DNA from: Pseudoalteromonas translucida KMM 520 | Lineage (GTDB): Bacteria; Pseudomonadota; Gammaproteobacteria; Enterobacterales; Alteromonadaceae | DNA length: 32,000 nt | Direction of reading: 5' to 3' | NCBI RefSeq assembly: GCF_001465295.1 | Contig: NZ_CP011034.1 | Coordinates: forward strand, 2,730,001 to 2,762,000 | Shown: positions 1 to 32,000 of the stretch, in pieces | Layout: every line of letters starts with the position of its first letter | How positions within the stretch are numbered: position 1 is the first letter of the stretch | The notes under the pieces: generated by a model | Databases searched by the model: none | What the model was told of the DNA's origin: nothing | Seen by the model: the letters and a program-made list of their open reading frames with translations, nothing else | Program-made: the position numbers and the translations under genes

Positions 1-180
1 GCGTGTTACTTTGTGTTTTCGCTTGGTATTTTATGTCGCCGCAGTAACAGCTTCCAGTTATGTTCATTTTATATATCCATTATTTTTAACGAGCTCCACC
101 TTTAACGGCGCTTCGCTATTACACGAGTTTTATATTAAAAGTGTACCTGCATAGCAATAAAACACCACAGCCTAAAGCAA

Positions 181-411
181 TTATTTAGTGCCTCTAAATT
201 TAGATAAATAGTGCTTAAACCAACTAAATAAATTAAAAAAGCGTGATTTAGCAACATGCTTACCAGCACTGTTTTTATTTAGCGCATCACGGCGCGCTTG
301 CGCTATATTTGCTTTAGCAGCAAAGCGCAAGCGTTGCTCATTACTAAGATCGTTTTCAAAGTTAAGCTGTAACTTTTTTACCTCACGGCTACGTTTCATT
401 GAACTACACAT
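181..411 (-). CDS. hypothetical small basic protein (76 aa)
   Basis: Open frame with a GAGG-like Shine-Dalgarno about 7 nt upstream of the ATG at 411. Lys/Arg-rich sequence. I recognise no family. Confidence 0.35.
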   Translation of the reverse strand: MCSSMKRSREVKKLQLNFENDLSNEQRLRFAAKANIAQARRDALNKNSAGKHVAKSRFFNLFSWFKHYLSKFRGTK

Positions 412-506
412 AGTACTACCTCAAAAAGGCTATTAACCTAATTAGTAGACAGGCTATGTGCGTTTTTTATTTCATAAAGTGTTCAATTCAGCACGTTTTT
501 AACACT

Positions 507-1769
507 TTAAGCTAACTTAATAAGCCTAAATTGCTTTTTGCCTCGCTGTATTACCCAAAAACGATCAAACAGCGGAAAATCTAGCTGCGCGTGATCGTCT
601 GTAATGGCCTCACCATTAATTTTAATCGCATTCGCGTTTATTAACTCACGCGCAGTACGCTTTGAGCTGGCCAGTTCACTTTTAACCAATAACTCAGCAA
701 TATTTATTTGCGCGTCGCTAATTGCGTGCACGGCTAGCCCATCTTGCTCTAATTGCTCAAGCTCTGCCAAGGTGAGTGTTTGCACTTGGCCGTTAAACAA
801 TAGTTGCGTAATGCGCTGCGCGCTTGCTAAGCCTTGTTCGCCATGTACAAAGCGGGTTAATTGCTCGGCTAAAATACCTTGCGCTTGAGGCTTTTGTTGG
901 CTGGTAATGTCATTTGCTTCAATGGCTTCAATTTTTTTTACCGATAAAAAGGTGTAAAAACGCAAAAAGTTGTATACATCGGCATCGTCACAATTTAACC
1001 AAAATTGGTAAAAGCGATACGGTGAGGTTTTTTTCGGATCAAGCCAAATTGCGCCGCCTTCCGTTTTACCAAACTTAGTACCGTCTGATTTAGTAATAAG
1101 TGGCAAAGTTAATCCATACACAGTTTGCTTATTTAAGCGGCGGGTTAAATCAATCCCACTTACTATATTCCCCCACTGATCGTTGCCGCCAATTTGCACA
1201 CTACAACCCAGTTCGCTATTTAATTTAGCAAAGTCGTACGACTGCAATAAAGTGTAACTAAATTCAGTAAACGATAAACCTTGATCAGGGCGTTGCAAAC
1301 GTTGCTTTACCGACTCGCGGTTGATCATATTATTAATTGAAAAGTGCTTACCTACATCGCGAAAAAAATCTAACACTTCAATACCGCTAAACCAGTCGGC
1401 ATTATTTTTTAATTGAATTGGCTCGCTTAAATGCGGGTTCATTACACTCTCTACTTGTGAGCTTAGATCTGCTACCCAGCCTTGTACGGTTTCTTTACTG
1501 TTTAAACTGCGCTCGGTGGCTTTAAAGCTTGGATCGCCAATTAACCCAGTTGCGCCACCAATTAATGCCACCGCTTTATGGCCGGCATCATTAAATCGCT
1601 TTAGCATTAGCAAAGGTACTAAGTGGCCAATATGTAAACTGCCCGCGGTAGGATCAAAACCACAATACACAACTTGCGAGGTTGCTAATAACTGCTCAAG
1701 CTGCGCTAAATCGCTAACCTGAGAAACCAAGCCGCGATGTGTAATATCTTCCAGTAATTGTGTTGTCAT
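507..1769 (-). CDS. tyrS: tyrosyl-tRNA synthetase
   Basis: Class I HIGH motif (SLHIGHL) and KMSKS-like KFGKT. Collinear with enterobacterial TyrS from MTTQLL onward. The track ORF begins at a GTG (1787), but the ATG at 1769 matches the conserved N-terminus. Confidence 0.95.
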
Positions 1770-1949
1770 TGTACTTTTCCCACACACATGTGTTAATTAG
1801 TTAGGGTAAAAATACTAATTAAAGCAGCTAAGCAACCATATATCCCTAAAGGGATAGAAAGTACTTTATATTAATCAGTTTAAGTAGAAGCGCCGTTTAA
1901 CGGTGTAAAAGTAGCATTAAAGCAAGGCAAGTGTTTATGCCAATAAACC

Positions 1950-2753
1950 TTATTCGCTAGTGATTAAGTGGTTTAAAAACAGCTGAAAAAACTCACTCAA
2001 CGAAGACACTTTTAATTGTGCGTAAATACGTTTACGGTGGTTTTTAACTGTACCTAAGGTGATATTTAATTGCTTAGCAATATCGTTAGAATCGCAGCCT
2101 TGCACTAATAGCATAGCTATTTGTCGCTCGCGGGTGGTAAGTTGCTCGTTGGCAAAGGTATCTAAACCACGCTCAATTAATTGCCCTGTAGCGCTGGTAG
2201 TTAAAGGCCCAAGCAATAATAAGTTATTGCCCCAATGTTGGCGGCATAATGCTTTTATAAGGCTAAAATGAGCTATTAGAGTGCTTTTTTGTGCGGCGCT
2301 AAAACGTTGTTTGCTTTCTAAAAAACCTAAATAAATAACAATCCAGCGGCTTTCATCTGTGCGCACACTTATACTTAGCTCATCTACCCAACCGGTTTCG
2401 TTATAAAACTGTTGCTGGTACTGGGTATAAGCTGCTAAGTCTTTATTTGCGCTGATATCGACTAACCGATACACGCCTTCATGGCCATTTTTTGACAGTT
2501 CAATATAAAAGGGATCATTAATAAACGAGTTGGTTAAATAGCGCTGAAACAATAACTCACGGCGAGTATCTATCGAGTCGTATAAATAAATGGGGTGTTT
2601 ATGGGCTCTGCAGCCTAAAATCACCGCGCAGTCAAATTGCACTAAATGAGCAATATAGTTCACTATTTTTTGTGCAAAACCAGTTGAATTGATTGCTTCA
2701 ACACATTGCGCAATTAGCTCATTTTCAGTGGGTTTTGCAATCATTACTGCCAC
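1950..2753 (-). CDS. LuxR-family transcriptional regulator with a C-terminal HTH and an uncharacterised N-terminal domain
   Basis: The C-terminal segment TTRERQIAMLLVQGCDSNDIAKQLNITLGTVKNHRKRIYAQLKV is a typical LuxR/GerE HTH. The gene starts only 23 bp after the upstream desaturase-like gene. Confidence 0.8.
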   Translation of the reverse strand: MAVMIAKPTENELIAQCVEAINSTGFAQKIVNYIAHLVQFDCAVILGCRAHKHPIYLYDSIDTRRELLFQRYLTNSFINDPFYIELSKNGHEGVYRLVDISANKDLAAYTQYQQQFYNETGWVDELSISVRTDESRWIVIYLGFLESKQRFSAAQKSTLIAHFSLIKALCRQHWGNNLLLLGPLTTSATGQLIERGLDTFANEQLTTRERQIAMLLVQGCDSNDIAKQLNITLGTVKNHRKRIYAQLKVSSLSEFFQLFLNHLITSE

Positions 2754-2776
2754 GGTGTTTTAGTTAAATTAAAAGT

Positions 2777-3778
2777 TTAATTGGCGTTAGCATTATAAAA
2801 ATTTGCCTGTTTAATACTGGCAAAGTCATTAAAACGCACGCCATGTTCGCGCATTACATTTAGCACTTTTTTACTTAGCATTTGGCGTAAATAAAACGGC
2901 TGATTTGGCACAAAATGATGAATACTGTGGGTTTTACCAAAATTAAAGCAAAACAAGTGAAACGGCATAAATACTCGACTGGTTAACACATGGGTTTGCT
3001 CCAGCATATTGGTTACACCGCCATAGTAATGCATGCACGAGGTAACAAAATTTAGCGAGCTCGAGCGCACAATATTAGGCACAATTAACACCACCATTAA
3101 AAACTCAAATAACGACATAGTGCTTAATAACCAAGCCGGCGAGCTTTGTGCAAGCCCAGTAAATAAGTTAACACCATGAAATATAATTACGCTGTATAAA
3201 ACAATAAAGTAAGCGGTGGTAATAGGAAAACCGGCATTAAATATCTTAAAAAAGTGAAAGCCTTTAATCTCTTTAGAAAAGCGTTTGGCGTTAATTAATA
3301 AGCCTAATAAGCCATCCACAATAACCAGCGCGCGTAACAAAGGGTTTTTAATACCATTACCCACTAAACGCTCTTCTAGGTCTTGTTGTGTGCCTGAAGT
3401 TTTATGATGGTGTAAATGTAACTTACGACGATACCAAGGGCTGATAGTATTAGGGCGCATTAACCACACAGTTAGCATCATAAAATTATGCATAAATGGC
3501 TGATTACTAAAATACTGTTTATGAATTAAATCATGCTCTAACTCATGCGAAATAGACGCAGCCATAGCAGCTAAAATAATACATAACCACGCAGGAATAA
3601 TGGCTAAATAATATAAAAAGCCAACCCCAACTAATGCCCCAAGAGATAACAGTAAAATAACTAATCCCAAGGTATTTTGATGCGTTAATAATGGATGCTT
3701 AGCGCGTAGCTTCGTCTCTTCAGCCTTAATCGCTTTAACAATGGCTTGAATATTTTCTTTTGCACTTAAATGAGTCAT
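2777..3778 (-). CDS. membrane fatty-acid desaturase/hydroxylase family protein
   Basis: Three histidine boxes (HELEH, HLHHH, HSIHH) are separated by hydrophobic membrane segments. Confidence 0.75.
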   Translation of the reverse strand: MTHLSAKENIQAIVKAIKAEETKLRAKHPLLTHQNTLGLVILLLSLGALVGVGFLYYLAIIPAWLCIILAAMAASISHELEHDLIHKQYFSNQPFMHNFMMLTVWLMRPNTISPWYRRKLHLHHHKTSGTQQDLEERLVGNGIKNPLLRALVIVDGLLGLLINAKRFSKEIKGFHFFKIFNAGFPITTAYFIVLYSVIIFHGVNLFTGLAQSSPAWLLSTMSLFEFLMVVLIVPNIVRSSSLNFVTSCMHYYGGVTNMLEQTHVLTSRVFMPFHLFCFNFGKTHSIHHFVPNQPFYLRQMLSKKVLNVMREHGVRFNDFASIKQANFYNANAN

Positions 3779-3901
3779 AAATTACAACCGATCAATTATG
3801 TTGGGGCGGATAATACCCGAACTGGTAAAAAAAACACCTTTGAGAGTACTTTCTTATGCTCTTTGATACTAGTTGCTAATGCTTTTACACGCTAATTACT
3901 G

Positions 3902-3937
3902 CAAAAATAACACGGGCGCTCCTCTATTAGCGCCCGT
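3902..3937 (-). terminator. rho-independent terminator downstream of the M20 gene
   Basis: Stem acgggcgct/agcgcccgt (3912-3937), followed on the - strand by gttattttt. Confidence 0.6.
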
Positions 3938-3971
3938 AATTTATTTAACCCTAGCGTGAGCCAAGTTTAAG

Positions 3972-5273
3972 TTAGTTTTTTTGCTGTGCAGCTAAATAGT
4001 CAATCGCCAGCTGGCTCATTGCTTTAGTGCCCACTTTAAGCGTTGACTCATCAACATAAAAGTACGGCGAATGGTTGGTTGGTGCCGTTTTAGCATCTTG
4101 CCCTGTTGGCGTGCCGCCTAAAAACAAAAATAAACCCGGTACTTGCTGAGCATAAAAAGAAAAGTCTTCTGCACCGGTAACTTTAGGCACATCAAACAGA
4201 TTATCTTTGCCTACTATATTTTTAAGTGTTGGCAGCATTTGCGCGGTAAGCTCTGGGTTATTAATCGTTACAGGGTAACCTTTAAAAATATTTACCTGTG
4301 CTTCGGCCCCCGACGCTTTAGCAATATGCGTAGCTGTAGTGGTTAATTTTTCAAAAATTTGTTGGCGGTTATCCATATCAAAATTACGAATAGTACCTAC
4401 CATTTCTACACTATCGGGAATAATATTATTACGTACGCCGCCGGCTATTTTACCAAACGAGATAATGGCAGGCTCTTTAGTTATATCTATTTGACGACTA
4501 ACAATGTGATTAACCCCTGAGACAATTTGCGCAGCAACTGAAATAGGATCGACCCCACCCCAAGGCGATGAACCATGTGTTTGTTTACCTTTTACCGTTA
4601 TTTCGAAGCGATCGGCACTGGCCATAATTGGGCCACTACGATAGCCAATTTGGCCGCTGTTTAATCCCGCCATAACATGAATGCCAAACGCCACATCGGG
4701 TTGATACTTTTTAAATATCCCCTCTTTTAGCATTAACTCAGCTCCGCCCTCTTCGCCTTGTGGCGCGCCTTCTTCCGCTGGCTGAAACACAAACATAATA
4801 TCGCCGTGTAATTCATTTTTTACAGCGGCTAATACTTCAGCTGCACCCATTAGCATAGCCACATGCGTGTCGTGCCCACAGGCATGCATAACCCCAACAT
4901 CAACCCCATTATACTTGGTAGTTACCAGTGATTTAAAAGGCACATCGGCTTTTTCGGTTACTGGCAGTGCATCCATATCAGCACGCAGCATTACTGTTGG
5001 CCCCGGCTTACCGCCTTTTAAAATCCCCACTACACCAGTGTAGGCAATGTCGGTTTCAACCTGCATCCCCAAGGCCTTTAAATGGTGAGCTACAATCGCA
5101 GCGGTACGTGTTTCGCGGTTGCTTAACTCTGGGTGCTGATGAAAATCGCGACGCCATTCAATCACCTTATCTTCAACCTGGTTTATCTGTTTATCGATAT
5201 TAATATTTGCACTGGCATTAAATGCCCCTAGGCTTGATAAGCCAATAGCTAATGAGATTAATGAGCGTTTCAT
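3972..5273 (-). CDS. secreted M20-family amidohydrolase/peptidase (hippurate hydrolase or N-acyl-amino-acid amidohydrolase type)
   Basis: Signal peptide MKRSLISLAIGLSSLGAFNASA. M20D-type metal-binding motifs (MHACGHD, FQPAEEG). Confidence 0.85.
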   Translation of the reverse strand: MKRSLISLAIGLSSLGAFNASANINIDKQINQVEDKVIEWRRDFHQHPELSNRETRTAAIVAHHLKALGMQVETDIAYTGVVGILKGGKPGPTVMLRADMDALPVTEKADVPFKSLVTTKYNGVDVGVMHACGHDTHVAMLMGAAEVLAAVKNELHGDIMFVFQPAEEGAPQGEEGGAELMLKEGIFKKYQPDVAFGIHVMAGLNSGQIGYRSGPIMASADRFEITVKGKQTHGSSPWGGVDPISVAAQIVSGVNHIVSRQIDITKEPAIISFGKIAGGVRNNIIPDSVEMVGTIRNFDMDNRQQIFEKLTTTATHIAKASGAEAQVNIFKGYPVTINNPELTAQMLPTLKNIVGKDNLFDVPKVTGAEDFSFYAQQVPGLFLFLGGTPTGQDAKTAPTNHSPYFYVDESTLKVGTKAMSQLAIDYLAAQQKN

Positions 5274-5462
5274 CTGTGTTCCTTTTTATTATCTGCCTTT
5301 AGCAACACTGCGCAGTGCTGTTATAGAACATTTTGACGTGTGTAAGTAGATAATGCGCAATGCACTGAGCAATGCAAATAATTACCTTGTTATTTTGAGC
5401 TGTTATGCAAAATATTTAACAAACTACATAGTAACCAAAACTCACTAGAGTAAAAACACCAA

Positions 5463-5492
5463 TAAAAAATGACGCTGTTTAGCGTCATTTTT
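5463..5492 (-). terminator. rho-independent (bidirectional) terminator downstream of the NO reductase gene
   Basis: Stem atgacgct/agcgtcat (5469-5488), flanked by A6 and T5 runs. Confidence 0.65.
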
Positions 5493-5524
5493 GTTTAACT
5501 TTATTTTATATATTTACAATATAA

Positions 5525-7783
5525 CTAGGGCGTTTTAACTGCTTTTTCTGGCGAGCTAAATACCCCTTTAACAACTTGCCAAGTAACCGCTAATGCGCCC
5601 ACCATAAATACTACATCGCCAATAGTGCGCACCCAACGTAGCGTTACCAAAGTATCGCTTTGCATTAATGCTTCGCTACGTGCATACCAAAGTCCCTCTG
5701 ATGCGCTGGCAACAAATTGAATAATACCAACCGGTAATAAACTAGTGAATAGCATTAACGCTAGCCCTATATTCATCCACCAAAAAGAGGTTTTCATTAA
5801 GCCTTCATCAAATTTTAAATGCGGGCGAATGTATCTTAATATGAGTAGTGTAAAGCCCAACGCTAAAAAGCCATAAACGCCAAATAAGGCTGCATGGGCA
5901 TGTGTTGCTGTGGTATTAAGTCCTTGAATATAATACAAAGCAATTGGTGGGTTGATCATAAAGCCCAGCACACCTGCACCTAACATATTCCAAAACGCAA
6001 CGGCTACAAAATACATAGTTGGCCATTTAACATTTTCCATCCAAGGCGCACGCGTTTTAAATTTATAATGCTCCCACGCTTCATGACCAAGCACTATAAG
6101 TGGTACTACTTCAAGCGCACTAAAGGTTGCACCTACAGCCATAACCGGTGTAGTTGTACCCGAAAAGTACAAGTGATGGAAAGTCCCCGGAACACCGCCT
6201 AACATAAACAGCGAAGCAGACGCTAACGAAGCCACTGTAGCCATACGTTTAGACACTAAACCCATATTAAAAAATATAAAGGCCAGTGCAGTTGTGGCAA
6301 ATACTTCAAAGAAACCTTCTACCCATAAATGCACAATCCACCAGCGCCAATATTCCATTACTGAAATATGCGTACGCTCGCCGTAGAAAAAACCCGCACC
6401 ATAAAATAAGCCAATCGCAATTACCGACAGCATAAATAAGACCAGTAAGTTTTTATCACCCTCTTTATTTAAAGTGGGTGTAATACAACGCATCATTAAT
6501 ACTAACCACAGCAATATTCCAACAAACTTACCAATTTGCCATAGTCGTCCTAAATCAATGTATTCATAGCCCTGATGGCCTAACCAAAAGTTTAGTTCTG
6601 GCGGCATTATTTGCGCAATTGCTAAGTACTGACCAATAAACGAGCCAACGACTACCAATACTAACGCCCAAAACAATACATCAACACCCAGCTTTTGAAA
6701 TTTAGGATCTTCGCCACCATTAATAATTGGAGCTAAAAACAAACCTGCCGCTAAAAAGCCTGTTGCAATCCAAAATAACGCCGACTGAATATGCCAAGTT
6801 CGCACTAAACTATAGGGGAACCATTCAGAGGTTTGCACGCCATAAAAGCCCTGCCCTTCAACGGTATAATGAGCGGTAAATGCCCCTACAAATATTTGAA
6901 AGGTAAACAAGGCTACAATTAAAAATAAGTATTTACCTAAAGATTTTTGCGAAGGCGTTAAGTTAAAAGATAAAATAGGATCTGTTTTTGGCACGATTGG
7001 CTCTTCGTCATCCTGCCTGCGTAAAAATGCCCACGCCCACACTAATGCTCCAATTCCTGCAACCAGTAACACAATACTGACCAGCGACCATACTATGTTT
7101 TCGGTAGTGGGTTTATTATCAATTAATGGCTCATGCGGCCAGTTATTGGTATAGGTTGCATTCCCATCTAAACGCTCAGTAGATGCCGCCCAAGCCGTCC
7201 AAAAGAAAAACTCGTTTAAACGCGCTCTGCGCTCAGCACTGGGCAAAGTAACTTCTTTCATTGCATAGTTAGCACGGGTTTGCTGTAGCTCAGCTGCGCC
7301 ACCAAACAACGCATTATAATAATCACTGGTTTGCGCTATTGCCTGCATACGTCGCGACGACAAGCTCACAGTGTTGGCTTCTGTATTATAAGTGTTTGTT
7401 CTATAATCTTTTTTAAGATCATAGCGCAGCATATGTTGCTGCTGCTCATTGAGTTCATCGTATGCTGCACCAAATTGATCTTGTGCAGCTAAATTTAACC
7501 AACTCACTAGCTCGCGATGCAACCAGTCAGCGGTCCAATCTGGCGCTTGATAAGCTCCATGCCCCCAAACCGAACCTAATTGCATGCCACCAACAGATTG
7601 CCAAGCAGTTTGCCCGTCAAGTATTTGCTCCTCTGTGGTTAACACTTTGCCACTTTCTGATACAAACGCGGCTGGTATTGGCGGTGCTTCACGGTAAATT
7701 TCTGTGCCGTAGTAACCTAATAATGAAAAGGTGACTGCGACGACTCCTAAAAGGGCCCACCATAACCTTTTATATTCTCTCAT
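5525..7783 (-). CDS. norB: quinol-dependent nitric oxide reductase, single-subunit NorB/NorZ (qNOR) type
   Basis: 752 aa. An N-terminal extension with one TM helix and a periplasmic domain is fused to a heme-copper oxidase subunit I-like 12-TM core with conserved His ligands. No norC gene is adjacent. Confidence 0.85.
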   Translation of the reverse strand: MREYKRLWWALLGVVAVTFSLLGYYGTEIYREAPPIPAAFVSESGKVLTTEEQILDGQTAWQSVGGMQLGSVWGHGAYQAPDWTADWLHRELVSWLNLAAQDQFGAAYDELNEQQQHMLRYDLKKDYRTNTYNTEANTVSLSSRRMQAIAQTSDYYNALFGGAAELQQTRANYAMKEVTLPSAERRARLNEFFFWTAWAASTERLDGNATYTNNWPHEPLIDNKPTTENIVWSLVSIVLLVAGIGALVWAWAFLRRQDDEEPIVPKTDPILSFNLTPSQKSLGKYLFLIVALFTFQIFVGAFTAHYTVEGQGFYGVQTSEWFPYSLVRTWHIQSALFWIATGFLAAGLFLAPIINGGEDPKFQKLGVDVLFWALVLVVVGSFIGQYLAIAQIMPPELNFWLGHQGYEYIDLGRLWQIGKFVGILLWLVLMMRCITPTLNKEGDKNLLVLFMLSVIAIGLFYGAGFFYGERTHISVMEYWRWWIVHLWVEGFFEVFATTALAFIFFNMGLVSKRMATVASLASASLFMLGGVPGTFHHLYFSGTTTPVMAVGATFSALEVVPLIVLGHEAWEHYKFKTRAPWMENVKWPTMYFVAVAFWNMLGAGVLGFMINPPIALYYIQGLNTTATHAHAALFGVYGFLALGFTLLILRYIRPHLKFDEGLMKTSFWWMNIGLALMLFTSLLPVGIIQFVASASEGLWYARSEALMQSDTLVTLRWVRTIGDVVFMVGALAVTWQVVKGVFSSPEKAVKTP

Positions 7784-8224
7784 TATTACTCTCCTGTTAA
7801 ATGTACATGACGCAATTTTATGGCGAAGCTTTATATTACTGATGTAACTATTGATAACTTATAAAGCGATCTTTGCAAATCAATAAACTAGTAAGCCGTT
7901 TTAGCAACTGAGGGTTATTTGTAATACGATAAATTCCTTTCAGCTTACTCTTAACATACAGTAAATATTTGAGCAGAATATGTGTCCAGATCAACATAAT
8001 CGCCGTTAGCGACAATAAAAAAGATTACACGATAGAGTTTTAAAGTTACTTAATGAGTGTTGTGCAAAAATTAAGTGCACTAGGCTATATTAATAACCCC
8101 AAGGAAAAGTGGTGGGTTCAAGCTAAATCGTGCTAGAACATATAAAGATGCATTCAATGCTTTGCACAAGCAAAGGAAAGCTTTTTAGTTACTGAGATCT
8201 GTACAAGATGAGTGGTTTTATAAA

Positions 8225-8261
8225 CGGATAAAATAAAACGGTATTTAATAAAATACCGTTT
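8225..8261 (-). terminator. rho-independent terminator downstream of the DeoR gene
   Basis: Perfect 11-bp stem aaacggtattt/aaataccgttt (8236-8261), followed on the - strand by a T-rich tract. Confidence 0.6.
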
Positions 8262-8282
8262 ACTCCGCTGCTACTATTAAAA

Positions 8283-9041
8283 TCAGCCTACGGCTACTTG
8301 AATGCCTTTTTCTTCAAGCTCATTACGGACACTTTCTGGAAAAGCGCTATCGGTTATAATTATATCAAAGCATTCAATATCGAGTGCGTGGAAGGTGCCG
8401 ATCTTTCCATATTTAGATGAATCTGATATTAAAATTATCTTTTGTGCAGCCTTAGCAACTGCTTTTTTAATGATAACTTTTGGTTCACTCGGCGTAGAAA
8501 GTCCTCGTAAGTTCCAAGACGAAGTAGAAACAAACGCGACGTCTATATTCATGCCATTTAAAAAATCGGCCACTTTGCTGCCCACACTCGATTGATTATC
8601 ACGATCGACACGGCCACCTGTATGGTAAAGTTCACTCGAACTATGTTTCATTAAATACATGGCAATCATAAAGTCGTTAGTAATAAAGAGTAAATCATTT
8701 CGAGGTGCTAAATGACGTGCAATTTCAAGTGAAGTGGTACCAGCATCAAGATAAACCGATGCATTTTCAGGCACAAATTGACTTGCTAGTTTGCCAATTA
8801 CTGCTTTTTCTGCGGCATTCTGGTGCGCTTTCGCGTCATGAGATGGCTCATTATGTAATATTGTAGTTAACTGCACTCCCCCTGATACCGATAATACTTT
8901 GCCATCTTTTTCTAACTTTGCAATATCACGACGAATAGTCATGTGAGATACCGCAAGATTATCAACTAATTCATTGATACTAATAACATCTTGCTGTGAA
9001 AGTAATGATAAAATTATTTTATGGCGCTCTGCTGGGATCAT
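8283..9041 (-). CDS. DeoR-family transcriptional regulator (YgbI-like)
   Basis: N-terminal DeoR HTH (INELVDNLAVSHMTIRRDIAKLE) plus a C-terminal sugar-phosphate-binding DeoR-C domain. It is divergent from the acid-sugar genes, as ygbI is in E. coli. Confidence 0.85.
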   Translation of the reverse strand: MIPAERHKIILSLLSQQDVISINELVDNLAVSHMTIRRDIAKLEKDGKVLSVSGGVQLTTILHNEPSHDAKAHQNAAEKAVIGKLASQFVPENASVYLDAGTTSLEIARHLAPRNDLLFITNDFMIAMYLMKHSSSELYHTGGRVDRDNQSSVGSKVADFLNGMNIDVAFVSTSSWNLRGLSTPSEPKVIIKKAVAKAAQKIILISDSSKYGKIGTFHALDIECFDIIITDSAFPESVRNELEEKGIQVAVG

Positions 9042-9221
9042 AATGGCTAATGTCAGTTATTATTTTGTAGCTATCTTATCAACTCAACCTGCAACTGTGA
9101 AGTTATGCTTGTTATTGTTAAATAACTTTATTTTCCTGTAATTTCATTCGTACTTTCAACAATTTTTATATTTTTTCATGCCTAAAATGTTACCAATTGG
9201 TAAGTTGTGTGAATAAACTGC

Positions 9222-9273
9222 TTGACGACATTAAAATCCAAACATATAGTCACAACAATTAACGAGGATTAAC
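9222..9273 (+). promoter_or_regulatory. sigma70-type promoter plus candidate operator (module copy 1, upstream of the porin)
   Basis: TTGACG (9222-9227), 17 nt, TATAGT (9245-9250), then CACAA and the direct repeat TTAAC-N5-TTAAC (9259-9263 and 9269-9273). The same module recurs at 11010 and 16751. Confidence 0.5.
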
Positions 9274-9306
9274 ACATAGAGCCAATATCTCAATAAAGGA
9301 AAGTAC

Positions 9307-10578
9307 ATGAACAATCAAATACCCTTCAATAAAAAATTACTTACTGGCGTATTACTGGCAGGTCAACTTTGTTTTATAAATAGTGTTGCTGCACAAGAAA
9401 ATGGCTCAAATACCAATGAAAGACTCGAACAGCTTATTATAAAACAACAGCAGCAATTAGAAGCTTTAAAGCAAGAAGTTAACCTACTAAAAAACAAAAG
9501 CAATGATAATGTAGACGTCACTATGCAAGTGCCTGCAATACCACAAAGTAAGGTAGTTCATGCCGACCCTAAGGCTAAAACTAAGCTTGTTGTATCTGGC
9601 TGGGTAAACCAAATGCTATCGGTTGTTGATGATGGTGAAAGCGTTGATGCTTACATTGTTGATAATGACTTTGCTGAAAGCAGAATTAAATTTTTAGGTA
9701 CTGTTGCAGCCAGTGATGATATGACTATAGGCGCAAAAATTGAGCTTACTATTGCACCTAATAAATCTGGTAACGTAAGTCAAACGAACCAGGATGTTAA
9801 TAATATTTTCGATCAACGATACACTGAGGTATATCTAGAAAGTCAGCGCTACGGCAAGCTATCGCTAGGCAAAGGCTTCACCCCATCACATTCAAGCGCA
9901 TTAAGAGACCTATCTGGCACAGCACTTATTGCTAGTGCAAACGTGACGGATCAAGCCGGCGGTTTATTTTTTAGAGAACGTAATAGTGGCGCTTTAACTG
10001 ATATTAGGATCCTCGATGGCTTTAATAGTTTTGATGGCCTAAACCGACGCAATCGCCTGCGTTACGATACACCTACTTTTAATGGCTTTAGCTTAGCTAC
10101 ATCTATTATTAGCGATAGTCGATACGATGCAACGCTATCGTACGAAGGACAAGGTAACGGGCTTAAAGTGATTGGCGCAGCCGCTATTGCTGAACCTAAT
10201 TTGACCAATGCTGATTTACAATATGATGGCTCTGTTTCGGTACTTCATGAAAATACAGGGTTAAATTTAACGCTCTCTGGTGGTATGTTAGAGCGTGAAA
10301 ACCAAGATAACCCTAGTAATCTATTCGCTAAATTTGGTTTAATTAGAAATTATACGAGCTACGGCCAAACCGCTTTTTCGCTTGATTACACACGCTCAAA
10401 ACACCTACCTAATGAAGGAAGCGAAAGTACAGCCTATGGGTTAAGCACTGTGCAACAATTAAATAAATTCGGTACTGAAGTGTATGCCTCATACCGCATC
10501 TATTCACTAGATTTAGATATGGGCAACGACGTTAACGATATTCAGGTGCTATCTGTAGGAGCAAGGGTGAAATTTTAA
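9307..10578 (+). CDS. outer-membrane porin with an N-terminal coiled coil (DcaP-like architecture)
   Basis: Signal peptide ending in AAQE. Heptad-like segment ERLEQLIIKQQQQLEALKQEVNLLKNK. Alternating beta-strand pattern and a C-terminal aromatic beta-signal (ARVKF). Confidence 0.7.
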   Translation: MNNQIPFNKKLLTGVLLAGQLCFINSVAAQENGSNTNERLEQLIIKQQQQLEALKQEVNLLKNKSNDNVDVTMQVPAIPQSKVVHADPKAKTKLVVSGWVNQMLSVVDDGESVDAYIVDNDFAESRIKFLGTVAASDDMTIGAKIELTIAPNKSGNVSQTNQDVNNIFDQRYTEVYLESQRYGKLSLGKGFTPSHSSALRDLSGTALIASANVTDQAGGLFFRERNSGALTDIRILDGFNSFDGLNRRNRLRYDTPTFNGFSLATSIISDSRYDATLSYEGQGNGLKVIGAAAIAEPNLTNADLQYDGSVSVLHENTGLNLTLSGGMLERENQDNPSNLFAKFGLIRNYTSYGQTAFSLDYTRSKHLPNEGSESTAYGLSTVQQLNKFGTEVYASYRIYSLDLDMGNDVNDIQVLSVGARVKF

Positions 10579-10772
10579 TGAACATATTAAATAAAAAAAC
10601 GCGGCAAATATTCCTACTCCTTGGCGTAATTATGCTTGCTGGGTGTAGTGGTCTTAAACCTTATCAATGGCATGATGAACGTGAAGAGGGTTTAAAAACA
10701 GGCCTTTTTAGCGGCGCTGATGGCGAGTTTGTTATTTTAGATAATACTAACGAAAAAATAACCGTAAAATAA
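10578..10772 (+). CDS. small lipoprotein (64 aa precursor)
   Basis: Lipobox LAGC with Cys22. The start overlaps the porin stop (TAATG), which implies translational coupling. Confidence 0.55.
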   Translation: MNILNKKTRQIFLLLGVIMLAGCSGLKPYQWHDEREEGLKTGLFSGADGEFVILDNTNEKITVK

Positions 10773-10795
10773 ACGAATTAAAAATATGACATAAC

Positions 10796-10838
10796 AAAGC
10801 TAATCACACTTTTACCCGTTAAAAGTATGATTAGCTTT
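10796..10838 (+). terminator. long compound hairpin after the porin-lipoprotein pair (candidate terminator or insulator)
   Basis: 11-bp perfect outer stem aaagctaatca/tgattagcttt plus a 7-bp inner stem actttta/taaaagt with a 5-nt loop. There is no clear U-tract, so its function is uncertain. Confidence 0.4.
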
Positions 10839-11009
10839 AGTTAAGGCGTGTTGACCTTGGCAGTATTAAGCCATTTAAAACAAATTATATTTACCTCCTT
10901 CCATAGCTACTATTTTTAACTACCTATATTCCACATAAATTCACAACACAACCTAATACTTGAAAGTACTAATCCATGACTAAATGGTCGGTTTTATAAG
11001 CTAAAGTGC

Positions 11010-11061
11010 TTGACGACCAAATCACCTTAACATATAGTCACAATAGTTAACTATATTTAAC
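11010..11061 (+). promoter_or_regulatory. sigma70-type promoter plus candidate operator (module copy 2, upstream of ltnD)
   Basis: TTGACG (11010-11015), 17 nt, TATAGT (11033-11038), then CACAATAG and TTAAC-N5-TTAAC (11047-11051 and 11057-11061). Confidence 0.5.
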
Positions 11062-11096
11062 ACAAAGCACATACACGTTTAAAACGAGGTGAATAA

Positions 11097-12002
11097 ATGA
11101 ATGAACAACCAATCAAATCAGTCGCTGTTATAGGCCTTGGCTCCATGGGAATGGGCGCAGCTCAGTCGTGTGTGCGTGCAGGACTTGATGTATACGGTGT
11201 TGATTTAAACCTTGAAGCGCTAAAAACATTAAAAGAATATGGCGCTAAAGCGGTATCAAGCAACGCGAATGATTTTGCCAAAGACCTAGATGCGGTACTT
11301 TTACTGTTAATTAATGCAAAACAAGTAAAGTCTGTATTGTTTGACTCTGGCCTTGCTAGCGCCCTTAAGCCAAACACAGCCGTTATGGTATCAGCTACTA
11401 TTTCTGCCCAAGACGCTAAAGACATTGCAGCGAGTTTAGCTGAATATCAGCTTATTATGTTAGACGCCCCGGTATCTGGCGGCGCAATAAAAGCAGCTAG
11501 CGGTGAAATGACTATTATGGCATCAGGCTCAGCAGCAGCCTTTACTAAACTTGCGCCTGTTTTAGAGGCAACCGCCGCAAAAGTTTACAACATAGGCCTT
11601 GAAATAGGGCTAGGCGCAACGGTAAAAATTATTCACCAGCTATTAGCGGGTGTACATATAGCAGCAGGTGCTGAAGCAATGGCATTAGCTGCACGGGCAA
11701 ATATTCCTTTAGATCTTATGTACGATGTTGTAACAAATGCAGCCGGTAATTCGTGGATGTTCGAAAACCGCATGAAACATGTGGTTGACGGTGACTATTC
11801 TCCTAACTCTATGGTTGATATTTTTGTTAAGGATTTAGGCTTAGTGTCAGAAACCGCGCGAGATCTCGAGTTCGAACTTCCTCTCACTAGCACCGCGCTT
11901 AACATGTTTACCAGCGCCAGTAATGCCGGTTTTGGCAAAGAAGACGACAGTGCCGTTATAAAAATTTTTAAAGGTATTGAGTTACCTGGTGTGGAGAGCT
12001 AA
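11097..12002 (+). CDS. ltnD: beta-hydroxyacid dehydrogenase family protein, probable L-threonate dehydrogenase (YgbJ-like)
   Basis: N-terminal Rossmann motif VAVIGLGSMGMG. 3-hydroxyisobutyrate-dehydrogenase-type fold and length (301 aa). Sits immediately upstream of a DUF1537 kinase and a class II aldolase-like gene. Confidence 0.7.
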   Translation: MNEQPIKSVAVIGLGSMGMGAAQSCVRAGLDVYGVDLNLEALKTLKEYGAKAVSSNANDFAKDLDAVLLLLINAKQVKSVLFDSGLASALKPNTAVMVSATISAQDAKDIAASLAEYQLIMLDAPVSGGAIKAASGEMTIMASGSAAAFTKLAPVLEATAAKVYNIGLEIGLGATVKIIHQLLAGVHIAAGAEAMALAARANIPLDLMYDVVTNAAGNSWMFENRMKHVVDGDYSPNSMVDIFVKDLGLVSETARDLEFELPLTSTALNMFTSASNAGFGKEDDSAVIKIFKGIELPGVES

Positions 12003-12720
12003 TTATGTTACTTGGTGTAATTGCAGACGACTTTACCGGAGCAACCGACATTGCTGGTTTCCTCGTTGAACATGGTATGCGTACGGTACAACTTAACGAT
12101 GTACCTCACAGTAACACTGTGGTTGACGCGGATGCGGTTGTCGTAAGCCTTAAAACGCGCTCTTGCCCTGTAGAGCAAGCAATAGAGCAAAGCTTAGCCG
12201 CATTAAAATGGCTACAACAGCAAGGTTGTCAGCAGTTTTATTTCAAATATTGTTCAACCTTCGATAGTACGGCTAAAGGTAATATTGGCCCGGTAACCGA
12301 CGCTTTATTAGCGGCACTCGGTGAGTCTTTCACTATTGTCTGCCCTGCTTTGCCAGTGAATGGCCGCACCGTATTTAACGGTCACTTATTTGTACTTGGC
12401 GAGCCGCTTAATGAGTCGGGTATGCGTAACCACCCGGTAACGCCAATGACCGATTCAAGCTTGGTGCGCTTAATGAATAGCCAGTCGCAAGGAGAAGCCG
12501 GTTTAGTAAATTACCAAACCATTGAACAAGGCGCTGAGGCCATTACTAATCAGTTTGCTGAGCTACAAAGTGCCGGTAAACGCTATGCTGTGGTTGATGC
12601 CTTTAATAGTGCACATTTAGCAACCCTAGGTAAAGCGGCTAAGTCGCTAAAATTAGTGACTGGCGGCTCTGGATTAGCAGCCGGCATTGCAAAAAACTGG
12701 CAGCAGCAACTACAAGATCA
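11935..12720 (+). repeat. segmental duplication, copy A (ltnD 3' end plus the first 716 nt of otnK)
   Basis: Aligns with 16965-17750 at a constant offset of 5030 bp. By eye I count 11 mismatches over 12005-12720 and 6 mismatches in the 64 nt upstream (11941-12004). Confidence 0.9.
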
Positions 12721-13261
12721 AAACGACACTAAAGCCGCTGGCTTGCCAAGCAAAGCGCCTAGCGTTGTATTATCGGGTTCGTGCTCGCTAATGACCAACA
12801 AGCAAGTTTTACGCTATCAAACCCTTGCCCCGCACTTTGCCGTAGATGTAGAGGCGTGCATGAATAATACACTCTATGTGCAACACGCGTTTGATTGGGT
12901 AGTAAATAATCTTGATGGCAAATTTGCCCCTATGGTTTATGCCACGCAACCTGCTGCACAGCTAAAAGCAATTCAAGCTAAATATGGTGCACATGCATCG
13001 AGTGAAGCAGTAGAGTTATTTTTTAGCAAACTTGCTTATTTACTAAAAGAATTTGGCATACAAATTTTTATTGTTGCTGGCGGTGAAACGTCAGGCACGG
13101 TAACACAAAGCCTTGCTGTAAAAGGTTTTCATATTGGCCCTCAAATCGCCTCAGGTGTGCCTTGGGTAAAGTCTATTGATGGTTCGTTATCACTAGCACT
13201 TAAATCAGGTAATTTTGGCGATGAGTTGTTTTTTGAAAAGGCACAGGAGTTTTATTTATGA
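12005..13261 (+). CDS. otnK: DUF1537 four-carbon acid-sugar kinase, probable 3-oxo-tetronate kinase (YgbK-like), copy 1
   Basis: 418 aa. N-terminal motif GVIADDFTGATD and C-terminal motif AGGETSG are typical of the two-domain SBD_N/NBD_C kinase family. The operon context supports the call. Confidence 0.8.
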   Translation: MLLGVIADDFTGATDIAGFLVEHGMRTVQLNDVPHSNTVVDADAVVVSLKTRSCPVEQAIEQSLAALKWLQQQGCQQFYFKYCSTFDSTAKGNIGPVTDALLAALGESFTIVCPALPVNGRTVFNGHLFVLGEPLNESGMRNHPVTPMTDSSLVRLMNSQSQGEAGLVNYQTIEQGAEAITNQFAELQSAGKRYAVVDAFNSAHLATLGKAAKSLKLVTGGSGLAAGIAKNWQQQLQDQNDTKAAGLPSKAPSVVLSGSCSLMTNKQVLRYQTLAPHFAVDVEACMNNTLYVQHAFDWVVNNLDGKFAPMVYATQPAAQLKAIQAKYGAHASSEAVELFFSKLAYLLKEFGIQIFIVAGGETSGTVTQSLAVKGFHIGPQIASGVPWVKSIDGSLSLALKSGNFGDELFFEKAQEFYL

Positions 13262-13890
13262 CAGAACAAGATCTTAGAGAGAAAATGGTAAGCTTAGCGC
13301 TTTCTATGTTTCAGCGCGGCTATGCGACAGGCGGAGCGGGTAACCTATCTCTTAAATTACCCGACGGTAACTTTTTAGCTACGCCAACAGGCGCATCATT
13401 TGGCCGCTTAGTAGCTGATGAGCTTTCTGTTGTAGACATAAACGGTACTCTTATTTCGGGTAAACGTGCCTCTAAAGAAGTGGCTTTTCATTTAGAAATT
13501 TACCGCAACAGCCCTGACTGTAACGCCATTGTGCATTTACACTCTACTTACCTTACTGCGCTGTCTTGCTTAGAAACGCTGGATCCTGATAATGCCATTC
13601 GCCCATTTACACCGTATTACGTAATGCGTGTTGGCCAATTACCTGTGATCCCCTATTTACGCCCAGGCGAGCCACGTATTGCTGAAGAGCTCGGTAAGCT
13701 CGCTCCTCATCATCGCGCATTTTTGTTAGCTAATCATGGTCCAGTGATCACCGGCAGCGATATAGAAGATGCTGTAGACAATGCAGAAGAATTAGAAGAA
13801 ACAGCCAAGTTAATGTTTATCCTAAATAACCACCCTGTTCGTTATTTAACACATGCTGAAGTAGATGATCTCAAAGGCAGAGGCAAGTAG
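13258..13890 (+). CDS. otnC: class II aldolase/adducin-fold protein, probable 3-oxo-tetronate 4-phosphate decarboxylase (YgbL-like), copy 1
   Basis: 210 aa with metal-binding His motifs (IVHLHS, NHGP). The start overlaps the otnK stop (ATGA). Confidence 0.8.
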   Translation: MTEQDLREKMVSLALSMFQRGYATGGAGNLSLKLPDGNFLATPTGASFGRLVADELSVVDINGTLISGKRASKEVAFHLEIYRNSPDCNAIVHLHSTYLTALSCLETLDPDNAIRPFTPYYVMRVGQLPVIPYLRPGEPRIAEELGKLAPHHRAFLLANHGPVITGSDIEDAVDNAEELEETAKLMFILNNHPVRYLTHAEVDDLKGRGK

Positions 13891-14230
13891 TAAGCTATTT
13901 GCAGCAAGCCTCTCCGCACTTTTTAATGGTGTGAATTATCTAAAATAACTTGATAAAACACACCAAACAAAATTAAAGCTATAAATTTTTACAAGTTGAA
14001 GTTTAGTTGCAAACTATTCTAATCACTGGTTTTAGCATTAACTTTAGCAAAAAAAGTTGCGCATTTTTCTACCTCTTTATTTAGCACTATACTAATTTTA
14101 ACTAAAAATACTTATACCGTTAATTAATCTATTTATATTTTAATAATCAGTAGTACGTTTTCTATTACTATTAAAAATTTCACTTATTTATAGAAACCAC
14201 AATTAGCAATCTACAAAATACGGATAAACA

Positions 14231-15319
14231 ATGAACAATTTAATTAATCTAGTCCCTGCTGGTGTTGTTAGTGGGGAGCATTTAAATACTTTATATCGTG
14301 TTGCCCGTGAAAATAACTATGCCTTTCCTGCGGTCAATGTTGTTAGCACTAACTCTATTAATGCTGCGCTAGAAGCTGCATCCTTATGTAAGTCACCGAT
14401 TATTATTCAATTATCACATGGTGGGGCGGCATTTTTTGTAGGCAAAGGGGTGCCTCTTAAAGATCACCGACCCGCAATTACTGGCGCCATTGCAGCAGCC
14501 CATTATGTGCATGCTGTGGCAAAGCATTATGGTATTCCTGTGGTACTTCATACCGATCATGCCGCTAAAAAGTTGCTACCTTGGATAGATGGCCTATTAG
14601 AGGCCGGTGAAGCGTATTTCAAACTTCATGGGAAACCGTTATTTAGCTCACACATGTTAGATTTATCTGAAGAAACGCTCACTGAAAATATCGAAACCTG
14701 TCAGCAGTACCTATCTCGTATGGCAAAAATTAATATGGGGATAGAAATTGAGCTTGGCTGTACCGGTGGTGAAGAAGATGGGGTTGATAATTCACACCTA
14801 GACTCGTCATTACTTTACACTCAACCTGAAGATGTCGCTTATGCTTACCAACAATTAAGCCAAGTGAGCGATTGTTTTACTATTGCCGCTTCATTTGGCA
14901 ATGTCCATGGAGTGTACAAACCAGGTAATGTGAAGCTGACTCCAGAAATATTAAAAAACTCCCAAGCATTTGTGAGCAACAAATTTGGTTTGGCGCACAA
15001 CAGTTTAAACTTTGTTTTTCATGGTGGCTCAGGCTCTGCAGCAACCGAAATTACTGAAGCCATTGGCTATGGGGTAATAAAAATGAACATTGATACTGAT
15101 ACCCAATGGGCTTGCTGGGAAGGCGTTAGTAATTACTATAAAGAAAACTCAGCCTACCTACAAAGCCAAATTGGTAACCCCGATGGTGATGATCTCCCCA
15201 ATAAAAAGCACTACGATCCGCGCGTATGGCTACGCAAAGTTGAGCAATCAATGGCGCAGCGTTTAGCTATTTCATTTAAAGAGCTTAATTGCCTAAATAG
15301 GTATGAGGAAAAAGCATGA
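14231..15319 (+). CDS. fbaA: class II (FbaA-type) fructose-1,6-bisphosphate aldolase
   Basis: 362 aa, collinear with enterobacterial FbaA. Shared motifs include LHTDH, ELGCTGGEEDGVDN, SFGNVHGVYKPGNV, FVFHGGSG and KMNIDTDTQWA. Confidence 0.9.
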   Translation: MNNLINLVPAGVVSGEHLNTLYRVARENNYAFPAVNVVSTNSINAALEAASLCKSPIIIQLSHGGAAFFVGKGVPLKDHRPAITGAIAAAHYVHAVAKHYGIPVVLHTDHAAKKLLPWIDGLLEAGEAYFKLHGKPLFSSHMLDLSEETLTENIETCQQYLSRMAKINMGIEIELGCTGGEEDGVDNSHLDSSLLYTQPEDVAYAYQQLSQVSDCFTIAASFGNVHGVYKPGNVKLTPEILKNSQAFVSNKFGLAHNSLNFVFHGGSGSAATEITEAIGYGVIKMNIDTDTQWACWEGVSNYYKENSAYLQSQIGNPDGDDLPNKKHYDPRVWLRKVEQSMAQRLAISFKELNCLNRYEEKA

Positions 15320-16284
15320 AACGGTTAATCCCATGTTTAGAGCAAGACAAAGTTGAAATTGAATTAATTTTACTCATTAAAACCATACTAACAGCCTGTA
15401 AAGAAATTTCATTTCGGGTAGGCCAAGGAGCACTGTCTAATGTGTTGGGCTCTACCCTTGATGAAAATATTCAAGGTGAAACGCAAAAAAAGCTAGATGT
15501 TATTAGTAATCAGCTACTCAAAGATATGTTATTAGAAAGTGGTAAAGTCAGGACTATAGCCTCTGAAGAGGAAGACTATGTTGTTGCCGCTACTGAGAAT
15601 GCACCTTATATTGTTGCCTTTGATCCCCTTGACGGCTCTTCTAATATCGACATTAATGGTCAAATAGGCACTATTTTTACTATTTATCGCGCTAAAAACG
15701 ATGTTGCTGCTGATAGTGAATTACAATTTGCACAAAAAGGTTCTGAACAAGTATGTGCTGGTTATGTGTTATATGGCCCATCGACTATGCTGGCGCTTAC
15801 TACGGGTGGCCCATCTCGCTTATACACCTTAGACAAAACACAAGGTTGTTACTTATTAACCACCGAAAAACTAACGATAGCGACTGATACGCAAGAGTTT
15901 TCGGTGAACATGTCTAATTTTCATCAATGGTCAGCTGGCTTTAGTGATTATATTAATGACCTGCTTTTAGGTGAAAGTGGCGTGCGTGCTAAAAAATTTA
16001 ACATGCGCTGGAACGGCGCTATGGTGGGTGATATGCATCGGGTGTTATCCCGTGGTGGTATTTTTTGTTATCCCAACGATATTAACAAGCCTGAACAGCC
16101 CGCTAAGCTACGTTTATTATACGAAGCAAATCCAATGGCTATGTTAGTCGAGAACGCTAATGGCAAAGCATATACAGAGCATGAACGTATTTTAGATATA
16201 CTTCCCTCTCACATTCACCAACGCGTAGCCGTTGTTATGGGCTCGACTAATGAAGTAAATAAATGTTTAACGTATTTAAAGTAA
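15316..16284 (+). CDS. fbp: class 1 fructose-1,6-bisphosphatase
   Basis: 322 aa with FBPase class 1 motifs (QGETQKKLDVISN, ASEEED, DPLDGSSNID). The start overlaps the fbaA stop (ATGA). Confidence 0.9.
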   Translation: MKRLIPCLEQDKVEIELILLIKTILTACKEISFRVGQGALSNVLGSTLDENIQGETQKKLDVISNQLLKDMLLESGKVRTIASEEEDYVVAATENAPYIVAFDPLDGSSNIDINGQIGTIFTIYRAKNDVAADSELQFAQKGSEQVCAGYVLYGPSTMLALTTGGPSRLYTLDKTQGCYLLTTEKLTIATDTQEFSVNMSNFHQWSAGFSDYINDLLLGESGVRAKKFNMRWNGAMVGDMHRVLSRGGIFCYPNDINKPEQPAKLRLLYEANPMAMLVENANGKAYTEHERILDILPSHIHQRVAVVMGSTNEVNKCLTYLK

Positions 16285-16750
16285 CGCTAGATACGTTAGG
16301 TATCTGAGTCACCCTGAGCAGCTACATACTATTGCCAAATTAAGGCGAGCTATGTAGCTCATATCACTCTTTGGGCTCGGGCTTATTTTATTAAACTAAT
16401 TGGCAGCATGCTGATAACTGAGCAGATGTTAATTTTAACTATTTAAATCTGCTTTTCACTAAAGCCCAGCTCAGTGATGTATTTTAACTTCCTTCTGCTT
16501 TAGTTATATAACTATAAAAACGAAGCACTAAGTCACACATTATCTCAATTTCATCTCGACTCTTGATTAGCACACAGCAAAATAAAAATTAATTTCGGCG
16601 CTCATTTACTCCCATGATTAAAAGTGTGAATTTATGTTTGCTATTGTTTAAGTTATAAATTTTTATACGGAAAGTAAAAAAACACGCTTTTATTTAATAC
16701 TTTTCACTACAAACACATTACTAATGGGTATTTTTTGTGAGCTAAAGTGC

Positions 16751-16802
16751 TTGACGACAAAATAACCTTAACATATAGTCACAATAGTTAACTAGATTTA
16801 AC
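16751..16802 (+). promoter_or_regulatory. sigma70-type promoter plus candidate operator (module copy 3, upstream of the ltnD remnant and otnK copy 2)
   Basis: TTGACG (16751-16756), 17 nt, TATAGT (16774-16779), then CACAATAG and TTAAC-N5-TTAAC (16788-16792 and 16798-16802). Near-identical to copy 2. Confidence 0.5.
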
Positions 16803-16836
16803 AACCCATAGGTCTAACTTCTATTAATGTGAATAA

Positions 16837-17032
16837 ATGAATAGTCATCGCGCTAATAATCGTAGTTACTGACTATAGCGCTATTTTGCTAATGATTTAT
16901 GTTTTGAATACCACGTAAGAGTTCGACTGCGAATTATCATTTACTAGCATCGCGCTTGGTATGTGCAAAGAAGACAACAGTGCCGTTATAAAGGTTTTTA
17001 AAGGTATTAAGTTACCTGGTGTGGAGAAATAA
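16837..17032 (+). pseudogene. internally deleted remnant of an ltnD paralog
   Basis: It keeps the RBS/start context gtgaataaATGaat (compare 11091-11102) and the last roughly 110 nt of ltnD (gagttcga, actagca.cgcgctt, aagac.acagtgccgttataaa, gttacctggtgtggaga, TAA). It is only 196 bp against 906 bp for intact ltnD, and the reading frame stops after 11 codons. Confidence 0.75.
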
Positions 17033-17750
17033 TTATGTTACTTGGTGTAATTGCAGACGACTTTACCGGAGCAACCGACATTGCTGGTTTCCTCGTTGAA
17101 CATGGTATGCGTACGGTACAACTTAACGATGTACCTCACAGTAACACTGTGGTTGACGCGGATGCGGTTGTCGTAAGCCTTAAAACGCGCTCTTGTCCTG
17201 TAGAGCAAGCAATAGAGCAAAGCTTAGCCGCATTAAAATGGCTACAACAGCAAGGCTGTCAGCAGTTTTATTTCAAATATTGTTCAACCTTCGATAGTAC
17301 GGCTAAAGGTAATATTGGCCCGGTAACCGACGCTTTATTAGCGGCACTCGGTGAGTCTTTCACTATTGTCTGCCCTGCTTTGCCAGTGAATGGCCGCACC
17401 GTATTTAACGGTCACTTATTTGTACTTGGCGAGCCGCTTAATGAATCGGGTATGCGTAATCACCCGGTAACGCCAATGACCGACTCAAGCTTGGTGCGCT
17501 TAATGAATAGCCAGTCGCAAGGAGAAGCCGGTTTAGTAAATTACCAAACCATTGAGCAAGGCGCTGAGGCCATTACTCATCAGTTTGCTGAGCTACAAAG
17601 TGCAGGTAAACGCTACGCTGTGGTTGATGCCTTTAATAGTGCACATTTAGCAACCCTAGGCCAAGCGGCTAAGTCGCTAAAATTAGTGACTGGCGGCTCT
17701 GGATTAGCAGCCGGCATTGCAAAAAACTGGCAGCAGCAACTACAAGATCA
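16965..17750 (+). repeat. segmental duplication, copy B
   Basis: Partner of 11935-12720 (offset 5030 bp). Similarity drops sharply after 17750. Confidence 0.9.
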
Positions 17751-18291
17751 AGGCGAAGCCAAAAAAGCGGGCTACCCAACCAAAGCAGCCACCGTCATAT
17801 TATCGGGTTCGTGCTCGTTAATGACCAATAAACAAGTTGCAGCTTATAAAACTAAAGCTCCTCACTTCGCGCTCGATATCAACCATTGCTTAAACTTAGA
17901 TAATTATAGCAACCAAGTATTTGACTGGGTGATTAACAACTTAAATACCCCATTCGCCCCCTTAATTTATGCCACTGCCGATGTTAATGCATTACAAGCA
18001 ACGCATAAAAAGTATGGTGCCGATGTTTCCAGCCAAGCAGTTGAAAACCTCTTTAGCCAATTAACCATTAAACTTAAAGAATATGGTGTGCGCAATTTTA
18101 TTGTTGCCGGTGGCGAAACATCTGGCGTTGTTACCCAAAGTTTACAGCTTGATGGCTTTCATATAGGCCCTCAAATTAGCCAAGGTGTGCCATGGGTAAA
18201 GGGCATTAATAGCGATATTTCCTTGGCATTAAAATCTGGGAATTTTGGCTCTGAACCTTTCTTTACCCAAGCTCAGGAGTATTTTAAATGA
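17035..18291 (+). CDS. otnK: DUF1537 four-carbon acid-sugar kinase, probable 3-oxo-tetronate kinase, copy 2 (mosaic paralog)
   Basis: 418 aa. Residues 1 to about 239 differ from copy 1 at only 2 positions (N182H, K210Q). The remaining roughly 180 residues are only about 60% identical by eye. Confidence 0.8.
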   Translation: MLLGVIADDFTGATDIAGFLVEHGMRTVQLNDVPHSNTVVDADAVVVSLKTRSCPVEQAIEQSLAALKWLQQQGCQQFYFKYCSTFDSTAKGNIGPVTDALLAALGESFTIVCPALPVNGRTVFNGHLFVLGEPLNESGMRNHPVTPMTDSSLVRLMNSQSQGEAGLVNYQTIEQGAEAITHQFAELQSAGKRYAVVDAFNSAHLATLGQAAKSLKLVTGGSGLAAGIAKNWQQQLQDQGEAKKAGYPTKAATVILSGSCSLMTNKQVAAYKTKAPHFALDINHCLNLDNYSNQVFDWVINNLNTPFAPLIYATADVNALQATHKKYGADVSSQAVENLFSQLTIKLKEYGVRNFIVAGGETSGVVTQSLQLDGFHIGPQISQGVPWVKGINSDISLALKSGNFGSEPFFTQAQEYFK

Positions 18292-18920
18292 ATGAAGCAC
18301 AATTAAGGCTGCAAGTAGTAGAGCTTGCCCGTTCAATGTTTGAACGTGGGTATGCCACAGGTGGTGCCGGTAATCTTTCGGTAAAGCTGTCTAATGGCCA
18401 TTTTTTAACAACCCCGACTGGATCTTCATTTGGTCGTTTGGTGGCCGAAGAGCTCTCTGTAGTTGATAAAGATGGAAAACACCTTACAGGTAAGCCGCCC
18501 TCTAAAGAGGTGTCTTTTCACTTAGCTATTTACGAAAAAGACCCTAACTGCAATGCAATTGTACACCTACATTCAACGTACTTAACCGCTTTATCTTGCC
18601 TTGAAAATTTAGATCCTAGCAATGCAATAAAGGCATTTACACCTTATTACGTAATGCGCGTTGGTGAGTTACCTGTGGTGCCTTATTACCGCCCGGGCGA
18701 TCCGCAAATAGCTAAAGATTTAGCGAAATTAGCAGGAAAGTATCGGGCATTTTTACTCTCTAATCATGGCCCTATCATTACTGGTAGTGATTTTTTAGAT
18801 GCAGTAGATAACGCAGAAGAATTAGAAGAAACCGCTAAGCTAGCATTTTTATTACAAGGTAAAGAAACACGTTACCTAACCGACTCAGAAGTAACTGATT
18901 TAAAAGGGAGAGGAAAATAA
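18288..18920 (+). CDS. otnC: class II aldolase-fold protein, probable 3-oxo-tetronate 4-phosphate decarboxylase, copy 2
   Basis: 210 aa, roughly 70% identical to copy 1 by eye. ATGA overlap with otnK copy 2. Confidence 0.8.
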   Translation: MNEAQLRLQVVELARSMFERGYATGGAGNLSVKLSNGHFLTTPTGSSFGRLVAEELSVVDKDGKHLTGKPPSKEVSFHLAIYEKDPNCNAIVHLHSTYLTALSCLENLDPSNAIKAFTPYYVMRVGELPVVPYYRPGDPQIAKDLAKLAGKYRAFLLSNHGPIITGSDFLDAVDNAEELEETAKLAFLLQGKETRYLTDSEVTDLKGRGK

Positions 18921-19696
18921 TGGCTAAATTTGCAGCAAATCTAACTATGCTTTTTAGTGAAGTCACATTCCTTGAACGCTTTGAACGCGCACACAAAGCA
19001 GGCTTTAAAGCCGTTGAATACCTTTTCCCGTATGCTTTTGAAGCACAAGTATTAGCAGATAAATTACAGCAATTTGGATTAGAGCAAGCTTTATTTAATA
19101 TGCCAGCGGGCGATTGGGATGCTGGTGAGCGCGGCTTTGCAGCCATCCCGGGGCGTGAACAAGAGTTTATGCAAAGTGTTGCAATAGCGCTCGACTACGC
19201 CACCGCATTAAATTGTAAAAAAGTACATGCTATGGCTGGTATTGTAAACGCTCAATTTAGCCGTGAGCAGCATGTTGACACATTTATTAAAAACATTCGC
19301 TATGCCGCTGATACGTTTGCAAAACATGATATTGAACTGATGATAGAGCCATTAAATAACCGAGATGTGCCTCATTATTTTATTGCTCACCAAAGAGAAG
19401 CTGCTGAGTTAATTAAATTAATTGACCGTCCTAATGTGAAGCTGCAACTAGATATTTATCATGCTGCAATAATGGATGGTGATCTGACCCACCTAATTAA
19501 TGATCTCGCCTCGGTGACAGGGCATATTCAAATCGCCTCTGTACCAGCACGCCATGAGCCCTCTGAAGGGGAAATTAATTACCCACATATATTTAATGTA
19601 CTAGACGAATCTGGTTATAAAGGCTGGATCGGCTGCGAATACAACCCTAAAAACAACACTGAAGATGGTCTTGAGTGGCTAAAATTCTACTTATAA
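18920..19696 (+). CDS. otnI: hydroxypyruvate-isomerase-family TIM-barrel protein, probable 2-oxo-tetronate isomerase (YgbM-like)
   Basis: 258 aa, collinear with Hyi/YgbM (FAANLTMLF, PAGDWDAGERG, PGRE, IEPLN, HIQIA, GEINY, GCEY). TAATG overlap with otnC copy 2. Confidence 0.75.
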   Translation: MAKFAANLTMLFSEVTFLERFERAHKAGFKAVEYLFPYAFEAQVLADKLQQFGLEQALFNMPAGDWDAGERGFAAIPGREQEFMQSVAIALDYATALNCKKVHAMAGIVNAQFSREQHVDTFIKNIRYAADTFAKHDIELMIEPLNNRDVPHYFIAHQREAAELIKLIDRPNVKLQLDIYHAAIMDGDLTHLINDLASVTGHIQIASVPARHEPSEGEINYPHIFNVLDESGYKGWIGCEYNPKNNTEDGLEWLKFYL

Positions 19697-19750
19697 GCTC
19701 TATTTATCAATAACTAATAACACAGTTAATAAACATACAAAGGTATTTAC

Positions 19751-20698
19751 ATGAATATTATTATCACCGGTGGTGCTGGTTTTTTAGGCTCAGAGCTACT
19801 AAATAACTTGCTACAACAGTTTCCTCAAATTGAAACAATTAAAGTAGTAGACCGTATTAAATTAGACAGCAATTTAATTACCAATAATAAAGTTCACTCT
19901 ATCGTTGCTGATATTACCGTTAAAGAAGATATAGAAAAAATCATCAATGAACAAACTACTCACGTGTTCCATTTAGCTGCAATTGTTTCAAGCCATGCAG
20001 AGGAAGATTTTGAGTTAGGCATGCTGGTTAATTTAAAAGCCACACACATTTTACTCGAGTGCTGTCGCCAAGCTAACCCTAATATTCGTCTTGTTTTTTC
20101 AAGCTCACTTGCTGTGTTTGGTGGGGAGCTTCCAGAACAAATTGATTACATGACAGCTATGCAACCTAGTTCTTCGTACGGTACACAAAAAGCAATTTGT
20201 GAATTACTCGTCAACGATTACGCTAGAAAAGGCTTTGTTGATGCAGTTACGGTTCGCCTGCCTACTATTTGTATTCGCCCAGGCGTACCTAATAAAGCGG
20301 CCTCTTCTTTTGTCAGTGGCATGATACGCGAACCTCTTAAACAGCAAGCATCAAACTGCCCAGTCGATGTTGATTTACCTTTATGGGTATCGAGTCCTAA
20401 CAGCGTGATTAAAAATATTATTCATGCAAGTCAGCTCGACACAAAACTGTTAAAAGGCTTTCGCACTGTAAATTTACCTGGATTAAAAACATCACCAAAA
20501 GAAATGATCGAATGCTTAGTTAAAATAAAAGGCGAGCCCGTTTTAGAGCTCATTAGTTACGAAAAAGATGAAAATGTAGAACGTATTGTTTCTAGTTGGC
20601 CACAGTCAATGAATAACGAAAAAGAACTAGCAATAGGATTTGTTAAAGATAAAGACTTTAACTCTATTTTAAATGCTTACTTAGACACCCAAAAATAA
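19751..20698 (+). CDS. denD: NAD-dependent epimerase/dehydratase-family (extended SDR) protein, probable D-erythronate dehydrogenase
   Basis: N-terminal motif ITGGAGFLGS and catalytic YxxxK (YGTQK). 315 aa. Positioned inside an otn operon. Confidence 0.65.
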   Translation: MNIIITGGAGFLGSELLNNLLQQFPQIETIKVVDRIKLDSNLITNNKVHSIVADITVKEDIEKIINEQTTHVFHLAAIVSSHAEEDFELGMLVNLKATHILLECCRQANPNIRLVFSSSLAVFGGELPEQIDYMTAMQPSSSYGTQKAICELLVNDYARKGFVDAVTVRLPTICIRPGVPNKAASSFVSGMIREPLKQQASNCPVDVDLPLWVSSPNSVIKNIIHASQLDTKLLKGFRTVNLPGLKTSPKEMIECLVKIKGEPVLELISYEKDENVERIVSSWPQSMNNEKELAIGFVKDKDFNSILNAYLDTQK

Positions 20699-20735
20699 AG
20701 TAAACCTATTACTTAATAACAAAGAGGTCTCGCGT

Positions 20736-22223
20736 ATGTTACCAATATCTGTAATCGGCTTAATAATAGCCGTATTTGTGTTAATATTTTTAGTATTAAG
20801 AACCAGAGTACACGTTTTCATTGCTATGCTTGCAGCTGCCTGTTTGGCTGGTTTAATTGGCGGTTTAAGTGTAAACGAAACGATGGCAGCCATAAGTGAT
20901 GGCTTTGGTGGCACTTTAGGTGGCATTGGTATTGTTATCGGTTTAGGTGTAATGATGGGGGCTATTTTAGAAGCCTCTGGCGCTGGTGAATCAATAGCCT
21001 ACAACTTTATTAAGTGGCTAGGTAAGAAAAAAGAAGAAACCGCACTGGCCGTAACTGGTTATATTGTAAGTATTCCTGTGTTTGTTGATAGTGCACTTAT
21101 TATTCTTTACCCAATTGCCAAATCGTTAGCAAGAACGTCGAATCGCTCTATTTTAACCTTAACAGTATCGCTGGCCGGTGGTTTAGTTGTTGCCCATCAC
21201 TGTATTCCACCAACACCTGGCCCTTTAGGTGTCGCTAGTATATTTGGCGTAGATTTAGCTTCAATGTTAGGTTTTGGGCTTTTGATTGCCGCTCCTTGCG
21301 TATACGGTATTATTCTATACTCACGCTGGCTAGAAAAGCACTTCCCAGAGTTCATTGCTATCCCAACGGTAAGCCACACAGGCGATGGTGCTAAGCAAGT
21401 TCACAATGACTACATGGCAACAAAAGAAGCTAAAAATCTCCCTTCACTAACCAAGTCAATTATGCCTATTGTAGTGCCAATTGTATTAATCTTAGTGAAA
21501 TCGCTTATGGGCCTTGCTGAAAAGCAGTTTGGTATGGACGGGTTATCGGCCAGTACTTTTGGTGCTGTTTTTAACTTTCTTGGCCATCCTATTATCGCAC
21601 TTTCAATAAGTACTTTATTGGCTGTTTATACATTAACGCCTCATTTGGATAAAGAAACAACAACAACGAAACTAGAAGAAGGCATTACGACTTGCGGTAT
21701 TATTTTACTTGTAACCGGTGCCGGTGGCGCATTAGGCGCGGTATTACGCGCATCAGGTGCAGGTGCTGAAATTGCCAACCAAATTATTGAGTTATCAATA
21801 TCACCAATAATGATCCCATTTATTATTGCTACGTTGGTGCGAATTATTCAAGGCAGTGGTACTGTTTCAATGATTACTGCAGCGTCAATCTCTGCGCCAG
21901 TACTGCTCGAAATGGAAGGTGTGAATATGTTATTCGCAGCATCAGCAGCAACTATGGGTAGTTTATTTGCGGGCTACTTTAACGATAGCTTATTCCACAT
22001 TGTTAACCGCTTAATGGGCGTCACTGAAGTTAAAAAGCAACTTGTTATTTGGACAGTGCCAACGACTATTGCTTGGGCTATAGGTGGATCACTTATCATG
22101 ATTTTGAATCTGTTCTTTGGCAGCCATGGTAGTATTTATGACCCGCTATTCCCTTTATTAGTTTTAGCTGGCTGTTTGTTGTTTGTTAAAAGTCAAAGTA
22201 AGCAGCATTTACAAGTAGCTTAA
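20736..22223 (+). CDS. GntP-family acid-sugar:H+ symporter (YgbN-like)
   Basis: 495 aa polytopic membrane protein with GntP-type sequence. AAGAGG Shine-Dalgarno upstream. It is the last gene of the operon, as ygbN is in E. coli. Confidence 0.85.
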   Translation: MLPISVIGLIIAVFVLIFLVLRTRVHVFIAMLAAACLAGLIGGLSVNETMAAISDGFGGTLGGIGIVIGLGVMMGAILEASGAGESIAYNFIKWLGKKKEETALAVTGYIVSIPVFVDSALIILYPIAKSLARTSNRSILTLTVSLAGGLVVAHHCIPPTPGPLGVASIFGVDLASMLGFGLLIAAPCVYGIILYSRWLEKHFPEFIAIPTVSHTGDGAKQVHNDYMATKEAKNLPSLTKSIMPIVVPIVLILVKSLMGLAEKQFGMDGLSASTFGAVFNFLGHPIIALSISTLLAVYTLTPHLDKETTTTKLEEGITTCGIILLVTGAGGALGAVLRASGAGAEIANQIIELSISPIMIPFIIATLVRIIQGSGTVSMITAASISAPVLLEMEGVNMLFAASAATMGSLFAGYFNDSLFHIVNRLMGVTEVKKQLVIWTVPTTIAWAIGGSLIMILNLFFGSHGSIYDPLFPLLVLAGCLLFVKSQSKQHLQVA

Positions 22224-22245
22224 TTTCTACTTTTTTTGCAAAATT

Positions 22246-22275
22246 AACAAGGCCTCTTTATCAAGAGGCCTTGTT
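22246..22275 (+). terminator. hairpin terminator after the GntP gene
   Basis: Perfect 13-bp stem aacaaggcctctt/aagaggccttgtt with a 4-nt loop. The downstream U-tract is weak. Confidence 0.5.
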
Positions 22276-22448
22276 ATTAGATAAACTTATTACCATGCCA
22301 TTCCAAGTGACAGTTTACGTCCATTGTTACTTCTACAGCCATAAAAAGTTAGATTGATACCTGAGCAAATAATTCATCCCTGAAGCAGCCTCCATCGTTC
22401 ATTCATAAACTCACTTCGAGTCACGGCGAAACTACATTTGGGTTCACT

Positions 22449-22687
22449 CTCGCCCAGCGGCCGGACTTTAACTTATAACAGCGGCACTCTCGCGTGCCGC
22501 TTGAGTACGGCAACTCAAATTTTAGGCATAAAAAAAACCCGGCTAAATCTAGCAGGGGCTATCAAAAAGTGGCATCTGCGGCCGGAATTTAACTTATAAC
22601 AGCGGCACTCCCGCGTGCCGCTCGAGTCCGGAACTCAAATTTTAGGCATAAAAAAACCCCGACCAATTTGATCGGGGCTATAAAAAG
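22449..22687 (-). repeat. two tandem tRNA-array-like units (121 bp and 118 bp) downstream of tRNA-Leu
   Basis: Unit A is 22449-22569 and unit B is 22570-22687. Each starts with a segment resembling the tRNA-Leu acceptor and T-arm 3' end (..gcggccgga..). Each contains the hairpin agcggcac/gtgccgct and a second stem gagt/actc, and each ends with a hairpin plus T-run terminator when read on the - strand. Confidence 0.75.
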
Positions 22688-22772
22688 TGGTACCAGCGGC
22701 CGGACTCGAACCGGCACGCCTTTCGGCAGGGGATTTTGAATCCCCCATGTATACCAATTTCATCACGCTGGC
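22688..22772 (-). tRNA. tRNA-Leu (anticodon CAA), type II with a long variable arm and encoded CCA
   Basis: The reverse complement reads GCCAGCGTGATGAAATTGGTATACATGGGGGATTCAAAATCCCCTGCCGAAAGGCGTGCCGGTTCGAGTCCGGCCGCTGGTACCA. It has a 7-bp acceptor stem, anticodon loop TTCAAAA and T-loop GGTTCGAGTCC. A strong terminator follows (ccccgatc/ggtcgggg plus T7). Confidence 0.9.
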
Positions 22773-22865
22773 ATAATTTTTCTTTAACCTTCTAAATACC
22801 AGAAGATAAAGAAAAACCACTTTAGAGCTTAGGTTTATAAAACTGCCTTCGTCTCTATGCTAAGC

Positions 22866-22893
22866 ATTATACAATCAATAAGGGTAGCGGCAA
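22866..22893 (-). promoter_or_regulatory. candidate sigma70 promoter for tRNA-Leu
   Basis: On the - strand: TTGCCG (22893-22888), 16 nt, TATAAT (22871-22866), about 90 nt upstream of the mature 5' end of the tRNA. Confidence 0.4.
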
Positions 22894-23044
22894 GCGTTTT
22901 ATGACATAAGTACAATCAACCGCTTAACAATTAAGCAACCATTAACATTTAACTCTGTGCAGCACTTTAATGCCTTACTGAAGAGGTAGTATTTACCAGC
23001 CTATTTGCTAAACTAGCGCGCATATTAATAGTGAGAGTATATTT

Positions 23045-23539
23045 ATGTTGAATGAATTTCCACGAGCTGGCTTTTGGCGTCGTTTTGCGTCGTTAGTTTA
23101 TGATGCCTTGGTCGTAGTTTCTTTATCTATGCTTACTGCCATACTCTACTTTGCAGTCATTCAGCTACTAACATCTTTAGATATGATAGTTAAAACTGAC
23201 GATCCTGCCGCTTTAATACAAGGCTCCACGTTACTCTCTGGTATTAGAAGCGCGTTGTTTGTTGGAGTAAACGTATTCTTTTTTGCTTATTTTTGGACTA
23301 AAAGCGGGCAAACTATTGGCATGCGCGCATGGCGCTTAAAAGTACAAACTCTAGATGGGCAACTTATTAGCTGGCCGCAAGCAATTGTTCGCAGCGTTAG
23401 CGCATTACTTGGTTTAGGTAATTTAGTGGTATTGGTTGATTTTAAAAATAAAAAAGCTTTACAAGATTATCTTTCTAAAACCGAGGTTATTGCACTCACC
23501 AAAGAAGAAAACAAGCGTATTTACCGTGAGCTTGATTAA
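23045..23539 (+). CDS. RDD-family membrane protein
   Basis: 164 aa. N-terminal segment AGFWRRFASLVYDALVV followed by TM segments and an RAWRLKV motif, typical of RDD-domain proteins. Confidence 0.75.
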   Translation: MLNEFPRAGFWRRFASLVYDALVVVSLSMLTAILYFAVIQLLTSLDMIVKTDDPAALIQGSTLLSGIRSALFVGVNVFFFAYFWTKSGQTIGMRAWRLKVQTLDGQLISWPQAIVRSVSALLGLGNLVVLVDFKNKKALQDYLSKTEVIALTKEENKRIYRELD

Positions 23540-23570
23540 TTAAAAGTAATATACTGTAATTTATAAGCAC

Positions 23571-23610
23571 AAAAAAGCGTGGCACTTTTATAAAGTAGCC
23601 ACGCTTTTTT
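23571..23610. terminator. bidirectional rho-independent terminator between the convergent RDD gene and lptG
   Basis: Stem agcgtggc/gccacgct with an inner acttt/aaagt extension, flanked by A6 and T6. Confidence 0.7.
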
Positions 23611-23650
23611 GTTTCAAGGTATCTTGTAACTACCCATTTTATAACTAGTT

Positions 23651-24718
23651 TTATGCGCGTTTATTCATTAAGTAGGCAGCAAAGCCGGTAAATATAATGC
23701 TAGGCACTACAGCGCCAATAAACGCAGGTATTTGATACACCATAACCACAGGACCAAATATTTCGTTAGTTAGGTGAAACACTATACCCGTAACTACGCC
23801 CATTATTATACGTGCGCCCATAGTGACGGTACGCAGCGGGCCAAATATAAACGACAGTGCAACTAGCAACATTACGGCGATAGATATTGGCTGCATAAGT
23901 TTGCGCCAAAGCGCGAGTTCATACGTGCTGGTATCTTGATCGTTTTGCTCTAAATAGCCTAAGTAAGACCATAACCCAGTAAACGACAGCGACTCAGGTT
24001 TAACCGACACCACACCCAGCTTTTCAGCAGTAAGTTGTGATGGGTAAAACTCCTCAGGCACTTGCTCTGTAGTAATAAGCTCATCACTTATTTTTACTTT
24101 ATTGACGCCGCGCAGTAACCAGCCGTTTTCGCGACTTAGCGCATCTTTTGCTTTTGTTATTTGTGTAAGCGATAGCGACTGATCAAAGTGATACATATGC
24201 ACACCATTTAATTTACCATTTTGATCTACATCTTCTATATTAATAAAATTATTACCGTCTTTTGCCCACACGCCTTTTTGCGCATTAAAAACATCGCCAC
24301 CATGAATTGCCTGGTTACGCATTTCTTTAGCTTGTAATTGCGCCTCGGGTACTCCCCACTCGCCTAACGCCATCATACATAGCGCCATAAATACGGCGGT
24401 TTTCATTACCGAGCTTATAATTTGTAAGCGCGACATACCTGCTGCATGCATTACCACCAGCTCGCTGTTTGAGGCAAGCGCCCCTAAACCAGTTAAGCCA
24501 CCAATGAGCGCGGCCATCGGAAAAAACACCACCAAATCGCCCGGTATTGTGTAAAGCGTGTAGAGCATCGCGGTCATTAAGTCGTAACTACCACGGCCAA
24601 CTGACTTTAACTGGTCGATAAATTTAATTAAGGTGCTAATGCCTACCAGTACCAATAATGCAAAGCCGGTGGTTTGTAAAATGCTGCGACCTAAATACCA
24701 ATCAAGGGTTTTCATCAT
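23651..24718 (-). CDS. lptG: LPS export ABC transporter permease LptG
   Basis: 355 aa YjgP/YjgQ-family permease. It overlaps the lptF stop by 4 nt. The synteny lptF-lptG divergent from pepA is conserved. Confidence 0.9.
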   Translation of the reverse strand: MMKTLDWYLGRSILQTTGFALLVLVGISTLIKFIDQLKSVGRGSYDLMTAMLYTLYTIPGDLVVFFPMAALIGGLTGLGALASNSELVVMHAAGMSRLQIISSVMKTAVFMALCMMALGEWGVPEAQLQAKEMRNQAIHGGDVFNAQKGVWAKDGNNFINIEDVDQNGKLNGVHMYHFDQSLSLTQITKAKDALSRENGWLLRGVNKVKISDELITTEQVPEEFYPSQLTAEKLGVVSVKPESLSFTGLWSYLGYLEQNDQDTSTYELALWRKLMQPISIAVMLLVALSFIFGPLRTVTMGARIIMGVVTGIVFHLTNEIFGPVVMVYQIPAFIGAVVPSIIFTGFAAYLMNKRA

Positions 24719-25827
24719 GCGCCTAACTCCCGCTTAGTAATTACCGCTTTAAGCCAAGCGCCAAGTGGTCGCCCTTTAATTATTAATAGCCCGCCAATAA
24801 ATAAGGCACTTAAGTGAATCCACCAAAGGCCAATAGAGGGAGGTATTTTGCCATCTTCAACAGCAAATTTAGCAGCGTTTAGTAAAATAAAATAACCTAA
24901 GTACAAGCTAATTGCGGGCACTAACTTAGCAAATTTACCTTGGCGTGGGTTAACCACACTTAACGGTACTGCTAATAGTGTAAGCAGAGGAATAGAAAGT
25001 GGTATAGCAATACGCCATTGCCACTGCGCGGTAGCCTCTGGAGTATTAAGTGCCAACAATTGATTAGTAGGAATTGCTTCTAATTTACGGCGTTGGTGCT
25101 CTATTTCTTGCTCTCGTATTTGTACACTATAACCGTCAAACTCGGTTAAATTGAGCGCAGGCGTTAAGCCATCAGTTTCATAGCGTTTGCCGTCGCTAAG
25201 AACAAGTTGTTGTTCGCCATTTTGCGCTTCAATTACAACTCCTTGCTCTGCATAAACTAGGCGTGCAAGGTTGTCTTTTTCGCTATCGGGGAGTTGCGCA
25301 ACAAATACTTTATTAAGCTCTTTTCCACCGTTTTCAATGTTATGAATAAATACCACGGCTTTTTCGTTACCGGTTTGCTGAAAGCGACCAGCTCTTAATG
25401 CCGACAATCCTGCATCGGCTTTAGCTTGCTCTTTTAATTGGTACTCTTGCTCGCTTGCCCAAGGGGCTACATGCATAGTGAGCGCGGCGGCTAAAATAGC
25501 CAACCCCACACTTGATATAAGCGTCACTCTAACCACATACCATTCACTTACACCACAGGCTTTAAGCACGGTCATTTCGCTATCGGCGTAGATACGGCTG
25601 TAGGCCAAAATTATGCCTAAAAATATACTCAACGGTAAAATTAACGAGGCTAACTGCGGCAATTTAAGTGCGATCATCGATAGCACTAATTTAGCAGGAA
25701 TACTGCCCTCAGAGGCATCGCCTAAAATACTAACTAACTTTTGCGACAAAAAAATGGTCATCAAAGTTAAAAATACGGCGACCTGCGATTTTAAAACCTC
25801 AGCAGTCAAATAACGAAAAATAAGCAA
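24715..25827 (-). CDS. lptF: LPS export ABC transporter permease LptF
   Basis: 370 aa YjgP/YjgQ-family permease with N-terminus MLIFRYLTAEV. Divergent from pepA. Confidence 0.9.
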   Translation of the reverse strand: MLIFRYLTAEVLKSQVAVFLTLMTIFLSQKLVSILGDASEGSIPAKLVLSMIALKLPQLASLILPLSIFLGIILAYSRIYADSEMTVLKACGVSEWYVVRVTLISSVGLAILAAALTMHVAPWASEQEYQLKEQAKADAGLSALRAGRFQQTGNEKAVVFIHNIENGGKELNKVFVAQLPDSEKDNLARLVYAEQGVVIEAQNGEQQLVLSDGKRYETDGLTPALNLTEFDGYSVQIREQEIEHQRRKLEAIPTNQLLALNTPEATAQWQWRIAIPLSIPLLTLLAVPLSVVNPRQGKFAKLVPAISLYLGYFILLNAAKFAVEDGKIPPSIGLWWIHLSALFIGGLLIIKGRPLGAWLKAVITKRELGA

Positions 25828-26131
25828 TAGTCGCCCCTGTTAAACATGGTGTGTCACTGTAATAGTGAACGTTTATAGTTAGTCATAATTTTACTCAGCG
25901 TTGCCGAGCATAGATCTAATATTATAAGCCATGAAAATTAATTATCCTACCTAACAACACGATATAATGTTGCATTAGTGACCCTTAAGCAGATAAAGTT
26001 CAATTACACAGTAAGAGTCGGGCAAAATCAGCTAAGATTAGAGCTACACCTAAATAATTTAGGTATATAAGACTAAAAATATTTTTAGTTTCTGCTTAGC
26101 TTCTAAAGATGACTCAAAATCAGGAGTGACA

Positions 26132-27643
26132 ATGGAATTTAACGTAAAAAGTGGTAGCCCAGAAAAACAACGTAGCGCATGTATTGTAGTTGGTGTATAC
26201 GAGCCTCGTCGGTTATCCCCCATTGGTGAACAACTCGATAAAATCAGTGATGGTTATATCTCAAATTTACTTCGCCGAGGTGACCTAGAAGGAAAACCGG
26301 GCCAAGTTTTATTATTGCACCATGTACCTAATATTTTAAGCGAGCGCATATTGCTTGTAGGGTGTGGTAAAGAGCGCGAGCTTGACGATAAGCAATATAA
26401 ACAAATTATTTCTAAAACAATAAATACCTTAAACGACACCGGCTCTATGGAAGCGGTATGCTTTTTAACAGAGCAACACGTTAAAGGTCGCGATACCTAC
26501 TGGAAAGTACGCCAAGCGGTAGAAACCACCCAAGATTGTTTATACACCTTTAATCAACTAAAAAGTAAAACAGTAGACCCACGTCGTCCGCTGCGTAAAA
26601 TGGTGTTTAATGTTCCAACGCGTCGCGAGCTAACTATAGGCGAAAGCGCTATTGAGCATGGTTTGGCTATTGCTGCAGGTAGTAAGCTGTGTAAAGACGT
26701 AGCAAATATGCCACCTAATATTTGTAATCCTGCGTATTTAGGCGAGCAAGCACAACAGCTAGCAACTAATTTTGACAATATTACTGTTGATCTAATCGGC
26801 GAAGAGCAAATGGCTGAGCTAGGTATGAACTCTTACTTAGCTGTTGGTCGCGGTAGTGTTAACGAATCGGTTATGTCGGTAATTAACTACAAAGGTGGCG
26901 CAGACGATCAAGCTCCTATCGTATTAGTTGGTAAAGGCTTAACCTTCGATTCGGGCGGTATTTCATTAAAACCTGGCGAAGGTATGGACGAAATGAAATA
27001 CGACATGGGCGGGGCTGCAGGTGTTATTGGTGCAATGCGTGCACTGGCACAAATGCAGTTACCTATTAATGTGATTGGTATTTTAGCCGGCTGCGAAAAT
27101 ATGCCGGGGCCAAATGCATATCGTCCAGGTGACATTTTAACCACTATGTCGGGGCAAACCGTTGAAGTATTAAATACTGATGCCGAAGGCCGCTTAGTAT
27201 TATGTGATGCACTAACCTATGTAGAGCGTTTTGAGCCAGAAACCGTTATTGATGTAGCCACATTAACAGGTGCTTGTATTGTAGCACTAGGCGCACATGC
27301 AACCGGTTTACTCTCTAACCATAACCCACTTGCGCATGAGTTGTTAAAAGCATCGGAGCAAAGTGGCGACCGTGCATGGCAACTACCGCTATGGGACGAC
27401 TATCAAGATCAACTAGAGAGCCCATTTGCCGACTTTACTAACTTAGGGGGCCGTGCAGCTGGTACTATTACCGCAGCGTGTTTTTTATCTAAGTTTACTA
27501 AAAAGTACAACTGGGCACATTTAGATATTGCAGGCACAGCCTGGCGCAGTGGCGCTAAAAAAGGCGCAACAGGCCGTCCTGTTCCTATGCTTACTCAATA
27601 TTTATTAAACAGAGCCGGCGTAAGCGAAGCCGCTCAAGATTAA
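26132..27643 (+). CDS. pepA: leucyl aminopeptidase (M17)
   Basis: M17 signature NTDAEGRL and metal ligands. Strongly collinear with enterobacterial PepA from [15 protein letters not shown]. The ATG at 26132 follows CAGGAG with 5-nt spacing, whereas the track ORF uses an upstream GTG at 26126. Confidence 0.93.
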
Positions 27644-27662
27644 GCATACCACTTAGCTACTT

Positions 27663-27695
27663 AATAAGGCGCCGTTTGGCGCCTTATTTATTTGG
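27663..27695 (+). terminator. rho-independent terminator after pepA
   Basis: Stem aataaggcgcc/ggcgccttatt (27663-27688), followed by a T-rich tract. Confidence 0.6.
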
Positions 27696-27800
27696 GTATT
27701 AATTGAAGCAAAACCCGTTATATGGCAAAATCAGCCTCTTAATTTATGTGTATTAACTAGCGACACATTCAATGTCATGGGAAACCCCGATACAATGAAC

Positions 27801-28241
27801 ATGAACGCCCAATTTTTCGTTCTAAAGCAACAAGATGAGTCGCTGGCTAAGCCTGATGATCATTTTGCTTTGGCGGCTCAAATTGCCGCTGATCAGTATC
27901 GGCTTGGCCAACGTGTATTTATTTGTGTAGATAACGAAAATACCGCCTTTGCCATTGATGAAACACTTTGGGCATTTGATCCCGACAGTTTTGTACCTCA
28001 CAACCTACAAGGTGAAGGCCCAAAAGGCGGCGCACCGGTAGAAATTGGTACTACGCCCCCTGTTGGCAATCGTAAAGTTTTAATTAACTTGGCTAATAAC
28101 TTACCGGATTTTATTCGCCGCTTTAACCAAGTTTTTGATTTTGTACCCGTAGAAGCCGTTGCTAAACAAGCAGCTCGCGAGCGTTTTAAAAAGCTACGCC
28201 AACTCGGTGCCAACATCACCACGCAAGATATTAATAACTAA
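27801..28241 (+). CDS. holC: DNA polymerase III chi subunit
   Basis: Collinear with HolC (FVPHNLQGEGPKGGAPVEI, FDFVP, ARERFKK). The start is uncertain: the ATG at 27801 gives the conserved MNAQFFVL N-terminus, with alternatives at 27795 and 27777. Confidence 0.85.
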   Translation: MNAQFFVLKQQDESLAKPDDHFALAAQIAADQYRLGQRVFICVDNENTAFAIDETLWAFDPDSFVPHNLQGEGPKGGAPVEIGTTPPVGNRKVLINLANNLPDFIRRFNQVFDFVPVEAVAKQAARERFKKLRQLGANITTQDINN

Positions 28242-28301
28242 AAACACTTTTAGTAAAATAGCTAACCAACTAATTTAAGTACTTATTTAAGGTTCTGTGT
28301 A

Positions 28302-31157
28302 ATGGATAAAACCTACAATCCGCAAGATATTGAACAGTCTCTATACCAAGGCTGGGAAGAAAAAGGCTACTTTAAACCATCTGGCCAAGGCGTCCCGTAT
28401 TCAATTATGATCCCGCCGCCAAATGTCACTGGTAGCTTACACATGGGCCACGCTTTCCAAGACACTATAATGGATACCTTAACGCGCTTTAAACGTATGC
28501 AAGGTAACAATACATTATGGCAAGTAGGTACTGACCACGCAGGTATTGCAACGCAAATGTTGGTTGAGCGTAAACTGCATGCTGAAGAAGGTAAAACACG
28601 CCACGATTTAGGCCGCGAAGATTTTATTAATAAAATCTGGGAATGGAAAAAAGAATCGGGCGGCACAATCACTAAGCAACTTCGTCGTCTTGGCGCATCG
28701 GTTGATTGGGATCGCGAACGCTTTACCATGGACGATGGCCTATCTGAAGCCGTTAAAGAAGTGTTTGTACGCCTGCACAAAGAAAACCTAATTTACCGTG
28801 GCAAACGCCTAGTAAACTGGGATCCTAAATTACATACTGCTATTTCTGATCTTGAAGTTGAAAACAAAGACAAGCAAGGTCACATGTGGAACTTACGTTA
28901 TCCACTAGCCGACGGTGTTAAAACGCAAGATGGTAAAGACTACATAGTAGTAGCAACAACTCGTCCAGAAACTATGCTGGGCGACTCGGGCGTTGCAGTA
29001 AACCCTGATGACGAACGCTACTTAGATTTAATTGGTAAAGAGATTTTATTACCCATTGTTAATCGCCGTATTAAAATTGTCGCCGATGAACATGCCGATA
29101 AAGATAAAGGCACGGGCTGTGTAAAAATAACCCCAGCGCACGACTTTAACGATAATGAAGTGGGCAAGCGTCATCAAATGCCGATGATCAACATTTTCGA
29201 TAAAGACGCCGCTATTCTTACTCAAGGCGAAACCTATAGTTTTGATGGCAAAGAACTTGAGTTTGATGCGCCAATTCCTGAGCGCCTACACGGGCTTGAC
29301 CGTTTTGCTGCGCGTAAAGCGATTGTAGCTGAATTTGAAGAACTAGGCTTACTTGAAAAAATTGAAGATCATGGTTTAACCGTTCCTTACGGCGACCGTT
29401 CGGGTGTGGTAATTGAGCCACTGCTTACCGATCAATGGTATGTACGCGTTGCACCTCTTGCAGAGCCGGCTAAAGAAGCGGTTAAAAACGGCGACATTCA
29501 ATTTGTACCTAAACAATACGAAAACATGTACTTTTCGTGGATGAACGACGTACAAGATTGGTGTATTTCACGCCAGCTTTGGTGGGGCCACCGCATTCCA
29601 GCTTGGTACGACAGCGAAGGCAACGTATTTGTTGGTCGCGATGAAGCTGAAGTTCGCCGCGAAAACAACATTGCAGACAGCGTAACATTAAGCCAAGATG
29701 AAGACGTACTAGATACCTGGTTCTCATCAGCGCTTTGGACGTTCTCAACTCAAGGTTGGCCTGCAAACACTGATGATTTAAAAACCTTCCACCCGTCTGA
29801 CGTATTGGTAACTGGTTTTGATATTATTTTCTTCTGGGTTGCACGCATGATCATGATGACGCTGCACTTTATAAAAGACGAAAATGGCAAACCACAAGTG
29901 CCGTTTAAAACCGTGTATGTAACTGGTTTAATACGTGACGACAACGGCGATAAAATGTCTAAGTCAAAAGGTAACGTACTTGATCCACTGGACATGATTG
30001 ACGGCATTGAACTTGAAGAGTTAGTACAAAAGCGTACTGGTAACATGATGCAGCCAAAACTAGCGGCTAAAATCGAAAAAGATACTCGCAAAGTATTCGC
30101 TGGCGGCATTGAAGCACATGGCACCGACGCCCTTCGCTTTACGCTTGCAGCAATGGCCTCTACCGGTCGCGATATTAACTGGGACATGAACCGCCTTGAA
30201 GGTTACCGTAACTTCTGTAACAAACTATGGAACGCGAGTCGTTACGTATTAATGAACACAGAAGAGCAAGACTGTGGCTTTGCAACCGATGCACAAAAAG
30301 AGTTGTCGTTAGCCGATCGCTGGATTTTAGGTCAATTTGAGTCAACTGTTAAAAGTTATACTGAGCATTTAGATAATTACCGCTTTGACTTAGCAGCTAA
30401 CACGCTGTACGAGTTTACTTGGCACCAATTTTGCGATTGGTACTTAGAGCTAACTAAACCGGTATTATTTAAAGGCAGTGAAGAGCAGCAACGTGGCACA
30501 CGTAATACACTAATTACCGTACTTGAAAGCTTGTTGCGTTTAATGCACCCAATGATGCCATACATCACCGAAACTATTTGGCAACGTGTAGCACCACTTG
30601 CAGGCCTTGAAACAGAGAACACCAGTATTATGGTACAAGCATTCCCTGTTTATAATGCAGCTAGCGTTGATGCCAAAGCAATGGACGATTTAGAATGGGT
30701 TAAACAATTCATTTTAGCAATTCGTAACATTCGTGGTGAAATGGACATTAGCCCAAGTAAGCCGCTTAGCGTACTACTTGCAAATGCTTCGAGCGACGAC
30801 GTGCGCCGCATTGAGGAGAACAACTCATTTTTAGCATCACTTGCAAAAATTGAAGAGTTCACCATGCTTGAAAATAAAGATGATGCGCCTGCGTGTGCAG
30901 CATCTTATGTTGGTAATCTTGAAATTATGATCCCAATGGCGGGTTTAATTGACGTAGAAGCCGAGCTTTCACGTATTAATAAACAACTCGAAAAAGCCGA
31001 AAAAGGCCTAGCACAAGTGCAAAACAAACTCGCTAACGAAAAGTTTGTTAACAACGCACCAGAAGCGGTACTTGCTAAAGAAAATGCCAAACTAGCTGAG
31101 TTTAGCGACGCTAAAACCAAGCTACTTGAGCAAAAAGCAAAAATAGAAAGCTTATAA
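28302..31157 (+). CDS. valS: valyl-tRNA synthetase
   Basis: 951 aa with HIGH-type motif ([11 protein letters not shown]), KMSKS, and a C-terminal coiled-coil tail. Confidence 0.97.
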
Positions 31158-31163
31158 TTTAGT

Positions 31164-31190
31164 TTCCGGGCATTAGCCCGGAACATTTTT
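31164..31190 (+). terminator. rho-independent terminator after valS
   Basis: Stem ttccgggc/gcccggaa with a 4-nt loop, followed by cattttt. Confidence 0.55.
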
Positions 31191-31199
31191 ATAGGCATT

Positions 31200-31239
31200 A
31201 AAAAAGCCGCGCTATGTAATTTCATAGCGCGGCTTTTTT
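31200..31239. terminator. bidirectional rho-independent terminator (valS and fadL)
   Basis: 12-bp stem agccgcgctatg/catagcgcggct (31205-31234), flanked by A5 and T6. Confidence 0.7.
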
Positions 31240-31242
31240 GTG

Positions 31243-31326
31243 GCTCTAAGCTCTAAGCTCTAAGCTCTAGGCTCTAGGCTCTAGGCTCTAGGCTCTAGGC
31301 TCTAGGCTCTAGGCTCTAGGCTCTAG
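31243..31326. repeat. heptanucleotide microsatellite: (GCTCTAA)x3 then (GCTCTAG)x9
   Basis: 12 perfect head-to-tail 7-bp units counted directly. Stop codons occur in all frames on both strands. It lies between the fadL stop and the shared terminator. Confidence 0.95.
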
Positions 31327-31333
31327 GCAAGTA

Positions 31334-32000
31334 TTAAAATCTATAGTTGTACTGTGCGCCAACTAATACAGCATGACCTTTTGATTCAAAAGACCACTGC
31401 TGACCAAGCTTATCAGTTTCTGTAAAGTTCTGTGTTTTACCGCGTAGTACACTCACACCTAAATCAAAGTCTGAATGCTGATCAATTGCATAGTTACCAC
31501 CAAACGAAAACCAAAAACGGTCTGTATCTGGGATAGAAATCGACATATGGTTTTTATCAGCTGGCGACTCATCAAACGCAACACCGGCACGTAATAATAG
31601 GTTTTCACTGTATTGGTAATCAGAGCCAATTGCGTAACGCATAGAATCTGAGTAGTTTTCTTCTTTTGTAAATGCAGGAATTGGAGCACCTATATCAGCT
31701 TCTAGCTTGTCAAAGCTACTCCAACCTGTCCACATTACACTGTAGTGTAAACCAAGCTTTTCATCTAACTGGTGCGAACCAGAAAATTCAGCAATAGCTG
31801 GTAACGTAATTTCAACACTACCAGGAATTGACGCACCTTCTGTACCACCTAATGCTGCTGGTAATTCGCTTGAGAAAGTTCCCTCAAAAGTAATATCGGT
31901 TTCGCTGCGGTAGTTAAAACCAAAGCGGCTGTTTTCATCAAGTTGATACATTAAGCCTAAATTTAAACCTAAACCAGTATCGTCACCTTCTAAGTGAACT
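31334..32000 (-). CDS. fadL: long-chain fatty acid outer-membrane transporter FadL/TodX family (C-terminal part; the gene continues beyond the window)
   Basis: Beta-barrel pattern and a C-terminal YNYRF beta-signal. The frame stays open upstream of the track Met to the window edge. Confidence 0.75.
   Translation of the reverse strand, partial: VHLEGDDTGLGLNLGLMYQLDENSRFGFNYRSETDITFEGTFSSELPAALGGTEGASIPGSVEITLPAIAEFSGSHQLDEKLGLHYSVMWTGWSSFDKLEADIGAPIPAFTKEENYSDSMRYAIGSDYQYSENLLLRAGVAFDESPADKNHMSISIPDTDRFWFSFGGNYAIDQHSDFDLGVSVLRGKTQNFTETDKLGQQWSFESKGHAVLVGAQYNYRF

Follow-up and report, generated by a model that had tools for sequence, protein, structure and literature searches.

How can two genes on one chromosome be almost identical over their 5' parts and only about 61% identical at the nucleotide level over the remainder? 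We addressed this question for two copies of otnK in Pseudoalteromonas translucida KMM 520, using a 32,000-nucleotide stretch of its genome (NZ_CP011034.1, positions 2,730,001 to 2,762,000; hereafter the window). The window contains two side-by-side clusters for the catabolism of L-threonate and D-erythronate, which are four-carbon acid sugars, and the two clusters differ in ancestry. In the DUF1537 pathway for such sugars a dehydrogenase, an isomerase and a kinase act before a decarboxylase that yields DHAP (PMC12994016). Cluster A is ordered ygbI, porin gene, ltnD, otnK-A, otnC-A, fba and fbp, and cluster B consists of a promoter, an ltnD remnant, otnK-B, otnC-B, otnI, denD and gntP (Table 1). 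The fba and fbp genes thus sit between the kinase copies, within a 5-kb unit flanked by direct repeats.

Table 1. Features of the two acid-sugar clusters, in window coordinates.
Feature	Position	Strand	Support
ygbI-like DeoR-family repressor gene, A-type	8283-9041	-	Pfam HTH_DeoR and DeoRC
Promoter-like site TTGACG-17-TATAGT, copy 1, 5' of porin gene	9222-9250	+	repeat family D3
Promoter-like site, copy 2, 5' of ltnD, serves operon A	11010-11038	+	
ltnD, L-threonate 2-dehydrogenase	11097-12002	+	NF043037, 459.7 bits (cut-off 350)
Converted tract, copy A: ltnD 3' end, 2-nt spacer and otnK codons 1-239	11937-12720	+	
otnK-A (PTRA_a2902), 3-oxo-tetronate kinase	12005-13261	+	NF043035, 612.8 bits (cut-off 350); identical to WP_058374042
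otnC-A, 3-oxo-tetronate 4-phosphate decarboxylase	13258-13890	+	NF043034
fba, class II aldolase	14231-15319	+	
fbp, class 1 FBPase	15316-16284	+	
Promoter-like site, copy 3, 5' of copy B	16751-16779	+	repeat families D3 and D4
ltnD pseudogene remnant, LtnD residues ~250-301	16901-17029	+	tblastn, blastn, alignment
Converted tract, copy B	16967-17750	+	
otnK-B (PTRA_a2906), chimeric 3-oxo-tetronate kinase	17035-18291	+	NF043035, 613.3 bits (cut-off 350)
otnC-B	18288-18920	+	
otnI	18920-19696	+	
denD	19751-20698	+	
GntP-family transporter gene	20736-22223	+	

Both OtnK proteins match the equivalog model NF043035 over their full length and well over its cut-off, and OtnC, OtnI and LtnD/DenD all accompany them in the window with equivalog-level scores. 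From these matches we predict 3-oxo-tetronate kinase activity for OtnK-A and for the chimeric OtnK-B alike. Identities as D-threonate kinase or as OiaK were rejected for both proteins, the model scores being far under the respective cut-offs. The ygbI-like product matched NF040890 with E=4e-98, which is under the curated cut-off. The three promoter-like sites belong to a triplicated 66-nt promoter/operator-like element.

Positions 12005-12720 can be aligned gap-free with 17035-17750, an offset of 5030 bp, and the two stretches differ at 11 of 716 nt (98.5% identity), with nine of the mismatches at third codon positions and two amino-acid changes (N182H and K210Q) in codons 1-239. Immediately past the tract, 5 of the next 10 nt (12721-12730) differ; nucleotide identity from 12721 on is about 61-73%, OtnK codons 240-418 specify proteins that are 60.3% identical (71 of 179 residues differ), and the otnC paralogs are 67% identical in nucleotide and 71.9% in amino-acid sequence. 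The initial annotation had described this tract by eye; its counts were reproduced exactly, and its estimates of about 60% for the C-terminal part of the kinase and about 70% for otnC agree with the values given here. Its claim of a stepwise rather than gradual loss of identity held as well: the maximum chi-square breakpoint lies at 12721, with chi2 = 290 compared to a maximum of 25.8 among 2000 permutations. Third-codon-position mismatches number 9 of 238 before the break and 93 of 180 after it, and dS is 0.057 for codons 1-239, 0.64 for codons 240-273 and 2.5 for codons 274-418, a jump of roughly 40-fold across the break (dS is saturated for the otnC paralogs).

This pattern bears directly on the simplest explanation, namely that the N-domain is more conserved than the C-domain through selective constraint, with no recombination. 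The N-domain does evolve more slowly across orthologues, the p-distance between A-type and B-type sequences being 0.26 for the N-domain and 0.35 for the C-domain. However, synonymous sites have been homogenised along with the rest, and the step in dS rules out constraint as the sole cause; moreover, high identity reaches into the non-coding ltnD remnant, and among orthologues of A-type ancestry, N-domain identity to OtnK-A is only about 83%. We therefore regard constraint alone as having practically no chance of being correct.

The left edge of the tract lies within ltnD. As had been proposed, identity over 11941-12004 is about 90% (6 mismatches in 64 nt) and ltnD becomes a decayed remnant in copy B, where alignment, tblastn and blastn reveal an in-frame stop and a deletion. 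We refined the edge to near 11937, adjoining a 27-nt (9-codon) deletion in copy B, so that the left end of the tract is made up of the final ~68 nt of ltnD, which are 91% identical between the copies. The whole tract (11937-12720 and 16967-17750) thus spans 784 nt with 17 mismatches (97.8% identity). To the 5' side copy B carries an older ltnD remnant, 67% identical over 79 nt, that contains the in-frame stop. Identity thus rises in steps from left to right: 67% in the upstream part of the ltnD remnant, 91% over its last 68 nt and 98.5% in otnK.

These flanking sequences raise the possibility that the tract is simply the leftover of a tandem duplication of an A-type promoter-ltnD-otnK segment, with B-type DNA of foreign origin later taking the place of the stretch that runs from mid-otnK through gntP. 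The 109 nt around the third promoter-like site share 83% identity with the region of the ltnD promoter, which together with the ltnD remnant implies that copy B once had a promoter-ltnD-otnK layout, and a duplication would also account for the presence of an A-type N-domain in both copies. What it does not accommodate is the identity step on the left, since neither part of the remnant codes for protein in copy B and both would be expected to have decayed to the same extent.

The relationships of the individual genes show that cluster A is Vibrio-like and cluster B Marinomonas/Psychromonas-like. YgbI is 79% identical to its V. injensis homologue and 64% identical to that of Marinomonas, and OtnC-A shares 84% identity with its counterparts in V. 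injensis and V. metschnikovii; OtnC-B, OtnI, DenD and GntP have their nearest homologues in Marinomonas, with 76-89% identity. Within the kinases, otnK-A is A-type throughout, and otnK-B is A-type over codons 1-239 and B-type over codons 240-418. Accordingly, the OtnK-A C-domain, its codons 240-273 and both N-domains are nearest to Vibrio fluvialis/cholerae-like proteins (P0003, P0005, P0006 and P0008), and the OtnK-B C-domain is nearest to Psychromonas and Marinomonas proteins (L038, L035, L040 and L027). Separate analyses of the two domains, which had been suggested as a check, placed OtnK-B incongruently, with 100% bootstrap support each way in a distance comparison. That both N-domains are A-type indicates that A overwrote B. 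No close relative yielded a native B-type N-domain, and the A-to-B direction is accordingly read from more distant orthologues.

Comparison with related strains indicates that exchange at this locus has happened more than once and in both directions. In every related strain examined, the junction lies at codon 273/274, which is 34 codons past that of KMM 520 and inside NBD_C. In L081-L088 and all other members of the cluster, the A copy carries the B-type sequence GEAKKAGYPTKAATVILSGSCSLMTNKQVAAYKT up to codon 273; the corresponding 102-nt segment of the relatives' A copy is 98% identical to B of the window and 75.5% identical to A. The junction at 239/240, at the domain boundary, is therefore specific to this strain rather than conserved or demonstrably selected. 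When the window was compared with other strains, 11-16 sites in the tract, and none in the C-domain, had copies that agreed within a strain but differed between strains, and A/B differences common to the strains numbered 0-2 in the tract and 143-147 in the C-domain. Comparison with the 3.06-Mb contig of strain WY3 gave 11 strain-specific tract sites common to both copies, and the tract is more similar within the genome (98.5%) than between orthologues (96.8-97.5%).

These patterns point to recurrent, two-way concerted evolution rather than a single event, although one ancestral and one lineage-specific event would account for most of the data. That the KMM 520 lineage underwent a conversion of its own once the strains had diverged is only weakly suggested, by the 11 tract differences between A and B as against 18 between orthologues. 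The initial annotation had proposed a recent tract laid over old paralogs. The tract does overlie much older homologues; these behave as xenologues rather than paralogs, and a single recent event did not hold up. New here are the 273/274 junction of the relatives, the copying of B-type sequence into A, and the strain-specific substitutions common to both copies. The duplication followed by replacement offers no explanation for B-type codons 240-273 in the otnK-A of other strains or for the shared strain-specific substitutions, and conversion would still be needed; we consider it quite unlikely.

Repeats of this kind invite a further concern, that the tract or the chimeric otnK-B was made by repeat collapse or mis-joining in the KMM 520 assembly. 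Assemblers clearly struggle here: metagenome contigs cover all four paths through the repeat, among them L106 and L108, in which ltnD is joined to a B-type C-domain, and L093, in which the upstream flank of copy B is joined to an A-type C-domain, and short-read metagenome contigs have no mismatches between copies, which bubble collapse by the assembler could partly cause. Against this, 11 sites are resolved as different between the copies in the window, each copy is bordered left and right by unique sequence, and the two-copy layout, each copy with its own flanks and with the 5-kb spacer between them, is found in the window and in more than ten other independent assemblies. It is present on the WY3 contig, whose size and indel errors suggest to us a long-read origin and which has about 11 substitutions between the copies. 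Three draft isolate genomes are interrupted at an identical residue of either copy, as would be the case for a real repeat. Nor should bubble collapse be able to produce the junction of B-type codons 240-273 with an A-type C-domain in other strains, given that the sequences stay distinct downstream of it. The independent assemblies largely answer the concern, and we consider an artefact very unlikely.

Interlocus gene conversion between otnK-A and otnK-B, recurrent and two-way, very probably explains the locus. The two genes would recombine non-reciprocally as direct repeats 5,030 bp apart, presumably in a RecA-dependent manner; the retention of unique flanks and of the 5-kb spacer indicates non-reciprocal transfer, since crossing-over of direct repeats would have caused loss or duplication of the spacer. 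About 0.78 kb, comprising ~68 nt from the ltnD 3' end together with otnK codons 1-239, would have been copied from cluster A to cluster B, displacing the native sugar-binding domain of OtnK-B, and the homogenised stretch would then have served as substrate for later exchanges in either direction. In the lineage of the relatives, which is P. nigrifaciens-like, a B-to-A event would have brought B-type codons 240-273 into otnK-A. Mismatches peak near the junctions (12 in 29 nt at 717 to 745, and 6 in 10 nt at 818 to 827), and tract ends may fall at such local maxima of mismatch density; in that case mechanics, and not selected domain modularity, would place the junction within or close to the variable linker between the domains.

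The outcome would be two intact kinases whose sugar-binding domains are two substitutions apart. In both, Pfam assigns SBD_N (PF07005) to residues 3-227 and NBD_C (PF17042) to residues 254-410, which places the 239/240 junction in the 26-residue linker between them, where the initial annotation had put it; its view that the kinases combine essentially one sugar-binding domain with two nucleotide-binding domains about 60% identical is likewise borne out by the sequence comparison. An AlphaFold2 model (pLDDT 83.9) has the junction between helices 222-235 and 240-245, and the nearest solved structure is 1YZY (HI1011; E=1e-152). Both genes are intact, with an orthologous dN/dS of about 0.11 for each C-domain, and both copies are under purifying selection. 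We predict that the two kinases use the same substrate.

Could selection instead keep the sugar-binding domains identical while letting the ATP-binding domains differ, making a junction at the domain boundary functional? Neither of the two independent junctions (239/240 and 273/274) is more than 35 codons from the Pfam boundary, both fall in loops between secondary-structure elements in the AlphaFold2 model, and the purifying selection on both genes would fit as well. Yet the 273/274 junction lies 20 residues into NBD_C, past the first strand-helix unit; two junctions are too few for a test of clustering; and both ends coincide with peaks of mismatch density, as a purely mechanical model predicts. 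A need for two specialised kinases is also not known, because a single OtnK suffices in Brucella, where it supports growth on both L-threonate and D-erythronate, and the same is cited for R. eutropha (PMC10580937). Adaptive homogenisation thus seems to us unlikely. In its broadest form, which we hold to be similarly doubtful, the locus would be a natural domain-swap system maintained by selection, providing one sugar specificity for two operons, with the repeats perhaps also acting as a recombination switch. Were this so, the diverged ATP-binding domains would give different nucleotide use or regulation, and the 0.8-kb direct repeats would delete or amplify the 5-kb block containing otnC-A, fba and fbp; contigs that match both crossover products (L106/L108 and L093) exist.

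Under recurrent gene conversion, the locus is a clean case of concerted evolution confined to part of a gene, here in a metabolic operon of a bacterium, with sharp ends, two-way transfer and junctions that differ by lineage within a species group. In practical terms, trees of whole OtnK proteins will misplace these genes, so that N- and C-domains need separate analysis, and the otnK repeat causes breaks or mis-joins in short-read assemblies from this Pseudoalteromonas group. The OtnK chimeras at residues 239/240 and 273/274, which appear to be natural and viable, may be useful for the engineering of DUF1537 kinases.

The locus adds a further example to a process already well known, a clear but ordinary instance of bacterial gene conversion that introduces neither a new mechanism nor a new kind of system. 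The canonical arrangement is a single ygbI-ltnD-otnK-otnC-otnI-denD-gntP cluster, and Vibrio, Marinomonas and Psychromonas have these genes in this order. In its place the window contains two partial clusters fused head to tail, with otnK and otnC duplicated, an ltnD pseudogene in the second unit, and added porin, fba and fbp genes. A close parallel is tufA/tufB of Proteobacteria, described as the best-documented bacterial case (PMC6053082), in which, as here, recurrent non-reciprocal recombination keeps two dispersed copies on the same chromosome closer to each other than to their orthologues; however, essentially the whole tuf gene is homogenised after an ancient duplication, whereas in otnK only the 5' 57-65% is affected and the partner clusters differ in ancestry. 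In rRNA operons, recombination between repeated loci of a chromosome likewise spreads substitutions among copies (PMC8022953, PMC6002687); those are many RNA-gene copies homogenised over their full length, in contrast to two protein-coding copies with sharp internal tract ends. Mammalian TLR1/TLR6 are tandem paralogues in which conversion is also limited to part of the coding sequence, so that the two proteins remain alike in one region while the rest diverges (PMC2077338), but there the process is eukaryotic, meiotic or mitotic, whereas otnK belongs to a bacterial metabolic operon in which the junction varies by strain.

We assigned the gene layout of the window with NCBIfam and Pfam (see table). 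Both kinases exceed the OtnK equivalog cut-off widely and are exact matches to proteins of the 3.39-Mb P. translucida KMM 520 record, OtnK-A to PTRA_a2902 and OtnK-B to PTRA_a2906.

Features of the two threonate/erythronate clusters and their surroundings (window positions)
Feature	Position	Strand	Basis or remark
YgbI-like DeoR repressor gene	8283-9041	minus	NCBIfam/Pfam
~66-nt element 1	9214-9279		upstream of porin gene
Porin gene	9307-10578		NCBIfam/Pfam
~66-nt element 2	11002-11067		upstream of ltnD
ltnD	11097-12002		NCBIfam/Pfam
otnK-A	12005-13261		NCBIfam/Pfam
otnC-A	13258-13890		NCBIfam/Pfam
Class II fba	14231-15319		NCBIfam/Pfam
Class 1 fbp	15316-16284		NCBIfam/Pfam
~66-nt element 3	16743-16808		upstream of otnK-B
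ltnD remnant	~16901-17029		between copy-B promoter and otnK-B; matches LtnD residues ~250-301
otnK-B	17035-18291		NCBIfam/Pfam
otnC-B	18288-18920		NCBIfam/Pfam
otnI	18920-19696		NCBIfam/Pfam
denD	19751-20698		NCBIfam/Pfam
GntP-family transporter gene	20736-22223		NCBIfam/Pfam
tRNA-Leu(CAA) gene	22688-22772	minus	whole region with degenerate units 22454-22772
GGCTCTA array	31242-31328		just downstream of valS

A repeat search within the window recovered a direct repeat with an offset of 5030. In 50-nt windows, identity between copies A and B is ~25% upstream of 11900, 90% at 11950-11999 and 96-100% over 12000-12699, after which it drops to 46-82% up to 13890, where otnC ends. The exact counts in the initial annotation were reproduced: 12005-12720 differs from copy B at 11 positions (9 of the 11 at third codon positions), the kinases carry two amino-acid changes in the tract (N182H and K210Q), and the first 10 nt past it contain 5 mismatches. 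There are 6 mismatches to copy B in 11941-12004, and 71 differences between the last 179 residues of the two proteins. A maximum chi-square scan placed the breakpoint at 12721 (chi2 = 290, compared with at most 25.8 in 2000 permutations), and Nei-Gojobori dS between otnK-A and otnK-B rises from 0.057 in codons 1-239 to 0.64 in codons 240-273 and 2.5 in codons 274-418, reaching saturation between otnC-A and otnC-B. Identity is lost stepwise after 12720, as the annotation had held. The step in dS means that stronger protein constraint cannot account for the step in identity, and purifying selection alone is ruled out as its source. The breakpoint also lies, as proposed, at the SBD_N/NBD_C boundary: in both kinases Pfam assigns residues 3-227 to SBD_N and 254-410 to NBD_C. 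In an AlphaFold2 model (pLDDT 83.9), residue 239/240 separates helix 222-235 from helix 240-245, and the C-domain's first strand (253-257) comes only later. The nearest solved structure is 1YZY, with an indel in the inter-domain linker.

For the left edge, upstream regions were compared by blastn and tblastn in place of a MAFFT alignment that was unreliable over a large deletion. Copy B has a promoter-like site (TTGACG-17-TATAGT, 16751-16779), and the 109 nt around it share 83% identity with the promoter region of ltnD. The decayed ltnD remnant noticed upstream of copy B is genuine: it is interrupted by an in-frame stop and lacks 9 codons. Identity to ltnD is 67% across 79 nt of the upstream part and rises to 91% in the final 68 nt. 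Given this step, the tract is flanked by old, diverged homology on both sides, as a conversion patch should be.

Among the loci examined from Vibrio, Photobacterium, Marinomonas and Psychromonas, a single cluster of ygbI, ltnD, otnK, otnC and otnI is usual, with denD and gntP next after otnI in many of them. YgbI and OtnC-A of the window are nearest to V. injensis/metschnikovii (79-84%), and OtnC-B, OtnI, DenD and GntP to Marinomonas (76-89%). The C-domain of OtnK-A, together with codons 240-273, is nearest to V. fluvialis/cholerae-like proteins (P0003, P0005, P0006 and P0008), and that of OtnK-B to loci of Psychromonas and Marinomonas (L038, L035, L040 and L027). The N-domains of both kinases are nearest to the V. 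fluvialis/cholerae-like group, and in column bootstraps OtnK-B was nearer the Vibrio-like A-type group in its N-domain (100%) and nearer the Marinomonas/Psychromonas-like B-type group in its C-domain (100%). On these sequence affinities the trees of the N- and C-domains are in conflict, with A as donor and B as recipient of the primary transfer. The copies had been described as old paralogs; the old divergence outside the tract stands (dS 2.5), but the more fitting description is of two adjacent clusters that differ in origin. A genome-contig scan with OtnK-A returned no Pseudoalteromonas (best match 77% identical), and this collection gave no map of one- and two-cluster layouts across the genus. 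Protein searches with the B-type C-domain returned only fragments or partial proteins of up to 308 aa and no close relative with a native B-type N-domain, and none of the 9 loci from a metagenome scan with that domain had an unconverted copy B.

Exact-protein look-ups revealed the two-copy layout in many independent assemblies, namely in metagenome contigs L081-L086, L088-L089 and L101-L104, in isolate contig L100 and in the 3.06-Mb contig of strain WY3 (L087). We compared the window site by site with each other strain. Within the tract, 11-16 sites agree between copies of a strain and differ between strains, and 0-2 A/B differences are common to both strains; the C-domain gives the reverse, with 0 and 143-147 sites, respectively. 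Tract identity within the genome (98.5%) exceeds that between orthologs (96.8-97.5%). Bubble collapse may exaggerate the perfect match between copies seen in short-read contigs, so the safest shared-substitution comparison is that of KMM 520 with WY3, at 11 sites. The WY3 copies differ at ~11 substitutions, with the A/B differences at positions 410 and 425 also present in KMM 520 and that at 627 swapped, which suggests patchy short exchanges between copies. All strains share the six A/B differences found in the 68 nt that precede otnK; later exchanges therefore began no further upstream than the start codon, and an older event is preserved in the stretch before it. The locus is a case of interlocus gene conversion with concerted evolution. 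In WY3 (GCA_018588205.1, 6277-7037 and 15036-18672 of the contig), ygbI, otnK-A, otnK-B, otnI and denD are split by frameshifts and the copy-B tract has six single-base indels, a pattern that resembles uncorrected errors of long reads more than pseudogenisation.

In all of these other assemblies the stretch identical between copies reaches otnK nt 817, compared with 716 in the window. These additional 102 nt share 98% identity with window copy B and 75.5% with window copy A, and in every other A-type protein of the 90% cluster the sequence as far as residue 273 is the B-type peptide GEAKKAGYPTKAATVILSGSCSLMTNKQVAAYKT. B-type codons in A copies imply a B-to-A conversion in that lineage, ending at codon 273/274, a junction that the AlphaFold2 model places inside NBD_C, past the first strand-helix unit. 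The linker junction at 239/240 is, by this sequence comparison, specific to KMM 520.

Four arguments indicate that the two-copy tract is real. The window copies have 11 resolved differences and unique flanks, and the layout recurs across assembly pipelines. In drafts of Pseudoalteromonas sp. SCQQ13, NZS127 and SG44-5, the partial A and B proteins start at an identical residue in both copies (P0244/P0260, P0245/P0258 and P0247/P0257, respectively); contigs end inside the shared tract, a point at which short-read assemblies from this group are regularly interrupted, and this is the expected signature of a true repeat. Finally, bubble collapse is ruled out as the origin of the 273/274 junction between B-type codons 240-273 and an A-type C-domain, because the sequences never reconverge downstream. 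Three metagenome contigs follow crossed paths. L106 (5235 nt) and L108 (2841 nt) run from ltnD to otnK with a B-type C-domain and otnC-B, a path that equals deletion of the 5-kb unit, and L093 (3370 nt) runs from the end of fbp through the copy-B promoter into an otnK whose C-domain is A-type, followed by otnC-A, as at the junction of a duplication or an excised circle. Either the assembler took wrong paths over the ~0.8 kb exact repeat, or the contigs are real deletion, amplification or excision products of crossover between direct repeats.

All full-length otnK copies are intact (418 aa) and orthologous dN/dS is ~0.11 for both C-domains, so both kinases appear functional. With one shared sugar-binding domain, they are predicted to act on the same substrate. 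L-threonate, via LtnD, and D-erythronate, via DenD, are converted to 2-oxo-tetronate and then by OtnI, OtnK and OtnC to DHAP (PMC12994016). Brucella fails to grow on either substrate after otnK deletion (PMC10580937), and the same essentiality in R. eutropha is cited within that paper. As a single otnK is essential for both substrates in those organisms, the extra kinase and decarboxylase of this locus look redundant and would be a by-product of the merger of two clusters. Mismatches peak at both tract ends (12 in 29 nt at 717-745 and 6 in 10 nt at 818-827), where tracts would be predicted to end if heteroduplex extension is limited by mismatches, and no part of the protein varies more than the linker. 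On the two junctions available, we therefore take the proximity of the junction to the domain boundary to be more likely mechanical or fortuitous than the result of selection.

In each of the three ~66-nt elements, a strong promoter of sigma-70-like type (TTGACG-17-TATAGT) precedes a conserved motif, CACAAYARTTAAC...TTAACA. The elements are probably promoters under the YgbI-like DeoR repressor, in which case the porin would belong to the same regulon; such a triplicated promoter/operator-like element would fit the binding of a DeoR regulator to several sites in the ltnD promoter (PMC10580937). Between the two units, downstream of otnC-A, lie fba and fbp, neither of which occurs in the canonical clusters examined from Vibrio, Marinomonas and Psychromonas; their placement would tie DHAP from the pathway directly to gluconeogenesis. 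An Rfam scan of the window found one tRNA and nothing relevant to the tract. The tRNA-Leu(CAA) gene is followed by two degenerate ~121-nt units just past the end of cluster B. Each unit combines a piece resembling a tRNA 3' end (…TCCGGCCGC…) with a hairpin of terminator-like form, and the pair may have arisen from tandem tRNA copies that have since decayed or from old duplications of an integration site. The perfect-looking heptanucleotide tandem array (12.4 copies, 97% matches) might vary in length between strains.

Literature searches, none aimed directly at conversion in otnK or at this locus, found no report of either. The same process, interlocus conversion with concerted evolution, is known from tuf and rRNA operons (PMC6053082, PMC8022953). 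Unlike those systems, conversion at otnK covers only part of the gene, its partners are xenologous clusters, and its junction differs between lineages.
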